A stretch of DNA of 64,000 bases. It comes from Escherichia phage vB_Eco_F26. The stretch lies in the sequence record OP870145.1. One strand, written 5' to 3'. Positions 1 through 64,000 of the stretch are shown here, in pieces; position 1 is the first letter of the stretch, and the number at the start of each line of letters is the position of its first letter. Below the pieces are notes generated by a model. It had not been told where the DNA came from, ran no database searches, and was given only the letters and a program-made list of their open reading frames with translations. The position numbers and the translations under genes were made by a program.

Positions 1-197
1 CTCCGCTGCGTGGTTCCGATCCGAAGAACTTCCAACCAGTAATGGGATTCAAAACTCGTTACGGTATCGGTATCAACCCATTTGCAGAATCCGCTGCTCA
101 GGCTCCGGCTTCTCGCATTCAGAGCGGTATGCCTTCTATTCTGAATAGCCTTGGTAAAAACGCTTACTTTAGACGTGTATATGTTAAAGGTATCTAA
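1..197 (+). CDS. 23: major capsid protein gp23, C-terminal fragment (gene starts upstream of window)
   Basis: Frame-3 translation ends ...SLGKNAYFRRVYVKGI* as in T4 gp23; followed by terminator hairpin and late promoter of gene 24. Confidence 0.85.
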   Translation, partial: PLRGSDPKNFQPVMGFKTRYGIGINPFAESAAQAPASRIQSGMPSILNSLGKNAYFRRVYVKGI

Positions 198-211
198 TCT
201 TTGACGATTTA

Positions 212-229
212 AGGGACCTTCGGGTCCCT
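212..229 (+). terminator. GC hairpin with UUCG loop plus T-run after gene 23
   Basis: agggacc-ttcg-ggtccct followed by ttagttgttttt. Confidence 0.6.
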
Positions 230-245
230 TTAGTTGTTTTTATGG

Positions 246-253
246 TATAAATA
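246..253 (+). promoter_or_regulatory. T4-type late promoter TATAAATA upstream of gene 24
   Basis: exact TATAAATA about 28 nt upstream of ATG at 281. Confidence 0.6.
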
Positions 254-280
254 AATCATATAAACCAAAAGGAAAGCGCA

Positions 281-1564
281 ATGGCTAAAATCAACGAACT
301 TCTGCGCGAATCAACCACAACGAATAGCAACTCAATCGGTCGCCCAAATCTCGTTGCTTTGACTCGCGCTACCACTAAATTAATATATTCTGACATTGTA
401 GCAACGCAGAGAACTAATCAACCTGTTGCTGCTTTTTATGGTATCAAATACCTTAACCCAGACAATGAATTTACATTTAAAACTGGTGCTACTTATGCTG
501 GCGAAGCTGGATATGTAGACCGAGAACAAATCACAGAATTAACAGAAGAGTCTAAATTAACTCTCAATAAAGGCGATTTATTCAAATATAATAATATCGT
601 TTATAAAGTATTAGAAGATACACCATTTGCTGATATTGAAGAAAGTGATTTAGAATTAGCTCTTCAGATTGCAATTGTTCTTTTAAAGGTTCGTCTATTT
701 TCTGATGCTGCAGTAACAAGCAAATTTGAAAGCTCTGATAGTGAAATTGCGGATGCTAGATTCCAGATTAATAAATGGCAAACCGCAGTTAAATCTCGCA
801 AACTTAAAACTGGTATCACAGTTGAATTAGCACAAGATTTAGAAGCAAATGGATTCGATGCTCCTAATTTCTTGGAAGATTTGCTTGCAACTGAAATGGC
901 AGATGAAATCAATAAAGATATTCTGCAATCTTTGATCACAGTGTCAAAACGCTATAAAGTTACAGGAATTACTGATAGTGGATTCATCGATTTGAGTTAT
1001 GCATCTGCACCTGAAGCTGGTCGTTCATTATACCGAATGGTATGTGAAATGGTTTCACATATCCAAAAAGAATCAACTTATACAGCAACGTTCTGTGTTG
1101 CTTCAGCTCGTGCTGCTGCGATTCTTGCTGCATCAGGTTGGTTAAAACATAAACCGGAAGATGATAAATATCTTTCACAAAATGCCTACGGGTTCTTAGC
1201 TAATGGTTTACCGCTTTATTGCGATACTAACAGCCCATTAGATTATGTAATCGTTGGTGTAGTAGAAAATATCGGTGAAAAAGAAATTGTTGGATCAATT
1301 TTCTATGCTCCGTATACAGAAGGTCTCGACTTAGATGACCCTGAACATGTAGGTGCGTTTAAAGTTGTTGTTGATCCAGAAAGCTTACAGCCGTCTATCG
1401 GTTTATTAGTTAGATATGCTTTATCAGCAAATCCTTATACCGTAGCAAAAGATGAAAAAGAAGCAAGAGTAATTGATGGTGGAGACATGGATAAAATGGC
1501 GGGTCGTTCAGATTTGTCTGTTTTATTAGGTGTTAAGCTACCAAAAATTATCATTGATGAATAA
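281..1564 (+). CDS. 24: head vertex protein gp24
   Basis: 427 aa ORF; same length as T4 gp24, capsid-like fold signature, directly downstream of gene 23. Confidence 0.9.
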   Translation: MAKINELLRESTTTNSNSIGRPNLVALTRATTKLIYSDIVATQRTNQPVAAFYGIKYLNPDNEFTFKTGATYAGEAGYVDREQITELTEESKLTLNKGDLFKYNNIVYKVLEDTPFADIEESDLELALQIAIVLLKVRLFSDAAVTSKFESSDSEIADARFQINKWQTAVKSRKLKTGITVELAQDLEANGFDAPNFLEDLLATEMADEINKDILQSLITVSKRYKVTGITDSGFIDLSYASAPEAGRSLYRMVCEMVSHIQKESTYTATFCVASARAAAILAASGWLKHKPEDDKYLSQNAYGFLANGLPLYCDTNSPLDYVIVGVVENIGEKEIVGSIFYAPYTEGLDLDDPEHVGAFKVVVDPESLQPSIGLLVRYALSANPYTVAKDEKEARVIDGGDMDKMAGRSDLSVLLGVKLPKIIIDE

Positions 1565-1569
1565 AACAA

Positions 1570-1587
1570 AGGGACCTTTCGGTCCCT
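1570..1587. terminator. hairpin between convergent genes 24 and rnlB
   Basis: agggacc-tttc-ggtccct followed by ttttatt. Confidence 0.5.
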
Positions 1588-1593
1588 TTTTAT

Positions 1594-2598
1594 TTAACTT
1601 ACCAATTCAATCCAAGCCGGACGAAGTACATCTTGTACCATTTTAACTAATTCCTTTTTAATCAAAGAAGGATTATCCGCTTGAGTTAGAGTAATACCTT
1701 CACGAGAAGTTTCTTCCAAAATATCTTGAACAGTTAGCCCCATCACCTTTCCAAAATCCTTTGGACCAATTTCGCCAATTTTAGAAATAACGTTATTTAC
1801 TCGGTTCAGTGTAACGTAACAAGCTAAAATCCCCACCAATTTGTTATCAGCTTCTGACAGTTCAACTTTAGCTTTAATAGGCTTATCAGACTTTTTCTTT
1901 TCACTAAATTTGGAATTCTTGCATTTAATCGCTACACGATTGCGATTAGGCAGCCAAGAAGGATAACAAGGTTTCAATACATATCCTTCAGCAGTAAATA
2001 CTTCGCCTTTTGCTTCGGCATTCCAGACGCATTTATTTGCATCAACTAACCCAGCATGGTCTACTGTAAAATTATAATCTTGGACGACAGAATCTAAATC
2101 ATTTGGCAATTTAATAAGATCTTCAAATTTACCACGACCCAAAAGTGGAGCGATTTTAAACCCAAATGAATTACAAAACGATTCCATCATGTAATCATCA
2201 ACATAAGTTACATCACCACTTTCTGTAGTGACAATAATGTCAAATACATAAAAATCTTTATCGCCATAATCGACATTCTTCTGAATGCCAGGTCCAGCGA
2301 ATTCGCCAAAGACTTGATAAGATACAACCGCTGAGGTTTCCATAATATCTTGTACTGCTTTAATAGAATCTTCGTAATTCTTTAGAATAATTTCATACCC
2401 AAAGAAATCTTCAGCAGGAAGAATTGGTCCAGTACGTTTAGCGCAAGTTACTTTATCACGCTCAATAATCAATGAGAAATTTGTGCCGTGAATCTTTTCA
2501 CGAGCTACCCACTCCCCACCAGTCAATCCCAAGCTATAAAGTTTTTCAATAAATTTAGAGTTGTAATGATTTTCAAGACTGCTATACTTTTTAAACAT
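1594..2598 (-). CDS. rnlB: RNA ligase 2 (Rnl2)
   Basis: 334 aa; nucleotidyltransferase lysine motif KIHGTN; T4 synteny next to gene 24. Confidence 0.9.
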
Positions 2599-2607
2599 AA
2601 TTAATCC

Positions 2608-2886
2608 TCAAAATGTAATTTCTAACCAATCACCATCACGCTGATCACTATTGACTTTAAAGCTGAATCCTTCTTTTCTCAGCCAATCACCAATTTCTTC
2701 AGTAATCAATTTATCACGAGCAATACAATAATAATTAAAATGTGTTTTACCTTGTTCAGCTGCTTTATTAGCAAGTTCCGAAAAATCTTTAATAAAACAC
2801 TCTAGCTTAAACTGTTTACTTTTTAATGCTTTTTCGCGCAATTGATTAGCAAAAGATTCATTTTCATAAAGATCATACTGTTCCAT
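2608..2886 (-). CDS. hypothetical protein (T4 24.2 position)
   Basis: 92 aa ORF, codon usage consistent with neighbours. Confidence 0.5.
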   Translation of the reverse strand: MEQYDLYENESFANQLREKALKSKQFKLECFIKDFSELANKAAEQGKTHFNYYCIARDKLITEEIGDWLRKEGFSFKVNSDQRDGDWLEITF

Positions 2887-3088
2887 TTTTCACCTTTTTA
2901 TTGATATGTCTTTTTCTATAGACAACTTTTTCTCGAGTCTCAAATTTATTCTTAGCAGTCATAGCTCGAGCCCATAATACAGCCACTTCTTTTGCCTGTA
3001 AGTTCAATTCACGAGCAATTTCAATGAATGACTTTCCAGACTCATGAAGCGTAAACACCACAACCTCAGTTCTCATAATTAATCTCAT
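2873..3088 (-). CDS. hypothetical protein (T4 24.3 position)
   Basis: 71 aa ORF. Confidence 0.45.
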   Translation of the reverse strand: MRLIMRTEVVVFTLHESGKSFIEIARELNLQAKEVAVLWARAMTAKNKFETREKVVYRKRHINKKVKNGTV

Positions 3089-3155
3089 GTTATCGAGTTG
3101 GTGCCATTATATACATCATTTTCTGATTGTGTTTTGCGTGCTTTCAAAATGAAGA

Positions 3156-3173
3156 AAGGGGCCGAAGCCCCTT
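3156..3173 (-). terminator. GC hairpin (GAAG/CUUC loop) downstream of hoc
   Basis: aaggggcc-gaag-cccctt immediately after hoc stop. Confidence 0.4.
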
Positions 3174-3177
3174 ATGA

Positions 3178-4593
3178 TTATGGATAGGTATAGATGATAC
3201 CAGTTTCTAAAGCAGTTTTATGAATGATGTATCCATTACGCGATTCTTGGACATCAACTTCTGGATAGTCTTTAATCATCTTCTGAAGAGTGTAACGATG
3301 CAGGTAGTATTTACTATCTGGGTCGTCAGTTTTCCAATCTTTACCTTCTTCGGTCATTTTTTGGATTTCATCCATAACCCACCAACCGCACCAGATATAA
3401 GCTGAAGTACGATGTGGAAGAGGATGAACATAAGGTAGTTCACCTTCTGGTTCAATTGGAGTCCGTTCAGCAATAACAACTTCAGCTGTTGAACTAATTG
3501 TCTTTGAAGTGTAATTATCTTTAGTTAATACTGCTTCAACTTTAATTGTATGAGTACCCGCTGAGGAGGTATCAATACTATAAGTATTAGTAGAATTACT
3601 TTCTGCTACGTTGTCTTTCTTCCAAGAGTACACAATATTAGTATCACCAGGAGCACCAGTAACAGATGCTGTTAAAGTTGCAGTTCCACCAACAGTAGTA
3701 TTAACTGATGGCGGAGATAAAGAAATGGTGGCACTATTAAATGTCGCATTATTAGTTACTACTGTTGCTTCTGCTGAAATTTCTTTTGTAACATAATTTG
3801 TTGCAGAAACAGATGCGGTGCATTTAAGAGTTTTACTTCCGACTTCGGTCGGAGTGAATTTATACGTAGCAGAAGTTGCATCCGGAATATTACTGTCATC
3901 CATTGACCATTGGAATGTTATAGTAGCACCTGAAGGTGCACTAGAGACATTTGCAGTTAAAGTAATAGGAACACCAAAGACTGTAGTCGGAGACTCGGGT
4001 GTAATTTTTAGCGTCGAAGAATTAGCCTTTTTATTTACAGTCAAAGAAACCGCTGATGATTCTACTGTTTTATCAACGTAATCAGTTGCAGTCACTGTGA
4101 CAGAGCAAGTTATAGACTTAGTTCCTTCAGTTGTTGGTGTATATTCAAAGGTTGATTGCTTTTGACCGTCAACATCGACCCCGTCAACTTTCCATGTATA
4201 ATCAATAGCAGCACCAATAGGTTGATTGCTTACATTAGCAGTGAATGTTGTTGCTGTTCCAATTTCTACTGCCGCAGGAGAAGCCGGAGTAACAGTGATA
4301 GTGGAATTATTTTCTTTCTTATTAACAGTGATAGTTGTTGATGCTTCAGCTATTTCCGGATCTCCTGCGGAAAGTGTATTAGTTGCAACCACTTTAATTT
4401 TTTTTGTTCCTGCTGGAGAAGCAAGAGTATAATCCATTGTAGCAGCCGTAGAGCCCTGTGTTATATCATCTACAGTCCAGACGTATGTAATAGTACCGTC
4501 TGGGGTTTCACCTGCAGGTGTAGCAGTGAATGTTTGTGAACCTCCAATAACCCCTGTAGGAGTTAGAGGAGATAACGTGACAGTGAATGCCAT
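3178..4593 (-). CDS. hoc: Hoc, highly immunogenic outer capsid protein, with four tandem Ig-like domains
   Basis: 471 aa; four ~95-aa Thr/Ser-rich repeats plus C-terminal capsid-binding domain ...ELPYVHPLPHR...WCGWWVMDEIQK...IIYTYP. Confidence 0.85.
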   Translation of the reverse strand: MAFTVTLSPLTPTGVIGGSQTFTATPAGETPDGTITYVWTVDDITQGSTAATMDYTLASPAGTKKIKVVATNTLSAGDPEIAEASTTITVNKKENNSTITVTPASPAAVEIGTATTFTANVSNQPIGAAIDYTWKVDGVDVDGQKQSTFEYTPTTEGTKSITCSVTVTATDYVDKTVESSAVSLTVNKKANSSTLKITPESPTTVFGVPITLTANVSSAPSGATITFQWSMDDSNIPDATSATYKFTPTEVGSKTLKCTASVSATNYVTKEISAEATVVTNNATFNSATISLSPPSVNTTVGGTATLTASVTGAPGDTNIVYSWKKDNVAESNSTNTYSIDTSSAGTHTIKVEAVLTKDNYTSKTISSTAEVVIAERTPIEPEGELPYVHPLPHRTSAYIWCGWWVMDEIQKMTEEGKDWKTDDPDSKYYLHRYTLQKMIKDYPEVDVQESRNGYIIHKTALETGIIYTYP

Positions 4594-4602
4594 AAGTTAT
4601 CC

Positions 4603-5283
4603 TTATTTTAATGTTATGAAAGAAGAATTACGAGTTTCGCGAATTAGAACTGATCCATCGCGATTAATATAATAAATTAAGCTAAATAATGTTTGGTGTG
4701 CTGACGCATGTTCAAAACTAGTTGGGTGAGATTTCCAATCCGGAGTTTCAGCAATCCATTGATAAATCCACCAAGGAACAGTGCAGAATCCTGGATTTTT
4801 TCCAATCAGTTGAAGATTCGGACTAAAGTTTTCCGGAAGAGTAAATACAGACGGCTTTTCAGATTCAATAATCTCAGCTACAGCTTGTTCAAACTTTTCT
4901 TCAACAAACGGAGTGTCTTCAATCAAAACTGAGGTATTTTCAGGAATTTTATCCGTTTCTACTACTTCAATTTTAATGTCAGATTTAACCGGAGAATCAA
5001 TCAAAAGTGCTGCTTCTGGATTGACTTCTTCATCGTCATATTTTAATCCCTCTGCGGCATCAGCAGCATCAATTAAGTCTTTAATAGATAACCCATCAGT
5101 CTCCGGCATAGGTTCACTAGCGAGCTTCTGGAGGGCTTCTTCAATATCAACAACGATATTATCAAAAGATTTATTCTTTTTGACTTTTATACCAAACTGT
5201 TCAGCATATTCAGCTAATTTAGCTTTAGCTTCTTTATTATCATCAAGAGCCTTCAGCTCTGCAATATAATCTTTATCTATCAT
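4603..5283 (-). CDS. inh: Inh, inhibitor of prohead protease
   Basis: 226 aa acidic protein at T4 inh position between hoc and uvsW. Confidence 0.75.
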   Translation of the reverse strand: MIDKDYIAELKALDDNKEAKAKLAEYAEQFGIKVKKNKSFDNIVVDIEEALQKLASEPMPETDGLSIKDLIDAADAAEGLKYDDEEVNPEAALLIDSPVKSDIKIEVVETDKIPENTSVLIEDTPFVEEKFEQAVAEIIESEKPSVFTLPENFSPNLQLIGKNPGFCTVPWWIYQWIAETPDWKSHPTSFEHASAHQTLFSLIYYINRDGSVLIRETRNSSFITLK

Positions 5284-5296
5284 AATATTTCCTCAG

Positions 5297-5304
5297 TATA
5301 AATA
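5297..5304 (+). promoter_or_regulatory. late promoter TATAAATA upstream of uvsW
   Basis: exact TATAAATA about 30 nt upstream of uvsW ATG. Confidence 0.5.
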
Positions 5305-5333
5305 TAGATATATTTATTACATGGTATTTAGAC

Positions 5334-6845
5334 ATGACTGACATTAAAGTACATTTTTATGATTTTAGTCACGTGAGAATTGATTGTGAAGAAAGCACAT
5401 TTCATGAACTCCGTGATTTCTTTAGCTTTGAAGCTGATGGGTATCGTTTTAACCCTCGCTTCAGATATGGCAACTGGGATGGACGAATCCGTCTTTTAGA
5501 TTATAATCGTCTTCTTCCATTCGGTTTAGTCGGGCAAATTAAAAAGTTCTGTGATAACTTTGGCTATAAAGCCTGGATTGACCCACAGATTAACGAAAAA
5601 GAAGAATTATCAAGAAAAGATTTTGATGAATGGCTTTCTAAATTAGAAATCTATTCAGGAAATAAAAGAATTGAACCACACTGGTATCAAAAAGATGCAG
5701 TGTTCGAAGGATTAGTTAATCGTCGTAGAATTCTTAATCTTCCAACATCTGCAGGTAAATCGTTAATTCAAGCTCTGCTTGCTCGGTATTATTTGGAAAA
5801 TTATGAAGGTAAAATTCTTATCATTGTTCCAACAACTGCTCTAACAACTCAGATGGCTGATGACTTCGTTGACTATCGTTTATTCAGTCATGCAATGATA
5901 AAGAAAATTGGTGGCGGAGCATCAAAAGATGATAAATATAAAAATGATGCACCAGTCGTTGTTGGTACATGGCAAACTGTAGTAAAACAACCGAAAGAAT
6001 GGTTCTCACAGTTTGGAATGATGATGAATGATGAATGCCATCTTGCTACAGGAAAAAGTATTTCATCTATCATATCAGGTTTAAATAACTGCATGTTTAA
6101 ATTTGGTCTATCAGGTTCATTACGTGACGGCAAAGCCAATATCATGCAGTATGTTGGAATGTTTGGTGAAATATTTAAGCCAGTAACGACCTCTAAATTA
6201 ATGGAAGATGGACAAGTAACTGAGTTAAAAATTAATAGTATTTTTCTTCGCTATCCCGATGAGTTCACTACTAAATTAAAGGGAAAAACTTACCAAGAAG
6301 AAATAAAAATTATTACTGGGCTCAGTAAAAGAAATAAATGGATCGCTAAATTAGCTATTAAGCTTGCACAAAAAGATGAAAACGCTTTTGTCATGTTTAA
6401 ACATGTATCGCATGGTAAAGCTATTTTCGATTTAATTAAAAATGAATACGATAAAGTTTATTACGTATCAGGGGAAGTTGATACCGAAACCCGCAACGTA
6501 ATGAAAACCTTAGCTGAAAATGGTAAAGGAATAATTATAGTAGCTAGTTATGGTGTATTTTCTACTGGTATTTCAGTTAAAAATCTGCATCATGTTGTTT
6601 TAGCGCACGGCGTTAAATCAAAAATCATTGTATTACAAACAATCGGTCGTGTATTACGTAAGCATGGTTCTAAGACAATCGCAACTGTCTGGGACCTCAT
6701 AGATGACGCGGGCGTGGTTTCTAAATCAAAAACATCTTCTAAAAAATACTCGCATTTAAACTATCTTTTAAAACATGGACTTGATCGTATTCAGCGTTAT
6801 GCTGATGAAAAGTTTAATTATGTGATGAAAGAGGTTAAACTTTGA
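5334..6845 (+). CDS. uvsW: UvsW SF2 DNA helicase
   Basis: 503 aa; Walker A LPTSAGKS, DECH box; matches T4 UvsW length. Confidence 0.9.
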   Translation: MTDIKVHFYDFSHVRIDCEESTFHELRDFFSFEADGYRFNPRFRYGNWDGRIRLLDYNRLLPFGLVGQIKKFCDNFGYKAWIDPQINEKEELSRKDFDEWLSKLEIYSGNKRIEPHWYQKDAVFEGLVNRRRILNLPTSAGKSLIQALLARYYLENYEGKILIIVPTTALTTQMADDFVDYRLFSHAMIKKIGGGASKDDKYKNDAPVVVGTWQTVVKQPKEWFSQFGMMMNDECHLATGKSISSIISGLNNCMFKFGLSGSLRDGKANIMQYVGMFGEIFKPVTTSKLMEDGQVTELKINSIFLRYPDEFTTKLKGKTYQEEIKIITGLSKRNKWIAKLAIKLAQKDENAFVMFKHVSHGKAIFDLIKNEYDKVYYVSGEVDTETRNVMKTLAENGKGIIIVASYGVFSTGISVKNLHHVVLAHGVKSKIIVLQTIGRVLRKHGSKTIATVWDLIDDAGVVSKSKTSSKKYSHLNYLLKHGLDRIQRYADEKFNYVMKEVKL

Positions 6846-7534
6846 ATTATAAATTAATATATGATAATTTAATTAATAGAGCCCAGAATCGGGCTCGCCT
6901 TAATGGATACACTGAAACACATCATATAATTCCTAGATGTATGGGTGGTACAAATGATAAGTGTAATTTAGTAGAACTAACGGCTGAAGAACATTTTATA
7001 GCCCATAAACTTTTAGCTAAAATTCATCCAAATCATTACGGTATAATTAAAGCCGTTATATGTATGGGAATGAACTCAAAGACTCATGAAAGACACGTTA
7101 ATAAATCTTACGCGTGGGAACGTCGTAAAATGGCAGAACTTCAATCCGGCGAAGGTAATCCATTTTACGGAAAACACCATACGGAAGAACATAAACAATA
7201 TATGTCAAAACTCATGAAAAGTCGTCCAATTACATGGGGAAATAAAATTAGTAAAACTAAAAGAATGAACCCAACGAAATGGACTGAAGAAGCTAAAAGA
7301 TTACATTCAATCAATCAATCGGGTAAAAATAACGGCATGTATGGAAGGAAACATTCCGCTAAATCTATTCAGAAAATTAAAGATAACATGCCAGATAATT
7401 CAGGAGCTAATAACCCAGCTGCTAAACCTATAGAAGTAAATGGTGTTAAATATAAATGTATGAAAGATGCTTCTAAAGCTACTGGATTATCAATGTACAA
7501 ACTAAGAATACTTAGAAAAACAGTTAATTTATAA
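6842..7534 (+). CDS. Mob-type HNH homing endonuclease, free-standing, TTG start overlapping uvsW stop
   Basis: HHIIPRCMGG...NLVELTAEEHFIAH HNH motif, NUMOD3-like GxxNPFYGKHHTEEHK repeats; SD AAAGAGG 8 nt upstream of TTG; paralog of ORF 34989..35699. Confidence 0.8.
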   Translation: MNYKLIYDNLINRAQNRARLNGYTETHHIIPRCMGGTNDKCNLVELTAEEHFIAHKLLAKIHPNHYGIIKAVICMGMNSKTHERHVNKSYAWERRKMAELQSGEGNPFYGKHHTEEHKQYMSKLMKSRPITWGNKISKTKRMNPTKWTEEAKRLHSINQSGKNNGMYGRKHSAKSIQKIKDNMPDNSGANNPAAKPIEVNGVKYKCMKDASKATGLSMYKLRILRKTVNL

Positions 7535-7549
7535 GGGCTTCGGCCCTTT
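7534..7549 (+). terminator. GC hairpin (UUCG loop) after HNH gene
   Basis: aagggc-ttcg-gccctt. Confidence 0.4.
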
Positions 7550-7559
7550 GGAGAAAAAG

Positions 7560-7790
7560 ATGTTACTAGGATTTAAACAATTTCTTTATGAAGCTTCTAT
7601 TGATGAATTTATGGGTAAAATTGCCTCTTGTCAAACATTAGAAGGTTTAGAAGAACTTGAAGCTTATTATAAGAAAAGAGTCAAAGAAACTGAATTAAAA
7701 GATACTGATGACATCTCTGTAAGAGATGCTTTGGCAGGAAAAAGAGCTGAATTAGAAGATTCAGACGATGAAGTAGAAGAAAGCTTTTAA
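7560..7790 (+). CDS. uvsW.1: UvsW.1
   Basis: 76 aa from ATG at 7560 (tracker ORF extends upstream to a TTG); acidic C-terminus; T4 synteny. Confidence 0.7.
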   Translation: MLLGFKQFLYEASIDEFMGKIASCQTLEGLEELEAYYKKRVKETELKDTDDISVRDALAGKRAELEDSDDEVEESF

Positions 7791-7845
7791 ATTAAAAAAG
7801 GCCCAACCAAAAAGGAAGGGCCAAAACTATAGACTAAAGGTCACA

Positions 7846-8013
7846 CTATAGCAAAAGTTGTGTTTCATTTAATTGTTCTTCCGAACTTTCTGAAACTGGT
7901 AGTTCTTTAATGTAATTATAGCAAGGCCCAGGATGTACAGGACCTTTGTCTGTTTCAACAACCAATGCAGAATCGATTGGAGTTTTACAGACAACACAAA
8001 TCTTATCTGACAT
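7846..8013 (-). CDS. uvsY.-2-like small Cys-rich protein
   Basis: Start chosen at internal ATG with strong SD AAGGAG 6 nt upstream; CVVC...C motif. Confidence 0.55.
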   Translation of the reverse strand: MSDKICVVCKTPIDSALVVETDKGPVHPGPCYNYIKELPVSESSEEQLNETQLLL

Positions 8014-8136
8014 GATTGTCTCCTTTTGAATATAGTAATATTTATAAACCCATTTTAATCCGCATTTCTTGTACACGGATTAAGCAGGCTTCCATCTCTG
8101 CTAATAGTCGAAATACTTCTTTATAATCTGTCATAT

Positions 8137-8364
8137 TTACCCCATATCTCTCATATGCATATCAATGCCCATATCTTTAGAATAAAAATATTCATCAAGA
8201 TATCCGGCAAATTTTCCTTTAATATAAAGGACATCTTCACCACATGGGTGGTCGGCCAGGATACGAATATCCTGACGCTTAAGATTATGCTTTTTCATTA
8301 AGAATTGAATTTCCGTTTCAAATTCTTCTTCATAATTAAAAGCATCATCAATGTTATATCTCAT
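8137..8364 (-). CDS. uvsY.-1-like hypothetical protein
   Basis: 75 aa ORF, start overlaps uvsY stop. Confidence 0.55.
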   Translation of the reverse strand: MRYNIDDAFNYEEEFETEIQFLMKKHNLKRQDIRILADHPCGEDVLYIKGKFAGYLDEYFYSKDMGIDMHMRDMG

Positions 8365-8777
8365 TATTTTCCAGCCTCAAATGCTCGCATGTCTTGAATA
8401 TGCTTAATAGCAAATCCACGCGATTTAATAGCATCAAGAGCTCCGCTACAGAAATCTAATAAAATTCCCCAATATTGTAATGAAGTATCAACCTTTAAAA
8501 CATCCTTATCAGCTGATAGAACTGTTTTCATTTCTGATTTCTCGTAACGATCCATACTAAATTCATCACCATCTCCTCGTCCCGAGTAGTAGTCTAATTT
8601 AGCTTTAAGAGCAACTTTTTTCTGTGCATCAATTCTAAGCATTTCCTTTTTAATACTTGAATGCTTATTGAGCCATTTACTATATAACATCACATTATTA
8701 GCTGCTTCATACTGTAATTTAGTCGAATCTATAAACACATCTTTCTTCAATTCTTCTTGAAGATCTTCTAATCTCAT
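8364..8777 (-). CDS. uvsY: UvsY recombination mediator
   Basis: 137 aa, same length as T4 UvsY. Confidence 0.85.
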   Translation of the reverse strand: MRLEDLQEELKKDVFIDSTKLQYEAANNVMLYSKWLNKHSSIKKEMLRIDAQKKVALKAKLDYYSGRGDGDEFSMDRYEKSEMKTVLSADKDVLKVDTSLQYWGILLDFCSGALDAIKSRGFAIKHIQDMRAFEAGK

Positions 8778-8811
8778 ATTGTTCTCTATTCAATTGTTAT
8801 TGGATGGACTT

Positions 8812-8848
8812 AGATTCATTATACCACGTTTTAACGTGAAGCATTATA
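8812..8848 (-). promoter_or_regulatory. candidate middle promoter (MotA box ATGCTTCA plus TATAAT) for uvsY
   Basis: minus strand reads aATGCTTCAcgttaaaacgtggTATAAT about 40 nt upstream of uvsY start. Confidence 0.45.
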
Positions 8849-9242
8849 CTCTATTACTGGAAGCCAGCTGCAGTTTTATCTGCTCAATATCATCAGGGTT
8901 ATCGATGACCGAAAAGCGTATTTCTACTATCAGAGTATAATCATCATAAACTGGTATCACATTAACTGATAATTTATCAATACGTGGCTCATAGTTTCTT
9001 ACTGCGCTTTCAATATTGCGCTCAACTGTGTCAGCAGTAAGAGGAGTCATATTTTCAAAAAGCTGGTCTGATAAATCACATCCAAATTCAGGGTCAAACG
9101 GTCTTGAACCTTTTCTTGTTGTAATAATTCCCAAAAGACTGTTTTTAATTGACCTTAATCCAAGTGATCTGGAAACATCTTTGTTCCAATCCATTTTCAT
9201 TTCCGGGTCAATATCAGAATAAAGCTTATTAATATTTGCCAT
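8844..9242 (-). CDS. 25: baseplate wedge subunit gp25
   Basis: 132 aa; lysozyme-like gp25 family. Confidence 0.9.
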   Translation of the reverse strand: MANINKLYSDIDPEMKMDWNKDVSRSLGLRSIKNSLLGIITTRKGSRPFDPEFGCDLSDQLFENMTPLTADTVERNIESAVRNYEPRIDKLSVNVIPVYDDYTLIVEIRFSVIDNPDDIEQIKLQLASSNRV

Positions 9243-9868
9243 TATAGTAACTCAAAGAACTCTTTGAGGCCTCTTATTACGTGAGCATGGGTTTTTCCAC
9301 ACTCTGGACACTTAATTGGAACAGCCAAATAAACGGTAGGTTTTAAAAGCATATCTTTTATAGCTACAATATCTGACTCTGTGATGATAGAATATAAATC
9401 TTCTAGTTCCTTTTCATTTAAGTCTTCAACTGGAATGCTTTCCCCGTTAGCATGAATCGTTTCTATACATGATACTATCATGTGGGCTATATTTTTATCA
9501 TCAAAAATTTTAGGGTAATGGAATTTAATTTTAATGTCACCCAGTGTATACCAGAGGTCTTCTGGTGCATCTATTTGTGTATGTAATAGATTTATATGGG
9601 TTGGTATTTCAGTTCCACAGGTGCACTTCCAGGAGTTTTCGTGATTAACTTCACCAAGAGAATGTGCCCATAAATGAATCAACAATAGTTCTGATTCTTG
9701 GCGGTTTAAATCTTTTGCATTTGTGCAGTCTTTGATTAGCTTTTTAACAATTACTTCTACAGAACCATTATTTTTGGCAGTAATAAGTTCTAGATATTCT
9801 TTAAGCGTGAATGCGCGACAATTGATTATTTTAGAACCAACTCTCACATCAAATTTGTATTCATACAT
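9242..9868 (-). CDS. 26: baseplate hub subunit gp26
   Basis: 208 aa; T4 synteny. Confidence 0.85.
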
Positions 9869-9889
9869 ATTTAGCTCCTTTATTTATCA

Positions 9890-9901
9890 TATTTATAAAT
9901 A
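9890..9901. promoter_or_regulatory. divergent overlapping late promoters (TATAAATA on both strands) for genes 26 and 51
   Basis: tatttataaata palindrome-like sequence between divergent starts. Confidence 0.55.
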
Positions 9902-9918
9902 GAATAAAAGGAGCATCT

Positions 9919-10668
9919 ATGGCAAACATTATTCGTTGTAAATTACCAGATGGTGTTCATCGTTTTAAACCATTTACGGTAGAAGATTATCGAGATTTTT
10001 TGTTAGTTCGAAACGATATAGAACATCGGTCACCACAAGAACAAAAAGAAATAATTACTGATTTAATTGATGATTATTTTGGAGACTATCCGAAGACTTG
10101 GCAACCATTTATATTTTTGCAGGTATTTGTAGGGTCAATAGGTAAAACAAAAGTACCAGTCACATTCGTATGTCCAAAATGTAAAAAAGAAAAGACAGTT
10201 CCATTTGAAATATATCAAAAAGAATTAAAGGAACCTGTTTTTGATGTAGCTAATGTTAAAATTAAATTAAAGTTTCCTTCTGAGTTTTATGAAAATAAAG
10301 CAAAGATGATTACTGAAAATATTCATTCTGTTCAAGTAGATGAAATATGGTATGATTGGAAGGAAATTAGCGAATCAAGTCAAATAGAACTTGTTGATGC
10401 CATCGAGATAGAAACATTAGAAAAAATTCTCGATGCAATGAATCCTATTAATTTAACTCTACATATGTCATGCTGTAATAAGTACATTAAAAAATACACT
10501 GATATAGTAGACGTGTTTAAGCTATTAGTTAACCCAGATGAAATATTTACTTTTTATCAAATTAATCACACACTCGTAAAAAGTAATTATAGCTTAAATT
10601 CAATAATGAAAATGATTCCTGCTGAGCGCGGATTCGTATTAAAACTGATTGAGAAGGATAAACAATAA
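9919..10668 (+). CDS. 51: baseplate hub assembly catalyst gp51
   Basis: 249 aa; T4 synteny. Confidence 0.85.
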
Positions 10669-11843
10669 TGAGTATGTTGCAACGCCCAGGATATCCAAAT
10701 CTCAGCGTTAAATTATTTGATAGCTACGACGCTTGGAGTAATAATAGATTTGTTGAATTAGCTGCTACTATTACAACATTAACTATGCGGGATTCTCTTT
10801 ATGGCCGAAATGAAGGAATGCTGCAGTTTTATGATTCTAAAAACATCCATACAAAAATGGATGGAAATGAAATAATTCAGATTTCTGTAGCTAATGCAAA
10901 TGATATTAATAATGTTAAAACACGAATTTATGGATGTAAGCATTTTTCCGTGTCAGTAGATTCAAAAGGTGATAACATCATTGCTATTGAATTGGGAACT
11001 ATTCATTCTATAGAAAATCTTAAATTTGGTAGACCATTTTTCCCTGATGCAGGTGAATCTATAAAAGAAATGCTTGGCGTCATTTATCAAGACCGTACAT
11101 TATTAACTCCAGCGATAAATGCTATAAATGCTTATGTTCCTGATATTCCATGGACTAGCACATTTGAAAACTATTTGTCATATGTAAGAGAAGTTGCTCT
11201 AGCTGTAGGAAGCGACAAATTTGTATTTGTGTGGCAAGACATCATGGGAGTTAACATGATGGACTATGATATGATGATAAATCAAGAACCATATCCAATG
11301 ATTGTCGGTGAGCCATCTTTAATAGGTCAATTCATCCAAGAATTAAAATATCCATTAGCATATGATTTCGTTTGGTTGACTAAATCGAATCCTCATAAAC
11401 GCGACCCAATGAAAAACGCTACTATCTATGCTCATTCATTTTTAGATTCTTCATTGCCAATGATTACTACAGGAAAGGGAGAAAACTCTATTGTAGTGTC
11501 AAGGTCAGGTGCTTATTCTGAAATGACTTATAGGAATGGATATGAAGAAGCTATTCGTCTTCAAACTATGGCACAATATGACGGCTATGCTAAATGTTCT
11601 ACTGTCGGTAATTTTAACTTGACTCCTGGTGTTAAAATTATATTTAATGATAGTAAAAACCAATTTAAAACAGAATTTTACGTTGATGAAGTTATCCATG
11701 AATTATCCAATAATAATTCAGTAACTCATCTATATATGTTCACTAATGCAACGAAACTGGAAACAATAGACCCAGTTAAGGTTAAAAATGAATTTAAATC
11801 TGATACTACCACTGAAGAAAGTAGTTCTTCCAATAAGCAATAA
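10668..11843 (+). CDS. 27: baseplate hub subunit gp27
   Basis: 391 aa; T4 synteny. Confidence 0.9.
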
Positions 11844-12321
11844 AGAAGTTTCTATTCCTAAAATGGGTCTTAAACATTATAACATTTTAAAGGATGTTAA
11901 AGGTCCTGATGAAAATTTAAAACTTCTTATTGATTCTATTTGTCCGAATTTATCACCGGCAGAAGTTGATTTCGTTTCTATTCATTTATTAGAATTTAAT
12001 GGAAAGATTAAATCTCGTAAAGAAATAGATGGCTATACTTATGACATTAATGATGTCTATGTATGCCAAAGATTAGAATTTCAATACCAAGGAAATACAT
12101 TTTATTTTAGACCTCCTGGAAAATTTGAACAATTTTTAACGGTGAGCGATATGTTATCTAAATGCTTGCTTAAGGTCAATGATGAAGTTAAAGAAATTAA
12201 TTTTCTTGAGATGCCAGCATTCGTTTTAAAATGGGCAAATGATATTTTTACAACTTTAGCAATTCCTGGCCCTAATGGTCCAATAACTGGAATTGGCAAT
12301 ATTATTGGATTATTTGAATGA
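11788..12321 (+). CDS. 28: baseplate hub distal subunit gp28
   Basis: 177 aa; overlaps 3' end of gene 27. Confidence 0.8.
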
Positions 12322-14090
12322 AAAAGCCACAAGAAATGCAAACGATGCGTAGAAAAGTTATTTCAGATAATAAACCAACACAGGAAGCGGCTAAATCCGC
12401 TTCTAATACTTTATCTGGACTTAATGATATATCTACGAAATTGGATGATGCTCAAGCTGCCTCTGAATTAATAGCTCAAACTGTCGAAGAAAAATCGAAT
12501 GAAATAATTGGAGCAATTGATAACGTAGAAAGCGCAGTGAGTGATACTACTGCCGGTTCTGAGTTAATTGCTGAAACTGTCGAAATTGGCAACAATATTA
12601 ATAAAGAAATTGGTGAATCACTCGGAAGCAAATTAGATAAATTAACGAGTTTATTAGAACAAAAAATTCAGACAGCTGGAATTCAACAGACTGGGACTAG
12701 TTTAGCCACAGTTGAAAGCGCTATTCCTGTTAAAGTCGTTGAGGATGATACTGCTGAATCTGTGGGTCCTTTATTACCAGCTCCCGAAGCAGTTAATAAT
12801 GATCCTGACGCTGATTTTTTCCCTGCCCCTCAACCAGTTGAACCCAAACAAGAATCACCAGAAGAAAAACAGAAAAAAGAAGCATTTAACTTAAAATTAT
12901 CTCAAGCTTTAGATAAATTAACAAAGACAGTTGATTTTGGATTTAAGAAATCCATTTCAATTACTGATAAAATATCAAGCATGCTATTTAAGTACACCGT
13001 CAGTGCTGCTATTGAAGCTGCTAAAATGACTGCAATGATATTGGCTGTTGTTGTTGGAATAGACCTTTTGATGGTTCACTTTAAATATTGGTCAGATAAA
13101 TTTTCGCAGGCTTGGGATTTGTTTAGTACAGACTTTACTAAATTCTCTAGCGAAACCGGAACATGGGGTCCTTTATTACAGAGCATCTTTAGTTCTATTG
13201 ATGAAATTAAAAAGTTCTGGGAAGCGGGAGATTGGGGTGGATTAACAGTAGCTATTGTTGAAGGGCTTGGAAAGGTTCTTTTTAATTTAGGTGAACTTAT
13301 TCAGCTTGGAATGGCTAAATTATCTGCTGCAATTCTTCGAGTCATTCCTGGCATGAAGGATACTGCTGATGAAGTAGAAGGAAGAGCACTAGAAAATTTC
13401 CAAAATTCTACTGGAGCATCTCTCAATAAAGAAGACCAGGAAAAAGTTGCAAATTATCAAGATAAACGAATGAATGGAGACCTTGGTCCGATAGCAAAAG
13501 GATTAGATAAAATTGCTAATTGGAAAACTCGTGCATCTAATTGGATTCGTGGGGTTGATAATAAAGAAGCACTGACTACCGACGAAGAACGTGCAGCAGA
13601 AGAAGAAAAATTAAAGCAACTTTCACCTGAAGAAAGAAAAAATGCTTTAATGAAGGCTAATGAAGCCCGTGCCGCAATGATTCGCTTTGAAAAATATGCT
13701 GATTCAGCTGATATGAGTAAAGACTCAACGGTTAAATCAGTTGAATCTGCCTATGAAGACCTTAAAAAACGGATGGATGACCCGGATTTAAACAATTCAC
13801 CGGCAGTTAAAAAAGAACTTGCTGCTCGATTTTCTAAAATTGATGCTACTTATCAAGAGCTCAAGAAAAATCAGCCTAATGCCAAACCTGAAACTTCTGC
13901 TAAATCGCCAGAAGCGAAACAGGTCCAGGTTATTGAAAAGAACAAAGCACAGCAAGCTCCCGTTCAGCAAGCATCTCCTTCAATCAATAATACTAATAAT
14001 GTTATTAAGAAAAATACTGTCGTTCATAATATGACACCCGTAACGAGCACAACTGCTCCTGGTGTATTTGATGCGACTGGAGTTAATTAA
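12318..14090 (+). CDS. 29: baseplate hub / tail length determinator gp29
   Basis: 590 aa; coiled-coil rich tape-measure-like. Confidence 0.85.
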   Translation: MKKPQEMQTMRRKVISDNKPTQEAAKSASNTLSGLNDISTKLDDAQAASELIAQTVEEKSNEIIGAIDNVESAVSDTTAGSELIAETVEIGNNINKEIGESLGSKLDKLTSLLEQKIQTAGIQQTGTSLATVESAIPVKVVEDDTAESVGPLLPAPEAVNNDPDADFFPAPQPVEPKQESPEEKQKKEAFNLKLSQALDKLTKTVDFGFKKSISITDKISSMLFKYTVSAAIEAAKMTAMILAVVVGIDLLMVHFKYWSDKFSQAWDLFSTDFTKFSSETGTWGPLLQSIFSSIDEIKKFWEAGDWGGLTVAIVEGLGKVLFNLGELIQLGMAKLSAAILRVIPGMKDTADEVEGRALENFQNSTGASLNKEDQEKVANYQDKRMNGDLGPIAKGLDKIANWKTRASNWIRGVDNKEALTTDEERAAEEEKLKQLSPEERKNALMKANEARAAMIRFEKYADSADMSKDSTVKSVESAYEDLKKRMDDPDLNNSPAVKKELAARFSKIDATYQELKKNQPNAKPETSAKSPEAKQVQVIEKNKAQQAPVQQASPSINNTNNVIKKNTVVHNMTPVTSTTAPGVFDATGVN

Positions 14091-14098
14091 GGAATAAT

Positions 14099-15193
14099 AT
14101 GGCAATTGTTAAAGAAATAACTACTGATTTAATTAAAAAGTCCGGTGAGAAAATTTCAGCCGGACAGAGCACTAAATCAGAAGTAGTAACTAAAACATAT
14201 ACTGCCCAGTTTCCAACTGGGCGTGCTAGTGGTAATGACACTACAGGGGACTTCCAGGTAACAGATCTATATAAGAATGGATTATTATTTACTGCATACA
14301 ATATGTCATCTAGGGATTCTGGAAGTCTTAGATCGATGAGATCTAACTACTCTTCTTCATCTTCGAGTATTTTACGTACAGCTAAAAACACTATTAGTAG
14401 TACAGTATCAAAACTATCAAATGGATTAATATCAAATAATAATTCAGGAACAATAAGTAAAGCTCCTGTCGCAAATATTCTTTTACCGAGATCTAAATCT
14501 GATGTTGATACATCATCACATAGATTTAATGATGTTCAAGAAAGTCTTATCAGTAGAGGTGGAGGCACTGCTACCGGTGTGCTAAGTAATGTTGCTTCAA
14601 CTGCAGTATTTGGGGCGCTGGAAAGTATAACACAAGGTATAATGGCTGATAATAATGAACAGATTTATACGACAGCCAGAAGTATGTATGGTGGTGCTGA
14701 AAATAGAACTAAAGTGTTTACATGGGATTTGACTCCGCGTTCAACAGAAGATTTAATGGCTATTATTAATATCTATCAATATTTTAACTATTTTTCTTAT
14801 GGTGAAACGGGTAAATCTCAATATGCTGCTGAAATAAAGGGGTATTTAGATGATTGGTATCGTTCTACGTTAATTGAACCTTTATCTCCGGAAGACGCAG
14901 CTAAAAATAAAACACTATTTGAGAAAATGACAGCAAGTTTAACGAACGTTCTAGTAGTTTCAAACCCGACAGTTTGGATGGTGAAAAACTTTGGCGCAAC
15001 ATCTAAGTTTGATGGAAAAACGGAAATATTTGGTCCATGCCAAATACAGAGCATTAGATTTGATAAAACACCTAATGGTAACTTTAACGGATTAGCTATT
15101 GCTCCAAACCTCCCTAGTACATTTACTCTCGAGATTACTATGAGAGAAATTATCACGTTAAACCGTGCTTCTTTATATGCGGGGACTTTTTAA
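14099..15193 (+). CDS. 48: baseplate tail tube cap gp48
   Basis: 364 aa; T4 synteny. Confidence 0.85.
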   Translation: MAIVKEITTDLIKKSGEKISAGQSTKSEVVTKTYTAQFPTGRASGNDTTGDFQVTDLYKNGLLFTAYNMSSRDSGSLRSMRSNYSSSSSSILRTAKNTISSTVSKLSNGLISNNNSGTISKAPVANILLPRSKSDVDTSSHRFNDVQESLISRGGGTATGVLSNVASTAVFGALESITQGIMADNNEQIYTTARSMYGGAENRTKVFTWDLTPRSTEDLMAIINIYQYFNYFSYGETGKSQYAAEIKGYLDDWYRSTLIEPLSPEDAAKNKTLFEKMTASLTNVLVVSNPTVWMVKNFGATSKFDGKTEIFGPCQIQSIRFDKTPNGNFNGLAIAPNLPSTFTLEITMREIITLNRASLYAGTF

Positions 15194-16116
15194 TGTATTC
15201 TTTAGAGGAATTTAATAATCAAGCAATAAACGCAGATTTCCAACGTAATAATATGTTTAGCTGCGTTTTTGCAACAACTCCATCAACTAAAAGCTCTTCG
15301 TTGATAAGTTCAATTAGCAACTTTTCTTATAATAACTTGGGCCTAAATTCAAATTGGTTAGGATTAACTCAAGGTGATATTAATCAGGGAATTACCACGC
15401 TAATTACAGCTGGCACACAAAAACTGATAAGAAAATCAGGGGTTAGTAAATATCTTATTGGTGCCATGAGTCAACGTACAGTTCAAAGTTTATTAGGCTC
15501 ATTTACAGTTGGTACATATTTAATTGACTTCTTTAACATGGCATATAACTCATCTGGATTGATGATATATTCTGTAAAAATGCCAGAGAATAGATTATCC
15601 TATGAAACTGACTGGAACTATAATTCTCCTAATATTCGTATAACTGGAAGAGAATTAGACCCTTTGGTTATTTCATTTAGAATGGATTCAGAAGCTTGTA
15701 ACTATCGTGCAATGCAAGACTGGGTTAACGCTGTTCAAGACCCAGTAACTGGACTGCGTGCTTTGCCACAAGATGTCGAGGCAGATATTCAGGTTAATCT
15801 TCATTCTCGTAATGGATTGCCTCATACTGCGGTGATGTTCACCGGATGCATTCCAATATCAGTGAGCGGTCCTGAGTTATCATATGATGGAGATAACCAA
15901 ATAACTACATTTGATGTTACTTTTGCGTATAGAGTGATGCAGGCTGGAGCGGTTGATAGACAAGCTGCGCTTGAATGGCTTGAATCTGCTGCTATAAATG
16001 GTATTCAAAGCGTTCTCGGAAATAGTGGAGGTGTTACTGGACTATCTAATTCGCTTTCACGACTCAGTAGATTAGGGGGAACCTCAGGAAGCATTTCAAA
16101 TATTAGTATACTATGA
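15193..16116 (+). CDS. 54: baseplate tail tube initiator gp54
   Basis: 307 aa; T4 synteny. Confidence 0.85.
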   Translation: MYSLEEFNNQAINADFQRNNMFSCVFATTPSTKSSSLISSISNFSYNNLGLNSNWLGLTQGDINQGITTLITAGTQKLIRKSGVSKYLIGAMSQRTVQSLLGSFTVGTYLIDFFNMAYNSSGLMIYSVKMPENRLSYETDWNYNSPNIRITGRELDPLVISFRMDSEACNYRAMQDWVNAVQDPVTGLRALPQDVEADIQVNLHSRNGLPHTAVMFTGCIPISVSGPELSYDGDNQITTFDVTFAYRVMQAGAVDRQAALEWLESAAINGIQSVLGNSGGVTGLSNSLSRLSRLGGTSGSISNISIL

Positions 16117-16164
16117 CAGGGATTGTCAATTCGCAGAGTAAAATATTAGGAGCAATATAACAAT

Positions 16165-16182
16165 GGGGACCTTTCGGTCCCC
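16165..16182 (+). terminator. GC hairpin plus T-run after gene 54
   Basis: ggggacc-tttc-ggtcccc followed by atatttttattt. Confidence 0.55.
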
Positions 16183-16188
16183 ATATTT

Positions 16189-16479
16189 TTATTTACGGAA
16201 TGAAATGAAAGCAGAAACTGAAGCAACTAAACTGTCTTCAATATAAACTTCAATTTTTACCGGAGCTTCTGACTCAAATTTACCTGTTACTACACCCTGA
16301 AAAATACTTTCAGTCTGTTCTGGCTTTGAAAAATTTTCAGAAGGAAAAATTCCAAACTTTTTATCTGTTCCGAAAATTTTGATAAATTCATCATAAACTG
16401 CTTCATTAAAAGCATTATCAGCAGGAATAACGCCTTCAACTACAAGTTCTTGACCTAAAAAGCGTAAAGAAGATTTCAT
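16189..16479 (-). CDS. hypothetical protein downstream of alt
   Basis: 96 aa ORF; start preceded by promoter/stem-loop cassette. Confidence 0.5.
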   Translation of the reverse strand: MKSSLRFLGQELVVEGVIPADNAFNEAVYDEFIKIFGTDKKFGIFPSENFSKPEQTESIFQGVVTGKFESEAPVKIEVYIEDSLVASVSAFISFRK

Positions 16480-16484
16480 TTTGT

Positions 16485-16545
16485 GTTCCTCATGTTATGT
16501 CAGTAAGAATACTATAACACAACATGAGGGACTTGTAAACTACAT
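16485..16545 (-). repeat. PeSL-like cassette copy A: early promoter (GTTTAC -35) plus stem-loop sequestering SD
   Basis: 50/53 nt identical to copy at 28957..29012; 9-bp stem cctcatgtt/aacatgagg contains GAGG SD of downstream ORF. Confidence 0.6.
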
Positions 16546-16898
16546 TTTGAACTTTTTAGTACGCGTAATAGGCATGCGTCGATTTTATACTGTTTCATTG
16601 TTTGAAGAGCAGTATCAAAAACAGCATTAATGACACCAATTGGATTTCCACCCAAGTTTTTAAGCTTAACTAATGATAGTTTCTCATTAACACCTATCAT
16701 TACGATATGCATCATTTTGTCGCCTGGTTTAACGTTTTATCTGTATCACCGCCAGAGGTGTATGTACAAAATCTAAATCCAGGAAGCACGCTTTCTTCGC
16801 CGGTTTGAATAGCAAAAATTTGTGGTATTTTATGCTTAGGATTTAAGTTAACAACCGGCGCCGAAGCGCCGTCAAATAATTATGTAATAAGTTCCATG
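16545..16898 (-). pseudogene. decayed tandem duplicate of the alt 5' end (N-terminal ~130 codons)
   Basis: about 70% nt identity to alt 18540..18997; ATGGAACTTATTACATAA gives stop at codon 6; alt segment replaced by ggcgccgaagcgcc hairpin; residual 67-aa ORF 16512..16715 aligns to Alt residues ~63-125. Confidence 0.65.
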
Positions 16899-16900
16899 AT

Positions 16901-18997
16901 TTATCCTTGAACGAACTTGTAAGGCATGTTTGCAATATCTATGCAAGACGCAATAATTCCAAGAGATGATTCTACTTTCTGTTTAACATTTGATGAAACA
17001 AATGATGCAAAGTCAACTCTGTCTTCTATTTCAATATCACCTGTCATTGCAACTACTTCGCCAGTTTCCATTAGACGGTCACCGTCATAAATTACTGATT
17101 CGGTGAGTTCTTCCGTAGTCATAACTTCAGCTTGAATGAGTTTTGTATTATTAGATGTTGTTCCGTCATTATTAGAAGCATCAGTTATTTTATTAACTTT
17201 GACCATCAATCCGCGCGGTAGAATAACTTCAGCTTCTGTTGCTATTCCGAGACTTCCTGGATATACAACATTAACTTTATGAGCTCCATCAATTGCCCAT
17301 CCTATTTGAACTTTAACGTATTCAGGATTTTCTTTATACGCTCTTATTTCGTTTGGATTAATAGTTATTCCTTCTTCATTTTTATCAACTGTTAATTCAT
17401 TGCGAGCTTCTGGTTCTAAAAGACCGATACCAGCATGTGTAATTCCAAAACGTCCAAAAATGATAGGAGTTAAAGAAGTAGATACAAAATTTCTGAAATA
17501 GAACACTTTATTTTTAACTAGTGCTTCGTATATAGGAGCAGTCATGCTTTGAGCACGATAAACTGTAATGCCTTCTGGTATACGGTCACCATTTTCAAAA
17601 GCTGAATCTAAATTATTTATCGCAGATTCAATTTCTTTTTCACTCATTACATCATATCGTTCTGGATTGTAGCGGCCTAAAAGAAGATTATTGATGTCAG
17701 TATATCCTGATCCACAATATTCTCTAATGCCGCGCTTTTGTGATGGAGTATATTTAGAACCATCACGGGCAATAGTAATATCAATCATTGGACCTGCACC
17801 AATTCCAGAAAAACTATAAATCATTCGTTTGAGGAATTTAGTTTTTGCTGCGTTCCAGGAATTTTTAGTTATTTCTTCCCAGACTTCATCTGGCTGTCCT
17901 TTACGGGTTTTATTATGTTTATCAAGCCAATTATCTTTATATTCTTCAAAGAATTTATTAACAGCTGCTGCGTATTTCTCTAAACATTTTATTGAAGTAG
18001 TTGGTTCATTTTTAATCGCATTAAGAATTACATCTTTAATTTTTTCAGAAACTTCATCAACCTCACTTTTTGAAAAGAATTTATAGTCATAGTGAAGTTC
18101 ATTTGCAGTTCCTTCAGCAATAATTTTTGCTGCCTTAGTTTTAGAAGCTAATGAATTAATTCCAAGCTTCATTTCTTCTGCTTCGGGAATTAAAGGAGCG
18201 GTAGCAGGTTTATTAAAATTAGCTGCGGTAGATTCATACTTCTGGAATAATTCACTTTCAAATCTAGAAGATTCTAATGATTGACTTTGCGCAATTGCTC
18301 TACGGGAAATTTTAACTTTAACAATAACAGCTTGGTCAGAACGTTTATCATTTTCTTGTGCAATAGATGCTGCAATTGCCTCATTTTTAGTTACTTGAGC
18401 TCCGGTATCTTTATTGATATAAACATCGCCGACCTTCGATTCAACTTTAGTAAAGAGCTCGGTACTAATTTCCGGAACTCCTGGAATGTCTTCTAGTGAT
18501 ACATTTTTGCGATGTATAAGAATATATGCATACTTTTTATCATAATCCCAGAGTTCCTTAAGAAGGACGTATCTGCCGCCTGAACGACTACGGATAAGTC
18601 TATCAGCAATAACTTGAATTTGTCGAGCTTGACCAGCAGTTTTAGACTTAAGAATACGAAGCATACAGGCATCAATTTTATACTGACGCATTGTTTGCAT
18701 TGCAACAGTAAAAACTGAATTGATGTAATTAATTGGGCTTGGACCGAGACCTTTTAATTTAGCAATTGAACCTTTAGCAGTTAGTGTAAAAGGAACAATG
18801 TGCATCATTTTATCGCCCATCTTTAAATCACGGTTAGTATCACCTCCAGATGTATAGGTACATAAACGAAAGCCTGGTTGTTCAATTGCGTCATCAACAT
18901 GAACTGAAAAAATTTGCGGTATTTTCTTCTTTGGATTTAAGTTTGTAATCGGAAGAGTAGTATCTTCGTCAAATAATTCTGTAATTAGTTCCATCAT
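16901..18997 (-). CDS. alt: Alt ADP-ribosyltransferase (packaged head protein)
   Basis: 698 aa; T4 position between gene 54 and gene 30. Confidence 0.85.
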   Translation of the reverse strand: MMELITELFDEDTTLPITNLNPKKKIPQIFSVHVDDAIEQPGFRLCTYTSGGDTNRDLKMGDKMMHIVPFTLTAKGSIAKLKGLGPSPINYINSVFTVAMQTMRQYKIDACMLRILKSKTAGQARQIQVIADRLIRSRSGGRYVLLKELWDYDKKYAYILIHRKNVSLEDIPGVPEISTELFTKVESKVGDVYINKDTGAQVTKNEAIAASIAQENDKRSDQAVIVKVKISRRAIAQSQSLESSRFESELFQKYESTAANFNKPATAPLIPEAEEMKLGINSLASKTKAAKIIAEGTANELHYDYKFFSKSEVDEVSEKIKDVILNAIKNEPTTSIKCLEKYAAAVNKFFEEYKDNWLDKHNKTRKGQPDEVWEEITKNSWNAAKTKFLKRMIYSFSGIGAGPMIDITIARDGSKYTPSQKRGIREYCGSGYTDINNLLLGRYNPERYDVMSEKEIESAINNLDSAFENGDRIPEGITVYRAQSMTAPIYEALVKNKVFYFRNFVSTSLTPIIFGRFGITHAGIGLLEPEARNELTVDKNEEGITINPNEIRAYKENPEYVKVQIGWAIDGAHKVNVVYPGSLGIATEAEVILPRGLMVKVNKITDASNNDGTTSNNTKLIQAEVMTTEELTESVIYDGDRLMETGEVVAMTGDIEIEDRVDFASFVSSNVKQKVESSLGIIASCIDIANMPYKFVQG

Positions 18998-19030
18998 ATC
19001 CTCTCTAGTGTTTATTCTATTTATAAAATT

Positions 19031-19048
19031 AAAGGCCCGAAGGCCTTT
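19031..19048 (-). terminator. GC hairpin upstream of alt
   Basis: aaaggcc-cgaa-ggccttt. Confidence 0.4.
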
Positions 19049-19235
19049 AGTAATCTAGTGGTAAGAGAGTACGATATATTTCAAACTTTGGTCCTTTTTC
19101 ATAGGCATCAAATGCTTCTGTGAATTTATTATAAGCGTATGCATCTACAAATTCGAGAATGACTTGTGATACAGAAGTAGAAACATCTCCACCTTCTTTT
19201 TGAGCAATGACAATTGTTTCTAAGTAAGCTTTCAT
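19047..19235 (-). CDS. hypothetical protein
   Basis: 62 aa ORF, start overlaps gene 30 stop. Confidence 0.4.
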   Translation of the reverse strand: MKAYLETIVIAQKEGGDVSTSVSQVILEFVDAYAYNKFTEAFDAYEKGPKFEIYRTLLPLDY

Positions 19236-20695
19236 AGACCAGTTACCTCATGAAAATCACCAAATACATCCTCGAATGTATTAGCTTTAGTTTTATCTTC
19301 GCGTAAACGAATCGCAATCGGAAGAAATAATTTAACGTAATCAGTGCGGCCATCAGATTTTAACCAACCATTGCATTCGCACTCTAGAATTTTTCCAATA
19401 TAATAATTTTGGTTTTCCATAATGCGAGTACGGTCAAGTTCATGTGATTTTACGCCGGCTTTATCTTTTAAGCCTGAACCAGCATTTACCTTAATTTTTC
19501 CACACTCTGACTCAAGAATAAATCCACCTGCTTTAGTAGGGTCTTTACGGTGAGGATAAATTCCTACAATTTTTAAATCAACATCAATTACTTCTTTAAA
19601 TTTATAGAGATTTTTTGAACGAGCATTTTCCCATAATCCATCGATATTTTTGAGAATAATACCTTCAAGACCTTGGTCAATATACTTTTTATAAATTACC
19701 TTAGCTTCATCTAGGTTATTTACTACCTGGTTTTCAATTAAAATTACTTTATCATAGCCTGATGTCATTTGTTCTAGTTTAGAAAAACGTACATCATATT
19801 TCAAACGAAATGCAGGAAGACCGTATATTTCTACCAACGGGACATAATCCCAAACCTGAAACTTCATGCATTGAGCTTCTTTTTCAGAAATGGTTCCCTT
19901 TAAAGATTTATTAGCGATTCCATTAGAAGTAGTACGTGATTCAGCTACTTCTGTGAAGTCTTTAACTTTACTGTTTTCAGGATGAGCATCAAAAAGAAAA
20001 TCTAGGCCTTCTGACTCCTTTTTAACTTGCTCATGGTATACCAATTCGCCATCAATTAACACGCCTTCTGGATGAATCTGGCGGGCTTCAGCGGTCATTT
20101 TGATTAATTCTTCCTTAAGAAGATCTAATCCTAGATATTCATTACCGGCTCGTGATAAAAGACGAACATCATCTAATTCATCACCTCTGACTTCGGCAAA
20201 GCACCGAGCCCCATCAGCTTTTAACTGGGCAAAGGCTGGAAATTTGATATTCTTATTAATGCCTTTTTCATCATAAGAACTTGCAAGCATTTGAGGTTGT
20301 TCAGGAATTAAACCTGGCCAAACTTTGTTTGCAATAGATACTGAAGCACCACATTCAAGGTCTCGCATCATCACTCGACGCAAAACTTCAACATCATCTT
20401 TTTTACCATCGGTGATATATCCAGTTAATTCCTCAATTGCTGCATTTCCAGTCAATTTCCGAGTAGCTAATGTGAATTCAATGAAGTCAAGCATATCGGT
20501 AAGAGTCAACATTCCAAAACTCTGGGTAGCAATACCAGGTTTAGGCCATTTCTTGATATAATACTGCAACCCACGAGAATAAGTCAGACGATATACTCGT
20601 TTAAGCAATTCATTATCTTTATTCTTTTCAAGAATTGCTTGCTTCTGCTTAGTTGAACCAATAGATGCTATTTCGTTCAGAATTTTAAGAATCAT
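19232..20695 (-). CDS. 30: ATP-dependent DNA ligase gp30
   Basis: 487 aa; adenylation motif KADGAR. Confidence 0.9.
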   Translation of the reverse strand: MILKILNEIASIGSTKQKQAILEKNKDNELLKRVYRLTYSRGLQYYIKKWPKPGIATQSFGMLTLTDMLDFIEFTLATRKLTGNAAIEELTGYITDGKKDDVEVLRRVMMRDLECGASVSIANKVWPGLIPEQPQMLASSYDEKGINKNIKFPAFAQLKADGARCFAEVRGDELDDVRLLSRAGNEYLGLDLLKEELIKMTAEARQIHPEGVLIDGELVYHEQVKKESEGLDFLFDAHPENSKVKDFTEVAESRTTSNGIANKSLKGTISEKEAQCMKFQVWDYVPLVEIYGLPAFRLKYDVRFSKLEQMTSGYDKVILIENQVVNNLDEAKVIYKKYIDQGLEGIILKNIDGLWENARSKNLYKFKEVIDVDLKIVGIYPHRKDPTKAGGFILESECGKIKVNAGSGLKDKAGVKSHELDRTRIMENQNYYIGKILECECNGWLKSDGRTDYVKLFLPIAIRLREDKTKANTFEDVFGDFHEVTGL

Positions 20696-20961
20696 TGTTC
20701 ATCCTTTAGAGTTTGGTTTACAGCTCTATTATAAATCAATTCATCATTAAGCTCAGTCAAAGACCTGTGGTACGTGGTTCTAACTTTATTTCCTTGCATC
20801 CAGTGCTTGATATAAATGAAACCTTGCTCTACGCATTTTTTAAAAATTCGTTCGTCTTTTTGAGCTCGGAATTCTGGATTGCATCTAAAAAATTGATTTA
20901 CGTGACCGTAATCACGTGTAGTATTACCTTCATTTTCATAAATAGTATGAACAACAAACAT
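20692..20961 (-). CDS. hypothetical protein (30.1 position)
   Basis: 89 aa ORF. Confidence 0.45.
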   Translation of the reverse strand: MFVVHTIYENEGNTTRDYGHVNQFFRCNPEFRAQKDERIFKKCVEQGFIYIKHWMQGNKVRTTYHRSLTELNDELIYNRAVNQTLKDEQ

Positions 20962-21800
20962 TAGAACGCTCCTTGAAAAATATTATCACCACTAGCAGGT
21001 CTATTATACAAATACTCTATGCCACCAGGTTTAATATAGTTCCATGTCTGAAACGGATGCGTCTGATATGGATGATATAGATGATTATAAGGATTAAATC
21101 CAGGAGTTCTCCAGGTAGTGTTCCAACGAAAAGAATCGTTTTTAATCATCTTTTCAATTACATCTTTTATAGCTTTTTCACTATCAAAACTTTCTTTATT
21201 TTCCTTTGGTGAAAAAAGCTTATTCTCTACATCGTTCCATGTATAAACTCGCTGAGCAGTTTTTGGAATATTGTCACGCTCCCCTCGAGCCATCCAATAA
21301 ACAGGAACATTTAATATTTCACTCGCGTGATCGCAGTGGTGAGCGAGATCGTCAATATAACAAATTACGTTATATTTCTCTTTTGCCTTTTTGAACAACT
21401 CTTCTTTTGAAGAATCATGACCACACATCAATACTTCTGAGAAGGCACCAGGAAAAAGAGCATTCAAATTAAATTGACGATTCAGCAGAGCGTCAATAGA
21501 ATCACCCAATGCTGTAACAGCTACAAAATTATAATCTTCTTTTAATTTGTTAATTACACACAGGGCATCTTTATATGGAGACAAGTAACGAATAAAATCT
21601 GAACGATTGTATTTTTCAATTAACTTGACGCCAAGTTCTTCATCACAATTAAAGAGTTTACCAGGAGAAATAAATTTCTCATCTTGGATCATTTTTAAAA
21701 TATGTTCTAACGGAAGATTATATTTCTGAGCAAAATAAGGAAGGCCTGATTGCCAGCTTAAACATACTCCATCAATATCAGTCAAAATAGTAGGCTTCAT
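20961..21800 (-). CDS. hypothetical protein, possible HAD-like phosphatase (30.2 position)
   Basis: 279 aa; N-terminal DIDGV motif resembles HAD motif I. Confidence 0.5.
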   Translation of the reverse strand: MKPTILTDIDGVCLSWQSGLPYFAQKYNLPLEHILKMIQDEKFISPGKLFNCDEELGVKLIEKYNRSDFIRYLSPYKDALCVINKLKEDYNFVAVTALGDSIDALLNRQFNLNALFPGAFSEVLMCGHDSSKEELFKKAKEKYNVICYIDDLAHHCDHASEILNVPVYWMARGERDNIPKTAQRVYTWNDVENKLFSPKENKESFDSEKAIKDVIEKMIKNDSFRWNTTWRTPGFNPYNHLYHPYQTHPFQTWNYIKPGGIEYLYNRPASGDNIFQGAF

Positions 21801-22261
21801 AGAGAGTCTCTTAATAGGTTTAACACATCAATAAATTCAGCTTCGGTTAGTATTGTATCATCTTTTGTTAGACCACTAGCCATGCTGTGCTTCAAAACTT
21901 TTCCTTTCGAGGCTTGTAATGCATCACGAAAGCCCTTGTTTTGGATCGCTGCTTCAAAATATGCATTTGTGTATAATTCTTTCCACGCCGGGGAGTATCT
22001 TGAAAACGGAACTCCAAGCCAGAAGAGGGTCCCACGGTCCTGAGCTCTAGCATAAGACCTTCCAGCTTGTTGAGCGGAAAGCCCGGATAACCCAAATATA
22101 CGACGTTGTTGTTCAACGTTTTTCACCTTGCATCCTTGGAGGAATCCTTCAAGACCTCCAAATTGAATACCATCCATAACGAAAGGCCATTGGGCGAAAT
22201 TACTTAATGCACATGATGGCCACCTAAAATTACTTCTAATCTCTAACTCAGACATTTTCAA
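21797..22261 (-). CDS. NADAR/YbiA-like (DUF1768) protein
   Basis: 154 aa; LSNFAQWPFVMDGIQF...EGFLQGCK resembles YbiA FSNFAAWPIKVDG...EHYFQAQK. Confidence 0.6.
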   Translation of the reverse strand: MKMSELEIRSNFRWPSCALSNFAQWPFVMDGIQFGGLEGFLQGCKVKNVEQQRRIFGLSGLSAQQAGRSYARAQDRGTLFWLGVPFSRYSPAWKELYTNAYFEAAIQNKGFRDALQASKGKVLKHSMASGLTKDDTILTEAEFIDVLNLLRDSL

Positions 22262-22454
22262 TGCTTATAATTTCAACATCAGCCCAATGACCATAGTTTG
22301 GTAGACGAAATTCAACTGGCCAGTTAGGGTCCTTTTCTAATATAATAGACTCAACTCGTGGTTCTTCATGTTCATCAGTATATGGATTTTTATCTGTTAC
22401 TTTATATGTGACCTTAATGTACTGAATTCCAAAAATCTTATTAATTATATTCAT
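22248..22454 (-). CDS. hypothetical protein
   Basis: 68 aa ORF. Confidence 0.4.
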   Translation of the reverse strand: MNIINKIFGIQYIKVTYKVTDKNPYTDEHEEPRVESIILEKDPNWPVEFRLPNYGHWADVEIISIENV

Positions 22455-22648
22455 ACTAATTCCTTTAATCCGTAAATAGGAGATAATTCATCACCCATAC
22501 GAAGGTCTTCATTTCCATCTACCCAGGAAACAATATAAGCCTCTTTTATTTGAACACCACTCCATTTAAATGGAGGTAGAACCTTAGAAATTAATCCAGG
22601 TATACCAACTCCCTTTAATTCAACAGTTTGACCTAAAAAGAATTTCAT
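22451..22648 (-). CDS. hypothetical protein
   Basis: 65 aa ORF. Confidence 0.4.
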   Translation of the reverse strand: MKFFLGQTVELKGVGIPGLISKVLPPFKWSGVQIKEAYIVSWVDGNEDLRMGDELSPIYGLKELV

Positions 22649-22935
22649 TAGAACCTCATCTGAAAACCGTGCGATTTAACATTACCGCCGCCAATATCAG
22701 AAATGTTAATTTCACGCGCAATTGAAGGGTCAATGTCAATTTCACGATTGAGTTTAGTGATAGCTAAAGTATCGCACCCATTTACAATACGGAACTCTAA
22801 AGGACAAACCACATCAACGTAGTTTTTAATCGATTCGCTCGTAGGTTGCAAATGTGCAGGAAGGTCTTTAGGTGCCTTTGAGAAAACAACTTCACAGAAA
22901 TTTTTGCGGGTATCAAAATAAGTAGTCATAAACAT
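22648..22935 (-). CDS. hypothetical protein
   Basis: Start moved to internal ATG (MFMTTYF...) because an early promoter lies inside the tracker ORF; SD GAGGA 8 nt upstream. Confidence 0.45.
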   Translation of the reverse strand: MFMTTYFDTRKNFCEVVFSKAPKDLPAHLQPTSESIKNYVDVVCPLEFRIVNGCDTLAITKLNREIDIDPSIAREINISDIGGGNVKSHGFQMRF

Positions 22936-22984
22936 AACATTTTCCTCAATAGGGGCCAAAGCCCTTTTCTTTTGTTTGTATAAA

Positions 22985-23017
22985 ATAATACTATCACAAA
23001 GGAACCGTACTGTAAAC
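22985..23017 (-). promoter_or_regulatory. early promoter (GTTTAC -35, TAGTAT -10)
   Basis: minus strand GTTTACagtacggttcctttgtgaTAGTAT. Confidence 0.45.
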
Positions 23018-23047
23018 AACTTTATGCAATCTTTGGAAAATAAAAAA

Positions 23048-23065
23048 GGACTCCCGAAGGAGTCC
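23048..23065 (-). terminator. GC hairpin
   Basis: ggactcc-cgaa-ggagtcc. Confidence 0.45.
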
Positions 23066-23070
23066 TCAAC

Positions 23071-23247
23071 TTATGCTTTCTGCTTACCAAAACGAGAAGC
23101 ATCATCTCGAAGAACCGCCCGTGCTCGGCGCATGATCTTCTCAACAGTTTGATTGATACGAGAGTTCGACCCACGCTTGTAACCAGCGCGTTTAGAATCA
23201 CCAACTTTCTTTTCAACTGCTTTCTTTGCTTTAGCTTGTTTTGCCAT
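23071..23247 (-). CDS. small basic protein, hypothetical
   Basis: Start at ATG MAKQAKAKK...; Lys/Arg-rich 58 aa. Confidence 0.45.
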   Translation of the reverse strand: MAKQAKAKKAVEKKVGDSKRAGYKRGSNSRINQTVEKIMRRARAVLRDDASRFGKQKA

Positions 23248-23492
23248 TATAAATTCTCTTTTAAATGAAAATGCAGGACTTATTGGCATTGCCTGCGCAA
23301 GCCCTCAAGGGGAACATAGGTTTTTGGATATTTAACGACCAGGATAACCATAAACCCGTCATCATTCACATTCAAGAGGTACACCATAAAACTGCCGGGG
23401 TCTTAAAACTATAATGATTCGCAAATCATTAATCAGACAGTTCGATGGCTCCTCGATTTTAGCTCACACTAAGGCAGTGAATCTCCAATAAA

Positions 23493-23741
23493 TTACTTCA
23501 GTGTTACCACAAAGTGACGAACTGCTTTTCGTGCAGCAGAAGCCAAAGGCTTAGCATATTTAAGTTCATCTTTTTCCTGAAGCTCAGCAGCTAATGCAGT
23601 TTGAGCAGGATTCAGATGTTTGAAATAACGCAGGATTTCAAGAGCTTCGGCTTCAACATCAATAGATGCGCCATAGTTTTCGTGACCATTATTCCATGCG
23701 TTTCGTTGCAGTTCAAGAGCGTGTTGTAATTGTTTAATCAT
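23493..23741 (-). CDS. rIII: rIII lysis inhibition accessory protein
   Basis: 82 aa immediately downstream of gene 31, as in T4. Confidence 0.75.
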   Translation of the reverse strand: MIKQLQHALELQRNAWNNGHENYGASIDVEAEALEILRYFKHLNPAQTALAAELQEKDELKYAKPLASAARKAVRHFVVTLK

Positions 23742-23888
23742 TTAAAAATTCTCGTTAGAGATTAAAACTCGGTAGTCACGTTCTTCTGAATTTCATCTTC
23801 TTTCGACAGATCTCTCAGTTGTAGACTACCACATAGAATTGTTCGGTTAACTTATTATTCCGACACCCAATTCATATTATTATTTATA

Positions 23889-24224
23889 TCACTTATAAAG
23901 ACACGGAATAGCTTTATAATGACAGGTAACAAATTTTTGTTTAATTTCTTTTGGCTGCTTAAGACCCAGAGCTACAAAAGGATGCGGAACATTTCGAATT
24001 TGACCAACTGGAAGAGAAGTCAAATCACCAACTTCGCAGAAACCTTTAGGAACATCAGGACCAACAGAGTGAACTACACACAATTCAGGAACTTCACCTT
24101 GAACACGTTTACCGATAATAAGTCCTGATTCTGTAACTTCTTCATCACCGGCTTGTGCAGGTTCAGAAACTAAAATAACATATTCACCGACAGCACGAAT
24201 TGGTAGCTGTTGTACTTCAGACAT
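23889..24224 (-). CDS. 31: gp31 GroES-like co-chaperonin
   Basis: 111 aa; T4 gp31 length and position. Confidence 0.85.
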
Positions 24225-24280
24225 CGTTTTTCCTTTTTGCTAACAGATGAATTAATAATAACAAATAATTCTTAAAGCAT

Positions 24281-24589
24281 TTATTTACCAATAAATTGAA
24301 GCAAATGCTCAACTTTCATACCATTAACAGAAATCAATTTGTCAATAGAAAAACCTCGCCAAGCGCCAAGTTCAACATCAAATACTGGAATCATGTCAGT
24401 AGATTCTTTCCGAGTAGATTCAGTCAATTTACCAGTTTGCATGGTTGGCATAAAGTCTGCATCACGAGTACCTTTCATAGTACGAATAGTACCATCAGAC
24501 TTTTCAAAAACTATGTTTGAAACACCCATGGACAATTTAGTTTTCAAAATTTCACGAATTGCTACTTTCTGCTCAGTTGTCAGTTTCAT
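24281..24589 (-). CDS. hypothetical protein (31.1 position)
   Basis: 102 aa ORF. Confidence 0.45.
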   Translation of the reverse strand: MKLTTEQKVAIREILKTKLSMGVSNIVFEKSDGTIRTMKGTRDADFMPTMQTGKLTESTRKESTDMIPVFDVELGAWRGFSIDKLISVNGMKVEHLLQFIGK

Positions 24590-24826
24590 TTATTTACCTA
24601 TTACAGTTTTAATATGAGTTGTTCCACGTTCTTTAAGGGTGGAAAGTAATTTTTGGCATTTTTCTAAATCAGATTTCCAACTATATGGTCTATCATTACA
24701 AACCCAATTTGTCTTATAATACTGTTTCCATTTAGAGAAAAAATATTTCTTATACTCTACAGCAAATGAGATGTTCTCGTTAGAATAAGAACTAATTGCT
24801 GTGAGTTGTACCAAACGAAATTTCAT
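24590..24826 (-). CDS. hypothetical protein (31.2 position)
   Basis: 78 aa ORF. Confidence 0.45.
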   Translation of the reverse strand: MKFRLVQLTAISSYSNENISFAVEYKKYFFSKWKQYYKTNWVCNDRPYSWKSDLEKCQKLLSTLKERGTTHIKTVIGK

Positions 24827-25407
24827 TATTCACCACAGAATTCGTTGATATTTTCCCAGTTTAACTTATTCAAGTTTTTCTTAGGAACATTAAACACTTC
24901 AATACCTGCATTTCGCAGAATATCATCCCAGCCAGGTTTATTTTTATCGTATGTTTCGCAATAAACCAGTTTTTTAATTCCAGATTGAGCTATCGCTTTT
25001 GCACAATCTGGACAAGGAGAAAGTGTTACATACATAGTAGCACCTTCAATAGAAGAACCATTTCGTGCAGCAAACAAAATTGCGTTTAGTTCAGCATGAA
25101 TTTCATTTTTAGATGACCATTCCGAGTGAGCACTACGATGTTCTTTCGCCAAGACAAAACGATCAGTTGAACCAAATGATACGCATTCAGGCTTATGGCC
25201 TTGAATGATAGTATGTTTAGGCTTATTCAACAACCATCCTTGCTCAGCAGCATAATCACAACAGTTCACACCACCTGCAGGTGAACCATTATATCCGGTA
25301 GAAATAATACGTCCATTCTTTTCAATTACTGCTCCTACCTTCCAGGAGCAACATTTTGATTCTTGTGATACTAAATATGCAATTTGAAGTACTGTACTCG
25401 CTTTCAT
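24826..25407 (-). CDS. cd: dCMP deaminase
   Basis: 193 aa; zinc-binding HAELNAI...PCPDC motif. Confidence 0.9.
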   Translation of the reverse strand: MKASTVLQIAYLVSQESKCCSWKVGAVIEKNGRIISTGYNGSPAGGVNCCDYAAEQGWLLNKPKHTIIQGHKPECVSFGSTDRFVLAKEHRSAHSEWSSKNEIHAELNAILFAARNGSSIEGATMYVTLSPCPDCAKAIAQSGIKKLVYCETYDKNKPGWDDILRNAGIEVFNVPKKNLNKLNWENINEFCGE

Positions 25408-25742
25408 TTCATAATCACCAGATAAGCAGATTTAGCAGTTTCAACACGATAAATTTCATGACGAAGTTTAGTTATACTTTTAATAACAGAACTAATTATA
25501 TTCTGCCCATCTTTAAAGCGGTTTTTCTTATCAATAAAAACTGCGCCAGTCATCTTTTTATGAAGCTCAACTGGATACTTCGTCACAATAATAGCATCAT
25601 ACACAGAAGGATGAATACTATTCACCAGAGTATCATTCATTAAAGTTATTCTAATGAACTTTGCTGTTTCAGAGTCAAGCGCTCTATGATCGCCAGTATC
25701 ATTTTCAAGACAATTATCAATTATATCAGTTAAATTCATCAT
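25404..25742 (-). CDS. hypothetical protein
   Basis: 112 aa ORF. Confidence 0.4.
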   Translation of the reverse strand: MMNLTDIIDNCLENDTGDHRALDSETAKFIRITLMNDTLVNSIHPSVYDAIIVTKYPVELHKKMTGAVFIDKKNRFKDGQNIISSVIKSITKLRHEIYRVETAKSAYLVIMK

Positions 25743-25978
25743 AGTACGCCATACACCCTTTGTGCTTCAACTAATCCATCAAAATCCAGTTTAAGATGCG
25801 ATATTTGATCGCCATCACCTGGATTCACAATTACTAATACTGAACGAGGAGTTTCGGTAATAACACGAACCGATGTTTCAGGAAATCGTTCAGAAACCTT
25901 ATTTACCAATTCCTGCGCAAATAGTTTAACTTTTTCTTGGAATTCTTTAGCAGTAATTGGTTTTTCACTTAGCAGCAT
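25739..25978 (-). CDS. hypothetical protein
   Basis: 79 aa ORF. Confidence 0.4.
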   Translation of the reverse strand: MLLSEKPITAKEFQEKVKLFAQELVNKVSERFPETSVRVITETPRSVLVIVNPGDGDQISHLKLDFDGLVEAQRVYGVL

Positions 25979-26039
25979 TTTGTTTTCCTCATTTGTTTGG
26001 TAGAGCTATAATATCACAACTCTACCGTAAAGTAAACTA

Positions 26040-26345
26040 TTAAATTGCTTTGAATTCTGCTGTCTGCGATTCAAAACGAATATCGCCTTTGATGACTAGC
26101 TCAGCATCAAGACCGAATACAACAATGATATGCGCGGAATCTGGATACAGCGTAATGGCAACAGAATCCACCTGGTCTGGAAGCAAAGTGTTCAATACAT
26201 GAGTCACTTGAGCATGGATTCGAAGCTCAGCTGCATTATCAAGTTTTTCAAACATATTATTAGCGATAATTTGGCTAAACACTACTTCTACGATTTTAGA
26301 GTAAGTCGGAAACATATTTACCTCACATAATTTTCTTCGAGCCAA
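26040..26345 (-). CDS. hypothetical protein
   Basis: 101 aa ORF. Confidence 0.4.
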   Translation of the reverse strand: MARRKLCEVNMFPTYSKIVEVVFSQIIANNMFEKLDNAAELRIHAQVTHVLNTLLPDQVDSVAITLYPDSAHIIVVFGLDAELVIKGDIRFESQTAEFKAI

Positions 26346-26379
26346 TTAATAATAGTCCAAGTTTCATGGTGCCAAGCCA

Positions 26380-27580
<1,201 letters not shown>

Positions 27581-27584
<4 letters not shown>

Positions 27585-27811
27585 TTATTTTTCTCAACTA
27601 ATGATTGAATATAATCATGTAGGTCTTTAGATGCTTTGCCCCACTTATTTTGATATTCATTTTTGAGATTAGCACGTGATTGAGCTAATAAAACATCATT
27701 AGTTGGAGGTAAAGATTCTAACCGCTGAATCTGGCGTCCATAAATCATTGCAGCCATCTCGGATTCATAAATCAATCCTTTGAGATGTTCAAATTGATGC
27801 CATGAAATCAT
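27581..27811 (-). CDS. hypothetical protein
   Basis: 76 aa ORF. Confidence 0.4.
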
Positions 27812-28107
27812 TTACATTTATCCTCTTTTAGCTCTTGACGATAATAACATATCATAGTTTTCTGGTCATGTACATATCGTTTTACATCATTAAGCCAAAT
27901 ACGAAATTCCTGGGAATCTTCAAATGGCATACCGACCCAAGCTTTACCATCGATAACTTTAACTTGCCAAGATAGTTTAGCTTCATCATATGACTTTATT
28001 TGTACAGGCCAATTAGGATGAACTGTTTCTTTCTTTACTTCTAGAGGCTTTGTCGAACAACCAACTAGAAGACCAATAGATAATATTACTGCTGATAGTT
28101 TAATCAT
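27808..28107 (-). CDS. predicted lipoprotein
   Basis: N-terminal signal with lipobox LVGC. Confidence 0.45.
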   Translation of the reverse strand: MIKLSAVILSIGLLVGCSTKPLEVKKETVHPNWPVQIKSYDEAKLSWQVKVIDGKAWVGMPFEDSQEFRIWLNDVKRYVHDQKTMICYYRQELKEDKCK

Positions 28108-28457
28108 TTAGAAAGGTCCTGGATGTCTTCTGCGAACTTGTTGAAGGAGTTGTTGATTTGTTTTTCAACCAATCCTGGCTTATGAGCCACCACATCCGCC
28201 TTCTTTGCGTCTTTGCGCAGTTTTTCATTTTCACGCTCAATAGCAGCAATTGCCTCACGATTTTTATTATTCATCGCATCAATATAATTATACTGAATTC
28301 GCAAATTATTTAATGCTAAGGCGTTTTCATTGGCCGTTTTTGTAATTTCAGTAACTGATGTTTCTAATCTTTCTACCTTATTTTTTAAAATAATAGATGT
28401 TCCGCCAAATGCTATTACAAGTAATAGCAATCCAGCTGTAAAATTACTTACATGCAT
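28104..28457 (-). CDS. hypothetical membrane-anchored coiled-coil protein
   Basis: N-terminal hydrophobic helix then charged coiled-coil. Confidence 0.4.
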   Translation of the reverse strand: MHVSNFTAGLLLLVIAFGGTSIILKNKVERLETSVTEITKTANENALALNNLRIQYNYIDAMNNKNREAIAAIERENEKLRKDAKKADVVAHKPGLVEKQINNSFNKFAEDIQDLSK

Positions 28458-28954
28458 AAAGTTTTAATAACCTCTATAATATCGTCTTGAGAAAGACCGT
28501 TAATTAAAATATGATGTTCAGCTGGAGATTTAGAAATTTTAAAGCATGCCTCAACATCTTCTGCCATATCCGATGCACTACGGTTTGGATTACTAATACC
28601 AAGGCGGTGTTTTCCCGTCAAAGGATTAACGATGATATAGCATTTGCAGTTATTGATATGAACATTAGGTTGAGTCTGATTAATGAACACTTCACAATCA
28701 TACTTAGCGAGTTGATTTTCTAAAAAGACTTTCATCTCTTCAACCGCATCAGGAAGCATATCACGGGCTTGCTCAAGACGACGATTTCGATATTCTTTAA
28801 TGGTCGTTTTCCGCTTGACTTGCTTAGCTAAATCTTTCTTAAGATCAGTGATATATCCAACTCGACGATTTCCTTTGAATACAGAAATCCCATCTGTAGT
28901 ATCACCGTATGCTTCAACGACCATTTCAGTAGTAATAAGTTGTAAATCCATCAT
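28448..28954 (-). CDS. alc: Alc, inhibitor of host transcription on cytosine DNA
   Basis: 168 aa at T4 alc position downstream of rnlA. Confidence 0.7.
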   Translation of the reverse strand: MMDLQLITTEMVVEAYGDTTDGISVFKGNRRVGYITDLKKDLAKQVKRKTTIKEYRNRRLEQARDMLPDAVEEMKVFLENQLAKYDCEVFINQTQPNVHINNCKCYIIVNPLTGKHRLGISNPNRSASDMAEDVEACFKISKSPAEHHILINGLSQDDIIEVIKTLCM

Positions 28955-28956
28955 AA

Positions 28957-29012
28957 AGTCCTCATGTTATGTCAGTAAGACTACTGTAACACAACACGAG
29001 GGACTTGTAAAC
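28957..29012 (-). repeat. PeSL-like cassette copy B between rnlA stop and alc start
   Basis: 50/53 nt identical to copy A; GTTTAC -35 three nt after rnlA stop; stem contains SD GAGGA of alc. Confidence 0.6.
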
Positions 29013-29015
29013 AGC

Positions 29016-30603
<1,588 letters not shown>

Positions 30604-30630
30604 AATAAAATGGGCCTTGCGGCCCACTCC

Positions 30631-31133
30631 TTAAAAGTATTTTTTAAAACTCATCATAACTTTATCATCAACATCATTATCAATCTGTGCAACAAGGTAA
30701 GATGACAGTTCTACTTCTTGTGGCGCGGATTGAACATTATCAGAATTAAGATATTCACGAATCCAAGGATATGGGTGTTTAACCGGAGCATCGGTAATTG
30801 GGCATGGAAGACCACACTGTTTCATACGAGATACAGTTAAGTAATCAATAAAGCTCCACATGCTATTTGTATTTAATCCAGGAACATCGCCATCTTTAAA
30901 TAAATGAACTGCCCAATCTTTTTCTTGGCGGTTAACTTCCATGAAAATATCAACTGCTTCTTGTTCACACTCTTGAGCAATTTTAACCCATTCATCACCA
31001 TCAGTACCGGATTGAAGCTGACGAATAATATATTGAGTGCCTTTAAGGTGAAGCTGCTCATCACGTGCAATGAACTTCATAATCTTGGCATTACCTTCCA
31101 TGATTTCCATGTTCTTATGGAAGTTAAAGGTAC
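30631..31133 (-). CDS. nrdB: ribonucleotide reductase small subunit NrdB, exon 2
   Basis: Encodes ...TFNFHKNMEIMEGNAKIM... to C-terminus; joins exon 1 across a group I intron. Confidence 0.75.
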
Positions 31134-31725
31134 CGTTATGTTCGATTGAGCTCGCTAATTCTCAACCCGTTCTCTTATGAACTGCTACATATTACTATGC
31201 AGACCAGACTATATCACAATCCCAGAGGGATTCTCCCCATTTCGAGTCGCTTGACCCTACGTCCGAAGACTAGTCGTTGAACCTTGCTTTGCAATTGTCG
31301 CCGTGCCATCGTTTATATGTTGATGGTGATAAATCTTTCTTATCACAATATGGACAATTCAATTGAATTCTATTTGGATTTAATTTACATCTGTCATTAT
31401 GTTTTAGATAAAATCCAGGACCTTTACCAATGTGACCACAGAAATCACATGTGATTTCTTTTTGTGCAGGATGGGTCCCGTTCTTAACCATTTCTAATGT
31501 TTTTGCTGATGTTCTTTTCTTATGGTCTTCCATCAGAATCTTTAGGTAGGTCCGTTAGCATCTATCCAAATTTTTCTATAGTTCAATTGTGCATCCTCTT
31601 AAAAGTATAATCATATTATACTAATTAAAGGTGCAAGCAAAACCTTGGCTGCTAGTTTTCCTATAAAGGACTTTCTAGCAATTAAAGGAGTTTTCGATAA
31701 ACGTTACCGTTTAAAGGCGCATTTT
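31134..31725 (-). mobile_element. group I self-splicing intron in nrdB (boundaries +/- a few nt)
   Basis: Exon 1 ends GCGU with U.G pair to intron GCGC (P1); intron ends in G; predicted junction restores conserved FYVSFA-C-TFNF. Confidence 0.65.
31270..31533 (-). pseudogene. truncated I-TevIII-like intron ORF remnant
   Basis: 87 aa with Cys-rich zinc-finger-like motifs but no HNH catalytic region. Confidence 0.55.
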
Positions 31726-32401
31726 ACGCAAAAGATACATAAAAACGAATAGCTTCTAAGGCATTAATAACGTGCAAACAGAGGTAAAGAGATTTCATTA
31801 AAGCACGTTTAGCTTCGGCTTCTTGTTTAATAGCTCGGTTTAAACGAAAGTCGGCATCAGGAGATTCTTTAGCTAGTTCTACAAATTCTTTAGCATTTTC
31901 CCATTCACGGGTTTTAGTCAGAACATCATCATAATAACGACCGATAGATTCAGCACGTTTCATAATAGCTTCATCTAATACAATCTCATCAAATACCTTT
32001 GACGGATCAGTATAAAGATTTCGCATGATATGAGTATATGACCGACTGTGAATAGTTTCACTAAAAGTCCATGTAGCAACCCATGTATCAAGGCTTGGGT
32101 CTGAAAGCAATGGCATAAGTACAGCAGACGGCGCACGACCTTGAATACTATCAAGTAATGATTGATACTTCAGATTATTAGTAAAAATATTTTGTTGATA
32201 CTGAGGAAGCTTATTAAACTGTGCAGCATCCATCATTAAGTTAACTTCTTCGGGACGCCAGAAAAACGAGAGCGAACGTTCAATAAGTTCTTCAAATACT
32301 CGATGTCGTTGAATATCATAACGCGCAATTCCAAGACCAGACCCAAAAAACATAGGTTCTTTTAAAACATCGACCTGTTTAGTATTAAAAACTGTACTCA
32401 T
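31726..32401 (-). CDS. nrdB: ribonucleotide reductase small subunit NrdB, exon 1
   Basis: Ferritin-like diiron residues; ends ...NALEAIRFYVSFA immediately before intron. Confidence 0.8.
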
Positions 32402-33993
32402 TATTTTGTCCTGTAAACTAAATTTCCACAGTCCCAGATTCTTCTAAGACCATTTGCATAACAATTTTCTACTTCAGTTATTGTATCATCATAATTTTTA
32501 AGCTTGTTTTTAAGCTTATGTTTCATATAGCTTGAGCGGTGAAATACCTCTCCTTTATCGACGTACCAATAACATGGCTCAGAGATATGACTAAATTCCA
32601 TGACAGAGTCATAAACATTTGATAATGTACTGCACCATCTTCGATTGCCATAAGATAGACAATTAATTCCTTTTAATAATTTTGAGGCTCCTCCTACAAC
32701 ACAAATCCCTAATTTTGAACACATCCTTAAAAGTTCATCACCTGAGCTATATCTAGATTTACCGATAGAAATAATTTGAACTAACTCATTATTGTAATAA
32801 AGTCCTTTATACGTATGAGCTCCTGAGCAAAATCCTTGAAGATGATTCTTATTAATAAATTCTTTTGCCTCATCCTTATTAACAAAACGCGCTTTGCATT
32901 TTCGGGCTGGTATTCTTTCTGATAATCCTAATTTATGCTTTATAATGGATTTCCAGATCTCTCTTTTTGTATCATCAATCCATTCATTTTCGAAGATGTG
33001 AAGTAATTGAATTCCTTGTGCTTCACACATCTCTGTCTTCATCAAATGATAAGTTTCTTTAATTTTATCTGTTTCCTTTGACCCGCTAGAATGCCAATAA
33101 ATTCCATCGTATTCTATAGCCAATTTTTTCTCAGGAATGTAAATATCTAATTCATACGGAGGAATAATTTTTCTAGTTTCTACGCAATCAAATCCTAGAT
33201 CTAAAATGAATTGCTCTATAGAACTTTGAGTATAATGAACGTCAATTAGTCCTTTGGATGAAAGAGCTCTATAAGCCGTCATCCGAGAACAATTTGCTAA
33301 TTGTTGTAGTTCTTCTATAGAAATTTTGTAATTGATTTTATCTAGTATATCATGATTAATATGACCGTTATTTTTAATAGATTTTCCTATAGATGAATAT
33401 AACGATGCCTTATATTCTTCAGTCCAATTTAATTTAGTCTTCTTAGATTTTTCGCGAGATTTTCGAGAATTCAGAATATCAACTGATTTACCGTTTTCTA
33501 TAACTTTTCTCGCTTCTTTCACACTTTCTAATTGTGAATTATGCGTTACCCCATATCGTTTAATTAAAGTTTTTCTATTTTTATTTCTTGAAATTTTTTG
33601 ATGAGTTGTTCCATATTTTTCTAAAGAATTTTTGCGTTGAAGTTCAGACAAATATTTTTTATATTTTTCTTTTCCGCCAAAATTTGTATCACGGCTTTGA
33701 ATTCTCTTATCCGCGAAAAATATCCCTGAGCAGGATTTACTACATGTTGCTGGAAATACACGTTTCTTTGCTGTTTTCAGAGAAATGAAATTTCCACAAA
33801 CTGCACATTTTAGATCGTTAATGTCAATGCCTTCCATAATTTGGAACACATTGAGCTTAAAATCTATTCCATCAGTTAGAAGAGCTTTATCTTCTTCTGT
33901 TAGTCTAGATTTAAGTTTTTCTTCTCCAAATGGAAGAAACTTTCCGTTTTTGTATATATTATCAAACATAGCGTTATTCTTAGTTAACCACAT
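32401..33993 (-). CDS. composite nuclease-like protein: Zn-ribbon-like, KYGxTH repeats, HTH, Vsr-like (PD-(D/E)xK) nuclease domain and C-terminal Cys-rich domain
   Basis: 530 aa; YELDIYIPEKKLAIEYDGIYWHS...QGIQLLHIFENEW matches DUF559/Vsr-like core; stop overlaps nrdB start (TAATG). Confidence 0.65.
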   Translation of the reverse strand: MWLTKNNAMFDNIYKNGKFLPFGEEKLKSRLTEEDKALLTDGIDFKLNVFQIMEGIDINDLKCAVCGNFISLKTAKKRVFPATCSKSCSGIFFADKRIQSRDTNFGGKEKYKKYLSELQRKNSLEKYGTTHQKISRNKNRKTLIKRYGVTHNSQLESVKEARKVIENGKSVDILNSRKSREKSKKTKLNWTEEYKASLYSSIGKSIKNNGHINHDILDKINYKISIEELQQLANCSRMTAYRALSSKGLIDVHYTQSSIEQFILDLGFDCVETRKIIPPYELDIYIPEKKLAIEYDGIYWHSSGSKETDKIKETYHLMKTEMCEAQGIQLLHIFENEWIDDTKREIWKSIIKHKLGLSERIPARKCKARFVNKDEAKEFINKNHLQGFCSGAHTYKGLYYNNELVQIISIGKSRYSSGDELLRMCSKLGICVVGGASKLLKGINCLSYGNRRWCSTLSNVYDSVMEFSHISEPCYWYVDKGEVFHRSSYMKHKLKNKLKNYDDTITEVENCYANGLRRIWDCGNLVYRTK

Positions 33994-34009
33994 CCTTGTG
34001 GTAATTATA

Positions 34010-34999
34010 TCATAATTTACAGGATGAACAATCTTCAGCTTTTGGAGTTTCTATTTCATAATCATCAGTGCCAGAACCATCGCGGGTATTATGATAATAG
34101 AAATTTTTTCCGCCAAAATACCAAAAATACAAAAGGTCATCAATCATTATTGACATTGGAACCTTTCCTTTTGGAAAAATCTGCGGGTCATAGTATGTAT
34201 TCGCTGAAGCTGATTGACATACCCATTTCAGCATAATAGCTACCTGCGTAAGATAAGGTTTATTACCTTTCTTAGCTAATTTCCATGTATAATCATAGAG
34301 GTCTATGTTATGCTCAATATTGGGCACGACTTGATTAAAGGAGCCCTCTTTTGATTCTTTAACAGAGACTGGTCCACGTGGAGGCTCGATACCGTTTGTA
34401 CTGTTAGAAACTTGGGAAGATGACTCACATGGCATAAGTGCTGATAATGTGCTATTACGGATGCCAAAGAGCTTAAGGTCTTCCCGCAGCGCCGACCAGT
34501 CACAAACGTATTTTGGAGCTGCGATTTGGTCAATCTTTTTATTGTACCAGTCGATAGGTAATTCGCCTCGAGACCAACGAGTGTCTGAATAATATTCGCA
34601 AGGTCCTTTTTCTTTGGCGAGCTTAATGGATGCTTTAATGAGTCCATACTGTAATCTCTCAAATAGTTCATGTGTTAAATCGTTAGCATCTTCATAAGAA
34701 GCAAAGTTGCTTGCCAGCCAAGCTGCATAGTTAGTAACACCTACACCGAGGTTACGACGCTTTTTAGCTTTTTCTGCTTCAGGAACTGGATATCCTTGAT
34801 AATCCAAAAGATTATCAAGAGCGCGAACTTGAACTTCTGCCAATTCATTAATTTTATCTTGGTCTTGCCAATCGAAGTTATCCAGTACGAAGGCAGAGAG
34901 AGTACAAAGCCCCACTTCTCCCTTGTTTTCAATAACTTTTATTGTAGTATACTCATCATCTTCGTAAAATTCATCTACAAATTCATAATCAATATTCAT
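34010..34999 (-). CDS. nrdA: ribonucleotide reductase large subunit, C-terminal fragment (NrdA-b)
   Basis: 329 aa; acidic 23-aa head then ENKGEVGLCTLSAF... NSTLSALMPCESSSQ ... YYHNTRDG. Confidence 0.85.
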   Translation of the reverse strand: MNIDYEFVDEFYEDDEYTTIKVIENKGEVGLCTLSAFVLDNFDWQDQDKINELAEVQVRALDNLLDYQGYPVPEAEKAKKRRNLGVGVTNYAAWLASNFASYEDANDLTHELFERLQYGLIKASIKLAKEKGPCEYYSDTRWSRGELPIDWYNKKIDQIAAPKYVCDWSALREDLKLFGIRNSTLSALMPCESSSQVSNSTNGIEPPRGPVSVKESKEGSFNQVVPNIEHNIDLYDYTWKLAKKGNKPYLTQVAIMLKWVCQSASANTYYDPQIFPKGKVPMSIMIDDLLYFWYFGGKNFYYHNTRDGSGTDDYEIETPKAEDCSSCKL

Positions 35000-35831
35000 T
35001 TAATTCTTCTACCTTTTTTCTAGTAATTCCTAAAGCTTTAGATGCTCGATGTATTGATTGATATTCTATACCGTTTATTTTTACAGCAATTAAGTTATGG
35101 GGTTTTAATCCCTTTGGATGAGGTTTACTGACGAAAACTAAATTATCAAGCTCTGAAATCTTATCCAATTTCTTACACTTAAATCCTTTGTGATGCGCCC
35201 GTTTACCTTTACAAACGGCTGACATTGCAGATGAATTTAAATTATGCTCTTTACAAAATTCGTTAAGACCTCGATGAATTTCCTCATGACCATCCGGAAA
35301 TGTAAACACCCAAGATGTTTGAAGTCGAGATTTAACTTCTGGAGACATAGGAATACCTTTGTTCCAAGCTGGTTTGCCTTTATTATTTTCAGATACAGAA
35401 ATAGCCAATTTTCTTCTAAGCCACCCATGGCGTTTATTGGTGTTCTTTCGTTCAATATTATCTTCAGAATAAACACACATCATATTAGCGGCAAATATCA
35501 ATTTATGATTATCTGGATATATCTTTACTAATAATTGATGAGCTATGTAATGCTCTTCTGGCGTCAAATCTACCAGGTTTTCCTTTGTATCAGAACCACC
35601 AATACACAGAGGTATAATATGGTGTGATTCGGTATAGCAATCTAATTTTCTGTTCTTAGCTTTAGAAATAAGGTTATTGTAAATTTTAGAATAATCCATA
35701 ACTTTTCCTCTTGTTATGGATTATTTATTAACGGTCTGTGTACTTTATTTGCTTTGAATTATACCGCCAGGATTAGCTTCATAAAACTTAGCTACATCCG
35801 ACTTCTTAATTTTGATTAAACGGGTTTGTTG
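34930..35831 (-). mobile_element. about 0.9 kb insertion splitting nrdA (HNH gene plus new stop/start tails)
   Basis: NrdA homology ends at ...IPTNDVNS (N-part) and resumes at ENKGEVGLC (C-part); intervening DNA holds HEG. Confidence 0.55.
34989..35699 (-). CDS. Mob-type HNH homing endonuclease inserted within nrdA
   Basis: 236 aa; HHIIPLCIGGSDTKENLVDLTPEEHYIAH; paralog of ORF 6842..7534; stop overlaps NrdA-b start by 11 nt. Confidence 0.8.
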   Translation of the reverse strand: MDYSKIYNNLISKAKNRKLDCYTESHHIIPLCIGGSDTKENLVDLTPEEHYIAHQLLVKIYPDNHKLIFAANMMCVYSEDNIERKNTNKRHGWLRRKLAISVSENNKGKPAWNKGIPMSPEVKSRLQTSWVFTFPDGHEEIHRGLNEFCKEHNLNSSAMSAVCKGKRAHHKGFKCKKLDKISELDNLVFVSKPHPKGLKPHNLIAVKINGIEYQSIHRASKALGITRKKVEELNEY

Positions 35832-37178
35832 GCTATTCACATCATTTGTTGGAATAGCAATTTCACAGCACAAGTTACTCTGACGAATAGGTGCCTTTTC
35901 ACGAATAAACGGAGTATAGTTATTCGTATTATCAATGAACTGCACATAAATCCTTGCTGTTCCTGATCGTTCAGTCATGAGCAATTCAAACAGTTCACGG
36001 GCTTTAATACGCTTTTTACGAATATTAGGGTCTTTTTCTGCGGCTTCGTATAATTCACGGAAACGGTCTTGGTCTTTAAAATAAGAATAATAAAGTTCGC
36101 CACCCATTTCATGCGGACTGAACAAAGTAATGTAATCGTTCTTTCCGAATCGTTCCATCATCAAATCATTCAGCTGAACACCATAATCCATGTGACGAAT
36201 GCGGTTTTCTTCTACGCCTTTGTTATTTTTCAAAACGAGAAGATTTTCAACTTCCAAATGCCAAATAGGATAATAAGCAGTAGCAGCGCCGCCACGAATT
36301 CCACCCTGTGAACATGATTTAACAGCAGTCTGAAAATGTTTCCAAAAAGGAATAACACCAGTATGGCGTACTTCACCCATGCCAATCTTAGAACCTTCGG
36401 CACGAATCATACCAACGTTAATACCAATTCCAGCGCGTTTAGAGATATATTCAACAATTGAAGCGGAAGCCTTATTGATAGACTTTAATGAATCACCTGC
36501 CTCAATAACAACACATGAACTAAACTGTCGAGTCGGAGTACGACAACCAGCCATAATAGGAGTTGGCAATGAAATCTGTCGAGTAGATACTGCTTCATAA
36601 AAACGAATAACATGTTTTAGTCTATCAACAGGTTCATCTTGATGCAATGCCATTCCAATAGTCATAAATGCAAACTGTGGGGTTTCATAAATTTGACCGG
36701 TGGTTTTATCTTTAACTAGATATTTTTCTTTTAATTGCATCGCCCCGGAATAAGTAAATTCCATATCCCGTTCGTGCTTAATTTTTGATTCTAAAAATGT
36801 AATTTCTTCTGCTGAATATTTTGACAATAATTCAGGGTCATATTTACCTTCATTTACACAGTAAGAAATATGGTCAATAAATGAACGCGGTTCATACTGC
36901 CCATAAACATGCTTACGAAGAGCGAACATTAAACAGCGTGCAGCTACATATTGATAATCAGGTTCTTCAACCGAAATAGAATTCGCAGCAGCCTTAATGA
37001 CAATAGTCTGAATATCATCAGTTGTCATTCCATCACGGAGATAAGATTTAATATTTTCATATAATTCATAAGGATCTACTGATGTTCCCTCAGCTGCCCA
37101 AGATAAAACTTTAATAATTTTTTGTGGGTCAAAGCTCTGAGAAACACCACTACTTTTGATAACATTAATTAATTGCAT
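35745..37178 (-). CDS. nrdA: ribonucleotide reductase large subunit, N-terminal fragment (NrdA-a)
   Basis: 477 aa; ATP-cone, CRTPTRQFSSC, ...RQSNLCCEIAIPTNDVNS then basic 28-aa tail. Confidence 0.85.
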   Translation of the reverse strand: MQLINVIKSSGVSQSFDPQKIIKVLSWAAEGTSVDPYELYENIKSYLRDGMTTDDIQTIVIKAAANSISVEEPDYQYVAARCLMFALRKHVYGQYEPRSFIDHISYCVNEGKYDPELLSKYSAEEITFLESKIKHERDMEFTYSGAMQLKEKYLVKDKTTGQIYETPQFAFMTIGMALHQDEPVDRLKHVIRFYEAVSTRQISLPTPIMAGCRTPTRQFSSCVVIEAGDSLKSINKASASIVEYISKRAGIGINVGMIRAEGSKIGMGEVRHTGVIPFWKHFQTAVKSCSQGGIRGGAATAYYPIWHLEVENLLVLKNNKGVEENRIRHMDYGVQLNDLMMERFGKNDYITLFSPHEMGGELYYSYFKDQDRFRELYEAAEKDPNIRKKRIKARELFELLMTERSGTARIYVQFIDNTNNYTPFIREKAPIRQSNLCCEIAIPTNDVNSQQTRLIKIKKSDVAKFYEANPGGIIQSK

Positions 37179-37495
37179 AAGTCCTCAACTTGAAAATCGT
37201 CTTTAAACAATCGGTTAACTATATGAGCTATTATATCACCATGACACGGCTTTGGTTTACATGTGCATCCTAGCCTCATTCCACGTAAAGGCTCTAAATG
37301 TGCTTTAGTTATTTCTCCAGATTTAATTCGACGTATAAAATCTTTTTTGAATAATTCAATGGCAGCCTCCCGGCTGCCAGCATCTTTACCGACGTAATTT
37401 CCCCAAAATGTACCGCGGTGAATATTAACATCAAAGTCGGATTTATATTTATTCACTACCCGGCATAGACGGCCCACGCTGGAATAATTCTTCAT
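37169..37495 (-). CDS. DUF4326-like small protein
   Basis: 108 aa; motif [15 protein letters not shown]. Confidence 0.45.
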
Positions 37496-37712
37496 ATTGT
37501 TTTTCCGTTAAAACAGTAATATCGTAGTAACAGTCAGAAGAAGTTTTAACTGTGGAAATTTTATTATCAAAATACTCACGAGTCATTTTATGAGTATAGT
37601 ATTTTTTACCATAAATGGTAATAGGCTGTTCTGGTCCTGGAACTTCTAACTCACTTGGGTTAGGAAGTGTAAAAAGAACAACGCCAGAAGTATCTTTAAA
37701 TCGTAAAATCAT
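37449..37712 (-). CDS. hypothetical protein
   Basis: 87 aa ORF. Confidence 0.4.
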
Positions 37713-38020
37713 ATTGCCATTTTCCCTTTAATTGCTGGATGCGATTCATAATTTTCAAGGATAAAATCTTTCGGTTTCATGTATTCAGTTAACCAGTAAA
37801 GCTGTGTTTCGGTGTCACAATTTCCAAACTCTATAGGCCAATCAATTTTAAGTTCACACAGTTCTTTAGGCTCACGACGTAAAATTTCTTTACATTGCTC
37901 AGTATGATTCATATAGATGTGAGTATTACCACCAGAAAATATCAAATCTCCTGGGATAAGATTACACATCTTAGCTACAATATGAACTAGTGCAGCATAT
38001 GATGCAATATTAAACGGTAG
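37709..38020 (-). CDS. td: thymidylate synthase, exon 2
   Basis: Begins [14 protein letters not shown]...; joins exon 1 to give conserved [14 protein letters not shown]. Confidence 0.85.
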
Positions 38021-39036
38021 CATTATGTTCAGATAAGGTCGTTAATCTTACCCCGGAATTATATCCAGCTACATGTCACCATGCAGAGCAGACTATATCT
38101 CCAACTTGTTAAAGCAAGTTGTCTATCGTTTCGAGTCACTTGACCCTACTCCCCAAAGGGATAGTCGTTAGGCATTTATGTAGAACCAATTCCATTTATC
38201 AGATTTTACACGATAAGTAACTAATCCAGACGAAATTTTAAAATGTCTAGCTGCATCTGCTGCACAATCAAAAATAACCCCATCACATGAAATCTTTTTA
38301 ATATTACTAGGCTTTTTACCTTTCATCTTTTCTGATATTTTAGATTTAGTTATGTCTGAATGCTTATGATTAAAGAATGAATTATTTTCACCTGAACGAT
38401 TTCTGCATTTACTGCAAGTATAAGCAGAAGTTTGTATGCGAACACCGCACTTACAAAACTTATGGGTTTCTGGATTCCAACGCCCGTTTTTACTTCCGGG
38501 TTTACTGTAAAGAGCTTTCCGACCATCAGGTCCAAGTTTAAGCATCTTAGCTTTAACAGTTTCAGAACGTTTCTTAATAATTTCTTCTTTTAATGGATGC
38601 GTAGAACATGTATCACCAAACGTTGCATCAGCAATATTGTATCCATTAATTTTAGAATTAAGCTCTTTAATCCAAAAATTTTCTCGTTCAATAATCAAAT
38701 CTTTCTCATATGGAATTTCTTCCAAAATAGAACATTCAAACACATTACCATGTTTGTTAAAAGACCTCTGAAGTTTTATAGAAGAATGGCATCCTTTTTC
38801 TAAATCTTTAAAATGCCTCTTCCATCTCTTTTCAAAATCTTTAGCACTTCCTACATATACTTTATTGTTTAAAGTATTTTTAATCTGATAAATTCCGCTT
38901 TTCATAAATACCTCTTTAAATATAGAAGTATTTATTAAAGGGCAGTCCTACAATTTAGCACGGGATTGTCTACTAGAGAGGTTCCCCGTTTAGATAGATT
39001 ACAAGTATAAGTCACCTTATACTCAGGCCTCAATTA
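38021..39036 (-). mobile_element. td group I self-splicing intron (1016 nt)
   Basis: 5' end UAAUUGAGGCCUGAGUAUAAGGUGACUUAUACUUG... after exon CUUGGGU; 3' end ...AACAUAAUG; contains I-TevI ORF. Confidence 0.85.
38168..38905 (-). CDS. I-TevI GIY-YIG homing endonuclease
   Basis: 245 aa; MKSGIYQIKN...KVYVGSAKDFEKRWKRH GIY-YIG motif; C-terminal zinc finger and HTH. Confidence 0.9.
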   Translation of the reverse strand: MKSGIYQIKNTLNNKVYVGSAKDFEKRWKRHFKDLEKGCHSSIKLQRSFNKHGNVFECSILEEIPYEKDLIIERENFWIKELNSKINGYNIADATFGDTCSTHPLKEEIIKKRSETVKAKMLKLGPDGRKALYSKPGSKNGRWNPETHKFCKCGVRIQTSAYTCSKCRNRSGENNSFFNHKHSDITKSKISEKMKGKKPSNIKKISCDGVIFDCAADAARHFKISSGLVTYRVKSDKWNWFYINA

Positions 39037-39585
39037 ACCCAAGAAAACATCTACTGATCGTTGATACCACTGAAGGTCAAGGTATCCATTACGAACATTA
39101 AATTGATAAAACATATGACAAGGCGGTAATGCCATCTGCTTGAGTTCAGCTGGATTCCATGCTGAAACGATTTGACGTCGATCAGTTGGTAATTTTTTAA
39201 TACGATCAATAGTTTCAACTAATTGATCCACACCACCGAAATCACGCCATTGTTTACCGTATATAGGACCAAGTTCACCACTATGGTATCCTAAATCTTT
39301 TGCTTGATTTTCGTAATTTTCATCCCAGACTGTTTTGCCTTGGATTAACGAATCATGCTGAATTAATCGTAAATCATTGACATTTGTGCTTCCTGATAAA
39401 AACCATATTAACTCAGAAATGCAAGCTTTCCAGGCGAGCTTTTTAGTTGTTACTGCAGGAAAACCTTTGGTTAAATCCCAACGCAATTTAGTACCGAACA
39501 AAGCAATTGTTCCTGTGCCTGTTCGGTCATCAGTTTCATAGCCATTTTCAAAAATGTCTTTAATTAAATCTTGGTATTGTTTCAT
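39037..39585 (-). CDS. td: thymidylate synthase, exon 1
   Basis: 183 codons ending ...QWYQRSVDVFLG; stop codon lies in intron. Confidence 0.85.
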
Positions 39586-39626
39586 TTAGTACCTTATATA
39601 AATTATAATACATTTTATGAAGCTAA

Positions 39627-39974
39627 TTAATATGGTTTAGCATCAAATTTTCTCTCAATTTCAGGCGTGAAATATAATTCTTTACCGCGTTTGGAAAAAC
39701 GACCAATAATATGATAATTATTCTCATCAAACGTGATATTACCAATATCCATAGCTTTCAACCAAATATCGATATTTCTATCCAGCTTTATGTCAAAATT
39801 CCAATACGGAGAACTATTACCGAAAATACTGCAAGCGGATTCAGTGAAACAACTGCTATAAATCTTATCTTTGGGAACTACTAATTGATAGACGCCTTTA
39901 ATAAACTGAGGACCCTGCCATTTTGGTTGTTTCGCGTCTTTTTCTAATAGAATAGGGTAATAATTAAAATTCAT
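39627..39974 (-). CDS. hypothetical protein between frd and td
   Basis: 115 aa ORF. Confidence 0.45.
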   Translation of the reverse strand: MNFNYYPILLEKDAKQPKWQGPQFIKGVYQLVVPKDKIYSSCFTESACSIFGNSSPYWNFDIKLDRNIDIWLKAMDIGNITFDENNYHIIGRFSKRGKELYFTPEIERKFDAKPY

Positions 39975-39993
39975 ATTTCCGCCACGCGTTATT

Positions 39994-40820
<827 letters not shown>

Positions 40821-40830
40821 ATTATTTTCC

Positions 40831-41073
40831 TTAAACAGACTTTTTCACAATTTTCCAATCAGCTTTAAACTGTTCAACGTCAGAATGGTAAATCCAGAAT
40901 CCTGCGCTTTCTCCGTCTTCATAAAGAGGGCATCCATCGCATTCATCTTCCCATCCCATATCACGTAAAAGATGTTCAGCTTTTTCAACAAGTTCAGAAT
41001 CTTTACCGATGATATTAAAATACCATTTACCTCTAACTTCTGAATCTTTGATGCTTTGGCGTTGTAATCTCAT
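40831..41073 (-). CDS. hypothetical protein
   Basis: 80 aa ORF preceded by early promoter and SD AAGGAG. Confidence 0.45.
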   Translation of the reverse strand: MRLQRQSIKDSEVRGKWYFNIIGKDSELVEKAEHLLRDMGWEDECDGCPLYEDGESAGFWIYHSDVEQFKADWKIVKKSV

Positions 41074-41097
41074 TTTATTCTCCTTAGTTGATAGGGT

Positions 41098-41128
41098 AAT
41101 AGTATCACACTACTACCCTGATGTAAAC
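41098..41128 (-). promoter_or_regulatory. early promoter (GTTTAC -35)
   Basis: minus strand GTTTACatcagggtagtagtgtgATACTATTAC. Confidence 0.45.
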
Positions 41129-41130
41129 AA

Positions 41131-41391
41131 TTATTTTTGAATTTTATCGAGCCACTTACCAAGCTTAATCATTTCTTTAGTAGCCTTTTCCATACTTCTG
41201 AACTTAACCAATAGAGGATAGGTATCAACACCCATAACTAAACTGGTTACAAGACTGTGTTCACCCACAAGCCATAACGAATACGTTTGAATATCGAGCC
41301 CGTAATTTCTGTCTTTATGGACCCGTACACCCATCACTTCAAATTTCTCACTAGCTTTTTCTACCGCATCCAGGAAATCATCTTTAGTCAT
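41131..41391 (-). CDS. hypothetical protein
   Basis: Start placed at internal ATG one nt after upstream stop. Confidence 0.4.
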   Translation of the reverse strand: MTKDDFLDAVEKASEKFEVMGVRVHKDRNYGLDIQTYSLWLVGEHSLVTSLVMGVDTYPLLVKFRSMEKATKEMIKLGKWLDKIQK

Positions 41392-41392
41392 A

Positions 41393-41779
41393 TTAGGCCT
41401 TAAAAGTTTTTCGCAAAAGTTCAATGATTTCATCTACATTGTTTTCGTCAACAATGCAGTGAATTTTTGTTACGCCAGAAACTATACCTTCATTAGCGGA
41501 TTGAGGCTTTTCTAAAGTTACCTCAGTAAAGTATTTGAATTCTTCAGAGTAAATCTCAAAATACGTCTCAAGTGGGCCACCCGCCATGTATTCAGTGCCA
41601 TCTTCCATAGTTACACGTACCACGCATTCACCAGCACAATCATCACTTTCCATTTCATCTACAACAAAACTAGGTCCGTGCTTCTCTATTAAATTTAGCA
41701 TCATTACATTGCAACGACACTCGTTAGCAAAGTCATTTTTAAATAAAGGGTTAATGATATAAGTTTTTCCAACTTCCAT
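41393..41779 (-). CDS. hypothetical protein
   Basis: 128 aa ORF. Confidence 0.4.
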   Translation of the reverse strand: MEVGKTYIINPLFKNDFANECRCNVMMLNLIEKHGPSFVVDEMESDDCAGECVVRVTMEDGTEYMAGGPLETYFEIYSEEFKYFTEVTLEKPQSANEGIVSGVTKIHCIVDENNVDEIIELLRKTFKA

Positions 41780-41825
41780 TTTGATTTCCTCATTTTAACG
41801 GGGCTATCAAATAGCCCCTTGATAA

Positions 41826-42053
41826 TTATTGTTCAATCAGTCCCATGTAAAATTCTGCGTCTTCAGAATCCATGCCATCACAATATTCATTAGCCATAAA
41901 ACGGGTGAGGTCTTCAAGAGGACCTTCAATAACGATTTGAATACTCCAAAACTTAGAATCTTGCACGCTTGTGATACTAAGTTCAGGATAACGATTACGA
42001 ATAATTTCTTCAATATATTCAAAATCAACGATGTCAATATCAACTTTAGCCAT
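41826..42053 (-). CDS. hypothetical protein
   Basis: Start at MAKVDIDIV with SD AAAGAGGAA; downstream of early promoter. Confidence 0.45.
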
Positions 42054-42092
42054 ATTATTTTCCTCTTTAACTATCAGCAGTATTGCCGATAG

Positions 42093-42125
42093 TTGTATAG
42101 TACCATGGAAGGACAAGGATGTAAA
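42093..42125 (-). promoter_or_regulatory. early promoter with A-rich UP-like element
   Basis: minus strand aaaaattttttcacaaaacgGTTTACatccttgtccttccatgGTACTATAC. Confidence 0.45.
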
Positions 42126-42156
42126 CCGTTTTGTGAAAAAATTTTTGAAATAAAAA

Positions 42157-42175
42157 AGGGGACCTCTAGGGTCCC
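42157..42175 (-). terminator. terminator hairpin downstream of gene 32
   Basis: ggggaccctagaggtcccc followed by tttttt on minus strand. Confidence 0.55.
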
Positions 42176-42198
42176 CAATTAATTAGTAATATAATCTA

Positions 42199-43107
42199 TT
42201 AAAGGTCATTCAAAAGGTCATCCAGGTCCGTGTCATCAGCACTAGATGAACTGCCAGAGCTTGAGCTCATAAAATCATCTTCAGTTTTTGTATTGAAGTC
42301 ATCAACATTGAATGCATCCAAATCATCAGCAACTTTATCAGCTTTCTTAGCAGCAGTCGCTGCGGCACCACCCATAGCAGCAGTTCCCATAACTTGACTG
42401 AACTTAGTGCTCAGTTCTTCAAACGATTTGAATTTATCTTTAGAAGTCATTTCAGAAAGGTCAACCATTTGTTCGAACAGTTCTTTCTGGAAAGATTCAT
42501 CATCAATGTTTGGAATCGCAGATTGATTCAGGAATTTAGATTCATCGTAGTTACTAAATCCAGAAACTTGTTTAACTTTCAGTACAAAGTTAGCACCTTC
42601 CCACGGACAAGTTACATCAACCGGAGTTTCACCCATTTCAACATCAACCGCAATCATTGCATTGATTTTATCCCAGATTTTCTTACCGAAACGGTATTTA
42701 AATACTTTACCTTCGTTTTCTGGAGCAGCCGGGTCTTTTACTACAAGAATGTTAGCCCAGTAAGAAGTTTTACGTTTAACAAGACTGTACTCTTTATTGT
42801 CAGTGTTGTACAGATCATTTTTACTGATGTATTGACATACTGGGCAAGAATCGTAATCACCGTGGGTAGATGAACATGTTTCAATATACCATTTACCATT
42901 TTTCTTGAAACCGTGATTTACAAGAATTGCGAATGGTGCTTGTTCATCATTTTTAGACGGAAGAAAACGAATTACTGCTTGACCGTTACCCGCATTGTCG
43001 AGTTTCAGTTTCCACTCGCCTTTATCTTCAGAAGAAAAACCACCTTTATTTCCAGCCAGTTTAGCCATTTGTGCAGCGAGTTCAGCAGTAGATTTACGTT
43101 TAAACAT
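42199..43107 (-). CDS. 32: single-stranded DNA-binding protein gp32
   Basis: 302 aa; zinc site ...[14 protein letters not shown]; acidic Ser/Asp-rich C-terminus. Confidence 0.9.
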
Positions 43108-43206
43108 TTTTATTTCCTTTTTAATTTAATTAACAGTTGGTGCTATGACGATGTATGACCTCATAGCTGGTCAGTGAGATAATTATAATCTATTTATAAT
43201 AAGCAA

Positions 43207-43860
43207 TTAATACTTGCAGGATTTCACAGTTTCAATGAAAACATTTTTAGCTTTCTGTGAATCAATATTTAAAATTTTTCTATAAGCCTTTAACTTTATA
43301 GAATAATTATTCCAGACTAAATTATCAGTCTGTTCATCATGTTTATCAATTATATTTAAAAATGAATCAAGCAAGATAAACGTTTCAAACGAAATTATGT
43401 TCGATTGCAGAAGTTTAAAAATATAACTTGACTGAACTTTTGGATTATACTCAAAAATTTCTTTAAAAGCAGAAACTTCAACTTTTTTACTAAAATAATA
43501 AATGTTGCGAATATCTTCTTCAAACTTAAATTTAATTTGCTTTAAGCGTCCGATATATTCACGATAAAACACAAGTGCATCAGCGTCAGAGATGTCACCA
43601 ATCCAAGCATCTTGGTTAGCAACCAAATTGCTTATAAAGATTAAAGCAAGTTCCTTTAATTTATATTTTTCTGATAACTTCTGGAAAAAATACTTATCCC
43701 TTCGCTTTTGATAAGCGGCATCAGACACCCGCATGCACCAATTATACTTAATTACATCATACTTTCCATTCATATGTTGTTTTATCATTAAGTATAATTT
43801 ATAAACTGACTTACCATCAATGTATCTTTCACCACCAGCAGGCATGCGGAGTTTAATCAT
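43207..43860 (-). CDS. 59: helicase loader gp59
   Basis: 217 aa; T4 synteny. Confidence 0.9.
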   Translation of the reverse strand: MIKLRMPAGGERYIDGKSVYKLYLMIKQHMNGKYDVIKYNWCMRVSDAAYQKRRDKYFFQKLSEKYKLKELALIFISNLVANQDAWIGDISDADALVFYREYIGRLKQIKFKFEEDIRNIYYFSKKVEVSAFKEIFEYNPKVQSSYIFKLLQSNIISFETFILLDSFLNIIDKHDEQTDNLVWNNYSIKLKAYRKILNIDSQKAKNVFIETVKSCKY

Positions 43861-44204
43861 AGTAGAAAATCTAATGTATTAGTTTTTTCACAACGAACAA
43901 CAGAAGGACGCAAAAGATTTTCGTCAATAGCTTCTGATTGAATTTTTTCAATTATACCCGAAGGAATAAATTTAGCAAATTGAGTTTCAGGAATAGAATT
44001 TTCTTCTAAGAACGCTGTTGTAGCTTCAAGATAACTCATTCCAAACTCTTCTACCATTTTTTCAATGATAAATCCATTTTCTTGTCGATCAAGAAGCTTT
44101 GCTATTTCATCCTTTTCTTTCTTAATTGAAAGTTCTTTTTCTGAAAGACCGGTCTCATCGACCGGACGAATATCATTTAGAGAAAACTGTGTCATAAAGT
44201 TCAA
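43857..44204 (-). CDS. 33: late transcription accessory protein gp33
   Basis: 115 aa acidic protein between dsbA and 59. Confidence 0.8.
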   Translation of the reverse strand: MNFMTQFSLNDIRPVDETGLSEKELSIKKEKDEIAKLLDRQENGFIIEKMVEEFGMSYLEATTAFLEENSIPETQFAKFIPSGIIEKIQSEAIDENLLRPSVVRCEKTNTLDFLL

Positions 44205-44442
44205 CTACCTCTTCAGTTTCAGCTTCAAACACATCACGATTATCTTTATGATACAAAGCTAATAGACGATTAAACATCTTACCATCAACACCAAGTTCAT
44301 CTTTGGCACGAATTCGAATATCTTTAATCAGTTCATTATAACCGGAAATTTTCAGTTTATGATCAGATGCTTCTTTAATAAATTTAGCCAAGTCTTCGCC
44401 ATGGATAGCTTCATCAAATTCAACCATTTCTTTTTTAGCCAT
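44173..44442 (-). CDS. dsbA: double-stranded DNA-binding protein DsbA
   Basis: 89 aa; T4 synteny. Confidence 0.8.
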   Translation of the reverse strand: MAKKEMVEFDEAIHGEDLAKFIKEASDHKLKISGYNELIKDIRIRAKDELGVDGKMFNRLLALYHKDNRDVFEAETEEVVELYDTVFSK

Positions 44443-44450
44443 TATTCACC

Positions 44451-45368
44451 TCAAAATTCATTAATGCTATTAGTTAATTTAGAAAGACCCGCTTTTACAA
44501 AATATGAATAAATTTTGCCACGCGGTGGTAATTTATATGAATTATAGTAATTCACAATGTTTGAAGCAATATTATCAGGAATATAATCAAAATCAATTAG
44601 AACTAAATTTTCTTTATAACGATTATATTCATATTCTGTGAGAAGCACCTTAGCTTGCTCACGGTCATTAGCAATAGCTTCAACGATTGAAGTTTTCATT
44701 GAAGGAGTTCGTTCACCTTCAACTCTGGTAAACCAAAAGTCAGATCGTACTTTAACTGAAGCAACGTTATCCTTTTTGTCACCTTTAAGGATTTTAGTCA
44801 TACAGTCAATTTCAGCAGAACCGCTTTTAATTTTAACCCATTTCTTGTGCATCGGTGACCATTGCTTAACATTTGGATATTTGTGAAGCTGTGTAAAGTC
44901 ACCATCCGATGAAATGATTAAAATCTTGTGTCCTTCTAAAGAGAACTTTTTAACAAGAACAGCAATGTGGTCATCTGCTTCATACTTATCAATATCCATA
45001 ACAATGTATGGCATATAAGCTTTCAATTCATCTATAACTTTATGGCTAGATTCAAAATAACCTTCCCAGTCCCAAGTAGATTCTTCTCGTGCTTTTCCAC
45101 GGTTTTTCTTATAATAATAAGCGAAATCACGACGCCAGTATCCAGATTTCGCGTTATCAATACACAGTACAATTTTAGTGTATCCAAGCGTTTTTGCTTT
45201 TTTGACATTAAACTTAATTGAGTTCAATATCAAATGACGAACCATTGATAAATTAATTTTTTCTTTATCTGGGAAGTTTACTAAAGCAGTTGAAAGCGCG
45301 ATTTGACTAAAGTCAATAAAGCAAATTCCTTCTTTGTAATCTTCATCCAGCATCATTTCTAAATCCAT
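44451..45368 (-). CDS. rnh: RNase H (5'-3' exonuclease, FEN-like)
   Basis: 305 aa from ATG MDLEMM (tracker has 5 extra codons); acidic catalytic residues. Confidence 0.85.
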   Translation of the reverse strand: MDLEMMLDEDYKEGICFIDFSQIALSTALVNFPDKEKINLSMVRHLILNSIKFNVKKAKTLGYTKIVLCIDNAKSGYWRRDFAYYYKKNRGKAREESTWDWEGYFESSHKVIDELKAYMPYIVMDIDKYEADDHIAVLVKKFSLEGHKILIISSDGDFTQLHKYPNVKQWSPMHKKWVKIKSGSAEIDCMTKILKGDKKDNVASVKVRSDFWFTRVEGERTPSMKTSIVEAIANDREQAKVLLTEYEYNRYKENLVLIDFDYIPDNIASNIVNYYNSYKLPPRGKIYSYFVKAGLSKLTNSINEF

Positions 45369-45430
45369 ATGAACCTCGTTCAATTAGTGAGATTTCTATT
45401 ATATACCATCCGAATCTTAAAGTAAACAAG

Positions 45431-45438
45431 TATAAATA
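45431..45438 (+). promoter_or_regulatory. late promoter TATAAATA upstream of gene 34
   Basis: exact TATAAATA 35 nt upstream of ATG. Confidence 0.55.
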
Positions 45439-45472
45439 CTTATTATTGAAAACACAATAGGAGCCCGGGAGA

Positions 45473-48400
45473 ATGGCCGAGATTAAAAGAAAGTTCAGAG
45501 CAGAAGATGGTCTGGACGCAGGTGGTGATAAAATAATCAACGTAGCTTTAGCTGATCGTACCGTAGGAACTGACGGTGTTAACGTTGATTACTTAATTCA
45601 AGAAAACACAGTTCAACAATATGATCCAACTCGTGGATATTTAAAAGATTTTGTAATCATTTATGATAACCGCTTTTGGGCTGCTATAAATGATATTCCA
45701 AAACCAGCAGGAGCTTTTAATAGCGGACGCTGGAGAGCATTACGTACCGATGCTAACTGGATTACAGTCTCATCTGGTTCATATCAATTAAAATCTGGTG
45801 AAGCTATTTCGGTTAACACTGCAGCTGGTAATGATATTACATTTACTTTACCATCTACCCCAATTGATGGTGATACTATCGTTCTCCAAGACATTGGAGG
45901 AAAACCTGGAGTTAACCAAGTTTTAATTGTAGCTCCAGTGCAAAGTATTGTAAACTTCAGAGGTGAACAAGTACGTTCAGTACTAATGACTCATCCAAAG
46001 TCACAGCTAGTTTTAATTTTTAGTAATCGTCTGTGGCAAATGTATGTTGCTGATTATAGTAGAGAAGCTATAGTTGTAACGCCTGCGAGTCTCTATCAGG
46101 CGCAATCAAACGATTTTATCGTACGTAGATTTACTTCTGCTGCACCAATTAATGTCAAACTTCCAAGATTTGCTAATCATGGCGATATTATTAATTTCGT
46201 CGATTTAGATAAACTAAATCCACTTTATCATACAATTGTTACTACATACGATGAAACGACTTCAATACAAGAAGTTGGAACTCATTCTATTGAAGGCCGT
46301 ACATCAATCGACGGTTTCTTGATGTTTGATGATAATGAGAAATTGTGGAGATTGTTTGACGGGGATAGTAAAGCGCGTTTACGTATTATAACAACTAATT
46401 CTAATATTCGTCCAAATGAAGAAGTTATGGTATTTGGTGCGAATAACGGAACAGCTCAGACAATTGAGCTTCAGCTTCCGACTGATATTTCTGTTGGTGA
46501 TACTGTTAAAATTTCCATGAATTACATGAGAAAAGGACAAACAGTTAAAATCAAAGCTGCCGGTGAAGATAAAATTGCTTCTTCAGTTCAATTACTGCAA
46601 TTCCCAAAACGCTCAGAATATCCGCCTGAAACTAAATGGGTAACTGTCCAAGAATTAGTTTTTAATGGTGAAACTAATTATGTTCCAGTTTTGGAGCTTG
46701 CTTATATAGAAGATTCTGATGGAAAATACTGGGTTGTACAACAAAACGTTCCAACTGTAGAAAGAGTAGATTCTTTAAATGATTCTACTAGAGCAAGATT
46801 AGGCGTAATTGCTTTAGCTACACAAGCTCAAGCTAACGTCGATTTAGAAAATTCTCCACAAAAAGAATTAGCAATTACTCCAGAAACATTAGCTAACCGT
46901 ACTGCTACTGAAACTCGTAGAGGTATTGCAAGAATAGCAACTACTGCTCAAGTGAACCAGGATACTACATTCTCTTTTGCTGATGATATTATCATCACTC
47001 CTAAAAAGCTGAATGAAAGAACTGCTACAGAAACTCGTAGAGGTGTCGCAGAAATTGCTACGCAGCAAGAAACAAACGCAGGTACTGATGATACTACAAT
47101 CATCACTCCTAAAAAGCTTCAAGCTCGTCAAGGTTCTGAATCATTATCTGGTATTGTAACTTTTGTATCTACTGCAGGTGCTACTCCGGCTTCTAGCCGT
47201 GAATTAAATGGTACGAATGTTTATAATAAAAACACTAATAATTTAGTTGTTTCACCTAAAGCTTTGGATCAGTATAAAGCTACGCCTACTCAACAGGGTG
47301 CAGTAATTTTAGCAGTTGAAAGTGAAGTAATTGCTGGACAAAGTCAGCAAGGATGGGCAAATGCTGTTGTAACGCCAGAAACGTTACATAAAAAGACATC
47401 AACTGATGGAAGAATTGGTTTAATTGAAATTGCTACGCAAAGTGAAGTTAATACAGGAACTGATTATACTCGTGCAGTCACTCCTAAAACTTTAAATGAC
47501 CGTAAAGCAACTGAAAGTTTAAGTGGTATAGCTGAAATTGCTACACAAGTTGAATTCGACGCAGGCGTCGACGATACTCGTATCTCTACACCATTAAAAA
47601 TTAAAACCAGATTTAATAGTACTGATCGTACTTCTGTTGTTGCTCTATCTGGATTAGTTGAATCAGGAACTCTCTGGGACCATTATACCCTTAATATTCT
47701 TGAAGCAAATGAGACACAGCGTGGTACACTTCGTGTAGCTACACAAGTTGAAGCTGCTGCAGGAACATTAGATAATGTTTTAATAACTCCTAAAAAGCTT
47801 TTAGGTACTAAATCTACCGAATCGCAGGAAGGTGTTATTAAAGTTGCAACTCAGTCTGAAACTGTAACTGGAACGTCAGCAAATACTGCTGTATCTCCAA
47901 AAAATTTAAAATGGATTGTGCAGAGTGAACCTACTTGGGCAGCTACTACTGCGATAAGAGGTTTTGTTAAAACTTCATCCGGTTCAATTACATTCGTTGG
48001 TAATGATACAGTTGGTTCTACACAGAGCTTAGAGCTATACGAGAAAAATAGCTATGCAGTATCACCGTACGAATTAAACCGTGTATTAGCAAATTATTTG
48101 CCGTTAAAAGCAAAAGCCGCTGACGCGAATTTATTAGATGGTCTAGATTCATCCCAGTTCATTCGTAGGGATATTGCACAGACGGTTAATGGTTCACTAA
48201 CCTTAACCCAACAAACGAATCTAAGTGCCCCTCTTGTATCATCTAGTACTGCTACGTTTGGTGGATCAGTTTCGGCAAATAGTACATTAACTATTTCTAA
48301 TACTGGAACGGCAACTCGTCTGATTTTTGAGAAAGGACCTCAAACTGGAACTAACCCAGTACAGACGATGACTATCAGAGTTTGGGGAAATCAGTTTGGT

Positions 48401-49342
48401 GGCGGTTCAGATACAACACGTTCTACTGTATTTGAAGTTGGTGATGAAACGTCTAATCACTTTTATTCTCAACGTAATAAAGCTGGGAATATAACGTTTA
48501 GTATCAATGGTACTGTAATGCCGATAAATGTTAACGCTTCAGGTTCTTTGAATGCGAATGGCGTTGCAACATTCGGTCGTTCAGTTACTGCTAATGGTGA
48601 ATTCATCAGCAAGTCTGCAAATGCTTTTAGAGCAATAAGTGGTAATTATGGATTCTTTATTCGCAATGATGCTGCTAACACCTATTTTATGCTCACTGCA
48701 TCGGGTGATCAGACTGGCGGATTTAATGGATTACGTCCTTTAGCTATTAATAATGCATCTGGTCAAGTAACGATTGGTGAAAGCTTAATCATTGCCAAAG
48801 GTGCTACTATAAATTCAGGTGGTTTAACTGTTAACTCGAGAATTCGTTCTCAGGGCACTAAAACATCTGACTTATATACCCGTGCGCCAACATCTGATAC
48901 CGTAGGATTCTGGTCAATTGACATTAATGATTCAGCTACTTATAATCAGTTCCCAGGTTATTTTAAAATGGTTGAAAAAACTAATGAAGTGACTGGACTT
49001 CCATACTTAGAACGTGGTGAAGAAGTTAAATCTCCTGGTACATTGACTCAGTTTGGTAACACACTTGATTCGCTTTACCAAGATTGGATTACTTATCCAA
49101 CGACTCCAGAAGCGCGTACCACTCGCTGGACACGCACATGGCAGAAAACCAAAAACTCCTGGTCAAGTTTTGTTCAGGTATTTGATGGAGGTAACCCTCC
49201 TCAACCGTCTGATATCGGTGCTTTACCATCTGATAATGCTACAATGGGGAATCTTACTATTCGTGATTTCTTACGAATTGGTAATGTTCGCATTATTCCT
49301 GACCCAGTGAATAAAACGGTTAAATTTGAATGGGTTGAATAA
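45473..49342 (+). CDS. 34: long tail fibre proximal subunit gp34
   Basis: 1289 aa, same length as T4 gp34. Confidence 0.9.
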   Translation: MAEIKRKFRAEDGLDAGGDKIINVALADRTVGTDGVNVDYLIQENTVQQYDPTRGYLKDFVIIYDNRFWAAINDIPKPAGAFNSGRWRALRTDANWITVSSGSYQLKSGEAISVNTAAGNDITFTLPSTPIDGDTIVLQDIGGKPGVNQVLIVAPVQSIVNFRGEQVRSVLMTHPKSQLVLIFSNRLWQMYVADYSREAIVVTPASLYQAQSNDFIVRRFTSAAPINVKLPRFANHGDIINFVDLDKLNPLYHTIVTTYDETTSIQEVGTHSIEGRTSIDGFLMFDDNEKLWRLFDGDSKARLRIITTNSNIRPNEEVMVFGANNGTAQTIELQLPTDISVGDTVKISMNYMRKGQTVKIKAAGEDKIASSVQLLQFPKRSEYPPETKWVTVQELVFNGETNYVPVLELAYIEDSDGKYWVVQQNVPTVERVDSLNDSTRARLGVIALATQAQANVDLENSPQKELAITPETLANRTATETRRGIARIATTAQVNQDTTFSFADDIIITPKKLNERTATETRRGVAEIATQQETNAGTDDTTIITPKKLQARQGSESLSGIVTFVSTAGATPASSRELNGTNVYNKNTNNLVVSPKALDQYKATPTQQGAVILAVESEVIAGQSQQGWANAVVTPETLHKKTSTDGRIGLIEIATQSEVNTGTDYTRAVTPKTLNDRKATESLSGIAEIATQVEFDAGVDDTRISTPLKIKTRFNSTDRTSVVALSGLVESGTLWDHYTLNILEANETQRGTLRVATQVEAAAGTLDNVLITPKKLLGTKSTESQEGVIKVATQSETVTGTSANTAVSPKNLKWIVQSEPTWAATTAIRGFVKTSSGSITFVGNDTVGSTQSLELYEKNSYAVSPYELNRVLANYLPLKAKAADANLLDGLDSSQFIRRDIAQTVNGSLTLTQQTNLSAPLVSSSTATFGGSVSANSTLTISNTGTATRLIFEKGPQTGTNPVQTMTIRVWGNQFGGGSDTTRSTVFEVGDETSNHFYSQRNKAGNITFSINGTVMPINVNASGSLNANGVATFGRSVTANGEFISKSANAFRAISGNYGFFIRNDAANTYFMLTASGDQTGGFNGLRPLAINNASGQVTIGESLIIAKGATINSGGLTVNSRIRSQGTKTSDLYTRAPTSDTVGFWSIDINDSATYNQFPGYFKMVEKTNEVTGLPYLERGEEVKSPGTLTQFGNTLDSLYQDWITYPTTPEARTTRWTRTWQKTKNSWSSFVQVFDGGNPPQPSDIGALPSDNATMGNLTIRDFLRIGNVRIIPDPVNKTVKFEWVE

Positions 49343-49350
49343 GAGGTATT

Positions 49351-50466
49351 ATGGAAAAATTTATGGCAGAGTTTGGACAAGGATACGTCCAAACGCCATT
49401 TTTATCGGAAAGTAATTCAGTAAGATATAAAATAAGTATAGCGGGTTCTTGCCCGCTTTCTACTGCAGGACCATACGTTAAATTTCAGGATAATCCTGTC
49501 GGAAATCAAACATTTAACGCAGGTCTTCATTTAAGAGTTTTTGACCCTTCCACAGGAGCATTAGTTGATAGTAAGTCATATGCTTTTTCGACTTCAAATG
49601 ATACTACATCAGCTGCTTTTGTTAGTTTCATGAATTCTTTGGCGAATAATAGACTTGTTGCTATATTAACTAACGGAAAGGTTAATTTTCCTCCTGAAGT
49701 AGTATCTTGGCTAAGAACCGCCGGAACGTCTGCCTTTCCATCTGATTCTGTATTGTCAAGATTCGACGTATCATATGCTGCTTTTTATACTTCTTCTAAA
49801 AGAGCTATTGCATTAGAGCATGTTAAACTAAGTAATAGAAAAAGCACAGATGATTATCAAACTATTTTAGATGTTGTATTTGACAGTTTAGAAGATATTG
49901 GAGCTACCGGGTTTCCAAGAAGAACGTATGAAAGCGTTGAGCAATTTATGTCAGCGGTTGGTGGAACTAATAACGAAATTGCGCGTCTACCAACTTCAGC
50001 TGCTATAAGTAAATTATCTGATTATAATTTAATTCCTGGTGATGTTCTTTATCTTAAAGCTCAGTTATATGCTGATGCCGATTTACTTGCTCTTGGAACT
50101 ACGAATATATCCATTCGATTTTATAATGCATCAAATGGATATATTTCCTCGACACAAGCTGAATTTACTGGGCAAGCTGGGTCATGGGAATTAAAGGAAG
50201 ATTATGTAGTTGTTCCAGAAAACGCAGTAGGATTTACGATATATGCACAGAGAACTGCACAAGCTGGCCAAGGTGGCATGAGAAATTTAAGCTTTTCTGA
50301 AGTATCAAGAAACGGCGGTATTTCAAAACCTGCTGAATTTGGCGTCAACGGTATTCGTGTTAATTATATCTGTGAATCTGCTTCACCTCCGGATATAATG
50401 GTACTTCCTACGCAAGCATCGTCTAAAACTGGTAAAGTGTTTGGGCAAGAATTTAGAGAAGTATAA
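49351..50466 (+). CDS. 35: long tail fibre hinge connector gp35
   Basis: 371 aa; T4 synteny. Confidence 0.85.
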   Translation: MEKFMAEFGQGYVQTPFLSESNSVRYKISIAGSCPLSTAGPYVKFQDNPVGNQTFNAGLHLRVFDPSTGALVDSKSYAFSTSNDTTSAAFVSFMNSLANNRLVAILTNGKVNFPPEVVSWLRTAGTSAFPSDSVLSRFDVSYAAFYTSSKRAIALEHVKLSNRKSTDDYQTILDVVFDSLEDIGATGFPRRTYESVEQFMSAVGGTNNEIARLPTSAAISKLSDYNLIPGDVLYLKAQLYADADLLALGTTNISIRFYNASNGYISSTQAEFTGQAGSWELKEDYVVVPENAVGFTIYAQRTAQAGQGGMRNLSFSEVSRNGGISKPAEFGVNGIRVNYICESASPPDIMVLPTQASSKTGKVFGQEFREV

Positions 50467-50471
50467 ATTGA

Positions 50472-50490
50472 GGGAGCCTTCGGGTTTCCC
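50472..50490 (+). terminator. hairpin after gene 35
   Basis: gggagcc-ttcg-ggtttccc then ttttt. Confidence 0.45.
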
Positions 50491-50498
50491 TTTTTCTT

Positions 50499-50506
50499 TA
50501 TAAATA
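50499..50506 (+). promoter_or_regulatory. late promoter TATAAATA upstream of gene 36
   Basis: exact TATAAATA about 24 nt upstream of ATG. Confidence 0.55.
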
Positions 50507-50529
50507 CTATTAAAATAAAGGGGCATACA

Positions 50530-51219
50530 ATGGCTGATTTAAAAGTAGGTTCAACAACTGGAGGCTCTGTCATTTGGCATCAAGGAAATTTTCCATTGAA
50601 TCCGGCAGGTGACGATGTACTCTATAAATCATATAAAATATATTCAGAATATAATAAACCGCAGGCAGCTGATAACGATTTCGTTTCTAAAGCAAACGGT
50701 GGCACAGATTCTCGAGGTTTCCAAAAAGAAGTAGAATTTAAAGAAGGCGTTAAGATTTCTGCAACGTTTCCTCGCGGTTCAAACCTGAATGGGTTATATT
50801 CTGGCAATGGAGATGGAGCTTCAAGAGAAAAAGCTAACATGGATTTACGTTCATGGTACGGCATTGGTATTTGGAACTCATGCACAGGTAGTGGGATCCA
50901 GGGACGCACAATCTGGTTTAATGCCAGGCGTGGTACAGTTGAAACAGTTGGCGATATTGTTTCAGGCAAACAAGTTATTTCTAATGCTTCAGGACCGACC
51001 GGCCCAGCACACTTAACTCGCAAAGATTATGTTGATGGAGCAATAAATACTGTTACGGCAAATGCAAACTCTAGGGTGCTACGGTCTGGTGACACCATGA
51101 CAGGTAATTTAACAGCGCCAAACTTTTTCTCGCAGAATCCTGCATCTCAACCTTCACATGTTCCACGATTTGACCAAATCGTAATTAAGGATTCTGTTCA
51201 AGATTTCGGCTATTATTAA
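50530..51219 (+). CDS. 36: long tail fibre distal connector gp36
   Basis: 229 aa; T4 synteny. Confidence 0.85.
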
Positions 51220-51227
51220 GAGGACTT

Positions 51228-54200
51228 ATGGCTACTTTAAAACAAATACAATTTAAAAGAAGCAAAACTGCAGGTCAACGTCCTGCTGCTTCAGTATTAG
51301 CCGAAGGTGAATTGGCTATAAACTTAAAAGATAGAACAATTTTTACTAAAGATGATACAGGAAATATCATTGATCTAGGTATTGCTAAAGGCGGTCAAAT
51401 TGATGGAAATGTAACTATTGATGGAACTTTACGCGTCAATGGACCAATAAACAACTTTGGAAATTTTTCTACAAGTGGTACTATTACGGCAAGTAATATT
51501 GTTTCTGCTACAGTATTCAGATCAACATCCGGTTCATTTTATACAAGAGCAATAAATGATACTGCAAATGCCCATCTTTGGTTTGAAAATACAAATGGCT
51601 CAGAACGTGGCGTTTTATATTCAAAACCGCAGTCTGAAAATGAAGGCGTAATTACAATGCGTGTTCGTCAAGGAACCGCAGCGGGGGCTCAAAATTCAGA
51701 ATTTCATTTCATTTCTACTGATGGCGGTATCTTCCAGGCACGCAAATTAACTGCTTTAACTTCTATTAGTACACCAACTATTAGTGTTAATTTAATTAAT
51801 CATGATTCTAAAGCCTTTGGACAATACGATTCACAATCATTAGTTCAGTATGTTTATCCTGGAACTGGTGAAACTAACGGAGTAAACTATCTTCGTAAAG
51901 TGCGTGCTAAATCAGGTGGAACTATTTACCATGAAATTTGTACAGCTCAGACTGGGCTAGCTGATGAAGTTTCTTGGTGGACTGGTAATACACCGTTATT
52001 TAAACTATACGGTATTCGTAACGACGGTAGAATGATTATCCGCAATAGCTTGGCCATTGGTACTGTGACTGAAGGATACCCGTCAAGCGATTATGGAAAT
52101 ACCAGGGTAATGGGAGATAGGTATTTAGCTCTTGGCGATAATGCTTCTGGACTTAAATGGGTTCGTACTGGCGTTATTGATTTAATGGCTAACGGTATTT
52201 CTGCGGCGACTATTATTAATAATGGTATTAATAGTACTAAAAAATTGATGGTTGGTTATAGCCGTGATTCCGGTTCTACTTGGGATTTCCCAAATAACAA
52301 CCAAGCAATGTTTACTGCACGCACCGATATTGATGGTAATAATAACGGCGATGGTCAGACTCATATCGGTTATAGCAGTAATTCTAAAATGTATCACTAT
52401 TTCCGCGGCACGGGTCGTATGTCTGTTAGCATGGGCGATGGACTTCTTGTTGAGCCAGGTATTTTAGATCTTAAAACTGGTTCAAATTCATTAAATTTAC
52501 GTGCTGACGGTACTGTTGCTTCTGTTCAAACGTTAAAGCTTAATAATGGATTATATTTTAATGGTGATGGAACTAATGCTTCTCTAGTTTTTAAAGCAGC
52601 TTCAGGTATTGATGGCACTAAGCAAATCATGTGGGAAGGCGGTACTCGACCAGGTCAGAATAAGAGTTATGTAAATGTTAAAGCATGGGGTAATTCATTT
52701 AATGCCACTGGCGATAAATCTCGTGAAACTATATTTGAAGTTGCCGATGGCCTAGGTTATTATTTTTATGCGCAGCGTGCCGCGCCTACAAATGATGAAA
52801 CTGTTGGCCCTGTATTAATGCAAGTTTCAGGTTCTTTAAATGCAAAAGGAACATTGACCGCCACTGGCAACCTTTATGTGGGAGGATTGAGTACACATGA
52901 AGGTGCTGTGACCATGAATAATGGGCTTAATTTAACTGGTGGTTCTTCTATTACAGGCCAAGTAAAAATTGGTGGAACAGCAAATGCATTGAGAATTTGG
53001 AACGCCGAATACGGTGCTATTTTCCGCCGTTCGGAAAGTAATCTTTATATTATTCCAACCAATCAAAATGAAGGCAAAAGTGGAGACATTCACAGCTCTT
53101 TGAGACCTGTGAGAATAGGATTAAACGATGGTATGGTTGGATTAGGAAGAGATTCTTTTATAGTAGATCAAAATAATGCTTTAACTACGATAAACAGTAA
53201 CTCTCGCATTAATGCCAATTTTAGAATGAAATTGGGGCAGTCGACATATATTGAGGCCGAATGTACTAATACGGTACGCCCAGCAGGGTGTGGTTCATTT
53301 GCATCTCAGAACGACGCAAACGTAAGAGCTCCGATTTATATGAATATAGAGCGTACTGCTCCTTCTGAATATGTTCCTATTGTTAAACAACGATATGTAA
53401 ATGGCGATAGTACTTATTCTATTGGCACCTTAATTGCTCAAGGAGACTTCCGCGTTCATTATCACCAGGGCAATAGTACTACCGGAACTGATTTAAGTTG
53501 GGAATTCCGCCGCACCGGTGACTTCCGCTTACCTGGTAAAATTATTGTAGGCAACACAACTTTAGGAACTGATGGTAATATCACCGGTGGCTCTGGTAAC
53601 TTTGCTAACTTAAACAGTACGATTGAATCACTTAAAACTGATATTGTTTCAAGTTATCCTATTGGAGCTCCAATTCCATGGCCAACGGATACTCCTCCTA
53701 ATGGTTACGCTATTATGGAAGGTCAGACTTTTGATAAGTCTGCATATCCAAAGTTAGCTGTTGCATATCCTAGTGGTGTTATTCCAGATATGCGTGGACA
53801 AACTATCAAGGGTAAACCTAGTGGACGAGCCGTGTTAAGTGCAGAAGCTGATGGTATTAAGTCTCATAGCCATAGTGCATCTGCTTCAAGTACTGACTTA
53901 GGCACTAAAACCACATCAAGCTTTGACTATGGTACGAAGAACACTAATAGCACTGGTGCTCACGCACACACTGGTAGTGGTTCTACTAGCACAAATGGTG
54001 AGCACAGCCACTACATGGAGGCATGGAGTGGTACTGGTAAAGGTGGTAATCTGATGTCATCATATGCCGTATCACACAGAGCGGGTGGGACTAACACTAA
54101 TGCGGCAGGGAACCACAGTCATACCTTCTCTGTCTCAACTGATAGTACTGGTGCACACGCTCACTCTGTAGGTATAGGTGCTCATACCCACACGGTAGCG

Positions 54201-54299
54201 ATTGGTTCGCATGGTCATACTATCACTGTAAATAGTACAGGTAATACAGAAAACACGGTTAAAAACATTGCTTTTAACTATATCGTTCGTTTAGCATAA
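51228..54299 (+). CDS. 37: long tail fibre distal subunit (receptor-binding) gp37
   Basis: 1023 aa; C-terminal His-rich HxH repeats (HSHSAS..., GAHAHTG, GEHSHY, GNHSHTF, GAHTHTV). Confidence 0.9.
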
Positions 54300-54303
54300 G
54301 GAG

Positions 54304-54319
54304 AGGGGCTTCGGCCCCT
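54304..54319 (+). promoter_or_regulatory. stem-loop between SD and start codon of gene 38
   Basis: SD AAGGAG at 54298..54303, hairpin aggggc-ttcg-gcccct, ATG at 54327. Confidence 0.45.
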
Positions 54320-54326
54320 TCTAAAT

Positions 54327-54878
54327 ATGAAAATCTATCATTATTATTTTGACACAAAAGAATTTTACAAAGAAGAAAATTACAAACCGATTAAAGGTCT
54401 TGGTCTTCCTGCTCATTCAACAATTAAAAAACCTTTAGAACCTAAAGAAGGATACGCGGTTGTATTTGATGAACGTATTCAGGATTGGATTTATGAAGAA
54501 GACCATCGCGGCAAACGAGCATGGACTTTTAATAAAGAAGAAATTTTTATAAATGACATTGGAAGCCCAGTTGGTATAACTTTTGATGAACCCGGCGAAT
54601 TTGACATATGGACTGATGATGGTTGGAAAGAAGATGAAACATATAAACGGGTTTTAATTCGTAATAGAAAAATTGAAGAATTATATAAAGAATTCCAAGT
54701 ATTGAGTAATATGATCGAAGCTTCAGCTGCAAATAAAAAGGAAAAATTCTATCATCAAAACCTTAAACAGTTCTTTGCTCTTTTAGAAAAGCATGAGCAT
54801 TTAGGTGGTGAATTCCCTGCATGGCCTGAAAAAGAACGGAAGCCTTGGTATAAGCGTTTATTCAAGCATTACGTATAA
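54327..54878 (+). CDS. 38: tail fibre assembly chaperone gp38
   Basis: 183 aa, T4-type gp38 after gene 37. Confidence 0.85.
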   Translation: MKIYHYYFDTKEFYKEENYKPIKGLGLPAHSTIKKPLEPKEGYAVVFDERIQDWIYEEDHRGKRAWTFNKEEIFINDIGSPVGITFDEPGEFDIWTDDGWKEDETYKRVLIRNRKIEELYKEFQVLSNMIEASAANKKEKFYHQNLKQFFALLEKHEHLGGEFPAWPEKERKPWYKRLFKHYV

Positions 54879-54881
54879 ATA
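54874..54881 (+). promoter_or_regulatory. late promoter TATAAATA upstream of t
   Basis: exact TATAAATA overlapping gene 38 stop; SD AAGGAGGG follows. Confidence 0.55.
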
Positions 54882-54899
54882 TCCTTAAAAGGAGGGTCT

Positions 54900-55556
54900 A
54901 TGACAGCACCTAGAATATCATTTTCGCCCTCTGATATTCTGTTGGGTGTTCTAGATCGCTTGTTCAAAGATAACGCTACCGGGAAAGTTCTTGCTTCCCG
55001 GGTAGCTGTCGTAATTCTTTTGTTTATAATGGCGATTGTTTGGTATAGGGGAGATAGTTTCTTTGAGTACTATAAGCAATCAAAGTATGAAACATACAGT
55101 GAAATTATTGAAAAGGAAAGAAATGCACGCTTTGAATCTGTCGCCCTGGAACAACTCCAGATAGTTCACATATCATCTGAGGCAGACTTTAGTGCGGTGT
55201 ATTCTTTCCGCCCTAAAAATTTAAACTATTTTGTTGATATTATAGCATATGAAGGAAAATTACCTTCAACAATAAGTGAAAAATCACTTGGAGGATATCC
55301 TGTTGATAAAACTATGGATGAATATACAGTTCATTTAAATGGACGTCATTATTATTCCAACTCAAAATTTGCTTTTTTGCCAACTAAAAAGCCTACTCCC
55401 GAAATAAACTACATGTACAGTTGTCCATATTTTAATTTGGATAATATCTATGCTGGAACGATAACCATGTACTGGTATAGAAATGATCATATAAGTAATG
55501 ACCGCCTTGAATCAATATGTGCTCAGGCGGCCAGAATATTAGGAAGGGCTAAATAA
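54900..55556 (+). CDS. t: holin T
   Basis: 218 aa; single N-terminal transmembrane segment, large periplasmic domain. Confidence 0.9.
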   Translation: MTAPRISFSPSDILLGVLDRLFKDNATGKVLASRVAVVILLFIMAIVWYRGDSFFEYYKQSKYETYSEIIEKERNARFESVALEQLQIVHISSEADFSAVYSFRPKNLNYFVDIIAYEGKLPSTISEKSLGGYPVDKTMDEYTVHLNGRHYYSNSKFAFLPTKKPTPEINYMYSCPYFNLDNIYAGTITMYWYRNDHISNDRLESICAQAARILGRAK

Positions 55557-55829
55557 TTATTTGTTCGTATACATCTCTAGATATCGATATACACCCTCAA
55601 AACCCTCGTTGAATTCGTCGATGAGGGTTTTCTTATCTTCTTGAGTTAATTCAGAAACAATTTTACGGAATGAATTTTGATTTAACTTTCTACCTTCATG
55701 CGTTACTCCAATCTCATTCAGAAATGCAATAAAATTAGCACGATTCTCAACAATATCTTCTCTGGAAAATTTAATCAAAATAGATGCAACAGTAATAATT
55801 TCACGAACTGTATCAATGTTTTTATTCAT
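55557..55829 (-). CDS. asiA: anti-sigma70 factor AsiA
   Basis: 90 aa MNKNIDTVREIITVASILIKFSRE... Confidence 0.9.
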   Translation of the reverse strand: MNKNIDTVREIITVASILIKFSREDIVENRANFIAFLNEIGVTHEGRKLNQNSFRKIVSELTQEDKKTLIDEFNEGFEGVYRYLEMYTNK

Positions 55830-55841
55830 TAACTATACCAC

Positions 55842-55994
55842 TCAATTAGTTGACTTTGTTATAATATCATCAGACGCTTGATTTGTAAACTGGTCTGTGT
55901 TATTTTCTTCAAAAATTTTTTCTACGAATTCCTTGAACGACTCACGTTCCTGAGCTACATTATGCTCGATTACCTTTTCAAGATTATGACTCAT
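55842..55994 (-). CDS. hypothetical small acidic protein (not in ORF track, 50 aa)
   Basis: ATG overlaps arn stop (ATGA); MSHNLEKVIEHNVAQ... Confidence 0.35.
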   Translation of the reverse strand: MSHNLEKVIEHNVAQERESFKEFVEKIFEENNTDQFTNQASDDIITKSTN

Positions 55995-56269
55995 TCGAAA
56001 TAATCTTCAATTTCATAATCATGGACATAAATCATTATAGTTTTTAATATATCATCAATACTTTTTCCTGGAGCTGGAATTACGTAAAAATATCCTGCTT
56101 TTGAGAGGTCTTTATAAGTTCCAATCAAGAAATCATTATTCTCAAGATGCAGTTCTTCAACTAATTCATTGACAATTGAGTGGTATAAATTTGGTAGAAA
56201 CTTATATAGCTTTTCTAGAATATCAATTTTGATTGTATATTGAACCACAGACTGAGAATCAATAATCAT
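55991..56269 (-). CDS. arn: Arn anti-restriction nuclease inhibitor
   Basis: 92 aa acidic protein at T4 arn position. Confidence 0.8.
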   Translation of the reverse strand: MIIDSQSVVQYTIKIDILEKLYKFLPNLYHSIVNELVEELHLENNDFLIGTYKDLSKAGYFYVIPAPGKSIDDILKTIMIYVHDYEIEDYFE

Positions 56270-56352
56270 AGACCTTCCCCTTATGTTTCTGTTTGCGATT
56301 AGATTCTTTAAACGCTTTCTTCTTATCCTTATGAACAGAAGCTTTATTAAAA

Positions 56353-56571
56353 TTATGTTTTGCGACTAAATTGTTCATAGTGCTGAATTACCTCTCTCAA
56401 ACATTTGCATGTGAATGAAAACTTTTTAGCTACACCACATTCAAATATATGTTCTCTTAAATCGCGTGTATCAGTATATCCCATCTCAACGATAAAATGC
56501 CGTATTAGATTTTTATCTTTATCATTGAGAGAATTAAAATAGTCAGATTTTGAATTAATTTCCCTGGCCAA
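56353..56571 (-). CDS. hypothetical protein
   Basis: 72 aa ORF. Confidence 0.4.
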   Translation of the reverse strand: MAREINSKSDYFNSLNDKDKNLIRHFIVEMGYTDTRDLREHIFECGVAKKFSFTCKCLREVIQHYEQFSRKT

Positions 56572-56851
56572 ATTGAATCACCTTCAGTTGACGTTTTAAC
56601 TCTTTTATCATTTCTTCGTTCATCGCAATATAAAGATCGCGTAAAGCAGGTTTTAGCATTCCATTTACTGGAGAACTAAATGGACATACATAATCTTTTC
56701 CTACAAGCTTTTTGGCGAATTCCATATCGCAGAACTTAAATCCCGGCTCATTGGTATAAATTCCCCAATTAGTTGACATCATTTTATTGGCATATTCCAG
56801 TGCCTGGATTTGATTCATAATTCCATCAATTTGAAACTGTTTAATATTCAT
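56555..56851 (-). CDS. hypothetical protein
   Basis: 98 aa ORF. Confidence 0.4.
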   Translation of the reverse strand: MNIKQFQIDGIMNQIQALEYANKMMSTNWGIYTNEPGFKFCDMEFAKKLVGKDYVCPFSSPVNGMLKPALRDLYIAMNEEMIKELKRQLKVIQFGQGN

Positions 56852-57312
56852 TAGTAAAGGTCCTCAGAATAAAGTTCTTTTTCACTACCACCACGTTCAA
56901 TACGTACTTGTCCAGCGTAAGTTGCAATAATCATTGCTTCTTCACGTGTCCAATAATTACTATATTGGTCAATAAACCCTTGGTCATCATCACAAACTTG
57001 TTGAGTAACTAATTGAGATTTAACTACATCTAAAACTTCTGCCATATCTTTAGAATAATGACGAGCACCTGGAATAATAAGAGTTCGTCCATCTTTTAAT
57101 TTAAAACGATTAGCTGCGCAGACAATTCGTCGTTGATACTTTTGATTTTCATCCCAATACGCAGTCTGCCAACAAATTTCAGGAACTTCTTTCAGAATAT
57201 CTTCTTCTGTGCATTTATAACCATGTGCTTTAAATTTTTGAACAAGACTCTCCGGAGTCTCACGAGATAAAGGAACATTTAGCATTTTTAAACGATTGAT
57301 AAATGGGTTCAT
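56851..57312 (-). CDS. hypothetical protein
   Basis: 153 aa ORF. Confidence 0.4.
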
Positions 57313-57638
57313 TTAAACCATCCTTTAATACGTTGCCACAAAGTTTTCTGTTGAGCTTTGTTAACGCCAATTGAGCGAATAACCGGTTGAGATTCCTGGA
57401 ATTCTTTATAATCGGCAAGGTAAATTTCGTAAGCTGCATCTGTAAAGGAACTTATCGCTGCCATAAAATTATTGCGAATACCTACTGGAGCATCTTTACT
57501 TTCACGAATAATCATGTATTTACCAGTCTTAATCTTTACGATAGTTCCAAGATAAGCTCCGTGGTACCAAATATCCCAACCCTCTTGAGTAGGTTCTGCG
57601 CAACGACGAAGTTCATTAACGATTTCTAACTTGTTCAT
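57309..57638 (-). CDS. hypothetical protein
   Basis: 109 aa ORF. Confidence 0.4.
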
Positions 57639-57648
57639 TATTTATTCC

Positions 57649-58284
57649 TCACAGTTCAGATGCTACAGTGATTACAGCTTCAATGTTTTCTGCCGAGCGT
57701 TTAATGTCAAGATACACATTACCGTTTTTAGCGATTTTACATGACATTCCGATGTCAGTAAATTTCTGAATATGATGTTCCATCATTTTATATCCAAAAA
57801 TTCGCATATTTCCATTGTTGTTAATTTCAAAATTACGAATTCCGTGAGTGCGTTTTTCTAAAATAGCGAGATAGTTACTGCGATAAGTTTCAACCTTTTT
57901 AAGAACAAATCCATTTTCATCTAAAAGTTTTAACATGAGGTCTTTATCTTCTTTCATATCGGAAGTAATCTCACGAGCTTTACGAGTTGCTCGTTTTTTC
58001 AGCAGTTCCGGAGCATTTTCCTGTGCGTATAAAGTTGCTGCATTTGAAATAATATCCTGAGCTTCACCTGTAATGATTAATCCATCACCAGATTTCTCCA
58101 CCAGGCCTTTTTTAATCAATACCCCAATATTACTATTAACTACTGCGTTACCTAAATCTGGATGCACCTCACGAACTTCTGCAGCTGTAATGAAATCTTT
58201 CTTAGCAATGGTAATTAAAATCGCAGCAGTTTTTTCATTCAGAACATCGTTAGAAGCTTTGATAATGTAAGTTACTTTAGACAT
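57649..58284 (-). CDS. motA: MotA middle transcription activator
   Basis: 211 aa; T4 MotA length and position. Confidence 0.9.
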   Translation of the reverse strand: MSKVTYIIKASNDVLNEKTAAILITIAKKDFITAAEVREVHPDLGNAVVNSNIGVLIKKGLVEKSGDGLIITGEAQDIISNAATLYAQENAPELLKKRATRKAREITSDMKEDKDLMLKLLDENGFVLKKVETYRSNYLAILEKRTHGIRNFEINNNGNMRIFGYKMMEHHIQKFTDIGMSCKIAKNGNVYLDIKRSAENIEAVITVASEL

Positions 58285-58322
58285 TTTCTAATCTCCGTAA
58301 TTCTGTATCAGTAGTTGATAGT

Positions 58323-58355
58323 TGTATAGTACCACAGTATGCTTTGGTTGTAAAC
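58323..58355 (-). promoter_or_regulatory. early promoter upstream of motA
   Basis: minus strand GTTTACaaccaaagcatactgtgGTACTATAC. Confidence 0.45.
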
Positions 58356-58387
58356 CGTTTTGTGAAAAAAAAATTTTAAATAAAAAA

Positions 58388-58407
58388 GGGAGAGCCGAGG
58401 CTCTCCC
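58388..58407 (-). terminator. GC hairpin
   Basis: gggagagcc-gagg-ctctccc. Confidence 0.5.
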
Positions 58408-58412
58408 TAAAA

Positions 58413-58562
58413 TTACTGCATGACTGTGATAACTGTCATGATAACACGTTGAATTCCGAACGCAAGAAGACCTCCTGCTACGGCTGGAACAACGCCTAAA
58501 CCCGCCAGTAAAATGCTACCAGATACTAATGCAGCGCTTGTAATACCTATAAATGGACTCAT
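58413..58562 (-). CDS. small hydrophobic membrane protein (49 aa, not in ORF track)
   Basis: ATG overlaps gene 52 stop (ATGA); SD GAGGAA; MSPFIGITSAALVSGSILLAGLGVVPAVAGG... Confidence 0.45.
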   Translation of the reverse strand: MSPFIGITSAALVSGSILLAGLGVVPAVAGGLLAFGIQRVIMTVITVMQ

Positions 58563-59887
58563 TTGATTTCCTCTAAATCTTTGGTGTATTCTGTAACTAC
58601 ATCAGTAGTTTTCCAATATTCGTTTTCTTCTTTCTTAGCTTTAGCTTCTTCAGCAAGTTTCTTCGCTTCATCGGAAGTCATATGAAAAATATTCATTCCA
58701 ACTAGTTTATCAACATAAGAAGAATACATATCGATTTTCGAAAGTTCTTCGGTCAGTTCTTTACGAGTTTTACCTTGTACAACAATTTCACCTGAAATTA
58801 CTTTCTTAATGAAATGTGCCTTGGCAAAGGCTAAACGAAAAGCTGACTCAGTTTCTTTAATTTTGTTATCAATTCGTTTTTGGACATAAGTTTTACGAAC
58901 TTCAACAAAGTCTTTAATTAAATCAACTACGTTATCGTAAACTTGTAGTTTTCCTTTCTCATTAATAACCGTAATATTCTGAGAACGACGCTCAATCAAC
59001 CCGAAGTCTTTCATAATTTTTGCATGACGTTCTTCTTCATTATCGCTCAAAGAATATTCTTTGCGGAATTTAACTTTGAATCCAAAACCATGCTCACCAC
59101 AAGCATCATCCCATGTAATGAAGCCTTTATCTTCAAGTGGGTCTAAGATTTTACTCACATAAGTTTCACGATCATACTTATACGGAATCTCAGTGATATG
59201 CATTTGAGTTCGTGAAGTAAACTTATATGTTCCACGAATTTCATATTGCCCATCAATTTCAACGACTTCACCACGAAATTCTGGGAATTCTACCTTCGGT
59301 TTAGTTACTTTCTTTCCTTGGAGAGCTTGCAATACAGCTTTCTTGACAGAAGAAACACTATGAGGAAGAATGTAAGTTGCATAACCAGTTGCAATACCGG
59401 AAACGCCATTAAGAAGAACAGTAGGAATAACAGGCAAATAGAAAGCAGGCGGAATGTGTTCTTTATCTTGATGTACCGGAGCATATTCAGTATCTTTATA
59501 TACGTTATAGAAATTTTTACTTACACGAGCAAAAATATAACGACTTGCCGCTGCCTTTTGGACAGTACGAGAACCAAAGTTTCCTTGACCATCTAATAGA
59601 GGAAAGTTATTATTCCAAGTATTAGCCATCAAAGCACCTGCGTCTTGCGCAGAGTTTTCACCATGATGATATCCAAGGTCCGCTACACCACCTGCAATAG
59701 AAGCGAGTTTGTGAAACTTATCTTTATTTCCTCGTGCCAAATCAAGAGCTCGAGCAATAACAAATCGTTGAACTGGCTTAAATCCATCAATCATATTTGG
59801 AATGGCACGATTTTCAACCGTGTACATAGCATAAGCCAATGCTTCATTATCAATGATACTTTTTAAATCGCGATTATTCAGTTGCAT
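58559..59887 (-). CDS. 52: topoisomerase II medium subunit gp52
   Basis: 442 aa; GyrA-like catalytic Tyr region. Confidence 0.9.
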   Translation of the reverse strand: MQLNNRDLKSIIDNEALAYAMYTVENRAIPNMIDGFKPVQRFVIARALDLARGNKDKFHKLASIAGGVADLGYHHGENSAQDAGALMANTWNNNFPLLDGQGNFGSRTVQKAAASRYIFARVSKNFYNVYKDTEYAPVHQDKEHIPPAFYLPVIPTVLLNGVSGIATGYATYILPHSVSSVKKAVLQALQGKKVTKPKVEFPEFRGEVVEIDGQYEIRGTYKFTSRTQMHITEIPYKYDRETYVSKILDPLEDKGFITWDDACGEHGFGFKVKFRKEYSLSDNEEERHAKIMKDFGLIERRSQNITVINEKGKLQVYDNVVDLIKDFVEVRKTYVQKRIDNKIKETESAFRLAFAKAHFIKKVISGEIVVQGKTRKELTEELSKIDMYSSYVDKLVGMNIFHMTSDEAKKLAEEAKAKKEENEYWKTTDVVTEYTKDLEEIK

Positions 59888-59891
59888 AAAT

Positions 59892-60032
59892 TTACCATAC
59901 TAGTGAATGTAGTGCCATAATAACATCAGAAATGAAAAGCACGACTTGAATTAATCCGAACATTATTCCGTAATATAATGCTATCAATAAAATAGCAAGG
60001 GCTAATGAATAGCCCAAGATTTTCTTAATCAT
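59892..60032 (-). CDS. small membrane protein (46 aa, not in ORF track)
   Basis: hydrophobic MIKKILGYSLALAILLIALYYGIMFGLIQVVLFI... Confidence 0.4.
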   Translation of the reverse strand: MIKKILGYSLALAILLIALYYGIMFGLIQVVLFISDVIMALHSLVW

Positions 60033-60183
60033 TAGTAGATAACAACACAAATGTTAAATATGCACACATACCCTGAGCTAAAGCTTGCGAAAACACACTG
60101 CTGGCATCAATACAGATAGTTAAAACACATGCTACTATCCAACAAATAAATGAAATAACTCCTAATAATTTTGCAATATTCAT
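60025..60183 (-). CDS. ac: Ac-like small membrane protein
   Basis: 52 aa from ATG with SD GAGGAG; MNIAKLLGVISFICWIVACVLTIC... Confidence 0.5.
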   Translation of the reverse strand: MNIAKLLGVISFICWIVACVLTICIDASSVFSQALAQGMCAYLTFVLLSTND

Positions 60184-60193
60184 AATATTCTCC

Positions 60194-60349
60194 TCAACTA
60201 TTTTTAGAACCAATGTACGCGAATAATGATAAAATCGCTAATACGCCCTGAGCTGATGCTTGCAAAAATACTGAAGTTTCTCCAGTTATTACTGTTCCGA
60301 TGCATAAAAAGAACCAACAGAAAAAGGCTATACCGTGAACAAATTTCAT
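60194..60349 (-). CDS. Ac-like small membrane protein, tandem paralog
   Basis: 51 aa; shares SVF-QA-AQG motif and hydrophobic pattern with 60025..60183. Confidence 0.45.
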   Translation of the reverse strand: MKFVHGIAFFCWFFLCIGTVITGETSVFLQASAQGVLAILSLFAYIGSKNS

Positions 60350-60356
60350 ATTTTCC

Positions 60357-60437
60357 TCACTGGCGTCCGAAGACGCCTTTGGTTTTAAGATTGTTACGAT
60401 AGAACTGCATCACGTGTTCGTTATGGAAATTACTCAT
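60357..60437 (-). CDS. stp: Stp peptide (26 aa)
   Basis: [26 protein letters not shown]; start overlaps ndd stop (TAATG). Confidence 0.7.
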
Positions 60438-60895
60438 TAATATGCCTGCAAAACAAATTTAAAGTTATCAGCCAACATACGGTTCATTTCTTCAAGCGTT
60501 TGATACTCAGAATGATGGTTACGAGTAAACGCCAAAGCTAACTGACCTTTTCCAAATCCTGTCGTCAGAGGTTTCATCTTAGAAGCAGGCAGATAAAACA
60601 CTGTGTATGGAACATTGTTATTTGCAATAGTACGCGCAAGCTGAGACCGACGCTGACGAATATGACTTAAAACCGCACTGAATCCTTGCTTAGAACGCTG
60701 ATTACCTACATAAAATCGTGCAGACACGCATGGATTACTAAATGGACGACCATCTAATTTACTCACTAAAAAGTAAAATCCAGGTTTAGATAAAATATCT
60801 TTATGCGGAGTTCCCAAAAACCACTCACCACCCTTGATTGTACCAATAACAGTAGCGCCTGCGTTGTTCAGATCAGTAACAGTCATGTATTTCAT
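60437..60895 (-). CDS. ndd: Ndd nucleoid disruption protein
   Basis: Start at [11 protein letters not shown] with SD GAGGAA; T4 synteny. Confidence 0.75.
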
Positions 60896-60953
60896 ATTAA
60901 TTTCCTCTAAATTATTTTCTACTCCATGGCCGCATGAATACGCGGCCATTAAA

Positions 60954-61169
60954 TTAATCGTCGCAGTCGACGCTCAATTCCCAGAATTCTTCTACGGTAT
61001 AAGTTTCAGTATCATTTTCAATACAGAAACGTTCATTACTGTTATTTGCTAAAGTAGCATTAACTGTCGGTTTCTCGCTAGTGCTCTTAAGAGGTGAAAT
61101 GCGAATTAACTGATCACCGTTATCTAAACAGAAAATTTCACCAACTTTTACATCTTTAAAACTTTTCAT
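60954..61169 (-). CDS. hypothetical protein
   Basis: 71 aa ORF. Confidence 0.4.
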
Positions 61170-61284
61170 AATTCACCTCAAGGAGTATAAAATCCGAATG
61201 CAGTTGTTGACCATCCCATCCAATATGGAAAATTTGCACCAATGTAAAACATAAGAATATAAAACCAAATGTTTAGTAAATTCA

Positions 61285-61503
61285 TTATTTTACACCATTC
61301 CAAATTGTTTCAACTACAGATTTTAAGCCATTTTGATGAATATCCATTCCGACTACCGCCATCAAATAGATTCCAACTACAACTGAACCTAAGGCAAAAA
61401 TCAGCATAAAAATGAATAAAGCCGGAAAAATATTATCGAAAAACCATTCAATAAATGTAAAAGCACTACGCTTACGTTTCATATTTTCCTCACATAAATC
61501 CAA
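61285..61503 (-). CDS. hypothetical membrane protein
   Basis: 72 aa with hydrophobic segment. Confidence 0.4.
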   Translation of the reverse strand: MDLCEENMKRKRSAFTFIEWFFDNIFPALFIFMLIFALGSVVVGIYLMAVVGMDIHQNGLKSVVETIWNGVK

Positions 61504-61603
61504 AATAAGCGTTTAACATATCAATCATTAAAACGATTGGGAATATACTCAAAACTATTAGTATTATAACTACATTCCATATAGCTTTAACAATCTTTTT
61601 CAT
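61490..61603 (-). CDS. small membrane protein
   Basis: Start at internal ATG MKKIVKAIW just after promoter and SD GGAGGAACA. Confidence 0.4.
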   Translation of the reverse strand: MKKIVKAIWNVVIILIVLSIFPIVLMIDMLNAYFGFM

Positions 61604-61627
61604 TTTCTGTTCCTCCGTAGTTGATAG

Positions 61628-61661
61628 GGTAATAATACCACGGAAGAACAGTCCTGTAAAC
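61628..61661 (-). promoter_or_regulatory. early promoter with conserved leader
   Basis: minus strand GTTTACaggactgttcttccgtgGTATTATTAccctatcaactacggaggaaca. Confidence 0.45.
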
Positions 61662-61845
61662 AACTTTTTAAAAATATTCGTAATAAATGTGAATACCAAC
61701 TACTACCGCTGAAACCTGTGCAACCCACCACGCACAAGCAATAAGTACAGAATTCATAATTTTCATAATAACCTCATTACAAAAGTAAATGTTAAACAAA
61801 TTACTGGAATACTAATTAACCAAACAAAACACCACCACAGTGAAC

Positions 61846-62109
61846 TCATAGCTCAATCTCAATGATTTCAAGATTATTTTCTTTAATAGCTTTCTTTAAA
61901 TCATCGTAAATAAGAACTTCCCAAGAATTGTTTAAATCACCATTCAACAAACGCTCTTGTTGCAATTTATCAGTAAGATATGGTTGATCTGATTCATATT
62001 TAGACAATCCCAATGAAATAAATGATGTTGCATCATCAATTTCAGAATATTGTACATAAACAAATTCACCTGTGATTTTATGTTTAACATAAAAGAATTT
62101 AAATTTCAT
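61846..62109 (-). CDS. hypothetical protein
   Basis: 87 aa; preceded by near-identical promoter-leader. Confidence 0.45.
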   Translation of the reverse strand: MKFKFFYVKHKITGEFVYVQYSEIDDATSFISLGLSKYESDQPYLTDKLQQERLLNGDLNNSWEVLIYDDLKKAIKENNLEIIEIEL

Positions 62110-62131
62110 TTTTGTTCCTCCGTAGTTGATA

Positions 62132-62166
62132 GGGTAATAGTACCACGGTCCTTGTGGTATGTAAAC
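62132..62166 (-). promoter_or_regulatory. early promoter with conserved leader
   Basis: minus strand GTTTACataccacaaggaccgtgGTACTATTAccctatcaactacggaggaaca. Confidence 0.45.
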
Positions 62167-62182
62167 TAGTTTATGAAAATTT

Positions 62183-62740
62183 TTAGATGGAAAGATACCA
62201 TCCGTTGTAGTTGCTTTTTCGCACTACCTTACGAAGGTCTTCTCTATCCCCAATGAACTTCGGAGTGTACTGGATGACACCTGGATGAATTTCTTTAGTG
62301 TTGAATATAATTATACAGTCCGCGACTTGATGATTTAGAATGGGCCCTAGATTTATTCCAGAACCGTATGGATACTCTCCGCTGCATCCTGTTGTTACCG
62401 AAATCCAACGTGAGTCAGTTTGATGTGTCTTAACTTCTACACGAAGCCCACAGTATTTTGGATGTGCTAAAACATCCCATGCATATGTGTACGGATCATC
62501 GACATCTTCTTGGCCTTTATTGACATATCCGCTTAGCCAATCTGCCACAAAAAACTCTGCGTACACAGCGATACGGCATCTTTCAATAACTTCTGCTTTA
62601 TCCTGGTTCGGGTTTTGTTTTAAAGAGTATCTTGCTGTATCAGCAATTTTGACCTTCATTTCACTAGTCAAGTTACTGTTCGATAGTGTAAATGTCGGAA
62701 TCTGAAATAGTCTCTGCAAACCCGGATTCGTTTTCTGCAT
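62183..62740 (-). CDS. denB: endonuclease IV
   Basis: 185 aa; T4 synteny next to rIIB. Confidence 0.75.
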   Translation of the reverse strand: MQKTNPGLQRLFQIPTFTLSNSNLTSEMKVKIADTARYSLKQNPNQDKAEVIERCRIAVYAEFFVADWLSGYVNKGQEDVDDPYTYAWDVLAHPKYCGLRVEVKTHQTDSRWISVTTGCSGEYPYGSGINLGPILNHQVADCIIIFNTKEIHPGVIQYTPKFIGDREDLRKVVRKSNYNGWYLSI

Positions 62741-62823
62741 TTAAACTTTCCTTTTATGTCTGAATCACTGGTATTCATATAAATCATAATTTCTCTTAAA
62801 ACAAAAGGGCCGAAGCCCTTATT

Positions 62824-63018
62824 TTATTTGAATTGTGCAATTCTTTTCTCTAGACATTCAGCATAAGATTTCATTGAGATGAACTGTGAAAGTAGTAGTT
62901 CTTGCTCAACTTCACTAACTGTTAGAAACTTTGCGCTTTCTAAAAATTTACTCAGTGCATTAATTTTGAGCATTAATTGATCGTATTCTTCTTTTACTCG
63001 TGCTTGATAACCTAACAT
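62824..63018 (-). CDS. hypothetical protein
   Basis: 64 aa ORF flanked by GC hairpins. Confidence 0.4.
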   Translation of the reverse strand: MLGYQARVKEEYDQLMLKINALSKFLESAKFLTVSEVEQELLLSQFISMKSYAECLEKRIAQFK

Positions 63019-63050
63019 AATTTTCCTTGATGTGATAAGGGCCGAAGCCC

Positions 63051-63989
63051 TTATTTAAATTGTTCAGTAACGTCTTCAACTACTTCGTATTGGCAGGTAC
63101 GCATTTTAGCATCGTTGTAATCAATCGGAATTGATACTACATCACGCGGATGTACTTTAACTTTTACAACTCGGCTGGTTGAACTGCCAAAGTGACGAAT
63201 ATAAGATTTAGAACACACATGCAGACCACGAGAACAAGTCTGTGTATCATCGTCATTCACACGAGTACGCGGCATTTTAACTACTTTACCCGGACTGTTA
63301 TCAAAGGTGTTTGAGTGACAGTCAAAGTAATTGCTGCGAACTACTTTCCAAGCATAGAAGTAACCATCTTCTGTAATTTCAATATCGTTTGCTACCAAGA
63401 AATCAAAGAGTCGAGATACCGCTTTTTGGCTTGGGTTTTCCAGCAGATTTTCCAAGAACGGGAAATAAAATTCAAAGTTTTCGCCTTTTTCCATCGAGTC
63501 AAGAATACGATCAATTAAACCAGACCGCAATTCAATATTTTGATAGAACAAGCTTCCACCTTCAATTCGAACATCACCGGAAATATATTTTTCAACAGCG
63601 CGACGAACGTTAATTTTTTGTGCCGCTTCTTCCAACTTATCCGCTACAAGCAGATTAAGAATTTCCTGGAAGTTTGAATGAGTATTAGGAGTTGCGTTAT
63701 AAGTTACGCCATCAACAGTAATTGAAATGAATTTTTTAGATGCATTCCAAATAATGTCAGATTTAGCAACTGGAGCAATAACTGCATCGCTATTAACTTT
63801 AACTGTAATATCACCGCTAATAGTAACTTTAGGGCGTTTAGCTTCTTCAGCATTTTTCAAAACACGACGGATTGTGTCAACCGATACACCTTGCCAATCA
63901 GCCAATTCCTGTTGGGTGTAATTACCACTTGAATACAGTTTAACAATTTCAGCTTGTTCGTTTTTGGTCAGGCATTTAATATTGTACAT
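63051..63989 (-). CDS. rIIB: rIIB
   Basis: 312 aa, same length as T4 rIIB; window ends 11 nt upstream of start. Confidence 0.85.
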   Translation of the reverse strand: MYNIKCLTKNEQAEIVKLYSSGNYTQQELADWQGVSVDTIRRVLKNAEEAKRPKVTISGDITVKVNSDAVIAPVAKSDIIWNASKKFISITVDGVTYNATPNTHSNFQEILNLLVADKLEEAAQKINVRRAVEKYISGDVRIEGGSLFYQNIELRSGLIDRILDSMEKGENFEFYFPFLENLLENPSQKAVSRLFDFLVANDIEITEDGYFYAWKVVRSNYFDCHSNTFDNSPGKVVKMPRTRVNDDDTQTCSRGLHVCSKSYIRHFGSSTSRVVKVKVHPRDVVSIPIDYNDAKMRTCQYEVVEDVTEQFK

Positions 63990-64000
63990 AATTTTCCTTA

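Follow-up and report, generated by a model that had tools for sequence, protein, structure and literature searches.

An RB69-type hoc gene with four Ig-like domains in a T4-type phage backbone

T4 nanoparticle vaccines rely on Hoc as their main display platform, and the "bacteriophage adherence to mucus" model assigns it the proposed role of mucus adhesin. In phage T4, the protein has 376 residues, comprising three Ig-like domains and a C-terminal capsid-binding domain, and forms 155 fibres of ~180 Å (Fokine et al. 2023, PMC10385173). In 650 Hoc homologues, the Ig-like string is retained with a varying number of domains, up to 10 in phage Muldoon; Hoc is highly variable even between close relatives of T4, and its homologues are acidic, with a pI of ~4–5 (RB69 Hoc is among those in the pI table) (PMC10385173). 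For phage PMBT63, the alignment of its Hoc-like protein to T4 Hoc spans 472 positions, retention of the phage by mucin-coated surfaces was observed, and the number of Hoc domains is said to vary widely (PMC13435897, 2026). That the number of Ig domains in Hoc varies, from 1 to 10 or more, is already in the literature, and the four-domain form described here carries little weight as a discovery, as GenBank has contained it ever since the genome of RB69 was entered (AY303349).

The hoc gene was found in the window (the whole stretch of DNA that was analysed, 64,000 nt) within the gene order gene 23 3′ end, 24, rnlB, 24.2, 24.3, hoc, inh, and uvsW in the ORF listing (Table 1). From 24 to uvsW, this order is the same in T4, RB69, and DalCa, as the synteny of Hoc would have it. 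The initial annotation of this DNA had placed a Hoc of 471 aa here, and its coordinates, length, and identity all stood; it gave no strand, which is minus. The product matched the T4 Hoc chains 5vf3_Z, 8t1x, and 8t9r among the PDB sequences (phmmer, E = 5.9e-141). Its computed pI was 4.72 vs. 4.74 for T4 Hoc, consistent with an acidic protein. In DalCa, the site equivalent to the GGGGCTTCGGCCCC terminator of hoc is annotated as a rho-independent terminator.

Table 1. Coordinates of hoc, its domains, its expression signals, and its neighbours in the window.
Feature	Position	Strand	Remarks
Gene 24	281–1564	+	
rnlB	1594–2598	−	
24.3 (DUF2774)	2873–3088	−	71 aa here vs. 56 aa annotated in T4
Intrinsic terminator 3′ of hoc	3146–3171	−	GGGGCTTCGGCCCC hairpin and T-run, just past the stop codon; read from the sequence
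hoc CDS	3178–4593	−	471 aa + stop, intact ATG-to-stop ORF; highly immunogenic outer capsid (head decoration) protein
Capsid-binding domain	3181–3465	−	aa 377–471; 93.7% identical to T4, 96.8% to RB69
RB69-type Ig-array cassette	3440–4640		~1.2 kb; sliding 100-nt identity, three-way alignment
Ig-like domain 4, RB69 type "c"	3466–3744	−	aa 284–376; Pfam Ig_3/I-set at 290–360
Ig-like domain 3, type "x"	3745–4029	−	aa 189–283; Cys258; without T4 counterpart
Ig-like domain 2, RB69 type "b"	4030–4317	−	aa 93–188; Cys163; Pfam PKD, best stretch aa 100–174
Ig-like domain 1, RB69 type "a"	4318–4593	−	aa 1–92; pLDDT 89–95
Shine-Dalgarno AAGGA	4600–4604	−	6 nt before the hoc ATG, overlaps the inh stop codon; read from the sequence
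inh	4603–5283	−	
uvsW	5334–6845	+	

The Ig-like domains of Hoc were identified using an HMM built from seven units, those of the window Hoc and of T4 Hoc. The HMM gave exactly four full-length matches in Hoc, at the residues listed for domains 1–4 in Table 1, with unit lengths of ~92–96 aa. In semi-global alignments of unit against unit, scores were 8–26 SD over shuffled controls, and identity among this Hoc's own units was 28–40%. Pfam matches along the array were to Ig_3, PKD, I-set, PKD_3, and Ig_2. AlphaFold2, run with a 26-sequence alignment, yielded about seven beta-strands per unit, with block-mean pLDDT values of 84–96 across aa 1–370. The best PDB matches to the model in Foldseek were four-Ig proteins (Dscam1 Ig1–4, ICAM-5 D1–D4, and Sidekick-2 Ig1–4), and RB49 Hoc (3SHS) was also matched (E = 4e-11). 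Foldseek TM-scores were low (0.15–0.37), since four domains on a flexible string do not share an inter-domain geometry that can be superposed; the matches were judged solely by E-value and kind. HMM, Pfam, AlphaFold, and Foldseek agree on the N-terminal Ig string expected of a Hoc protein. The claim of four Ig-like repeats of ~95 aa was borne out by the HMM, the shuffle z-scores, AlphaFold2, and Foldseek, and the facts that had been stated about T4 Hoc (376 aa, three Ig-like domains) were correct, the length being taken from NC_000866.

The C-terminal domain of Hoc is homologous to T4 residues ~281–376 and aligned to the T4 Hoc residues present in the solved capsid complexes 8t1x/8t9r (phmmer). 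It had been described in advance as nearly identical to that of T4, and the identity over its full length agrees with this (Table 1). AlphaFold modelled this domain poorly (pLDDT <50) because the input alignment is nearly invariant there; the model was left unused for this part in favour of the identity to the solved T4 domain. In an exhaustive representative search, the family defined by this domain comprised 138 clusters at 50% identity, with proteins of ~170–1473 aa, and the domain was C-terminal in nearly all of them. Searching the 96-aa domain alone against a 5.8-billion-protein index returned 13 short fragments; the length survey uses the full-length and the exhaustive representative searches.

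Comparison by domain grouped the array with that of RB69. Identity to RB69 units D1–D4 was 97.8, 93.8, 94.7, and 98.9%, so that all four units are at least 90% identical, in the same order and in a protein of the same 471 aa, whereas identity to the T4 counterparts was 60.9% for D1, 55.2% for D2, and 41.9% for D4 (T4 D3). At the nucleotide level, hoc shares 96% identity with RB69 hoc and 100% with the genes of DalCa, Paracelsus, and PYps35T, where Hoc is annotated, and of HEMP5, where it is not; five further phages reach at least 99.5%. The allele was covered to at least 80% by 30 of the 674 matching phage records, 28 of them completely. Those members of the ~96% group that were checked (RB69, O157 typing phage 3, phiC120, and LNA2) are Mosigvirus; DalCa is a Tequatrovirus. 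We are highly confident that this hoc is the RB69-type allele, with four Ig units, of the non-essential head-decoration fibre gene of T4-like phages, and no result contradicted this identification. The position of T4 D246 is conserved in the window Hoc as D341; we take D246 to be the residue of domain 3 for which a change under mucosal selection has been reported. Such a mutation is mentioned in PMC10385173, where the residue is not named.

The extra unit relative to T4 is domain 3. In phmmer, Hoc aa 1–190 matched T4 1–190 and aa 289–471 matched T4 194–376, and the three-way alignment contained a clean 95-aa gap in T4 facing Hoc aa ~189–283, which is one whole unit. This unit is 40% identical to the protein's own domain 2 and to T4 D2 (z 24–26), as compared with 33–36% for the remaining units (z 9.5–15), and it carries the domain-2-type cysteine. 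At least 90% aa identity to it was found in 30 of 665 matching phage records. The length gap to T4 of exactly one unit, and the fact that this unit is closest to domain 2, would suit a T4-type Hoc in which one Ig domain had recently been duplicated in tandem in this phage lineage; other phages do have recent duplications of the T4-type domain 2, in which the B copies are 73–85% identical (472- and 568-aa alleles). Such a duplication is very improbable here, as the identity to domain 2 is only 40%, all the other units differ from those of T4 by 39–58%, and the four-unit arrangement is common to RB69 at 96% nt identity. Within hoc, Tandem Repeats Finder found no DNA repeat, and the longest internal exact match was 14 nt; the duplication was rejected on these two negative scans. 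The arrangement shared with RB69, the diverged units, and the lack of a DNA repeat indicate that the arrangement is long older than this phage. Likewise, the 40% identity to domain 2 and the lack of a DNA repeat indicate that the third domain, as judged from its sequence, is an ancient, diverged, domain-2-like paralogue rather than a recent gain, and was not gained in this phage. The initial annotation had proposed that "this copy gained one"; one whole unit beyond T4 is indeed present, but the entire array is a different allele, as in RB69, and the unit is old.

The extra ~95 residues are almost certainly not a linker or low-complexity spacer in place of a folded domain: the segments between units are rich in Thr, Ser, and Asn, but no support for a spacer was found, the Ig-unit HMM covers aa 189–283 end to end, the core positions align (the W of ".Y.W", the Y of "ATDY/ATNY", and the domain-2-type Cys), AlphaFold places seven strands there with pLDDT of 90–96, and Pfam PKD_3, PKD_4, and Big_3_5 match at aa 200–261. 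The linker reading had been named at the outset as the alternative to a complete Ig-like domain; it was rejected on the alignments, the HMM, and AlphaFold, and the full-unit match means that the segment is not a linker and the fourth domain is therefore real. An assembly artefact, in which a repeat was collapsed or expanded or two co-infecting phages were joined into a chimera, is hardly credible: genes with repeats are prone to misassembly, and the window as a whole has no match >97% to any single deposited genome, but the 30 phage records that cover the allele are independent and include the reference genomes of RB69 and DalCa, the units are too diverged in DNA to mis-assemble, and the ORF is intact with its own ribosome-binding site and terminator.

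The surroundings of this RB69-type allele were compared with T4 and RB69 by sliding 100-nt identity. Identity of the window to T4 was mostly 95–100% in 281–3430 and 4630–6630 and 0–75% inside 3440–4630, whereas identity to RB69 was 92–99% over about 3130–4730 and 39–85% in most of the adjoining sequence. The T4-like flanks and the RB69-like Ig part therefore amount to an RB69-type cassette in a T4-type (Tequatrovirus) backbone. The cassette ends in the coding region of the C-terminal domain on one side and in the hoc start and inh 3′ end on the other. Both junctions fall within sequence conserved among the three phages, which precludes a finer placement. We infer that this placement is what homologous recombination would produce, with the cassette arriving through the conserved regions coding for the C-terminal domain and for the hoc start and inh 3′ end, either from Mosigvirus to Tequatrovirus or in the reverse direction. 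No published account of a hoc cassette exchange between Mosigvirus and Tequatrovirus was found, which is weak evidence since the search was poor in subscription journals. The sharp boundaries of the cassette make it a clean example of cross-genus T-even mosaicism.

Other differences from T4 were observed in the same region. Local dips in identity to T4 occurred at 2881–3030 (66–67%) and 5331–5430 (76%). The first is a patch of 24.3 at ~66% within a stretch otherwise 97–100% identical. Around the second, at 5281–5480, which takes in the inh–uvsW intergenic region and the uvsW start, identity to T4 falls to 76–84% and identity to RB69 rises briefly to 88–91%; a second small exchange, or a scar left by the absent segE, may account for this. 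Two GIY-YIG homing endonuclease genes present in T4 are absent from the window, segD in the 23/24 gap (208–269) and segE in the inh/uvsW gap (5284–5333). Co-conversion driven by SegE beside inh/hoc could promote exchange of hoc cassettes.

The gap between uvsW and uvsW.1 contains an insertion of ~680 nt at 6839–7516 relative to T4, RB69, and DalCa. An ORF on the plus strand (6842–7534), with a TTG start that overlaps the uvsW stop, encodes 230 aa with two NUMOD3 motifs and an HNH-like N-terminus, identifying it as a free-standing homing endonuclease. Of 492 matching phage records, 48 contained the insertion; its annotation in PYPS2T and Pu-Krd-SF5-7 reads "homing endonuclease". Over window positions 1–25000, no match above about 97% was found in the phage collection, the best being HEMP5, AV121, and T6 (96–97% over 95–97% of the query). 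The combination of a DalCa-like, RB69-type hoc with a PYPS2T-like endonuclease between uvsW and uvsW.1 therefore describes a mosaic phage that is itself absent from the phage collection.

Domain architectures were typed in the best 120 homologues of full-length Hoc, whose lengths formed discrete classes one unit apart. The T4 type, A-B-C (375/376 aa), made up 79 of these 120; A-B-B-C (472 aa) was found in 28, plus one 468-aa variant, and A-B-B-B-C (568/570 aa) in eight. In the long T4-type alleles, the repeated B units are 73–85% mutually identical and are therefore recent duplications there. The architecture a-b-x-c (471 aa) was that of the window, RB69, and P0014. The window Hoc falls outside the 472-aa A-B-B-C class, its D2 and D3 being 40% identical and all its units RB69-typed, none T4-typed.

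Hybrids of the two types were also found: a-b-C (376 aa; P0024), A-B-b-C (472 aa; P0026 and the cultured phage pEB20), A-B-b-x-c (567 aa; P0015, a 24-sequence cluster, and the cultured phage CCU7), and B-x-c (379 aa; P0017). Their junctions lie exactly at the conserved "...SLTVNKK" unit boundary. Some of the hybrid proteins are metagenome-derived and may result from chimeric assembly; CCU7 and pEB20, however, are isolates. The CCU7 gene is a five-unit hybrid (L007 349–2052) and that of pEB20 a four-unit hybrid (L009 615–2033). In phage OLB35, hoc (L008 901–2031) is frameshifted and scrambled, with two annotated CDS in an UNVERIFIED record.

Unit number in the Hoc family may change via recombination at the conserved inter-domain boundary (..SLTVNKK..), and movement of whole arrays would be anchored in the invariant coding region of the capsid-binding domain and in the inh/hoc junction. 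We give equal weight for and against a model in which the T-even Hoc array is a modular cassette, where arrays would cross between Mosigvirus and Tequatrovirus, units would swap at "..SLTVNKK", and a repertoire of 3–5-unit and hybrid adhesins would be tuned to the niche. A map of domain-level hoc shuffling was not found in the literature searched, in which Ig variability and number are already published. The cross-genus cassette boundary and the domain-boundary hybrids are a mildly interesting addition to the known variation of Hoc.

Judging from the T4 complex and the near-identical binding domain, one Hoc monomer would sit at the centre of each gp23* hexamer and would be dispensable for growth (PMC10385173). 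The fibre would exceed the ~18-nm fibre of T4 by about one Ig unit, or roughly 4 nm. As in T4, its adhesion to mucin glycans or bacterial surfaces would be weak and reversible, and its negative charge (pI 4.7) would add electrostatic dispersion. In view of the literature, it is plausible that a longer fibre would alter adhesion to mucus or to the host, as the initial annotation had suggested. Natural alleles that place 3, 4, or 5 units on one identical capsid-binding domain constitute a ready-made series for tests of fibre length and Ig type; the series bears on mucin and cell adhesion, immunogenicity, and phage dispersion, and its practical value is modest.

Compared with the described systems, the window Hoc resembles that of Serratia phage Muldoon (PMC10385173) in exceeding the Ig count of T4, Muldoon having 10 Ig-like domains. 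The Hoc-like protein of Klebsiella phage PMBT63 (PMC13435897) also has one Ig-like domain more than T4, but its insertion is at residues 109–209, after domain 1. Both are different phages with sequences more distant from the window Hoc. The T4-type Hoc proteins of 472 aa and 568/570 aa (e.g., G10400, BF15, and KMB23; UGKSEcP1/2), found in close T4 relatives, likewise have four or five units with the extras inserted after domain 2; these extras are recent domain 2 copies (73–85% mutually identical), whereas that of the window is old and diverged.

T4 Hoc itself (NP_049793.1, 376 aa; PDB 5VF3, 8T1X, 8T9R) shares with the window Hoc its family, gene position, C-terminal domain, and acidic pI, and its domains 1–3 are the respective orthologues of domains 1, 2, and 4 in the window Hoc. 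It differs in having three Ig units rather than four, at 42–61% identity, and in lacking a counterpart of aa 189–283. RB69 Hoc (NP_861884.1, 471 aa, Mosigvirus) has the same a-b-x-c array and C-terminal domain, and its gene lies between inh and 24.3, but the flanks in RB69 are 39–85% identical to the window, whereas those of T4 are 95–100% identical. In vB_EcoM_DalCa (YP_010067596.1), Paracelsus, PYps35T, and HEMP5, the nucleotide identity of 100% extends across the whole gene; their neighbouring loci differ, and DalCa, for example, is without the homing-endonuclease insertion between uvsW and uvsW.1. Since DalCa is a Tequatrovirus with a 100% identical hoc, the same introgressed allele has already been deposited, and the exact protein is already known, having been deposited many times, including in reference genomes.

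Follow-up and report, generated by a model that had tools for sequence, protein, structure and literature searches.

A MobE-like HNH homing endonuclease gene with a probable TTG start at the uvsW/uvsW.1 junction of Escherichia phage vB_Eco_F26

Organization of the locus

We analyzed a window of 64,000 nucleotides of Escherichia phage vB_Eco_F26 (OP870145.1), i.e., the whole stretch of DNA considered here, in which an HNH endonuclease gene separates uvsW from uvsW.1, as a sequence-only reading had reported. The features of the locus, in window coordinates, are the following.

5297..5304, + strand: T4 late-promoter consensus TATAAATA (exact pattern match), 30 nt 5' of uvsW
5334..6845, + strand: uvsW helicase gene, 503 aa (open reading frame [ORF] list; Pfam UvsW_N at 145 bits, ResIII, DEAD and Helicase_C)
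6690..6845, + strand: substitute uvsW 3' end, ca. 50 codons, travelling with the endonuclease gene (sliding identity and base-by-base comparison)
6828..6834, + strand: Shine-Dalgarno (SD) sequence AAAGAGG, within the final uvsW codons (Lys-Glu-Val; from the sequence)
6842..6844, + strand: probable endonuclease start codon, TTG, which shares two nucleotides with the TGA stop of uvsW (6843-6845)
6842..7534, + strand: gene for a predicted MobE-like free-standing HNH homing endonuclease, 230 aa (ORF list, Pfam NUMOD3, PHROG 655, identity to T4 MobE)
6879..6896, + strand: GC-rich hairpin GAGCCC-AGAATC-GGGCTC, codons 13-19 of the endonuclease gene (fold)
6908..7006, + strand: HNH catalytic core, residues 23-55 (YTETHHIIPRCMGG..N42..EEH51FIAH55; alignment, profile match and AF2)
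7121..7207, + strand: NUMOD3 repeat 1, residues 94-122 (Pfam NUMOD3)
7313-7393, + strand: second NUMOD3 copy, about residues 158-184 (coordinates from the repeated motif G-x-N-N-x-M/F-Y-G-K/R-H)
7427..7522, + strand: C-terminal beta-beta-helix-turn-helix DNA-binding module of the I-TevI/NUMOD1 type (Pfam, profile and Foldseek)
7517..7534, + strand: relic of the ancestral uvsW tail, AAA ACA GTT AAT TTA TAA (K T V N L stop; identity to the endonuclease-less uvsW end)
7535..7546, + strand: hairpin GGGC-UUCG-GCCC in the uvsW/uvsW.1 spacer, directly 3' of the endonuclease gene (fold, -9.3 kcal/mol)
7550-7553, + strand: SD of uvsW.1, GGAG, followed by the uvsW.1 ATG at 7560
7560..7790, + strand: uvsW.1, 76 aa (Pfam UvsW-1 at 105 bits; 98-100% identity to endonuclease-less relatives)
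7800..7822, strand not assigned: hairpin GGCCC...GGGCC with A/T runs on both flanks (read from the sequence)

The exact consensus at 5297..5304 is the likely promoter of a late transcript spanning uvsW, the endonuclease gene and uvsW.1, and an exact-pattern search found no further copy of it between uvsW and the endonuclease gene. At the other end, the hairpin at 7800..7822 occupies the conserved position, 3' of uvsW.1, of a bidirectional terminator reported in T4 relatives (PMC1524935). The two host genes are adjacent in T4, as had been stated, and also in most close relatives. It should be noted that the T4 reference record still fuses uvsW with uvsW.1. An ancestral UvsW-UvsW.1 fusion split by the insertion was considered but is not supported: all 75 UvsW.1 homologues recovered, in a search that reached fairly close relatives, are stand-alone proteins of 52-96 aa, with no helicase fusion among them. 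The label of group I intron-encoded endonuclease, found in some GenBank records, was rejected, since relatives that lack the gene have uvsW and uvsW.1 as two distinct ORFs, each complete; an Rfam search of positions 5000-8300 gave no intron match at E<=1 and nothing meaningful at the locus.

The GC hairpin noticed earlier between the gene and the SD of uvsW.1 was located at 7535-7546. The same hairpin lies directly 3' of the uvsW stop in T4-type phages without the endonuclease and is therefore part of the ancestral spacer, outside the insertion.

Protein family and domain architecture

Judged from its sequence, the ORF at 6842..7534 is an HNH homing endonuclease of the T4 "mob" (MobE-like) family, and several comparisons uphold the identity first proposed for it. 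Pfam NUMOD3 matched in two stretches at 51.8 bits (cut-off, 20.4; E 7e-14), and PHROG 655, "homing endonuclease," at E 3e-60. The Pfam HNH model (PF01844) reached 16.3 bits, under its gathering cut-off of 21.4, but a profile of the family matched the HNH domain of McrA (6ghc) at E 6.6e-4. H28, N42, H51 and H55 are invariant in the homologue alignment (for the core as a whole, H27/H28, N42, H51 and H55 are invariant or nearly so), and the AF2 model has a beta-beta-alpha core made of strands 25-28 and 43-46 and helix 48-61, with pLDDT of 84-93. Over the N-terminal 106 aa, the protein is 51% identical to T4 MobE, including the MNYxKIY start and the HHIIPRCMGG..N..EH motif.

From the N- to the C-terminus, the architecture comprises an HNH nuclease, a linker of two NUMOD3 repeats and a helix-turn-helix. 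For this last module, there was a weak match to Pfam I-TevI_DNA-bd, a profile match to 1i3j (E 3.8e-5) and pLDDT of 82-89. A Foldseek search with the model also gave 1i3j as the best match, weakly and with all E-values above 0.05; the protein is modular and flexible, so these whole-protein values are usable for individual domains only.

Distribution and insertion boundaries

The gene was found in 48 of 501 Tequatrovirus matches, one of them T6, where it is already annotated. A 61-nt junction query (6812-6872) recovered exactly 48 phage records, 37 at 100% identity and the rest with at most one mismatch. The uvsW|uvsW.1 junction is occupied by this gene family in 12 lineages and in 74 GenBank records. 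Homologues with 52-70% identity are located there in at least four named genera (Tequatrovirus, Dhakavirus, Gaprivervirus and Gualtarvirus) and in further Klebsiella, Citrobacter, Salmonella and Proteus phages. These close relatives were gathered by protein search and by looking up exact sequences; when IMG/VR was scanned with the alignment of the endonuclease, the matches listed were distant relatives only. The sequence-only reading had considered that an ancestral and universal gene would speak against an insertion. The gene is not universal at the locus, since T4 and the majority of close relatives lack it. Because of the TTG start, its annotation is inconsistent and varies among hypothetical protein, group I intron endonuclease, GIY-YIG, mobD and a shortened ORF.

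Comparison with relatives lacking the gene delimited the inserted segment. Sliding identity between carriers and non-carriers is 96-100% up to position 6689, falls to 60-84% in 6690-6839 and returns to 98-100% from 7517. The last ca. 150 nt of the carrier uvsW are thus foreign, ca. 75% identical to the non-carrier version, and UvsW keeps its full length of 503 aa with a substitute tail. A 171-nt query of this uvsW end was matched at >=95% in exactly 48 records; the others stood at <=90%, except for one in the 90-95% band. A tract of the same ca. 150 nt was also seen in two pairs from other phage groups (L025/L013 and Roth17/Roth20). On the right side, the original uvsW tail is still present at 7517..7534, where it now provides the final five codons and the stop of the endonuclease ORF. 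It is identical to the uvsW end of the endonuclease-less L007 and L008, and to that of T4 when a recorded T4 sequence discrepancy is allowed for, and it is continuous with the downstream homology to non-carriers; analogous relics of the uvsW tail were found in PSD2002, TH40 and Roth17. The insertion is, therefore, not purely intergenic: a substitute uvsW end was brought in, and the old tail was reused. Of the earlier proposal, the position between the two genes stands, and a clean intergenic insert does not.

The tract at 6690..6845 probably covers the target of the endonuclease in endonuclease-less alleles. The differences within it are not common to the three carrier/non-carrier pairs, and thus the target site cannot be pinpointed. 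An attempt to do so by shared differences was abandoned, as a Lys-to-Val change in the GVKPKS codons appeared in two pairs and not in the third; the only feature reproduced across all three is the ca. 150-nt boundary. It could also be that the linkage of tract and gene reflects just suppressed recombination in diverged DNA.

The gene might instead have been ancestral at uvsW/uvsW.1 of T4-like phages and repeatedly lost, its patchiness resulting from deletion and not from homing. In favor of such a history, a single family is found at a single junction in the four or more genera and the other phages named above, and the divergence of the endonucleases (52-70% at the amino acid level) is of the same order as that of their hosts. 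Nevertheless, we consider it improbable. In three independent pairs, carriers and non-carriers are near-identical on both sides of a sharply bounded foreign segment, which comprises ca. 150 nt of uvsW plus the gene and is the signature of a recent recombinational gain, not of a precise loss; a precise deletion would, in addition, need to restore a different uvsW 3' end.

Start codon and selection

The endonuclease gene very probably starts at the TTG at 6842. Three points of the sequence-only reading, namely, a TTG overlapping the uvsW TGA, the SD AAAGAGG upstream of it and the lack of an in-frame ATG that would cover the conserved N-terminus, could all be placed on the DNA. An in-frame TAA (6836-6838) closes the frame two codons 5' of the TTG, and no further ATG, GTG or TTG occurs in frame before codon 34, which is already 3' of the conserved His27/His28 of the HNH motif. 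GAGG is separated from the TTG by a spacer of 7 nt, with an anti-SD duplex of -6.5 kcal/mol, and the predicted local RNA structure around it is weak (-8.7 kcal/mol). Relatives without the endonuclease have AAAACAGTT at this position, which contains no SD. The start lies at the same codon position in the 11 other lineages, always overlapping the uvsW stop, in the form NTGA in 11 of the 12 (TTGA at 6842-6845 here) and TAATG in the twelfth. In part, the NTGA overlap follows from the conserved Met-Asn start (ATGAAY) present throughout the wider family. In all lineages, the alignment of the homologues begins at residue 1, and M1 and Y3 do not vary; together with the pN/pS values given below, this makes the TTG start well supported.

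The start codon itself varies: TTG in five lineages, GTG in one and ATG in six. A weak start is thus not obligatory, given the use of ATG by half of these sister lineages. The TTG lineages are scattered over the tree, and their SD duplexes are stronger (one-sided Mann-Whitney p 0.008, 12 lineages). A literature search found no TTG-started homing endonucleases described.

Codon variation shows the gene to be under purifying selection. All nine sampled alleles are intact (693 nt), with pN/pS of 0.03-0.09 at pS up to 0.16, and 27 of the 36 variable codons have synonymous changes only. These values bear on the possibility of a decaying or silenced gene, in which the change from ATG to TTG was a first step of degeneration after spread, leaving little or no protein. 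Homing endonuclease genes are expected to degenerate once fixed, with T4 I-TevIII and the short, 141-aa T4 MobE as examples; the record BF15 matches the gene in two pieces, which may be a frameshift, and ATG is the start of 74 of the 77 wider-family genes among the matches listed. Even so, decay seems slightly less probable than ancestral presence followed by loss. Beyond the intact alleles and their low pN/pS, the TTG is kept at the Tequatrovirus junction (all 48 records, each with at most one mismatch, and nine of nine sampled alleles) and in four other lineages with 54-59% protein identity, intact ORFs and conserved N-termini, and four of the five TTG lineages have a strong SD at the correct spacing. 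A start at codon 34, giving a nuclease-dead DNA-binding protein such as a repressor or a domesticated factor, is the least probable of all, for although this is the first in-frame ATG and in four GenBank records the 61-nt junction overlaps the helicase coding sequence only while the ORF is annotated (suggesting that a downstream start was chosen), residues 1-33 are conserved in all lineages (Y3, Y7, L10, Y23, E25 and H28 invariant) and contain the first His of the HNH motif, no SD was seen in the sequence before codon 34, and the internal Met is elsewhere or missing in other lineages.

A conserved hairpin at the 5' end of the gene

Shortly after the TTG start, codons 13-19 form the hairpin at 6879..6896, with a predicted fold of -13.2 kcal/mol (z -3.9). 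Equivalents were found in all 12 lineages, where the structure is kept and the sequence is not, and a synonymous-recoding test gave P values of 0.002-0.07 per lineage. T4 mobE also has a hairpin at the equivalent codons, which we take as the 5' internal terminator described for that gene. In the wider family, a comparable hairpin appeared at 6 of 77 IMG/VR loci, among the matches listed, and thus we rejected it as a family-wide feature; it is particular to T4 mobE and the clade at the uvsW junction. A role as an intrinsic terminator was discarded too: there is no U tract on the + strand, and the terminator scan flags the minus strand only.

Expression and spread

We consider it likely that this is a free-standing mob-family HNH endonuclease gene, a late cotranscript of uvsW that is started at a TTG and homes into the uvsW 3' end. 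It appears to have no promoter of its own and would depend on the late promoter at 5297, on one transcript with uvsW. From the start/stop overlap we infer translational coupling to uvsW, in which ribosomes terminating at the TGA would re-initiate at the TTG at 6842. Alternatively, ribosomes may bind the GAGG within the final uvsW codons, whose ideal spacing could allow initiation independent of coupling. The non-ATG start, the coupling and the hairpin at codons 13-19 would be the likely means of a low and late output. That a weak start and coupling keep a toxic nuclease at low levels is a hypothesis already in print for the T4 mob and seg genes, and coupling plus an internal hairpin has been proposed for mobE (PMC2988022).

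When carriers and non-carriers infect the same cell, the enzyme would cleave the 3' part of the non-carrier uvsW, at an estimated ca. 150 bp upstream of the uvsW stop; cleavage sites at a distance from the gene are known for free-standing endonucleases (PMC2988022). Repair from an endonuclease-carrying genome would copy from the cut through the endonuclease gene, and the foreign, ca. 75% identical last 150 nt of uvsW probably make carriers immune to cutting. Homology to non-carriers would then return exactly at the old uvsW tail, used as the end of the endonuclease ORF. Cutting and repair copying of this kind would account for the structure of the cassette, and the sharp recombination boundaries in the three carrier/non-carrier pairs are consistent with co-conversion in mixed infections.

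A broader reading, which we hold tentatively and would put at somewhat short of an even chance, is that more than the endonuclease gene moves, in the form of a cassette by which the end of the host gene is rewritten. This cassette would bring substitute last ca. 50 codons of uvsW (probably removing the cleavage site), its own SD and start inside the final uvsW codons and a 5' hairpin conserved in structure, while keeping the old uvsW tail and with it the start signal of uvsW.1, with start codon and SD strength changing together across at least six phage groups. If true, this would amount to a natural module for tuning the expression of a selfish nuclease. The uvsW-junction clade, faithful to uvsW|uvsW.1 across several genera, offers a well-resolved comparative case among T4 homing endonucleases and illustrates how genes of this kind are accommodated in an apparently coupled operon with no harm to the neighbours. 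Its 12 lineages are a natural series of start-codon and SD variants with a covarying hairpin, which could probe the long-standing idea that coupling and weak initiation restrain nucleases. The known workings of homing endonucleases are unchanged by this gene.

Comparison with known homing endonucleases

This endonuclease is an ordinary member of the T4 "mob" family, and its closest point of comparison is T4 MobE. Besides the N-terminal identity described above, the two share a start codon overlapping the stop of the upstream gene (TAATGA in T4) and a reliance on the promoter of that gene, with none of their own (PMC2988022), as well as the GC hairpin at the same 5' codons (S-R-A-Q-A-R-E). They differ in location (T4 mobE lies between nrdA and nrdB), in size (141 aa versus 230 aa with two NUMOD3 repeats and the C-terminal helix-turn-helix) and in start codon (ATG versus TTG), and the hairpin of the uvsW-junction gene, unlike that of mobE, has no U tract. 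Activity and trans-homing of MobE have been shown experimentally, whereas the gene described here is known from sequence. Our literature search found this specific gene undescribed, with no expression, cleavage, inheritance or cross data.

The same host gene is flanked in T4 by segE, a free-standing GIY-YIG endonuclease gene between inh and uvsW whose product cuts uvsW, targeting it in phages without segE (PMC2988022). As with segE, carriers and non-carriers of the uvsW-junction gene differ by a diverged tract in the adjoining part of uvsW. However, SegE belongs to another nuclease family, and its gene, located at the opposite end of uvsW, is preceded by a promoter of its own. The window contains no segE; the 5' end of its uvsW is 72-82% identical to that of segE-carrying phages. 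Presence and absence of segE and of the endonuclease gene occur in all four combinations.

I-TevI also has NUMOD3 repeats and a C-terminal helix-turn-helix (1i3j) that the module found here resembles, but it is a GIY-YIG enzyme encoded within the td group I intron, and no intron was detected at this locus. Insertion inside a host reading frame with the host gene remaining functional has precedents in Aeh1 mobE within nrdA and T4 mobA within gene 39/60 (PMC2988022). The present case differs from both in that the insertion lies 5 codons from the end of uvsW, which received a substitute tail and was not split. Elsewhere in the window, another HNH gene splits nrdA.

The endonuclease gene and its family

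The 230-aa ORF that the sequence-only reading had placed between uvsW and uvsW.1 is present as claimed. That observation proved right, and so did most of the interpretation given to it. The locus is arranged as follows.

30 nt 5' of uvsW, + strand: late-promoter consensus (pattern match)
5334..6845, + strand: uvsW, upstream neighbour, 503 aa, strong Pfam match
6828-6834, + strand: Shine-Dalgarno (SD) sequence AAAGAGG, with a 7-nt spacer from GAGG to TTG
6836-6838, + strand: in-frame TAA, which closes the endonuclease frame two codons 5' of the TTG
6842..7534, + strand: endonuclease ORF, 230 aa, TTG start
6842-6844, + strand: TTG start, sharing bases with the uvsW TGA (6843-6845)
6879-6896, + strand: GC-rich hairpin at endonuclease codons 13-19 (-13.2 kcal/mol, z -3.9)
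7535-7546, + strand: hairpin GGGC-TTCG-GCCC, followed by GGAG and the uvsW.1 ATG
7560..7790, + strand: uvsW.1, downstream neighbour, 76 aa, strong Pfam match

The assignment to HNH homing endonucleases is borne out. The protein has two NUMOD3 stretches (Pfam, 51.8 bits against a cut-off of 20.4), falls in PHROGs family 655 “homing endonuclease” (E 3e-60), and its N-terminal 106 aa share 51% identity with T4 MobE. Pfam matches to HNH and to the I-TevI DNA-binding domain were both sub-threshold; a profile of 18 homologues matched the latter domain (1i3j) and the McrA HNH domain (6ghc), and H28, N42, H51 and H55 are invariant in the homologue alignment. The AlphaFold model (mean pLDDT 77) is confident over the first 77 residues, which include a beta-beta-alpha unit, and its C-terminal module is strand-strand-helix-turn-helix; Foldseek matches were weak, but the expected ones. 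Given these domain, profile, model and residue matches, and since an Rfam search found no intron or other Rfam family at the locus, the gene belongs to the free-standing homing endonuclease genes of T4 “mob” type, with HNH/NUMOD architecture.

Among 501 T4-like records matching 6300-7800 by megablast, 48 cover the gene, including T6, Yersinia phage PST and ACG-C40. The 61-mer spanning the uvsW/endonuclease junction (6812-6872) is confined to those 48 (37 at 100% identity, 11 with one mismatch). T4 and other non-carriers have uvsW followed directly by the hairpin and uvsW.1, so the ORF is not universal at the locus, and the adjacency stated for T4 holds, with the hairpin lying between the two genes there. 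In the T4 reference record (NC_000866, 3678-5441) uvsW is still annotated as one ORF of 587 aa that takes in uvsW.1, and the record carries a note of sequence discrepancies; other T4-type genomes have two ORFs with the hairpin between, as has been described (PMC1524935). A protein search gave homologues at 54-70% identity, and all 11 of those located by exact-sequence look-up lie between uvsW and uvsW.1. By tblastn, 74 GenBank phage records have a full-length homologue, adjoining the helicase in all among the matches listed; they come from Tequatrovirus, Dhakavirus (PSD2002), Gaprivervirus (TH40) and Gualtarvirus (Morganella Rgz1), and also from Klebsiella, Citrobacter, Salmonella and Proteus phages.

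The gene has been annotated before but is uncharacterised, and its family is well known. The 693-nt TTG ORF appears as “homing endonuclease” in T6 (AP018814) and “mobD / MobE” in PST, and across records the product is variously called a hypothetical protein, a “group I intron endonuclease,” “GIY-YIG” or “mobD.” For T6, a 2010 review table gives three mob-like genes and one further HNH gene (PMC2993671); our literature search found no description of this particular gene. Annotation or match irregularities were seen in ESh30, ESh36, FL08, W143 and BF15. In four GenBank records the junction 61-mer overlaps only the helicase CDS, though the ORF is annotated further in, and their annotators probably picked a start 3' of the TTG. 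The BF15 protein was matched in two pieces, and this copy may be frameshifted.

Insertion boundaries and the substitute uvsW end

Comparison with relatives lacking the gene defined both edges and drew the uvsW 3' end into the exchanged segment. The non-carrier sequence runs ...AATTACGTAATGAAAACAGTTAATTTATAAGGGCTTCGGCCC... and the window's endonuclease ORF ends ...AGAAAAACAGTTAATTTATAAGGGCTTCGGCCC, so homology restarts at 7517. The final five endonuclease codons and stop (K-T-V-N-L-stop) are the ancestral uvsW tail, kept in frame. The window's uvsW has another tail, K-E-V-K-L-stop (AAAGAGGTTAAACTTTGA), which holds both the SD and the TTG, and UvsW is still 503 aa long. Against three non-carriers, sliding identity stays at 96-100% as far as 6689, is 60-84% in 6690-6839 and 98-100% from 7517, and the 171-nt uvsW 3' end reaches at least 95% identity in exactly 48 records (one more at 90-95%, the rest at or below 90%). 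From this drop and recovery, and the tracking of the 48 records, the carrier/non-carrier difference spans ca. 6690 to 7516 and comprises the gene together with a substitute uvsW 3' end. The GC hairpin noticed between the gene and uvsW.1 is there, with GGAG next to it, but it is seen in non-carriers too and is ancestral.

The tract recurs in two more pairs of carrier and non-carrier. L025 and its paired non-carrier L013 are ca. 99.7% identical over the uvsW body (4 mismatches over some 1,340 nt), 77% over the last 150-160 nt of uvsW and 98% over uvsW.1. Roth17 and Roth20 diverge by 3.5% in the uvsW body, 23% in the last ca. 150 nt and 2% on the right side. Relic tails recur as well: the TH40 gene is flanked on both sides by a 17-nt direct repeat (ATTAAACAGGTGGAAAT), the PSD2002 endonuclease ends in M-K-Q-V-D-L, and in Roth17 homology restarts at AAYCTATGA, the last two codons plus stop. 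Where uvsW and uvsW.1 overlap (ATGA), as they do in some clades, the stop of the endonuclease likewise overlaps the uvsW.1 start, which suggests that the element occupies a coupled junction and re-creates it on both its sides.

Start codon and Shine-Dalgarno strength

The overlapping TTG and the upstream SD were both read in the sequence, and no ATG covers the conserved N-terminus, the next in-frame ATG, GTG or TTG being codon 34. All homologues align from residue 1 (M1 and Y3 invariant, N2 nearly so). Across 12 lineages (the window's endonuclease and 11 homologues placed at this junction) the start is TTG in five, GTG in one and ATG in six, overlapping the uvsW stop as NTGA in 11 and TAATG in one; part of this overlap comes free, because TGA is always part of the conserved Met-Asn start (ATGAAY). 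In four of the five TTG lineages, those examined, the stretch from the upstream in-frame stop to the conserved N-terminus offers no alternative canonical start. A rough neighbour-joining tree has the TTG lineages dispersed, so the start codon has switched several times.

SD duplexes are mostly strong with TTG (-6.5, -6.5, -5.9, -6.5 and -2.8 kcal/mol) and mostly not with ATG/GTG (-1.0, -3.0, -2.7, -1.0, -2.7, -5.9 and -1.0 kcal/mol; Mann-Whitney one-sided p 0.008, the lineages not being independent). The wider family starts with ATG in 74 of 77 genes. Two distant members on IMG/VR contigs (L050 and L054, position 2001) likewise use a TTG start, with CAGAGGTT ahead of it at the window's spacing, a TTG/strong-SD pairing outside the uvsW clade. 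All nine sampled Tequatrovirus alleles are intact and keep the TTG, with pN/pS of 0.03-0.09 and 27 of 36 variable codons synonymous only, which argues against both a dead gene and initiation at codon 34.

A hairpin in the 5' coding region

A hairpin occupies codons 13-19 in all 12 lineages, with differing stem sequences and often a GAAA loop, and the peptide encoded across it varies. Tested against synonymous recodings it gives P 0.002-0.07 per lineage, and in 11 of 12 the gene's strongest local structure falls in this region; a comparable hairpin is rare in the wider family (6/77 loci). T4 mobE has one, UUCCCGAGC-UCAG-GCUCGGGAA, at the same codons, which we take to be the internal terminator reported in the mobE 5' coding region, ending about 30% of transcripts (PMC2988022). 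The window's hairpin, however, has no U tract after it; it may act in processing, RNA stability, pausing or weak termination.

Proposed expression and homing

A late-promoter consensus precedes uvsW and none was found 5' of the endonuclease gene, so the gene probably belongs to a late uvsW-endonuclease-uvsW.1 transcript, which would end at the conserved terminator 3' of uvsW.1. Translation would begin at the TTG, with ribosomes either re-initiating after they terminate on uvsW or binding directly through the SD. The cuts made by free-standing endonucleases fall hundreds to thousands of bp away from the endonuclease gene itself, and repair must therefore copy everything in between (PMC2988022). 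The reproducible left edge at ca. -150 in three pairs is consistent with a cut near there in non-carrier uvsW, and the substitute uvsW tract would be the immune allele. Within the endonuclease 3' part, about 100 nt 5' of uvsW.1, TATAAATG (7451-7458) matches the T4 late-promoter consensus at 7/8 positions; seg and mob genes often embed promoters for downstream genes (PMC2988022).

Coupling with weak initiation has already been put forward as a hypothesis for mobE. The comparative anatomy (a substitute host-gene end with ribosome-binding site, a relic tail, a covarying hairpin and a trade-off of start codon against SD strength) is neat and can be tested, but the system is not of a new kind.

Other features of the window

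Further genes of interest lie on the minus strand.

3178-4593, - strand: Hoc-like Ig-repeat head decoration protein, 471 aa
4603-5283, - strand: inh, with uvsW (5334) directly next and segE absent
34010-34999, - strand: nrdA C-terminal part
34989-35699, - strand: HNH/NUMOD paralogue splitting nrdA, 236 aa, 33% identity to the uvsW-junction endonuclease
35745-37178, - strand: nrdA N-terminal part
38168-38905, - strand: GIY-YIG ORF, 245 aa, with the C-terminal NUMOD-like stretch RSGENNSFFNHKHSDITKSKISEKMKGKKPSNIKKISCDGVIFD

T4, T6 and PST have segE between inh and uvsW. The first ca. 100 nt of uvsW (5343-5442) share 96-100% identity with segE-less phages and only 72-82% with carriers of segE, a divergence in keeping with the known SegE target in uvsW. 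Among relatives, segE and the HNH gene occur in all four combinations of presence and absence. The nrdA break lies directly 3' of the NLCCEIAIPT active-site stretch, a position like that in the “genes in pieces” case of Aeh1 nrdA/mobE; 32 phage records span at least 80% of this 3.4-kb region (34010-37178), and among the matches listed (15 of 32) two reductase ORFs and a homing endonuclease are annotated there. RSGENNSFFNHKHSDITKSKISEKMKGKKPSNIKKISCDGVIFD consists of residues that were also aligned to the I-TevI DNA-binding domain (1i3j) by the profile of homologues, and the GIY-YIG ORF therefore looks like I-TevI, the td intron endonuclease. T4 Hoc has 376 aa (1131 nt in NC_000866) against the window's 471, roughly one extra Ig-like repeat here.

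Follow-up and report, generated by a model that had tools for sequence, protein, structure and literature searches.

The window analysed here is a stretch of 64,000 nucleotides from Escherichia phage vB_Eco_F26 (OP870145.1), and around the cassette described below it belongs to a Tequatrovirus (T4-like) genome, with more than 500 Tequatrovirus genomes matching at 95-99% identity. The gene arrangement is that of T4: in plus-strand reading order, gene 54 on the plus strand is followed by alt.-3, alt.-2, the alt.-1 remnant, alt, alt.1 and the DNA ligase gene. A short regulatory cassette is found in two copies, one upstream of alt.-3 and the other in the spacer between rnlA and alc, and both copies are also present in T4. 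The genes and the signals that surround the two copies are the following.

16163-16184, no strand assigned: bidirectional terminator-like hairpin that ends the alt.-3 unit (and gene 54 on the plus strand)
16189-16479, minus strand: alt.-3 (96 aa), the gene that copy A serves; in T4 its RNA and its protein are both early
16512-16900, minus strand: alt-paralog remnant (T4 alt.-1/alt.-2), of which the alt.-2 ORF takes up 16512-16715
16551-16559, minus strand: deletion junction, the sole surviving CTAAAAAGT, 10 bp upstream of the copy A -35
16901-18997, minus strand: alt (698 aa), expressed late; its transcripts would be a source of read-through into copy A
19018-19025, minus strand: late-promoter motif TATAAATA upstream of alt, likely source of the read-through
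19049-19030, minus strand: terminator preceding the late-promoter motif of alt
28448-28954, minus strand: alc, whose product inhibits host transcription; copy B serves it, and in T4 its RNA and its protein are both early
29016-30176, minus strand: rnlA (gene 63), read-through source for alc, with its TAA stop 3 nt upstream of the copy B -35

The cassette itself is 54 nt long, from the -35 to the SD, and the two copies are identical at 51 of these 54 positions (94%) in a repeat search; no comparable match appeared in 100 dinucleotide-preserving shuffles. The homology between the copies extends from the G of the -35 GTTTAC to the GAGGA of the SD; the flanks are unrelated. The sigma70 promoter spacing rule places the predicted +1 about 7 nt after the -10, which gives the following elements.

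16487-16540, minus strand: copy A, upstream of alt.-3
16534-16539, minus strand: copy A -35, TTTACA, with the preceding G at 16540; the TAG stop of the alt-paralog frame is 16542-16540
16516-16529, minus strand: copy A 5' arm of the outer stem, CCTCATGTTGTGTT, in the promoter spacer and upstream of the predicted +1
16511-16519, minus strand: copy A extended -10, TGtTATAGT; the TAG stop of the alt.-2 ORF is 16514-16512
16504, minus strand: copy A predicted transcription start, an A 7 nt past the -10, inferred from the spacing rule
16488-16501, minus strand: copy A 3' arm of the outer stem, GACATAACATGAGG, which includes the SD GAGG at 16491-16488
28959-29012, minus strand: copy B, which fills the 61-nt rnlA-alc spacer
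28988-29001, minus strand: copy B 5' arm of the outer stem, CCTCGTGTTGTGTT, in which an A-to-G change relative to copy A gives a G.U pair
28983-28988, minus strand: copy B -10, TACAGT; its -35 TTTACA is 29011-29006 and its predicted +1 about 28976
28960-28973, minus strand: copy B 3' arm, which includes the SD GAGG at 28963-28960; the alc ATGs are at 28954 and 28951

A promoter scan describes copy A as TTTACA-17 nt-TATAGT with a TG extension, matching the consensus at 10 of 12 positions. Between 16000 and 19300 no site scores higher and one, at 16129, scores equally, but copy A alone combines 10/12 with a TG extension. Both predicted promoters also fit, with one mismatch, the TTTACW-N17-TAYWAT consensus of the PST/T4 PeSLs, the promoter-early stem-loop cassettes of T4-type phages (Arbiol et al., 2010, PMC2839356; Comeau et al., 2014, PMC4122927). 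The sequence upstream of both is A-rich, and the distance from GAGG to ATG is 8 nt at alt.-3 and 5 or 8 nt at the two ATGs of alc. A promoter is annotated at the same bases as copy A in phage Lutter, and one in the rnlA-alc spacer in phage MP1. A first-pass annotation of this DNA had already reported an element of about 55 bp occurring twice, with an exact 56-mer at 16485-16540 (minus strand), a sigma70-like early promoter and a location at the end of the alt pseudogene. The duplication and the promoter (TTTACA-17-TGnTATAGT, T4 early type) are borne out by the repeat search and the scan, and the position was also right, in that the cassette follows the last codons of the truncated paralog. In the literature searched, mapped T4 5' ends were found for neither promoter and no mention was found of alt.-3; older sources, such as Miller et al. 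(2003) and Repoila et al. (1994), lay outside this scope. The two promoters are likely to have been described in the older literature already, and the alc hairpin may have been.

RNA that reads through copy A is predicted to form a hairpin whose outer stem of 14 bp pairs 16529-16516 with 16501-16488; above it come a bulge of 2 nt, an inner stem of 4 bp and a UUCU loop. The -10 hexamer lies at the top of the 5' arm, and the 3' arm consists of the leader plus the SD. The fold of copy A is worth -24.1 kcal/mol (z -5.2) and that of copy B -28.6 kcal/mol (z -5.5), and for both copies none of 200 shuffles folds as well. All four SD bases are paired in the predicted read-through RNA, so the earlier proposal of a stem that holds the SD stands, with the length revised from 9 bp to about 18 bp (14 + 4) by folding. 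Opening the SD is predicted to cost 10-12 kcal/mol in read-through RNAs of 160-300 nt. For the whole region from the SD to the AUG, the predicted cost is 14-16 kcal/mol in read-through RNA starting 60 or 200 nt upstream, versus 2-3 kcal/mol in RNA from the cassette's own promoter. The leaders of such own-promoter RNAs are predicted to be nearly unstructured (0 to -0.8 kcal/mol) in all eight cassettes examined. As the predicted starts at 16504 and 28976 fall inside the inner stem, an own-promoter transcript would contain the 3' arm only. The predicted opening costs thus lend support to the suggestion, made in the first-pass annotation, that a start at the cassette's own promoter would free the SD and that read-through would mask it. 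The stem is not followed by a U-tract and the terminator scan had no match at the cassette, for which reasons an identity as intrinsic terminator was dropped. Attenuation of a kind that needs no U-tract would be compatible with this result. Rfam has no known RNA family over either copy at E<=1.

The rnlA-alc spacer was compared in ten further genera besides Tequatrovirus, alc itself being present in roughly 1,100 Straboviridae genomes. Six of them, Gelderlandvirus, Karamvirus, Moonvirus, Dhakavirus, Marfavirus and Jiaodavirus, share the layout: the 5' arm occupies the spacer directly after GTTTACA, a TG-extended -10 and a loop come next, and the SD forms the end of the 3' arm. Between genera the arms vary in sequence, and their complementarity within each genus is kept.

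Gelderlandvirus: 5' arm TCTCCGTTT, 3' arm AAACGGAGA
Karamvirus and Moonvirus: 5' arm TCTCCATTTGGTT, 3' arm AACCAAATGGAGA
Dhakavirus: 5' arm TCTCCTCAT, 3' arm ATGAGGAGA
Marfavirus: 5' arm CCTCGTTTGTT, 3' arm AACAAACGAGG
Jiaodavirus: 5' arm TCCTCGTCAG, 3' arm CTGATGAGGA

In a pair table anchored on the SD and numbered inward from its last base, two to four standard pair types occur at each of the stem positions 5 to 9. Covariation was assessed by an energy-based permutation over six genera that ignores their kinship. The native duplexes between promoter half and leader half at alc reach -14.8 to -24.7 kcal/mol, versus a mean of about -12 kcal/mol for cross-genus combinations, and among all 720 permutations it is the native assignment of arms that gives the lowest sum of duplex energies, a result which argues that the hairpin is under selection. 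Two kinds of alignment were set aside: in MAFFT alignments the promoter boxes align and the 5' arms are out of register between genera, and the covariance-model alignment mixed in antisense matches and mis-registered some genera. Relatives recovered from IMG/VR by protein searches with Alt.-3 and Alc were near-identical Tequatrovirus loci only, of little use for covariation. The SD-masking design is not indispensable at alc: Mosigvirus, Gualtarvirus, Mosugukvirus, Gaprivervirus, Acinetobacter phage Ac42 and Aeromonas phage 44RR either lack it or have a different arrangement there.

Within Tequatrovirus, 98.6% of the stem cells are paired, and the two disruptive cells both belong to one phage. 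The stem substitutions in this genus mostly preserve pairing through wobbles, such as A-U/G.U, C-G to U.G and U.G to U-A, the last being the change in the alt.-3 copy of T4, and this favours sense-strand RNA over DNA as the molecule concerned. The structure pair count contains no double-sided stem changes within Tequatrovirus and is therefore uninformative for this genus. In most genera the two strands are similar in how well they fold, and it is only the G.U pairs of Tequatrovirus and Jiaodavirus that argue specifically for sense RNA.

At alt.-3 the picture is a different one outside Tequatrovirus. In all eight other genera examined a promoter lies directly after the alt stop codon, which it overlaps in five of the eight (TAGTTTAC), and it contains nothing more than a mini-hairpin of 4-6 bp inside the spacer, for example CCACA-AGGA-TGTGG. 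The SD in these genera is unpaired with the promoter half, the corresponding duplexes amounting to -4.7 to -9.4 kcal/mol. The SD-masking cassette at alt.-3 is thus specific to Tequatrovirus, and because the eight other genera have only the small spacer hairpin there, the Tequatrovirus copy is most likely a transplant of the alc cassette, a direction of transfer derived from the sequence comparison. The alt.-3 leaders of the other genera already contain ACATGAGGA, and the part of the alt.-3 promoter that lies between GTTTACA and CATGAGGA appears to be a replacement. The simplest history would be that the alc cassette supplied a conversion patch, with the shared GTTTACA(A) and (A)CATGAGGA as its boundaries. 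In some genomes (L007 and L010, from one contig) the two copies are identical at 54 of 54 positions. Transfer in the reverse direction was considered for Mosigvirus, where alc resembles the alt.-3-type cassette at 79% similarity, a value not clearly above the general resemblance among early promoters.

The spread of the cassette was surveyed by blastn of a 91-nt region against 50,697 phage records, which returned 1115 places in 617 phage records, or about two full copies per genome. The matches besides the two Tequatrovirus places are partial: some are orthologous, and a single one has a third context. It is found in Mosigvirus ST0, where an unrelated ORF of 66 codons adjoining ndd is preceded by the stretch between -10 and ATG, about 85% identical. 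This partial copy indicates that pieces of the cassette move between loci. A wider mobility, or a larger number of copies, was dropped as an idea, with about two places per Tequatrovirus genome among the 50,697 records. The window also contains other early-promoter cassettes, the repeat families D1, D4 and D5, which are only about 70% alike and have hairpins confined to the spacer and the -10. A further cassette, at 61661 on the minus strand in the denB/ndd region, has a spacer that pairs with its own SD.

The remnant next to copy A has a history of its own. NR1 and many other Tequatroviruses possess two complete tandem alt genes, relative to which 1,690 bp are deleted in the window and in T4. 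Both ends of the deletion share the 9-bp direct repeat CTAAAAAGT, which lies inside the coding sequence of the alt paralog; in the intact paralog its two sites are near codon 116 and six codons before the end. The alt homology runs on past the junction for the last six codons, to the TAG that overlaps the copy A -35, and NR1, whose second alt is intact, has an identical cassette at the same distance from alt.-3. The junction at 16559-16551 and the NR1 cassette contradict the earlier view that copy A sits exactly where the alt homology ends, which had been taken to suggest that it mediated the rearrangement. Together they point to an ordinary microhomology deletion, of which the cassette was neither the breakpoint nor the outcome, and the presence of a promoter after the alt stop in all eight other genera marks the position of the cassette as ancestral and not as a product of rearrangement. 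A deletion mediated by the cassette was therefore rejected, the junction being a 9-bp repeat in coding sequence and the cassette being unchanged beside intact paralogs. In the T4 GenBank/RefSeq annotation, alt.-1/alt.-2 are described as an old duplication of the first part of alt. The truncated paralog and its junction are the same in T4 and in the window; the deletion mechanism is absent from that annotation.

Taken as a whole, the cassette is read here, with somewhat better than even confidence, as a PeSL-like promoter that would act as a translational gate and restrict the synthesis of Alc and Alt.-3 to transcripts from their own early promoters. The gate would be built on an immediate-early sigma70 promoter (-35 GTTTACA, 17-nt spacer, TG-extended -10) whose spacer and -10 are complementary to the 25-nt leader and the SD. 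RNA polymerase would start in the loop or in the 3' arm (at about 16504 and 28976) and produce an mRNA with the 3' arm only, in which the SD would be open. Transcripts started further upstream, namely late alt transcripts from TATAAATA at 19025 and longer early or middle transcripts through rnlA, would carry both arms and fold into a hairpin of about 18 bp and -24 to -29 kcal/mol that buries the SD. Alt.-3 and Alc would consequently be translated solely from their own immediate-early transcripts, and, with the embedded promoter being immediate-early, translation would be limited to the first minutes of infection. A bolder form of this reading is put at even chances: the early gate would have been kept by compensatory evolution at alc in at least seven Tevenvirinae genera, with the promoter spacer as anti-SD strand, and the 54-nt module would have been transplanted to alt.-3 in the Tequatrovirus ancestor via microhomologies at the -35 and the SD. 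In the preferred reading, too, the alc copy would be ancestral, and in Tequatrovirus a patch of the alc cassette would have replaced an older alt.-3 promoter.

The timing known from T4 provides the context for such a gate. In the T4 time course, alt.-3 and alc have early RNA and early protein, alt is late, rnlA has early RNA and late protein, and alt.-1/alt.-2 have 'middle' RNA and undetected protein (PMC9697503 supplement). The scan found no terminator-like site between alt and copy A, the next terminator being the one at 16163-16184, past alt.-3. Upstream of rnlA, no late-promoter motif was found within 32 kb of the window, and read-through into alc would therefore be early or middle.

Among the other explanations, the one that survives best, itself unlikely, is that of a canonical PeSL, in which the stem-loop terminates or attenuates upstream transcription, the element serves mainly as recombination homology, and the pairing of the SD is incidental to a crowded 60-nt spacer. 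The definition fits, with AT-rich sequence upstream, a sigma70-like promoter, a stem-loop between or over the -35 and -10, an SD and an ATG (PMC2839356), and the cassette has evidently moved between loci, part of it lying before an unrelated ORF in Mosigvirus ST0. However, a U-run is missing after the stem in copy A and in most genera, the terminator scan is empty at the cassette, and there are only two full copies per genome across about 600 phage records. The 3' arm, moreover, ends on the SD in seven of seven genera, in spite of the variation of the arms and of the SD type (GAGG or GGAG), which would be unexpected if the pairing of the SD were incidental.

Translational coupling, in which the downstream gene on a polycistronic RNA is translated only once a ribosome that ends rnlA, the alt paralog or alt.-2 melts the stem, is quite unlikely. 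The stops do lie near the stem, a TAA 3 nt before the -35 at alc and a TAG overlapping the -35 at alt.-3. However, the first paired base is found 9-14 nt past the stop of rnlA or of the alt paralog in every genus. Judging by ribosome footprints, 9-14 nt past the stop is just outside the reach of a terminating ribosome, which should therefore not open the stem, and this counts against simple coupling. Early Alc and Alt.-3 proteins in T4, against late RnlA and Alt proteins, also speak against it. A special case is that of the T4-type deletion genomes, where the frameshifted alt.-2 ORF ends at the TAG in the -10 (16514-16512), within the hairpin. Translation of alt.-2 would melt the stem there and could couple alt.-3 instead of silencing it; the alt.-2 protein, however, is undetected in T4.

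It is very unlikely that the hairpin is a stability or processing element at the 3' end of the rnlA and alt mRNAs, for instance as a block to 3' exonucleases or as a site for RNase III, with no role in downstream translation. The near-perfect helix of about 18 bp, placed right behind the upstream stop, would suit such a function, and T4 mRNAs are heavily processed (PMC3014915), but the constant position of the 5' arm upstream of the predicted +1 and of the 3' arm over the SD would be left unexplained, as would the spacer hairpins of 4-6 bp at alt.-3 in eight other genera. Hardly credible, finally, is an inverted repeat that works as DNA, either as a cruciform or as an operator for a dimeric protein that modulates the promoter: the repeat spans the promoter core and antisense folding is similar to sense folding in most genera, yet the arms are 12-20 nt apart, only their complementarity is conserved between genera, which argues against a sequence-specific operator, and the Tequatrovirus and Jiaodavirus variants are G.U/U.G wobbles, mismatched in DNA and in the antisense strand.

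If the translational gate proposed here is real, 54 bases, in spacers of about 60 nt, would pack together a promoter, an insulation from upstream transcription that needs no terminator, and a temporal limit on translation, and this would explain how the early Alc and Alt.-3 can be encoded directly downstream of genes with late products. Some cassettes made of a promoter and a stem-loop would then be translational devices, not terminators, that can be exchanged between loci, which would refine the PeSL idea, and the transplant to alt.-3 would be a concrete case of a regulatory cassette that moved along with its post-transcriptional logic. Early transcription units could be better annotated in hundreds of T4-like phages, and the cassette could be used as a compact, insulated promoter-RBS part in phage engineering. 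It would also be the first early-promoter counterpart of the hairpin switches of T4 late genes; since the principle is already established for the latter, the general picture of T4 biology would not be fundamentally altered.

With the PeSLs, the cassette shares the format of an intergenic unit of about 55-65 bp, with AT-rich upstream sequence, a strong sigma70-like early promoter and a stem-loop that overlaps it, followed by SD and ATG. It is likewise repeated within the genome and bears signs of exchange between loci, from alc to alt.-3 in Tequatrovirus and, in part, to the position before the unrelated Mosigvirus ORF. [quoted passage not shown] The PeSL stem-loop has been interpreted as a terminator or attenuator, with no appeal to translation (PMC2839356; PMC4122927), and the words 'translation' and 'ribosome' are absent from the 2010 paper (PMC2839356). 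The cassette differs from PeSLs in that its 3' arm consists of the leader and the SD, with no terminator-like U-tract tail, in that only two copies exist, outside the classic hyperplastic regions, so that it falls short of the multi-copy character of PeSLs, and in that neither copy is at the breakpoint of the neighbouring indel. As the first-pass annotation had stated, PeSL cassettes have indeed been proposed as recombination modules (PMC2839356; PMC4122927), and PeSL-like is a reasonable label as a description.

The second known system is that of the T4 genes e, soc, 49 and I-TevI, in which a hairpin hides the RBS on long transcripts and a promoter inside it gives rise to translatable short ones (PMC3014915). 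Here, too, the SD is predicted to lie in a helix whose 5' strand is upstream of the start at the proximal promoter, and the design is kept in related phages with varied sequences. In e, soc, 49 and I-TevI, however, the promoters are gp55-dependent late promoters (TATAAATA), expression is delayed until late in infection, and the mechanism is established. The cassette instead has an immediate-early sigma70 promoter, with no TATAAATA late promoter found inside it, its 5' arm is the promoter spacer itself, and its logic, which is predicted only, would be inverted. With an embedded promoter of the sigma70 early type and not of the late type, the cassette of alt.-3 and alc would be a variant of the e/soc/49/I-TevI family and not a strict member of it.

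A third early-promoter cassette of the window likewise has a promoter spacer that pairs with the SD, so alc and alt.-3 are not the sole users of this design. The arms of the predicted hairpin of this third cassette, CTGTTCTTCCGTGGT and ACTACGGAGGAACAG, form 15 bp with an energy of -22.7 kcal/mol, and a 37-codon ORF lies downstream, in the hyperplastic denB/ndd region.

61601-61661, minus strand: third early-promoter cassette, spacer pairing with the SD (predicted hairpin)

In eight other genera, the -35/-10 spacer of the alt.-3 promoter holds a mini-hairpin of 4-6 bp, which changes compensatorily between genera (CCACA..TGTGG, GCAC..GTGC, CACA..TGTG, CATCC..GGATG). This mini-hairpin lies entirely upstream of the predicted transcription start, and its formation would therefore be confined to read-through RNA or to DNA. 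The alc cassette of Mosigvirus likewise has a spacer mini-hairpin, and SD masking is absent from it. It is 73-79% like alt.-3-type cassettes versus 59-71% like the alc cassettes of other genera. It may represent a reverse replacement, of the alt.-3 type into alc, though by a small margin of similarity. In Mosigvirus ST0, an unrelated 66-aa ORF adjoining ndd is preceded by a promoter cassette that, from the -10 to the ATG, shows ~85% identity with its alt.-3 counterpart in Tequatrovirus, GAGGAACACAAAATG being identical in both. The hairpin of this ST0 cassette is of another type. Finally, Gaprivervirus PSD2001 and TH22 (comparison loci L018, 157-390, and L037) have between rnlA and alc an additional short alc-like ORF, annotated as "inhibitor of host transcription", in whose promoter region a hairpin pairs the SD with the bases directly 3' of the -10.

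L026-L034, locus positions ~340-400: alt.-3 promoter mini-hairpins of eight other genera, ~60 nt upstream of alt.-3
L019, 344-403: alc promoter of Mosigvirus JN02, spacer mini-hairpin ACACC-AAGGAA-GGTGT
L039, 483-543 (MF044457.1, 64940-65000): promoter cassette of Mosigvirus ST0, found by sequence similarity

Upstream of alt.-3, the frameshifted alt.-2 ORF ends at the TAG at 16512-16514 (minus strand), which lies both in the -10 hexamer TATAGT and in the hairpin. If alt.-2 were translated, its ribosomes would unwind the 5' arm, and alt.-3 translation could in this way be linked to that of alt.-2. The second alt gene has suffered a 1,690-bp deletion between two 9-bp direct repeats, CTAAAAAGT. 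T4 has this deletion too, many Tequatroviruses keep both alt genes, and the deleted and two-alt forms are each common among 543 matching records. Repeated GC-rich terminator hairpins also occur, GGGACC-TTTC-GGTCCC twice and AAGGGCC-GAAG-GCCCTT three times, and the one at 16163-16184 is predicted to serve as terminator for gene 54 (plus strand) and alt.-3 (minus strand) alike.

16551-16559 in the window, 1550-1558 and 3249-3257 in comparison locus L002: 9-bp direct repeats at the alt deletion
16163-16184; 1571-1586; 22951-22976, 62805-62830, 63037-63062: repeated GC-rich terminator hairpins

Further early-promoter cassettes of the window belong to the repeat families D1, D4 and D5, which are ~70-80% alike. 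Their hairpins span the spacer and the -10 and leave out the SD, and these cassettes look like canonical T4/PST-type PeSLs.

41073-41145, 61606-61678, 62111-62183, minus strand: family D1 cassettes
42088-42162, 58317-58391, minus strand: family D4 and D5 cassettes

Follow-up and report, generated by a model that had tools for sequence, protein, structure and literature searches.

In bacteriophage T4, the space between alt and alt.-3 holds two short reading frames, alt.-1 and alt.-2 (NP_049810 and NP_049809; NC_000866, 123065-123450), which the T4 RefSeq record describes as duplicating the beginning of alt. Nolan et al. (2006) likewise describe alt.-1/alt.-2 as an alt duplicate (PMC1524935). 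The two frames form separate PHROG families, phrog_23015 (alt.-1) and phrog_15247 (alt.-2), both of unknown function, while their neighbor alt.-3 plays a role in CmdTAC escape (PMC11618068). PeSL cassettes have also been described in T4-type phages, where they are said to mediate shuffling (PMC2839356, PMC4122927), with a PST/T4 promoter consensus TTTACW-N17-TAYWAT (PMC4122927). We analyzed a window of 64,000 nucleotides from Escherichia phage vB_Eco_F26 (OP870145.1), in which an alt-like stretch lies directly downstream of alt. An earlier note on this DNA did not recognize the stretch as the alt.-1/alt.-2 locus of the T4 RefSeq record, already annotated and known. Having stood in the T4 reference annotation for decades, and having been noted in comparative studies, the feature holds little discovery value as such. 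New here are the exact deletion, its direction, the finding that T-even phages with it are a minority, and an allele-specific TAA codon.

The locus is that of a Tequatrovirus (T4-like phage). On the minus strand, DNA ligase (19232-20695), alt.1 (19047-19235), alt (16901-18994, or 18997), the alt-like stretch and alt.-3 (16189-16479) follow one another, and genes 54, 48 and 29 lie on the plus strand, convergent with the alt.-3 side. The nearest records, Escherichia phages BYEP01 and BYEP02, are 99.4% identical over positions 16100-17000. In the ORF list, alt encodes the packaged Alt ADP-ribosyltransferase, an A-type paralog of 697 aa counted from MELITE (the ORF finder begins one ATG earlier, at 18997); it carries Pfam domain PF03496 at residues 378-627 (E = 1.8e-37) and is 99% identical to the Alt of phage RB32. 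A structure search weakly matched the Alt ART core to binary-toxin enzymes (CdtA, iota Ia), and matched no solved structure to the Alt N-terminal domain. Upstream of alt, the minus-strand gene alt.1 matches the Pfam 'Phage blade protein' family (PF24647, E = 4.7e-29). On the other side, alt.-3 (96 aa, DUF5498, by T4 annotation) is an intact neighbor outside the alt-like stretch. Between alt.-3 and gene 54 lies a bidirectional terminator (16163-16184), which reads ATGGGGACC-GAAA-GGTCCCCAT in the window and ATGGACC-TTTC-GGTCCCCAT, with a flipped loop and a shorter stem, in T4. Gene 54 encodes 307 aa in the window versus 320 aa in T4.

Local alignment of the alt 5' end (18600-18994, minus strand) with the downstream copy (16540-16898, minus strand) gives 234 identities in 350 ungapped columns, or 67%. 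The score of 100 compares with 11.6 +/- 1.5 in 500 dinucleotide-preserving shuffles (z about 59), and the similarity does not reflect low-complexity sequence. This agrees with the earlier note, which had estimated about 70% nucleotide identity to the alt start over some 350 bp and had named a similarity below chance or confined to low-complexity sequence as the result that would speak against it. Its boundaries are slightly displaced: the second ATGGAACTTATTACA is present, with its first base at 16897 instead of 16898, and alt homology runs to about 16551, near the proposed end at 16545 but not the same. The ATG of the copy (16897-16895, minus strand) stands 3 nt past the alt stop (TAA, 16903-16901), and the copy adjoins alt on its 3' side and is followed by alt.-3, all on the minus strand.

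The alt.-1 segment (16712-16897, minus strand; T4 homolog alt.-1) corresponds to Alt residues 1-61. The open 61-codon alt.-1 ORF of T4 is absent from the window, where codon 6 is TAA (16882-16880), as had been claimed from the letters; further on, the alt.-1 frame is closed by a TGA (16714-16712) because of an upstream 1-nt loss. The alt.-2 ORF (16512-16715, minus strand; T4 alt.-2 annotation, phrog_15247) encodes 67 aa, begins with a Met-Met that equals Alt M63-M64 and aligns with Alt residues 63-125, again as first described. Both frames match the Alt-like family phrog_802, with E-values of 8.5e-20 and 4.6e-18 that identify them as homologs of the Alt N-terminus: alt.-1 covers profile positions 2-61 and the alt.-2 ORF positions 64-120, the latter with E = 8.5e-20. 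The alt.-1 profile matches (phrog_23015, and phrog_802 at positions 2-61) were obtained with the TAA codon translated as Glu. A Pfam search found no domain in alt.-2, and the ART catalytic domain, with its R / S-T-S / E-x-E motifs, is absent from the remnant; it falls within 1,699 bp that are missing here. The remnant is thus without catalytic capacity.

Those 1,699 bp are found in relatives. Between alt and alt.-3, RB32 has an ORF of 2,058 nt (685 aa), hereafter altB, which its record labels "alt.-2 ... apparent insertion in alt.-2; similar to alt". RB32 AltB is 41% identical to Alt overall and contains a PF03496 ART domain (residues 416-620) with the motifs YRG, STS and EAEVILPRG. T2 likewise has an intact second Alt-like gene at the altB position. 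The remnant shares about 96% amino-acid identity with the first 116 aa of RB32 AltB and shows only scattered nucleotide differences from intact altB; once repaired for its frameshift, it matches most Tequatrovirus records as one unbroken piece (tblastn). The check for relatives with an intact second alt, suggested in the earlier note, finds it in RB32, T2 and about 400 others, with two copies in JS98 and three in E33. These intact tandem genes bear out the idea that the stretch is what is left of an ancestral alt paralog pair.

The form shared by the window and T4 equals intact altB minus 1,699 bp lying between two 9-bp direct repeats, CTAAAAAGT. RB32 reads ...CGCGTA-CTAAAAAGT-AAAACAAATGG... 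at codons 115-118 and ...GGAATGT-CTAAAAAGT-TCAAAATGTAG at the end of altB, and the window reads ...CGCGTA-CTAAAAAGT-TCAAAATGTAG. The 6.5-kb RB32 locus has exactly two copies of the repeat, one at each end point, 1,699 bp apart. At the window junction (16551-16559, minus strand, placed by comparison with RB32) there is a single copy, so that the short form corresponds to the long one after loss of 1,699 bp. Directly past this sole remaining copy stand the last 11 nt of ancestral altB (16540-16550, minus strand; TCAAAATGTAG, encoding ..F K M stop, with TAG at 16542-16540), identical to the RB32 3' end and almost the same as the altB 3' ends of JS98 and E33. The T4 junction, ...GCGTACTAAAAAGT/TCAAAATGTAG..., is present in the window too, and a 55-mer across it is 100% identical in T4 records. 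What is retained of altB is its initial 347 nt and its final 11 nt; codons from about 118 on, with the whole ART domain, are lost. As 1,699 = 3 x 566 + 1, the deletion is out of frame, and alt.-2 consequently runs past the old stop (TAG, 16542-16540): it crosses the junction off the ancestral frame and ends at a TAG (16514-16512) inside the -10 box of a promoter. Judging from the repeats, the deletion likely arose by replication slippage or short-homology recombination.

We thus read the stretch as a dead deletion remnant of a second full-length alt paralog, altB, with a probability of about 0.88. In this scenario, the position of altB between alt and alt.-3, held in most Tequatrovirus genomes, would be the starting arrangement, and an ancestor of T4 and of this phage would have lost 1,699 bp of altB between the CTAAAAAGT repeats. 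Lesions differing among phages then followed, in the window the loss of 1 nt in an A-run and a change of codon 6 from GAA to TAA, and the remnant DNA keeps signals of the intact locus, namely a UUCG hairpin and the alt.-3 promoter with its stem-loop. Homology, deletion end points, polarity, population frequencies and the extra lesions are direct observations; a lack of protein function is inferred, and the remnant is most likely dispensable as a protein.

The direction of the change deserves attention. The T4 record speaks of a "duplication of the first part of alt" and the RB32 record of an "apparent insertion in alt.-2", and each wording misstates the polarity. RB32 AltB aligns with Alt without a break across the 5' junction; because Alt homology is unbroken at that end point, the event is a deletion in T4 and not an insertion in RB32. 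The same follows from the content of the supposed insert, which encodes the remaining part of an Alt-type enzyme with orthologs elsewhere. The T4-record view, in which only the first part of alt was duplicated, then acquiring a stop and a new start, and in which a full-length second gene never stood here, draws on the T4 RefSeq notes and on the N-terminal 125 residues of the remnant, which are 62% identical to the neighboring Alt versus 37-42% to the JS98 paralogs. We nevertheless consider it highly improbable: 402 records hold an intact altB whose 5' end shares about 96% of its amino acids with the remnant, the altB-specific 3' end TCAAAATGTAG is kept in the remnant, 9-bp repeats mark the deletion, and beyond the N-terminus AltB is an ortholog of JS98 AltB.

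Population counts show the short form to be the minority state. In the phage genome collection, 402 records cover 80% or more of the 1,707-bp segment absent from the window, and 89 records, among them T4 and its laboratory derivatives, contain the junction 55-mer. In agreement with the latter count, 90 of 502 matching records span a 901-bp query contiguously. The intact gene is present in about 82% of Tequatrovirus records. The counts were taken from the phage genome collection because an IMG/VR scan with a junction 28-mer gave only two contigs.

Downstream of the remnant, an early-type sigma-70 promoter for alt.-3, TTTACA-N17-TATAGT with a TG extension (16511-16539, minus strand; 10/12 matches), is the best promoter-like site of the region, and the Lutter record marks a promoter there. 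A stem-loop (16485-16532, minus strand; -24.1 kcal/mol, z = -5.2, a stability matched by none of 200 shuffles) overlaps its -10 box and contains in its 3' arm the alt.-3 Shine-Dalgarno GAGG (16491-16488). This arrangement suggests that the stem-loop may mask the alt.-3 ribosome-binding site in read-through transcripts, and not in those begun at this promoter. With an early promoter that fits the PST/T4 consensus and a stable stem-loop beside the stop codon of the upstream gene, the element qualifies as a PeSL. Could this cassette have cut the second alt copy, by insertion or recombination, or could the copy be a fragment of another phage's alt, as the earlier note had it? A PeSL-like element (TTTACA-N17-TATAGT plus a strong stem-loop) does lie directly downstream, and PeSLs are reported to shuffle T4-type genes (PMC2839356, PMC4122927), but this account is hardly credible here. 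The same promoter and stem-loop follow the intact altB of RB32 and T2, and JS98 altB has the same stop/-35 junction and a comparable promoter-bearing spacer, which indicates that the cassette is in its native place. Since the last 11 nt of altB, including the TAG stop, are retained between junction and cassette, altB was not cut off by the cassette. The recombination boundary itself lies 11 nt upstream of the cassette and consists of the CTAAAAAGT microhomology, not of PeSL sequence, and nothing requires recombination with another phage's alt.

A second signal lies at the other end of the remnant. Starting 29 nt past the alt stop, a fold and a hairpin scan both identify a C(UUCG)G tetraloop hairpin (16856-16871, minus strand); the perfect hairpin reported in the earlier note is indeed there, as CGGCGC-TTCG-GCGCCG at 16871-16856. 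Its interpretation as decay, with an alt segment replaced by a GC hairpin, does not stand: the hairpin is native, being invariant in 10 remnants and in the intact altB of RB32 and T2, where it encodes D-G-A-S-A-P (codons 10-15). At the homologous place, the B-type alts of JS98 and E33 have no such hairpin and fold no better than shuffles. We also considered an intrinsic terminator; the hairpin has no U-tail, and a terminator scan made no call. Its position suggests that it may act as a 3' stabilizing structure for alt mRNA.

UUCG hairpins are common in the window at large. Counting perfect hairpins with stems of at least 5 bp over the whole 64 kb, we found 14 versus 0.57 in shuffles, an enrichment of about 25-fold. 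Examples lie at 211-230, 3156-3173, 7533-7548, 19030-19049, 23047-23066, 54304-54319, 62805-62820 and 63035-63054, and most have a U/T-rich tail, as expected at transcript ends.

We aligned ten remnants (the window, JEP6, T4, e11/2, two IMG/VR contigs, SG1, fPS-90, FN and F25) with RB32 altB. Codon 6 (16880-16882, minus strand), which is GAA in T4, RB32 and T2, is TAA in the window, JEP6, SG1, fPS-90 and FN, and GAA in e11/2, the two contigs and F25. This TAA takes the place of the Glu after which Alt is cleaved (following MELITE); the X15811 annotation states "6 amino acids cleaved off" Alt. A 55-mer with the TAA occurs in 44 records, and all those checked bear the deletion. A second lesion affects an A-run (16735-16738, minus strand), which by alignment of remnants and altB has five residues in intact altB, SG1 and fPS-90 and four in the eight other remnants; the split between alt.-1 and alt.-2 results from this 1-nt loss, so that SG1 and fPS-90 have no frameshift. 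Further lesions are limited to a 9-nt deletion in FN and a 1-nt deletion in the junction A-run of F25. The junction flanks form mosaic haplotypes (6-11 sequences compared). Disabling lesions that are scattered and different among phages fit relaxed constraint, or a dead remnant.

The same alignment bears on the possibility that the remnant still yields small proteins: Alt.-2 and, in phages such as T4 whose alt.-1 is intact, Alt.-1. These would descend from the head-targeting N-terminal domain of Alt and be kept, for example, for modulation of Alt packaging or partner binding. The alt.-2 ORF is open in 10 of 10 sampled remnants, and the FN deletion inside it is in frame; in T4 and e11/2 the two frames share an ATGA overlap, an arrangement typical of coupling; Alt.-1 retains the MELITE cleavage/targeting motif; and each frame has its own PHROG family. 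Yet alt.-1 is closed by TAA in 44 of the 89 deletion-bearing records, the window included, and its boundary with alt.-2 exists only where the A-run has lost a base, SG1 and fPS-90 having none. The C-terminus of Alt.-2 is an out-of-frame read-through into the promoter and is altered in F25; no Pfam domain is found in Alt.-2; and in about 82% of Tequatrovirus records the intact gene stands in its place. We therefore regard expressed small proteins as improbable, and retain the dead altB remnant as the preferred reading.

How old is the remnant? The earlier note called it decayed. However, the 33% nucleotide divergence from alt is also seen in the intact, ART-bearing altB of RB32 and T2, and the remnant is about 96% identical to altB at the amino-acid level; the divergence is hence that between two functional paralogs and not pseudogene decay. 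The truncation itself is recent: given the near-identity to intact alleles, little time has passed since the deletion, and a lack of decay or the presence of an ORF says little either way. In its core idea, that an alt paralog pair left this remnant, the earlier note was right; its ideas of decay, replacement by a hairpin and truncation by a PeSL were wrong.

The paralogs themselves are old. In window Alt numbering, RB32 AltB is 62% identical to its own Alt and 42% to JS98 AltB over residues 1-125, and 74% and 49%, respectively, over residues 126-235. The pattern is reversed in the central part (236-415; 8% to Alt versus 47% to JS98 AltB), in the ART domain (416-630; 36% versus 55%) and in the C-terminal part (631-697; 44% versus 61%). 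By these identities, the central, catalytic and C-terminal parts of AltB group with those of the second Alt of JS98, and the A and B types are therefore old paralogs that predate the genus split. Intact tandem alts number two in JS98 (Dhakavirus) and three in E33; in both phages the last copy is followed by ...TTCAAAATGTAG-TTTACAA... and alt.-3.

The N-terminal part of tandem Alts follows its own course. Over about 235 residues, identity is 62-74% within a genome but 37-50% when orthologs are compared across genera, and this relation is inverted in the central and catalytic parts. Such within-genome likeness could reflect gene conversion or concerted evolution, or else co-adaptation for head targeting, under a constraint from the phage's own head. 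Mosaic genes are seen elsewhere: in E33 (OL780484.1, 7001-13113; compared with JS98, 6001-10215), the middle of the three alts has a JS98-AltA-type N-terminus (97-99%) and an ART domain 95% identical to T4-type Alt, and is thus mosaic across genera. Aeromonas phage 44RR2.8t (2558-7426) has two extra alt-like ORFs, 187c (full length) and 188c (319 aa), upstream of alt; 44RR has no alt.-3.

Tequatrovirus NIC06P2 (OZ035760.1, 3998-6064) has a single alt, whose product is nearly the same as Alt up to the end of the ART domain, with 100% identity in both the N-terminal 125 residues and the ART region, while its C-terminal 65 residues or so are 93% identical to RB32 AltB. This Alt/AltB fusion marks another, independent way in which altB has been lost, through recombination between tandem paralogs; the alt of phage 'sutha' may resemble this fusion. 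One might speculate, though we think it unlikely, that the altB slot is under fluctuating selection: AltB, probably head-packaged and injected, would be kept by about 80% of T-even phages and lost at least twice by different routes (the 1,699-bp deletion and the NIC06P2 fusion), possibly being costly, or sensed by a defense system, in some hosts, and the remnant would be kept for the alt 3' hairpin and/or an Alt.-2 micro-protein.

For the biology of T4, the main consequence is that a microhomology deletion of a full-length gene has left this phage without a second Alt-type ADP-ribosyltransferase, which most of its relatives, T2 included, still encode. We found no report of an AltB target in the literature. 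For studies of injected ADP-ribosyltransferases in host takeover, the AltB of T2 or RB32 would be a better subject than T4.

Four sets of known systems can be compared with this locus. C(UUCG)G hairpins of T4 mRNAs were reportedly described by Tuerk et al. in 1988. The remnant hairpin belongs with these, as it has a C-UUCG-G loop on a G+C stem just past a gene end, but it departs from the class in having no U-tail and in being coding sequence in relatives with an intact altB. The tandem alt arrays of other Straboviridae (two copies in JS98, three in E33, and alt + ORF187c + ORF188c in Aeromonas 44RR) occupy the same locus, from ligase/alt.1 to alt.-3/gene 54, with the B-type copy downstream as in altB and the stop/-35 junction TTCAAAATGTAGTTTACAA in common. 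Their N-terminal domains are alike within a genome and not with cross-genus orthologs; they differ from the window in that their copies are intact and that the UUCG hairpin is missing at the homologous place.

Closer still are the altB genes of RB32 and T2, in which the first 347-348 nt, the last 11 nt and the downstream promoter and stem-loop are nearly identical to the window. Apart from scattered substitutions and a 1-nt difference in the A-run, the window differs from them in lacking the 1,699 bp, and with it residues from about 118 to 681, the PF03496 domain included. The closest counterpart is T4 alt.-1/alt.-2, which has the same position between alt and alt.-3, the same junction (100% identical over the 55-mer), the same A4 frameshift, hairpin and alt.-2 ORF. 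Specific to the window are the change of GAA to TAA at codon 6, which closes alt.-1 after 5 codons, and a few point differences, one of which replaces a G.U pair in the alt.-3 stem-loop by A-U (position 16525, A in the window and G in T4).

Follow-up and report, generated by a model that had tools for sequence, protein, structure and literature searches.

The window analysed here, 64,000 nucleotides of Escherichia phage vB_Eco_F26, is a Tequatrovirus (T4-like) genome, and the question it raises concerns a small minus-strand open reading frame lying not far from the ADP-ribosyltransferase gene alt. An earlier note had read this ORF as a YbiA/NADAR protein and had offered two possible roles for it, one in ADP-ribose or NAD metabolism and the other in counter-defence against toxins such as DarT. 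Which protein does the ORF encode, and which of these roles would it serve?

Gene identity and start codon

In the ORF listing, an uninterrupted frame of 154 aa initiated by TTG occupies 21797..22261 on the minus strand. The listing opens each ORF at the first start codon that follows a stop, and the 22261 coordinate is therefore mechanical. Two codons inside this frame is an ATG at 22255, which gives an 8-nt overlap with the TGA-terminated end of the upstream gene 30.4. This ATG was chosen because gene 30.3 of T4 has the same length (459 bp, 152 aa), and because the published numbering of residues E36 and K43 fits only when counted from it. The true start is almost certainly this ATG, while the TTG at 22261 is rejected as a start on the strength of the T4 annotation and the E36/K43 numbering. 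The ORF proposed earlier is real and belongs to the minus strand, which had not been stated, but its start has to be moved. The features of the locus are as follows:

16901..18997, minus strand: alt, encoding a head-packaged ADP-ribosyltransferase; located 2.8 kb downstream of adfN and annotated as Alt at the corresponding place in relatives
19232..20695, minus strand: DNA ligase
20961..21800, minus strand: gene 30.2, a predicted HAD-superfamily hydrolase (core, residues 1-200) directly downstream of adfN, whose stop it overlaps with its ATG (ATGA)
21797..22255, minus strand: coding region of adfN (T4 gene 30.3), running from the ATG through 152 codons to the stop
22256..22261, minus strand: two additional codons (TTG AAA) included in the coordinates of the earlier note, probably not translated
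22248..22454, minus strand: gene 30.4, 68 aa, upstream of adfN, matching PHROG 2042

The product agrees with T4 gp30.3 (NP_049816) at 150 of 152 residues, the only differences being the conservative substitutions A60S and I125M. It is clearly the same gene in the same genomic position and of the same length, and E36, K43, H123 and the C-terminal helix of the T4 protein are all present. Pfam PF08010 (Phage_30_3, "Bacteriophage protein GP30.3") is matched over the whole model (1-138/138) at E=4e-70, its 234 bits far exceeding the gathering score of 36, and there is a match to PHROG 652 as well. Agreement of this order with PF08010 and T4 gp30.3 lies well outside what chance would give. As in T4, 30.3 lies between 30.4 and 30.2, and the minus-strand gene order is alt, alt.1, DNA ligase, 30.1 (DUF3045), 30.2, 30.3 and 30.4, so that the alt–DNA ligase neighbourhood described earlier is confirmed. 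Genes 30.7 and 30.8, which lie nearby in T4, are however missing from the window phage.

The 2.5 kb around adfN match Escherichia phage vB_EcoM_F1 at 99.1% identity, and 668 phage records match this stretch; the adfN nucleotide sequence of vB_EcoM_F1 is the same as that found here. The frame is free of stops among 12 diverged relatives, and the third codon position takes most of the substitutions (e.g., 25/11/62 for positions one to three); together, these features indicate that adfN is under purifying selection. A promoter and terminator scan was uninformative, with 13 promoter-like sites against 11.6 expected.

Two annotation matters also touch this gene. The RefSeq record of vB_EcoM_F1 (NC_054912; locus L001, 4198-4578) gives a 126-aa "hypothetical protein" that begins at the internal Met27, a start that would remove an invariant SNF motif; since the DNA is identical to that of the window, this start is an annotation error. 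The second is 30.3′, an ORF annotated in T4 within adfN in an alternative frame and represented here at 21892-22116 on the minus strand (74 codons). Thirteen of 14 relatives keep this frame open, at nucleotide identities as low as about 80%. The amino acids diverge fast and the start varies among TTG, GTG and ATG, and a clear selection signal was not found for this frame.

The NADAR fold and its active-site residues

Even at E≤1, the window protein has no direct match to the Pfam NADAR model PF08719 (formerly DUF1768), and NCBIfam gave nothing for it. A single-sequence search of PDB sequences likewise returned nothing relevant, the sole match (E=0.98) being an unrelated ATP pyrophosphatase. 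Because there was no direct PF08719 match, homology had to be shown by means of profiles and structure.

To this end, 104 homologs were gathered, 56 of which, down to 34% identity, make up the family alignment. The family HMM matched E. coli YbiA (2b3w) in the PDB at E=0.0066, and hhalign of the alignment profile against YbiA gave a probability of 93.8% (E=1.7e-7) over residues 15-122. PF08719 was also matched individually by 7 of the 56 family members, the best at E=1.5e-7. An AlphaFold2 model built from the alignment was confident, with a pLDDT of 93.7 and a pTM of 0.89. The protein is a NADAR by fold, by profile and by its catalytic residues, and the original assignment stands. The profile search that the earlier note had proposed as its check came out in favour, YbiA being matched by the family profile with the catalytic Glu and Lys aligned. 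The motif on which the assignment had been based is present as SNFAQWPFVMDGIQFGGLEGFLQGCK, although the spacing between its DG and EGF is six residues and not the seven first given. The residues that bear on function, with the helix that follows them, are these:

22196..22204, minus strand: S18-N19-F20, the N-terminal NADAR "SNF" motif; invariant in the 56 homologs and aligned with S30-N31-F32 of YbiA
22148..22150, minus strand: E36 (GAA), catalytic glutamate; invariant in the alignment and aligned with YbiA E48
22127..22129, minus strand: K43 (AAG), catalytic lysine; at least 90% conserved in the alignment and aligned with YbiA K55
21887..21889, minus strand: H123 (CAC), last-strand histidine characteristic of the phage (gp30.3) NADARs as a clade; invariant in the alignment
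21803..21844, minus strand: C-terminal helix, residues 138-151, predicted in the model; intact here and missing from the RB69 allele

The invariant columns of the alignment include P13, A16, L17, S18, N19, F20, F25, E36, G37, F38, Q40 and H123. Of these, Q40 belongs to an E-x3-Q-x2-K helix and is paired by hhalign with YbiA Q52. In the T4 protein, E36A, K43A and truncation of the C-terminus have each been found to impair AdfN (PMC11825919).

The last-strand position separates the NADAR groups, being Glu in YbiA, Asp in the BC4488/DarG1 proteins and His in phage NADARs (PMC11125620). The structure model places H123 in a strand spanning 120-122/123. From sequence, its register is ambiguous by one residue, since hhalign sets it opposite YbiA E125, whereas MAFFT sets it opposite H126, with K122 opposite E125. 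In either case, YbiA carries its last-strand Glu (E125-H126) where the window protein has K122-H123, which places the latter outside YbiA proper. Identity to both YbiA and a Phytophthora NADAR (8bau) is only about 20%, and the chromosomal surroundings of the YbiA gene (dinG/ybiB, LexA-regulated) are unlike those of adfN.

Probable counter-defence against DarT1

The function of this gene is already known from work on T4 and its relatives. A survey found the NADAR domains of T4-like phages to be early genes, expressed with ADP-ribosyltransferases, and reported phage NADARs in about 27% of myoviruses (PMC9503650). Subsequent work in Toxins (2024) named them "gp30.3 proteins" and showed that all NADARs tested were specific for guanine-ADPr; the T4 phage NADAR hydrolysed guanosine-ADPr in vitro and left thymidine-ADPr untouched, and it failed to rescue cells from DarT1 (PMC11125620). 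The methods of that paper give the T4 gp30.3 construct as residues 1-208, as opposed to the 152 aa of the T4 protein, and the protein tested may have come from another T4-like phage or may have carried extra sequence.

A study in Nature Communications (2025) traced the ability of T2 and T4 to resist DarTG1 to the 3′ portion of gene 30.3 and gave the gene a new name, adfN, for anti-DarT factor NADAR (PMC11825919). Purified T4 AdfN stripped ADP-ribose from DarT1-modified DNA, and ectopic AdfN-T4 rescued RB69 on DarTG1 hosts (PMC11825919). In a transposon screen of T4, insertions in 30.3/adfN were lost specifically on DarTG1 hosts, and adfN was non-essential on K-12 (bioRxiv 10.1101/2025.11.20.689424). 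Activity on guanine-ADPr DNA, together with necessity and sufficiency against DarTG1 in T-even infection, is on record in this literature for a T4 protein that is 99% identical to that of the window, and the earlier suggestion of counter-defence against DarT is borne out by it. The present analysis adds no new biology in this respect, and the gene is ordinary for a T4-type genome. It does supply an experimentally backed name, adfN, for a gene that the closest GenBank and RefSeq entries still list as a "hypothetical protein".

The ORF is very probably AdfN (gp30.3), a stand-alone phage DNA ADP-ribosylglycohydrolase of the NADAR fold that counters DarT1. In this mechanism, the host toxin DarT1 of the DarTG1 toxin–antitoxin defence would ADP-ribosylate guanines of the phage DNA and block replication. 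AdfN, made early in infection, would then hydrolyse the guanine–ADP-ribose bond and restore replicable DNA, acting in effect as a phage-borne "orphan antitoxin". The SNF motif, E36, K43 and H123, the histidine particular to this clade, would serve in catalysis, for which the C-terminal helix would be required as well.

The importance of that helix is illustrated by phage RB69, a natural hypomorph at the same locus. RB69 owes its DarTG1 sensitivity to a T insertion that shortens its gp30.3 by 15 residues (PMC11825919). In the DNA alignment, this 1-nt insertion lies just upstream of the helix and creates a TGA, so that RB69 gp30.3 ends in ...ILT at 137 aa; over these shared residues it agrees with the window protein at 95% of positions, and it differs in missing the 15 C-terminal residues. 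The RB69-type frameshift is absent from the window adfN in both the protein and the DNA alignment, and the allele is intact and of full length. Gene identity, fold, conserved residues and the state of the allele are thus direct observations on the window. Because it carries the full-length allele, the phage would be expected to share the DarTG1 resistance of T4 and T2, and we infer that the A60S and I125M substitutions leave an AdfN that would behave like that of T4.

The relationship with RB69, a Mosigvirus, deserves a separate remark. Its 30.3 (locus L084, 10268-10681) reaches 95% identity to the window gene product, as compared with only 84-86% for the next-closest group among the relatives found (VR20, VR25, VR26, etc.), which hints at a recent exchange of adfN between Tequatrovirus and RB69.

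AdfN is an orphan and not a member of a DarTG1 toxin–antitoxin system. The DarG1-type NADAR antitoxins (BC4488 family, e.g., the Geobacter lovleyi NADAR 8bat) are longer (219 aa against 152 aa) and have Asp in the last strand where AdfN has His123. In contrast to these, AdfN has no adjacent DarT toxin and lies by itself in a phage early-gene block, with 30.4 and 30.2 as neighbours. Moreover, T4 AdfN gives no protection from DarT1 to cells that are not infected, and in published work it rescued T5 and Bas25 only weakly. Hypermodification of DNA was reported not to be the cause of these failures outside T-even infection, and a T-even factor was suggested as a possible requirement. Removing ADP-ribose from DNA may be only a part of how AdfN works, or else AdfN may depend on a T-even-specific factor, a puzzle already raised in the literature. 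Given their reported presence in so large a share of myoviruses, phage NADARs may also have targets other than DarT1.

Neighbouring genes and alternative roles

The earlier note had drawn on the neighbouring genes for its metabolic reading, and their linkage to phage NADARs was examined in 80 IMG/VR loci with gp30.3 relatives, 66 of them distant (36-45% identity). Every close relative, RB69 among them, has gene 30.2 beside adfN. The distant loci differ: up to 6 kb from the NADAR gene, 30.2 was found in 6/66, alt in 2/66 and the ligase in 7/66, counts that rule out 30.2 or alt as a conserved partner of phage NADARs. Unsupervised clustering of ORFs within 3 kb of the distant NADAR genes, made without Pfam labels and with NAD-salvage genes not specifically sought, yielded no neighbour family common to more than 7 loci. 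As for the two largest apparent clusters, they were artefacts, consisting of antisense ORFs that overlap the NADAR gene. The linkage of adfN to 30.2 and alt is local synteny, and the phage NADAR behaves as a stand-alone gene, which fits its description as an orphan antitoxin. PADLOC defence models had no match to either AdfN or gp30.2.

With 30.2 and alt unlinked from phage NADARs outside close T4 relatives, the argument from context for a role in ADP-ribose or NAD metabolism is weak and finds no support. A broader version of this idea is that AdfN mainly processes soluble molecules derived from ADP-ribose or NAD, such as immune signals or by-products of RNA repair, or else ribosyl intermediates of a riboflavin pathway in the manner of YbiA, with the reversal of DarT1 modification as a side activity. 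YbiA is, in fact, annotated as an N-glycosidase, and the inability of AdfN to replace DarG1 in uninfected cells would also be accommodated. Such a role is nonetheless unlikely as the primary one, given the DarTG1-specific genetic phenotype, the activity demonstrated in vitro on guanine-ADPr DNA and the lack of a recurrent neighbour family in the clustering above; as a secondary role, it is possible.

A further proposal would join AdfN to the translationally coupled product of gene 30.2 in a two-enzyme anti-DarT module, with gp30.2 as the missing T-even factor. Were this true, gp30.2 could, for instance, clear a phosphorylated ribose product or help to target AdfN. The earlier note's HAD-like phosphatase next door is right at the level of fold and motifs. 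Pfam and NCBIfam matches were not found for gp30.2, yet its family alignment keeps the four HAD motifs I-IV (D8xD10, T96, K132 and D150-D151), the structure model is confident over residues 1-200 with a Rossmannoid HAD fold, and the profile weakly matches the 5′(3′)-deoxyribonucleotidase 2jao. Motifs and model together argue strongly for a HAD-fold hydrolase. The overlap of the two genes at ATGA would suit such a module, as would the presence of 30.2 beside adfN even in RB69, where AdfN-T4 works, and the literature names no required partner. Against this, 30.2 is missing within 6 kb in 60 of the 66 distant NADAR loci, many other T-even genes share its distribution, and the text of the screen preprint (bioRxiv 10.1101/2025.11.20.689424) names 30.3/adfN as the DarTG1 hit and never mentions 30.2. 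The module is accordingly given very little chance of being correct, and AdfN acting as a stand-alone enzyme is the preferred reading.

Beyond its core, gp30.2 carries a tail at residues ~200-279 (20961-21200, minus strand) that is rich in aromatic residues, Pro and Asn (…WNTTWRTPGFNPYNHLYHPYQTHPFQTWNY…). The tail is modelled with low confidence, at a pLDDT below 55; many homologs lack it or have a different one, the conserved core being about 200 aa.

Alt and the Mod enzymes modify arginine side chains of proteins. That AdfN reverses modifications made by the phage's own Alt, ModA and ModB is hardly credible, even though this would explain its closeness to alt (2.8 kb away, on the same strand) and would suit the expression of T4-like NADARs alongside ADP-ribosyltransferases, for these arginine targets are at odds with the guanine-ADPr specificity of every NADAR tested, and alt occurs so rarely (2/66) near the distant genes.

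The alt gene of the window is itself a mosaic. Residues 1-246 and the last ~100 are nearly identical to those of T4 Alt, whereas the middle, including the ADP-ribosyltransferase region, shows about 50% identity with indels (698 aa against 682 aa, and 70% identity overall). This pattern suggests that the catalytic part of alt was swapped by recombination.

Finally, 782 bp present in T4 (locus L002, 8477-9258) and vB_EcoM_F1 are cleanly deleted from the window at 22964/22965. With them 30.7 and 30.8 are lost, and the 30.6 region directly adjoins that of 30.9. An effect on adfN can be dismissed, as the deletion lies ~700 bp upstream and takes away only 30.7 and 30.8. The same contiguous 30.6/30.9 junction occurs in natural phages, among them vB_EcoM_G8 and three BCP phages, and the deletion is therefore a natural polymorphism.
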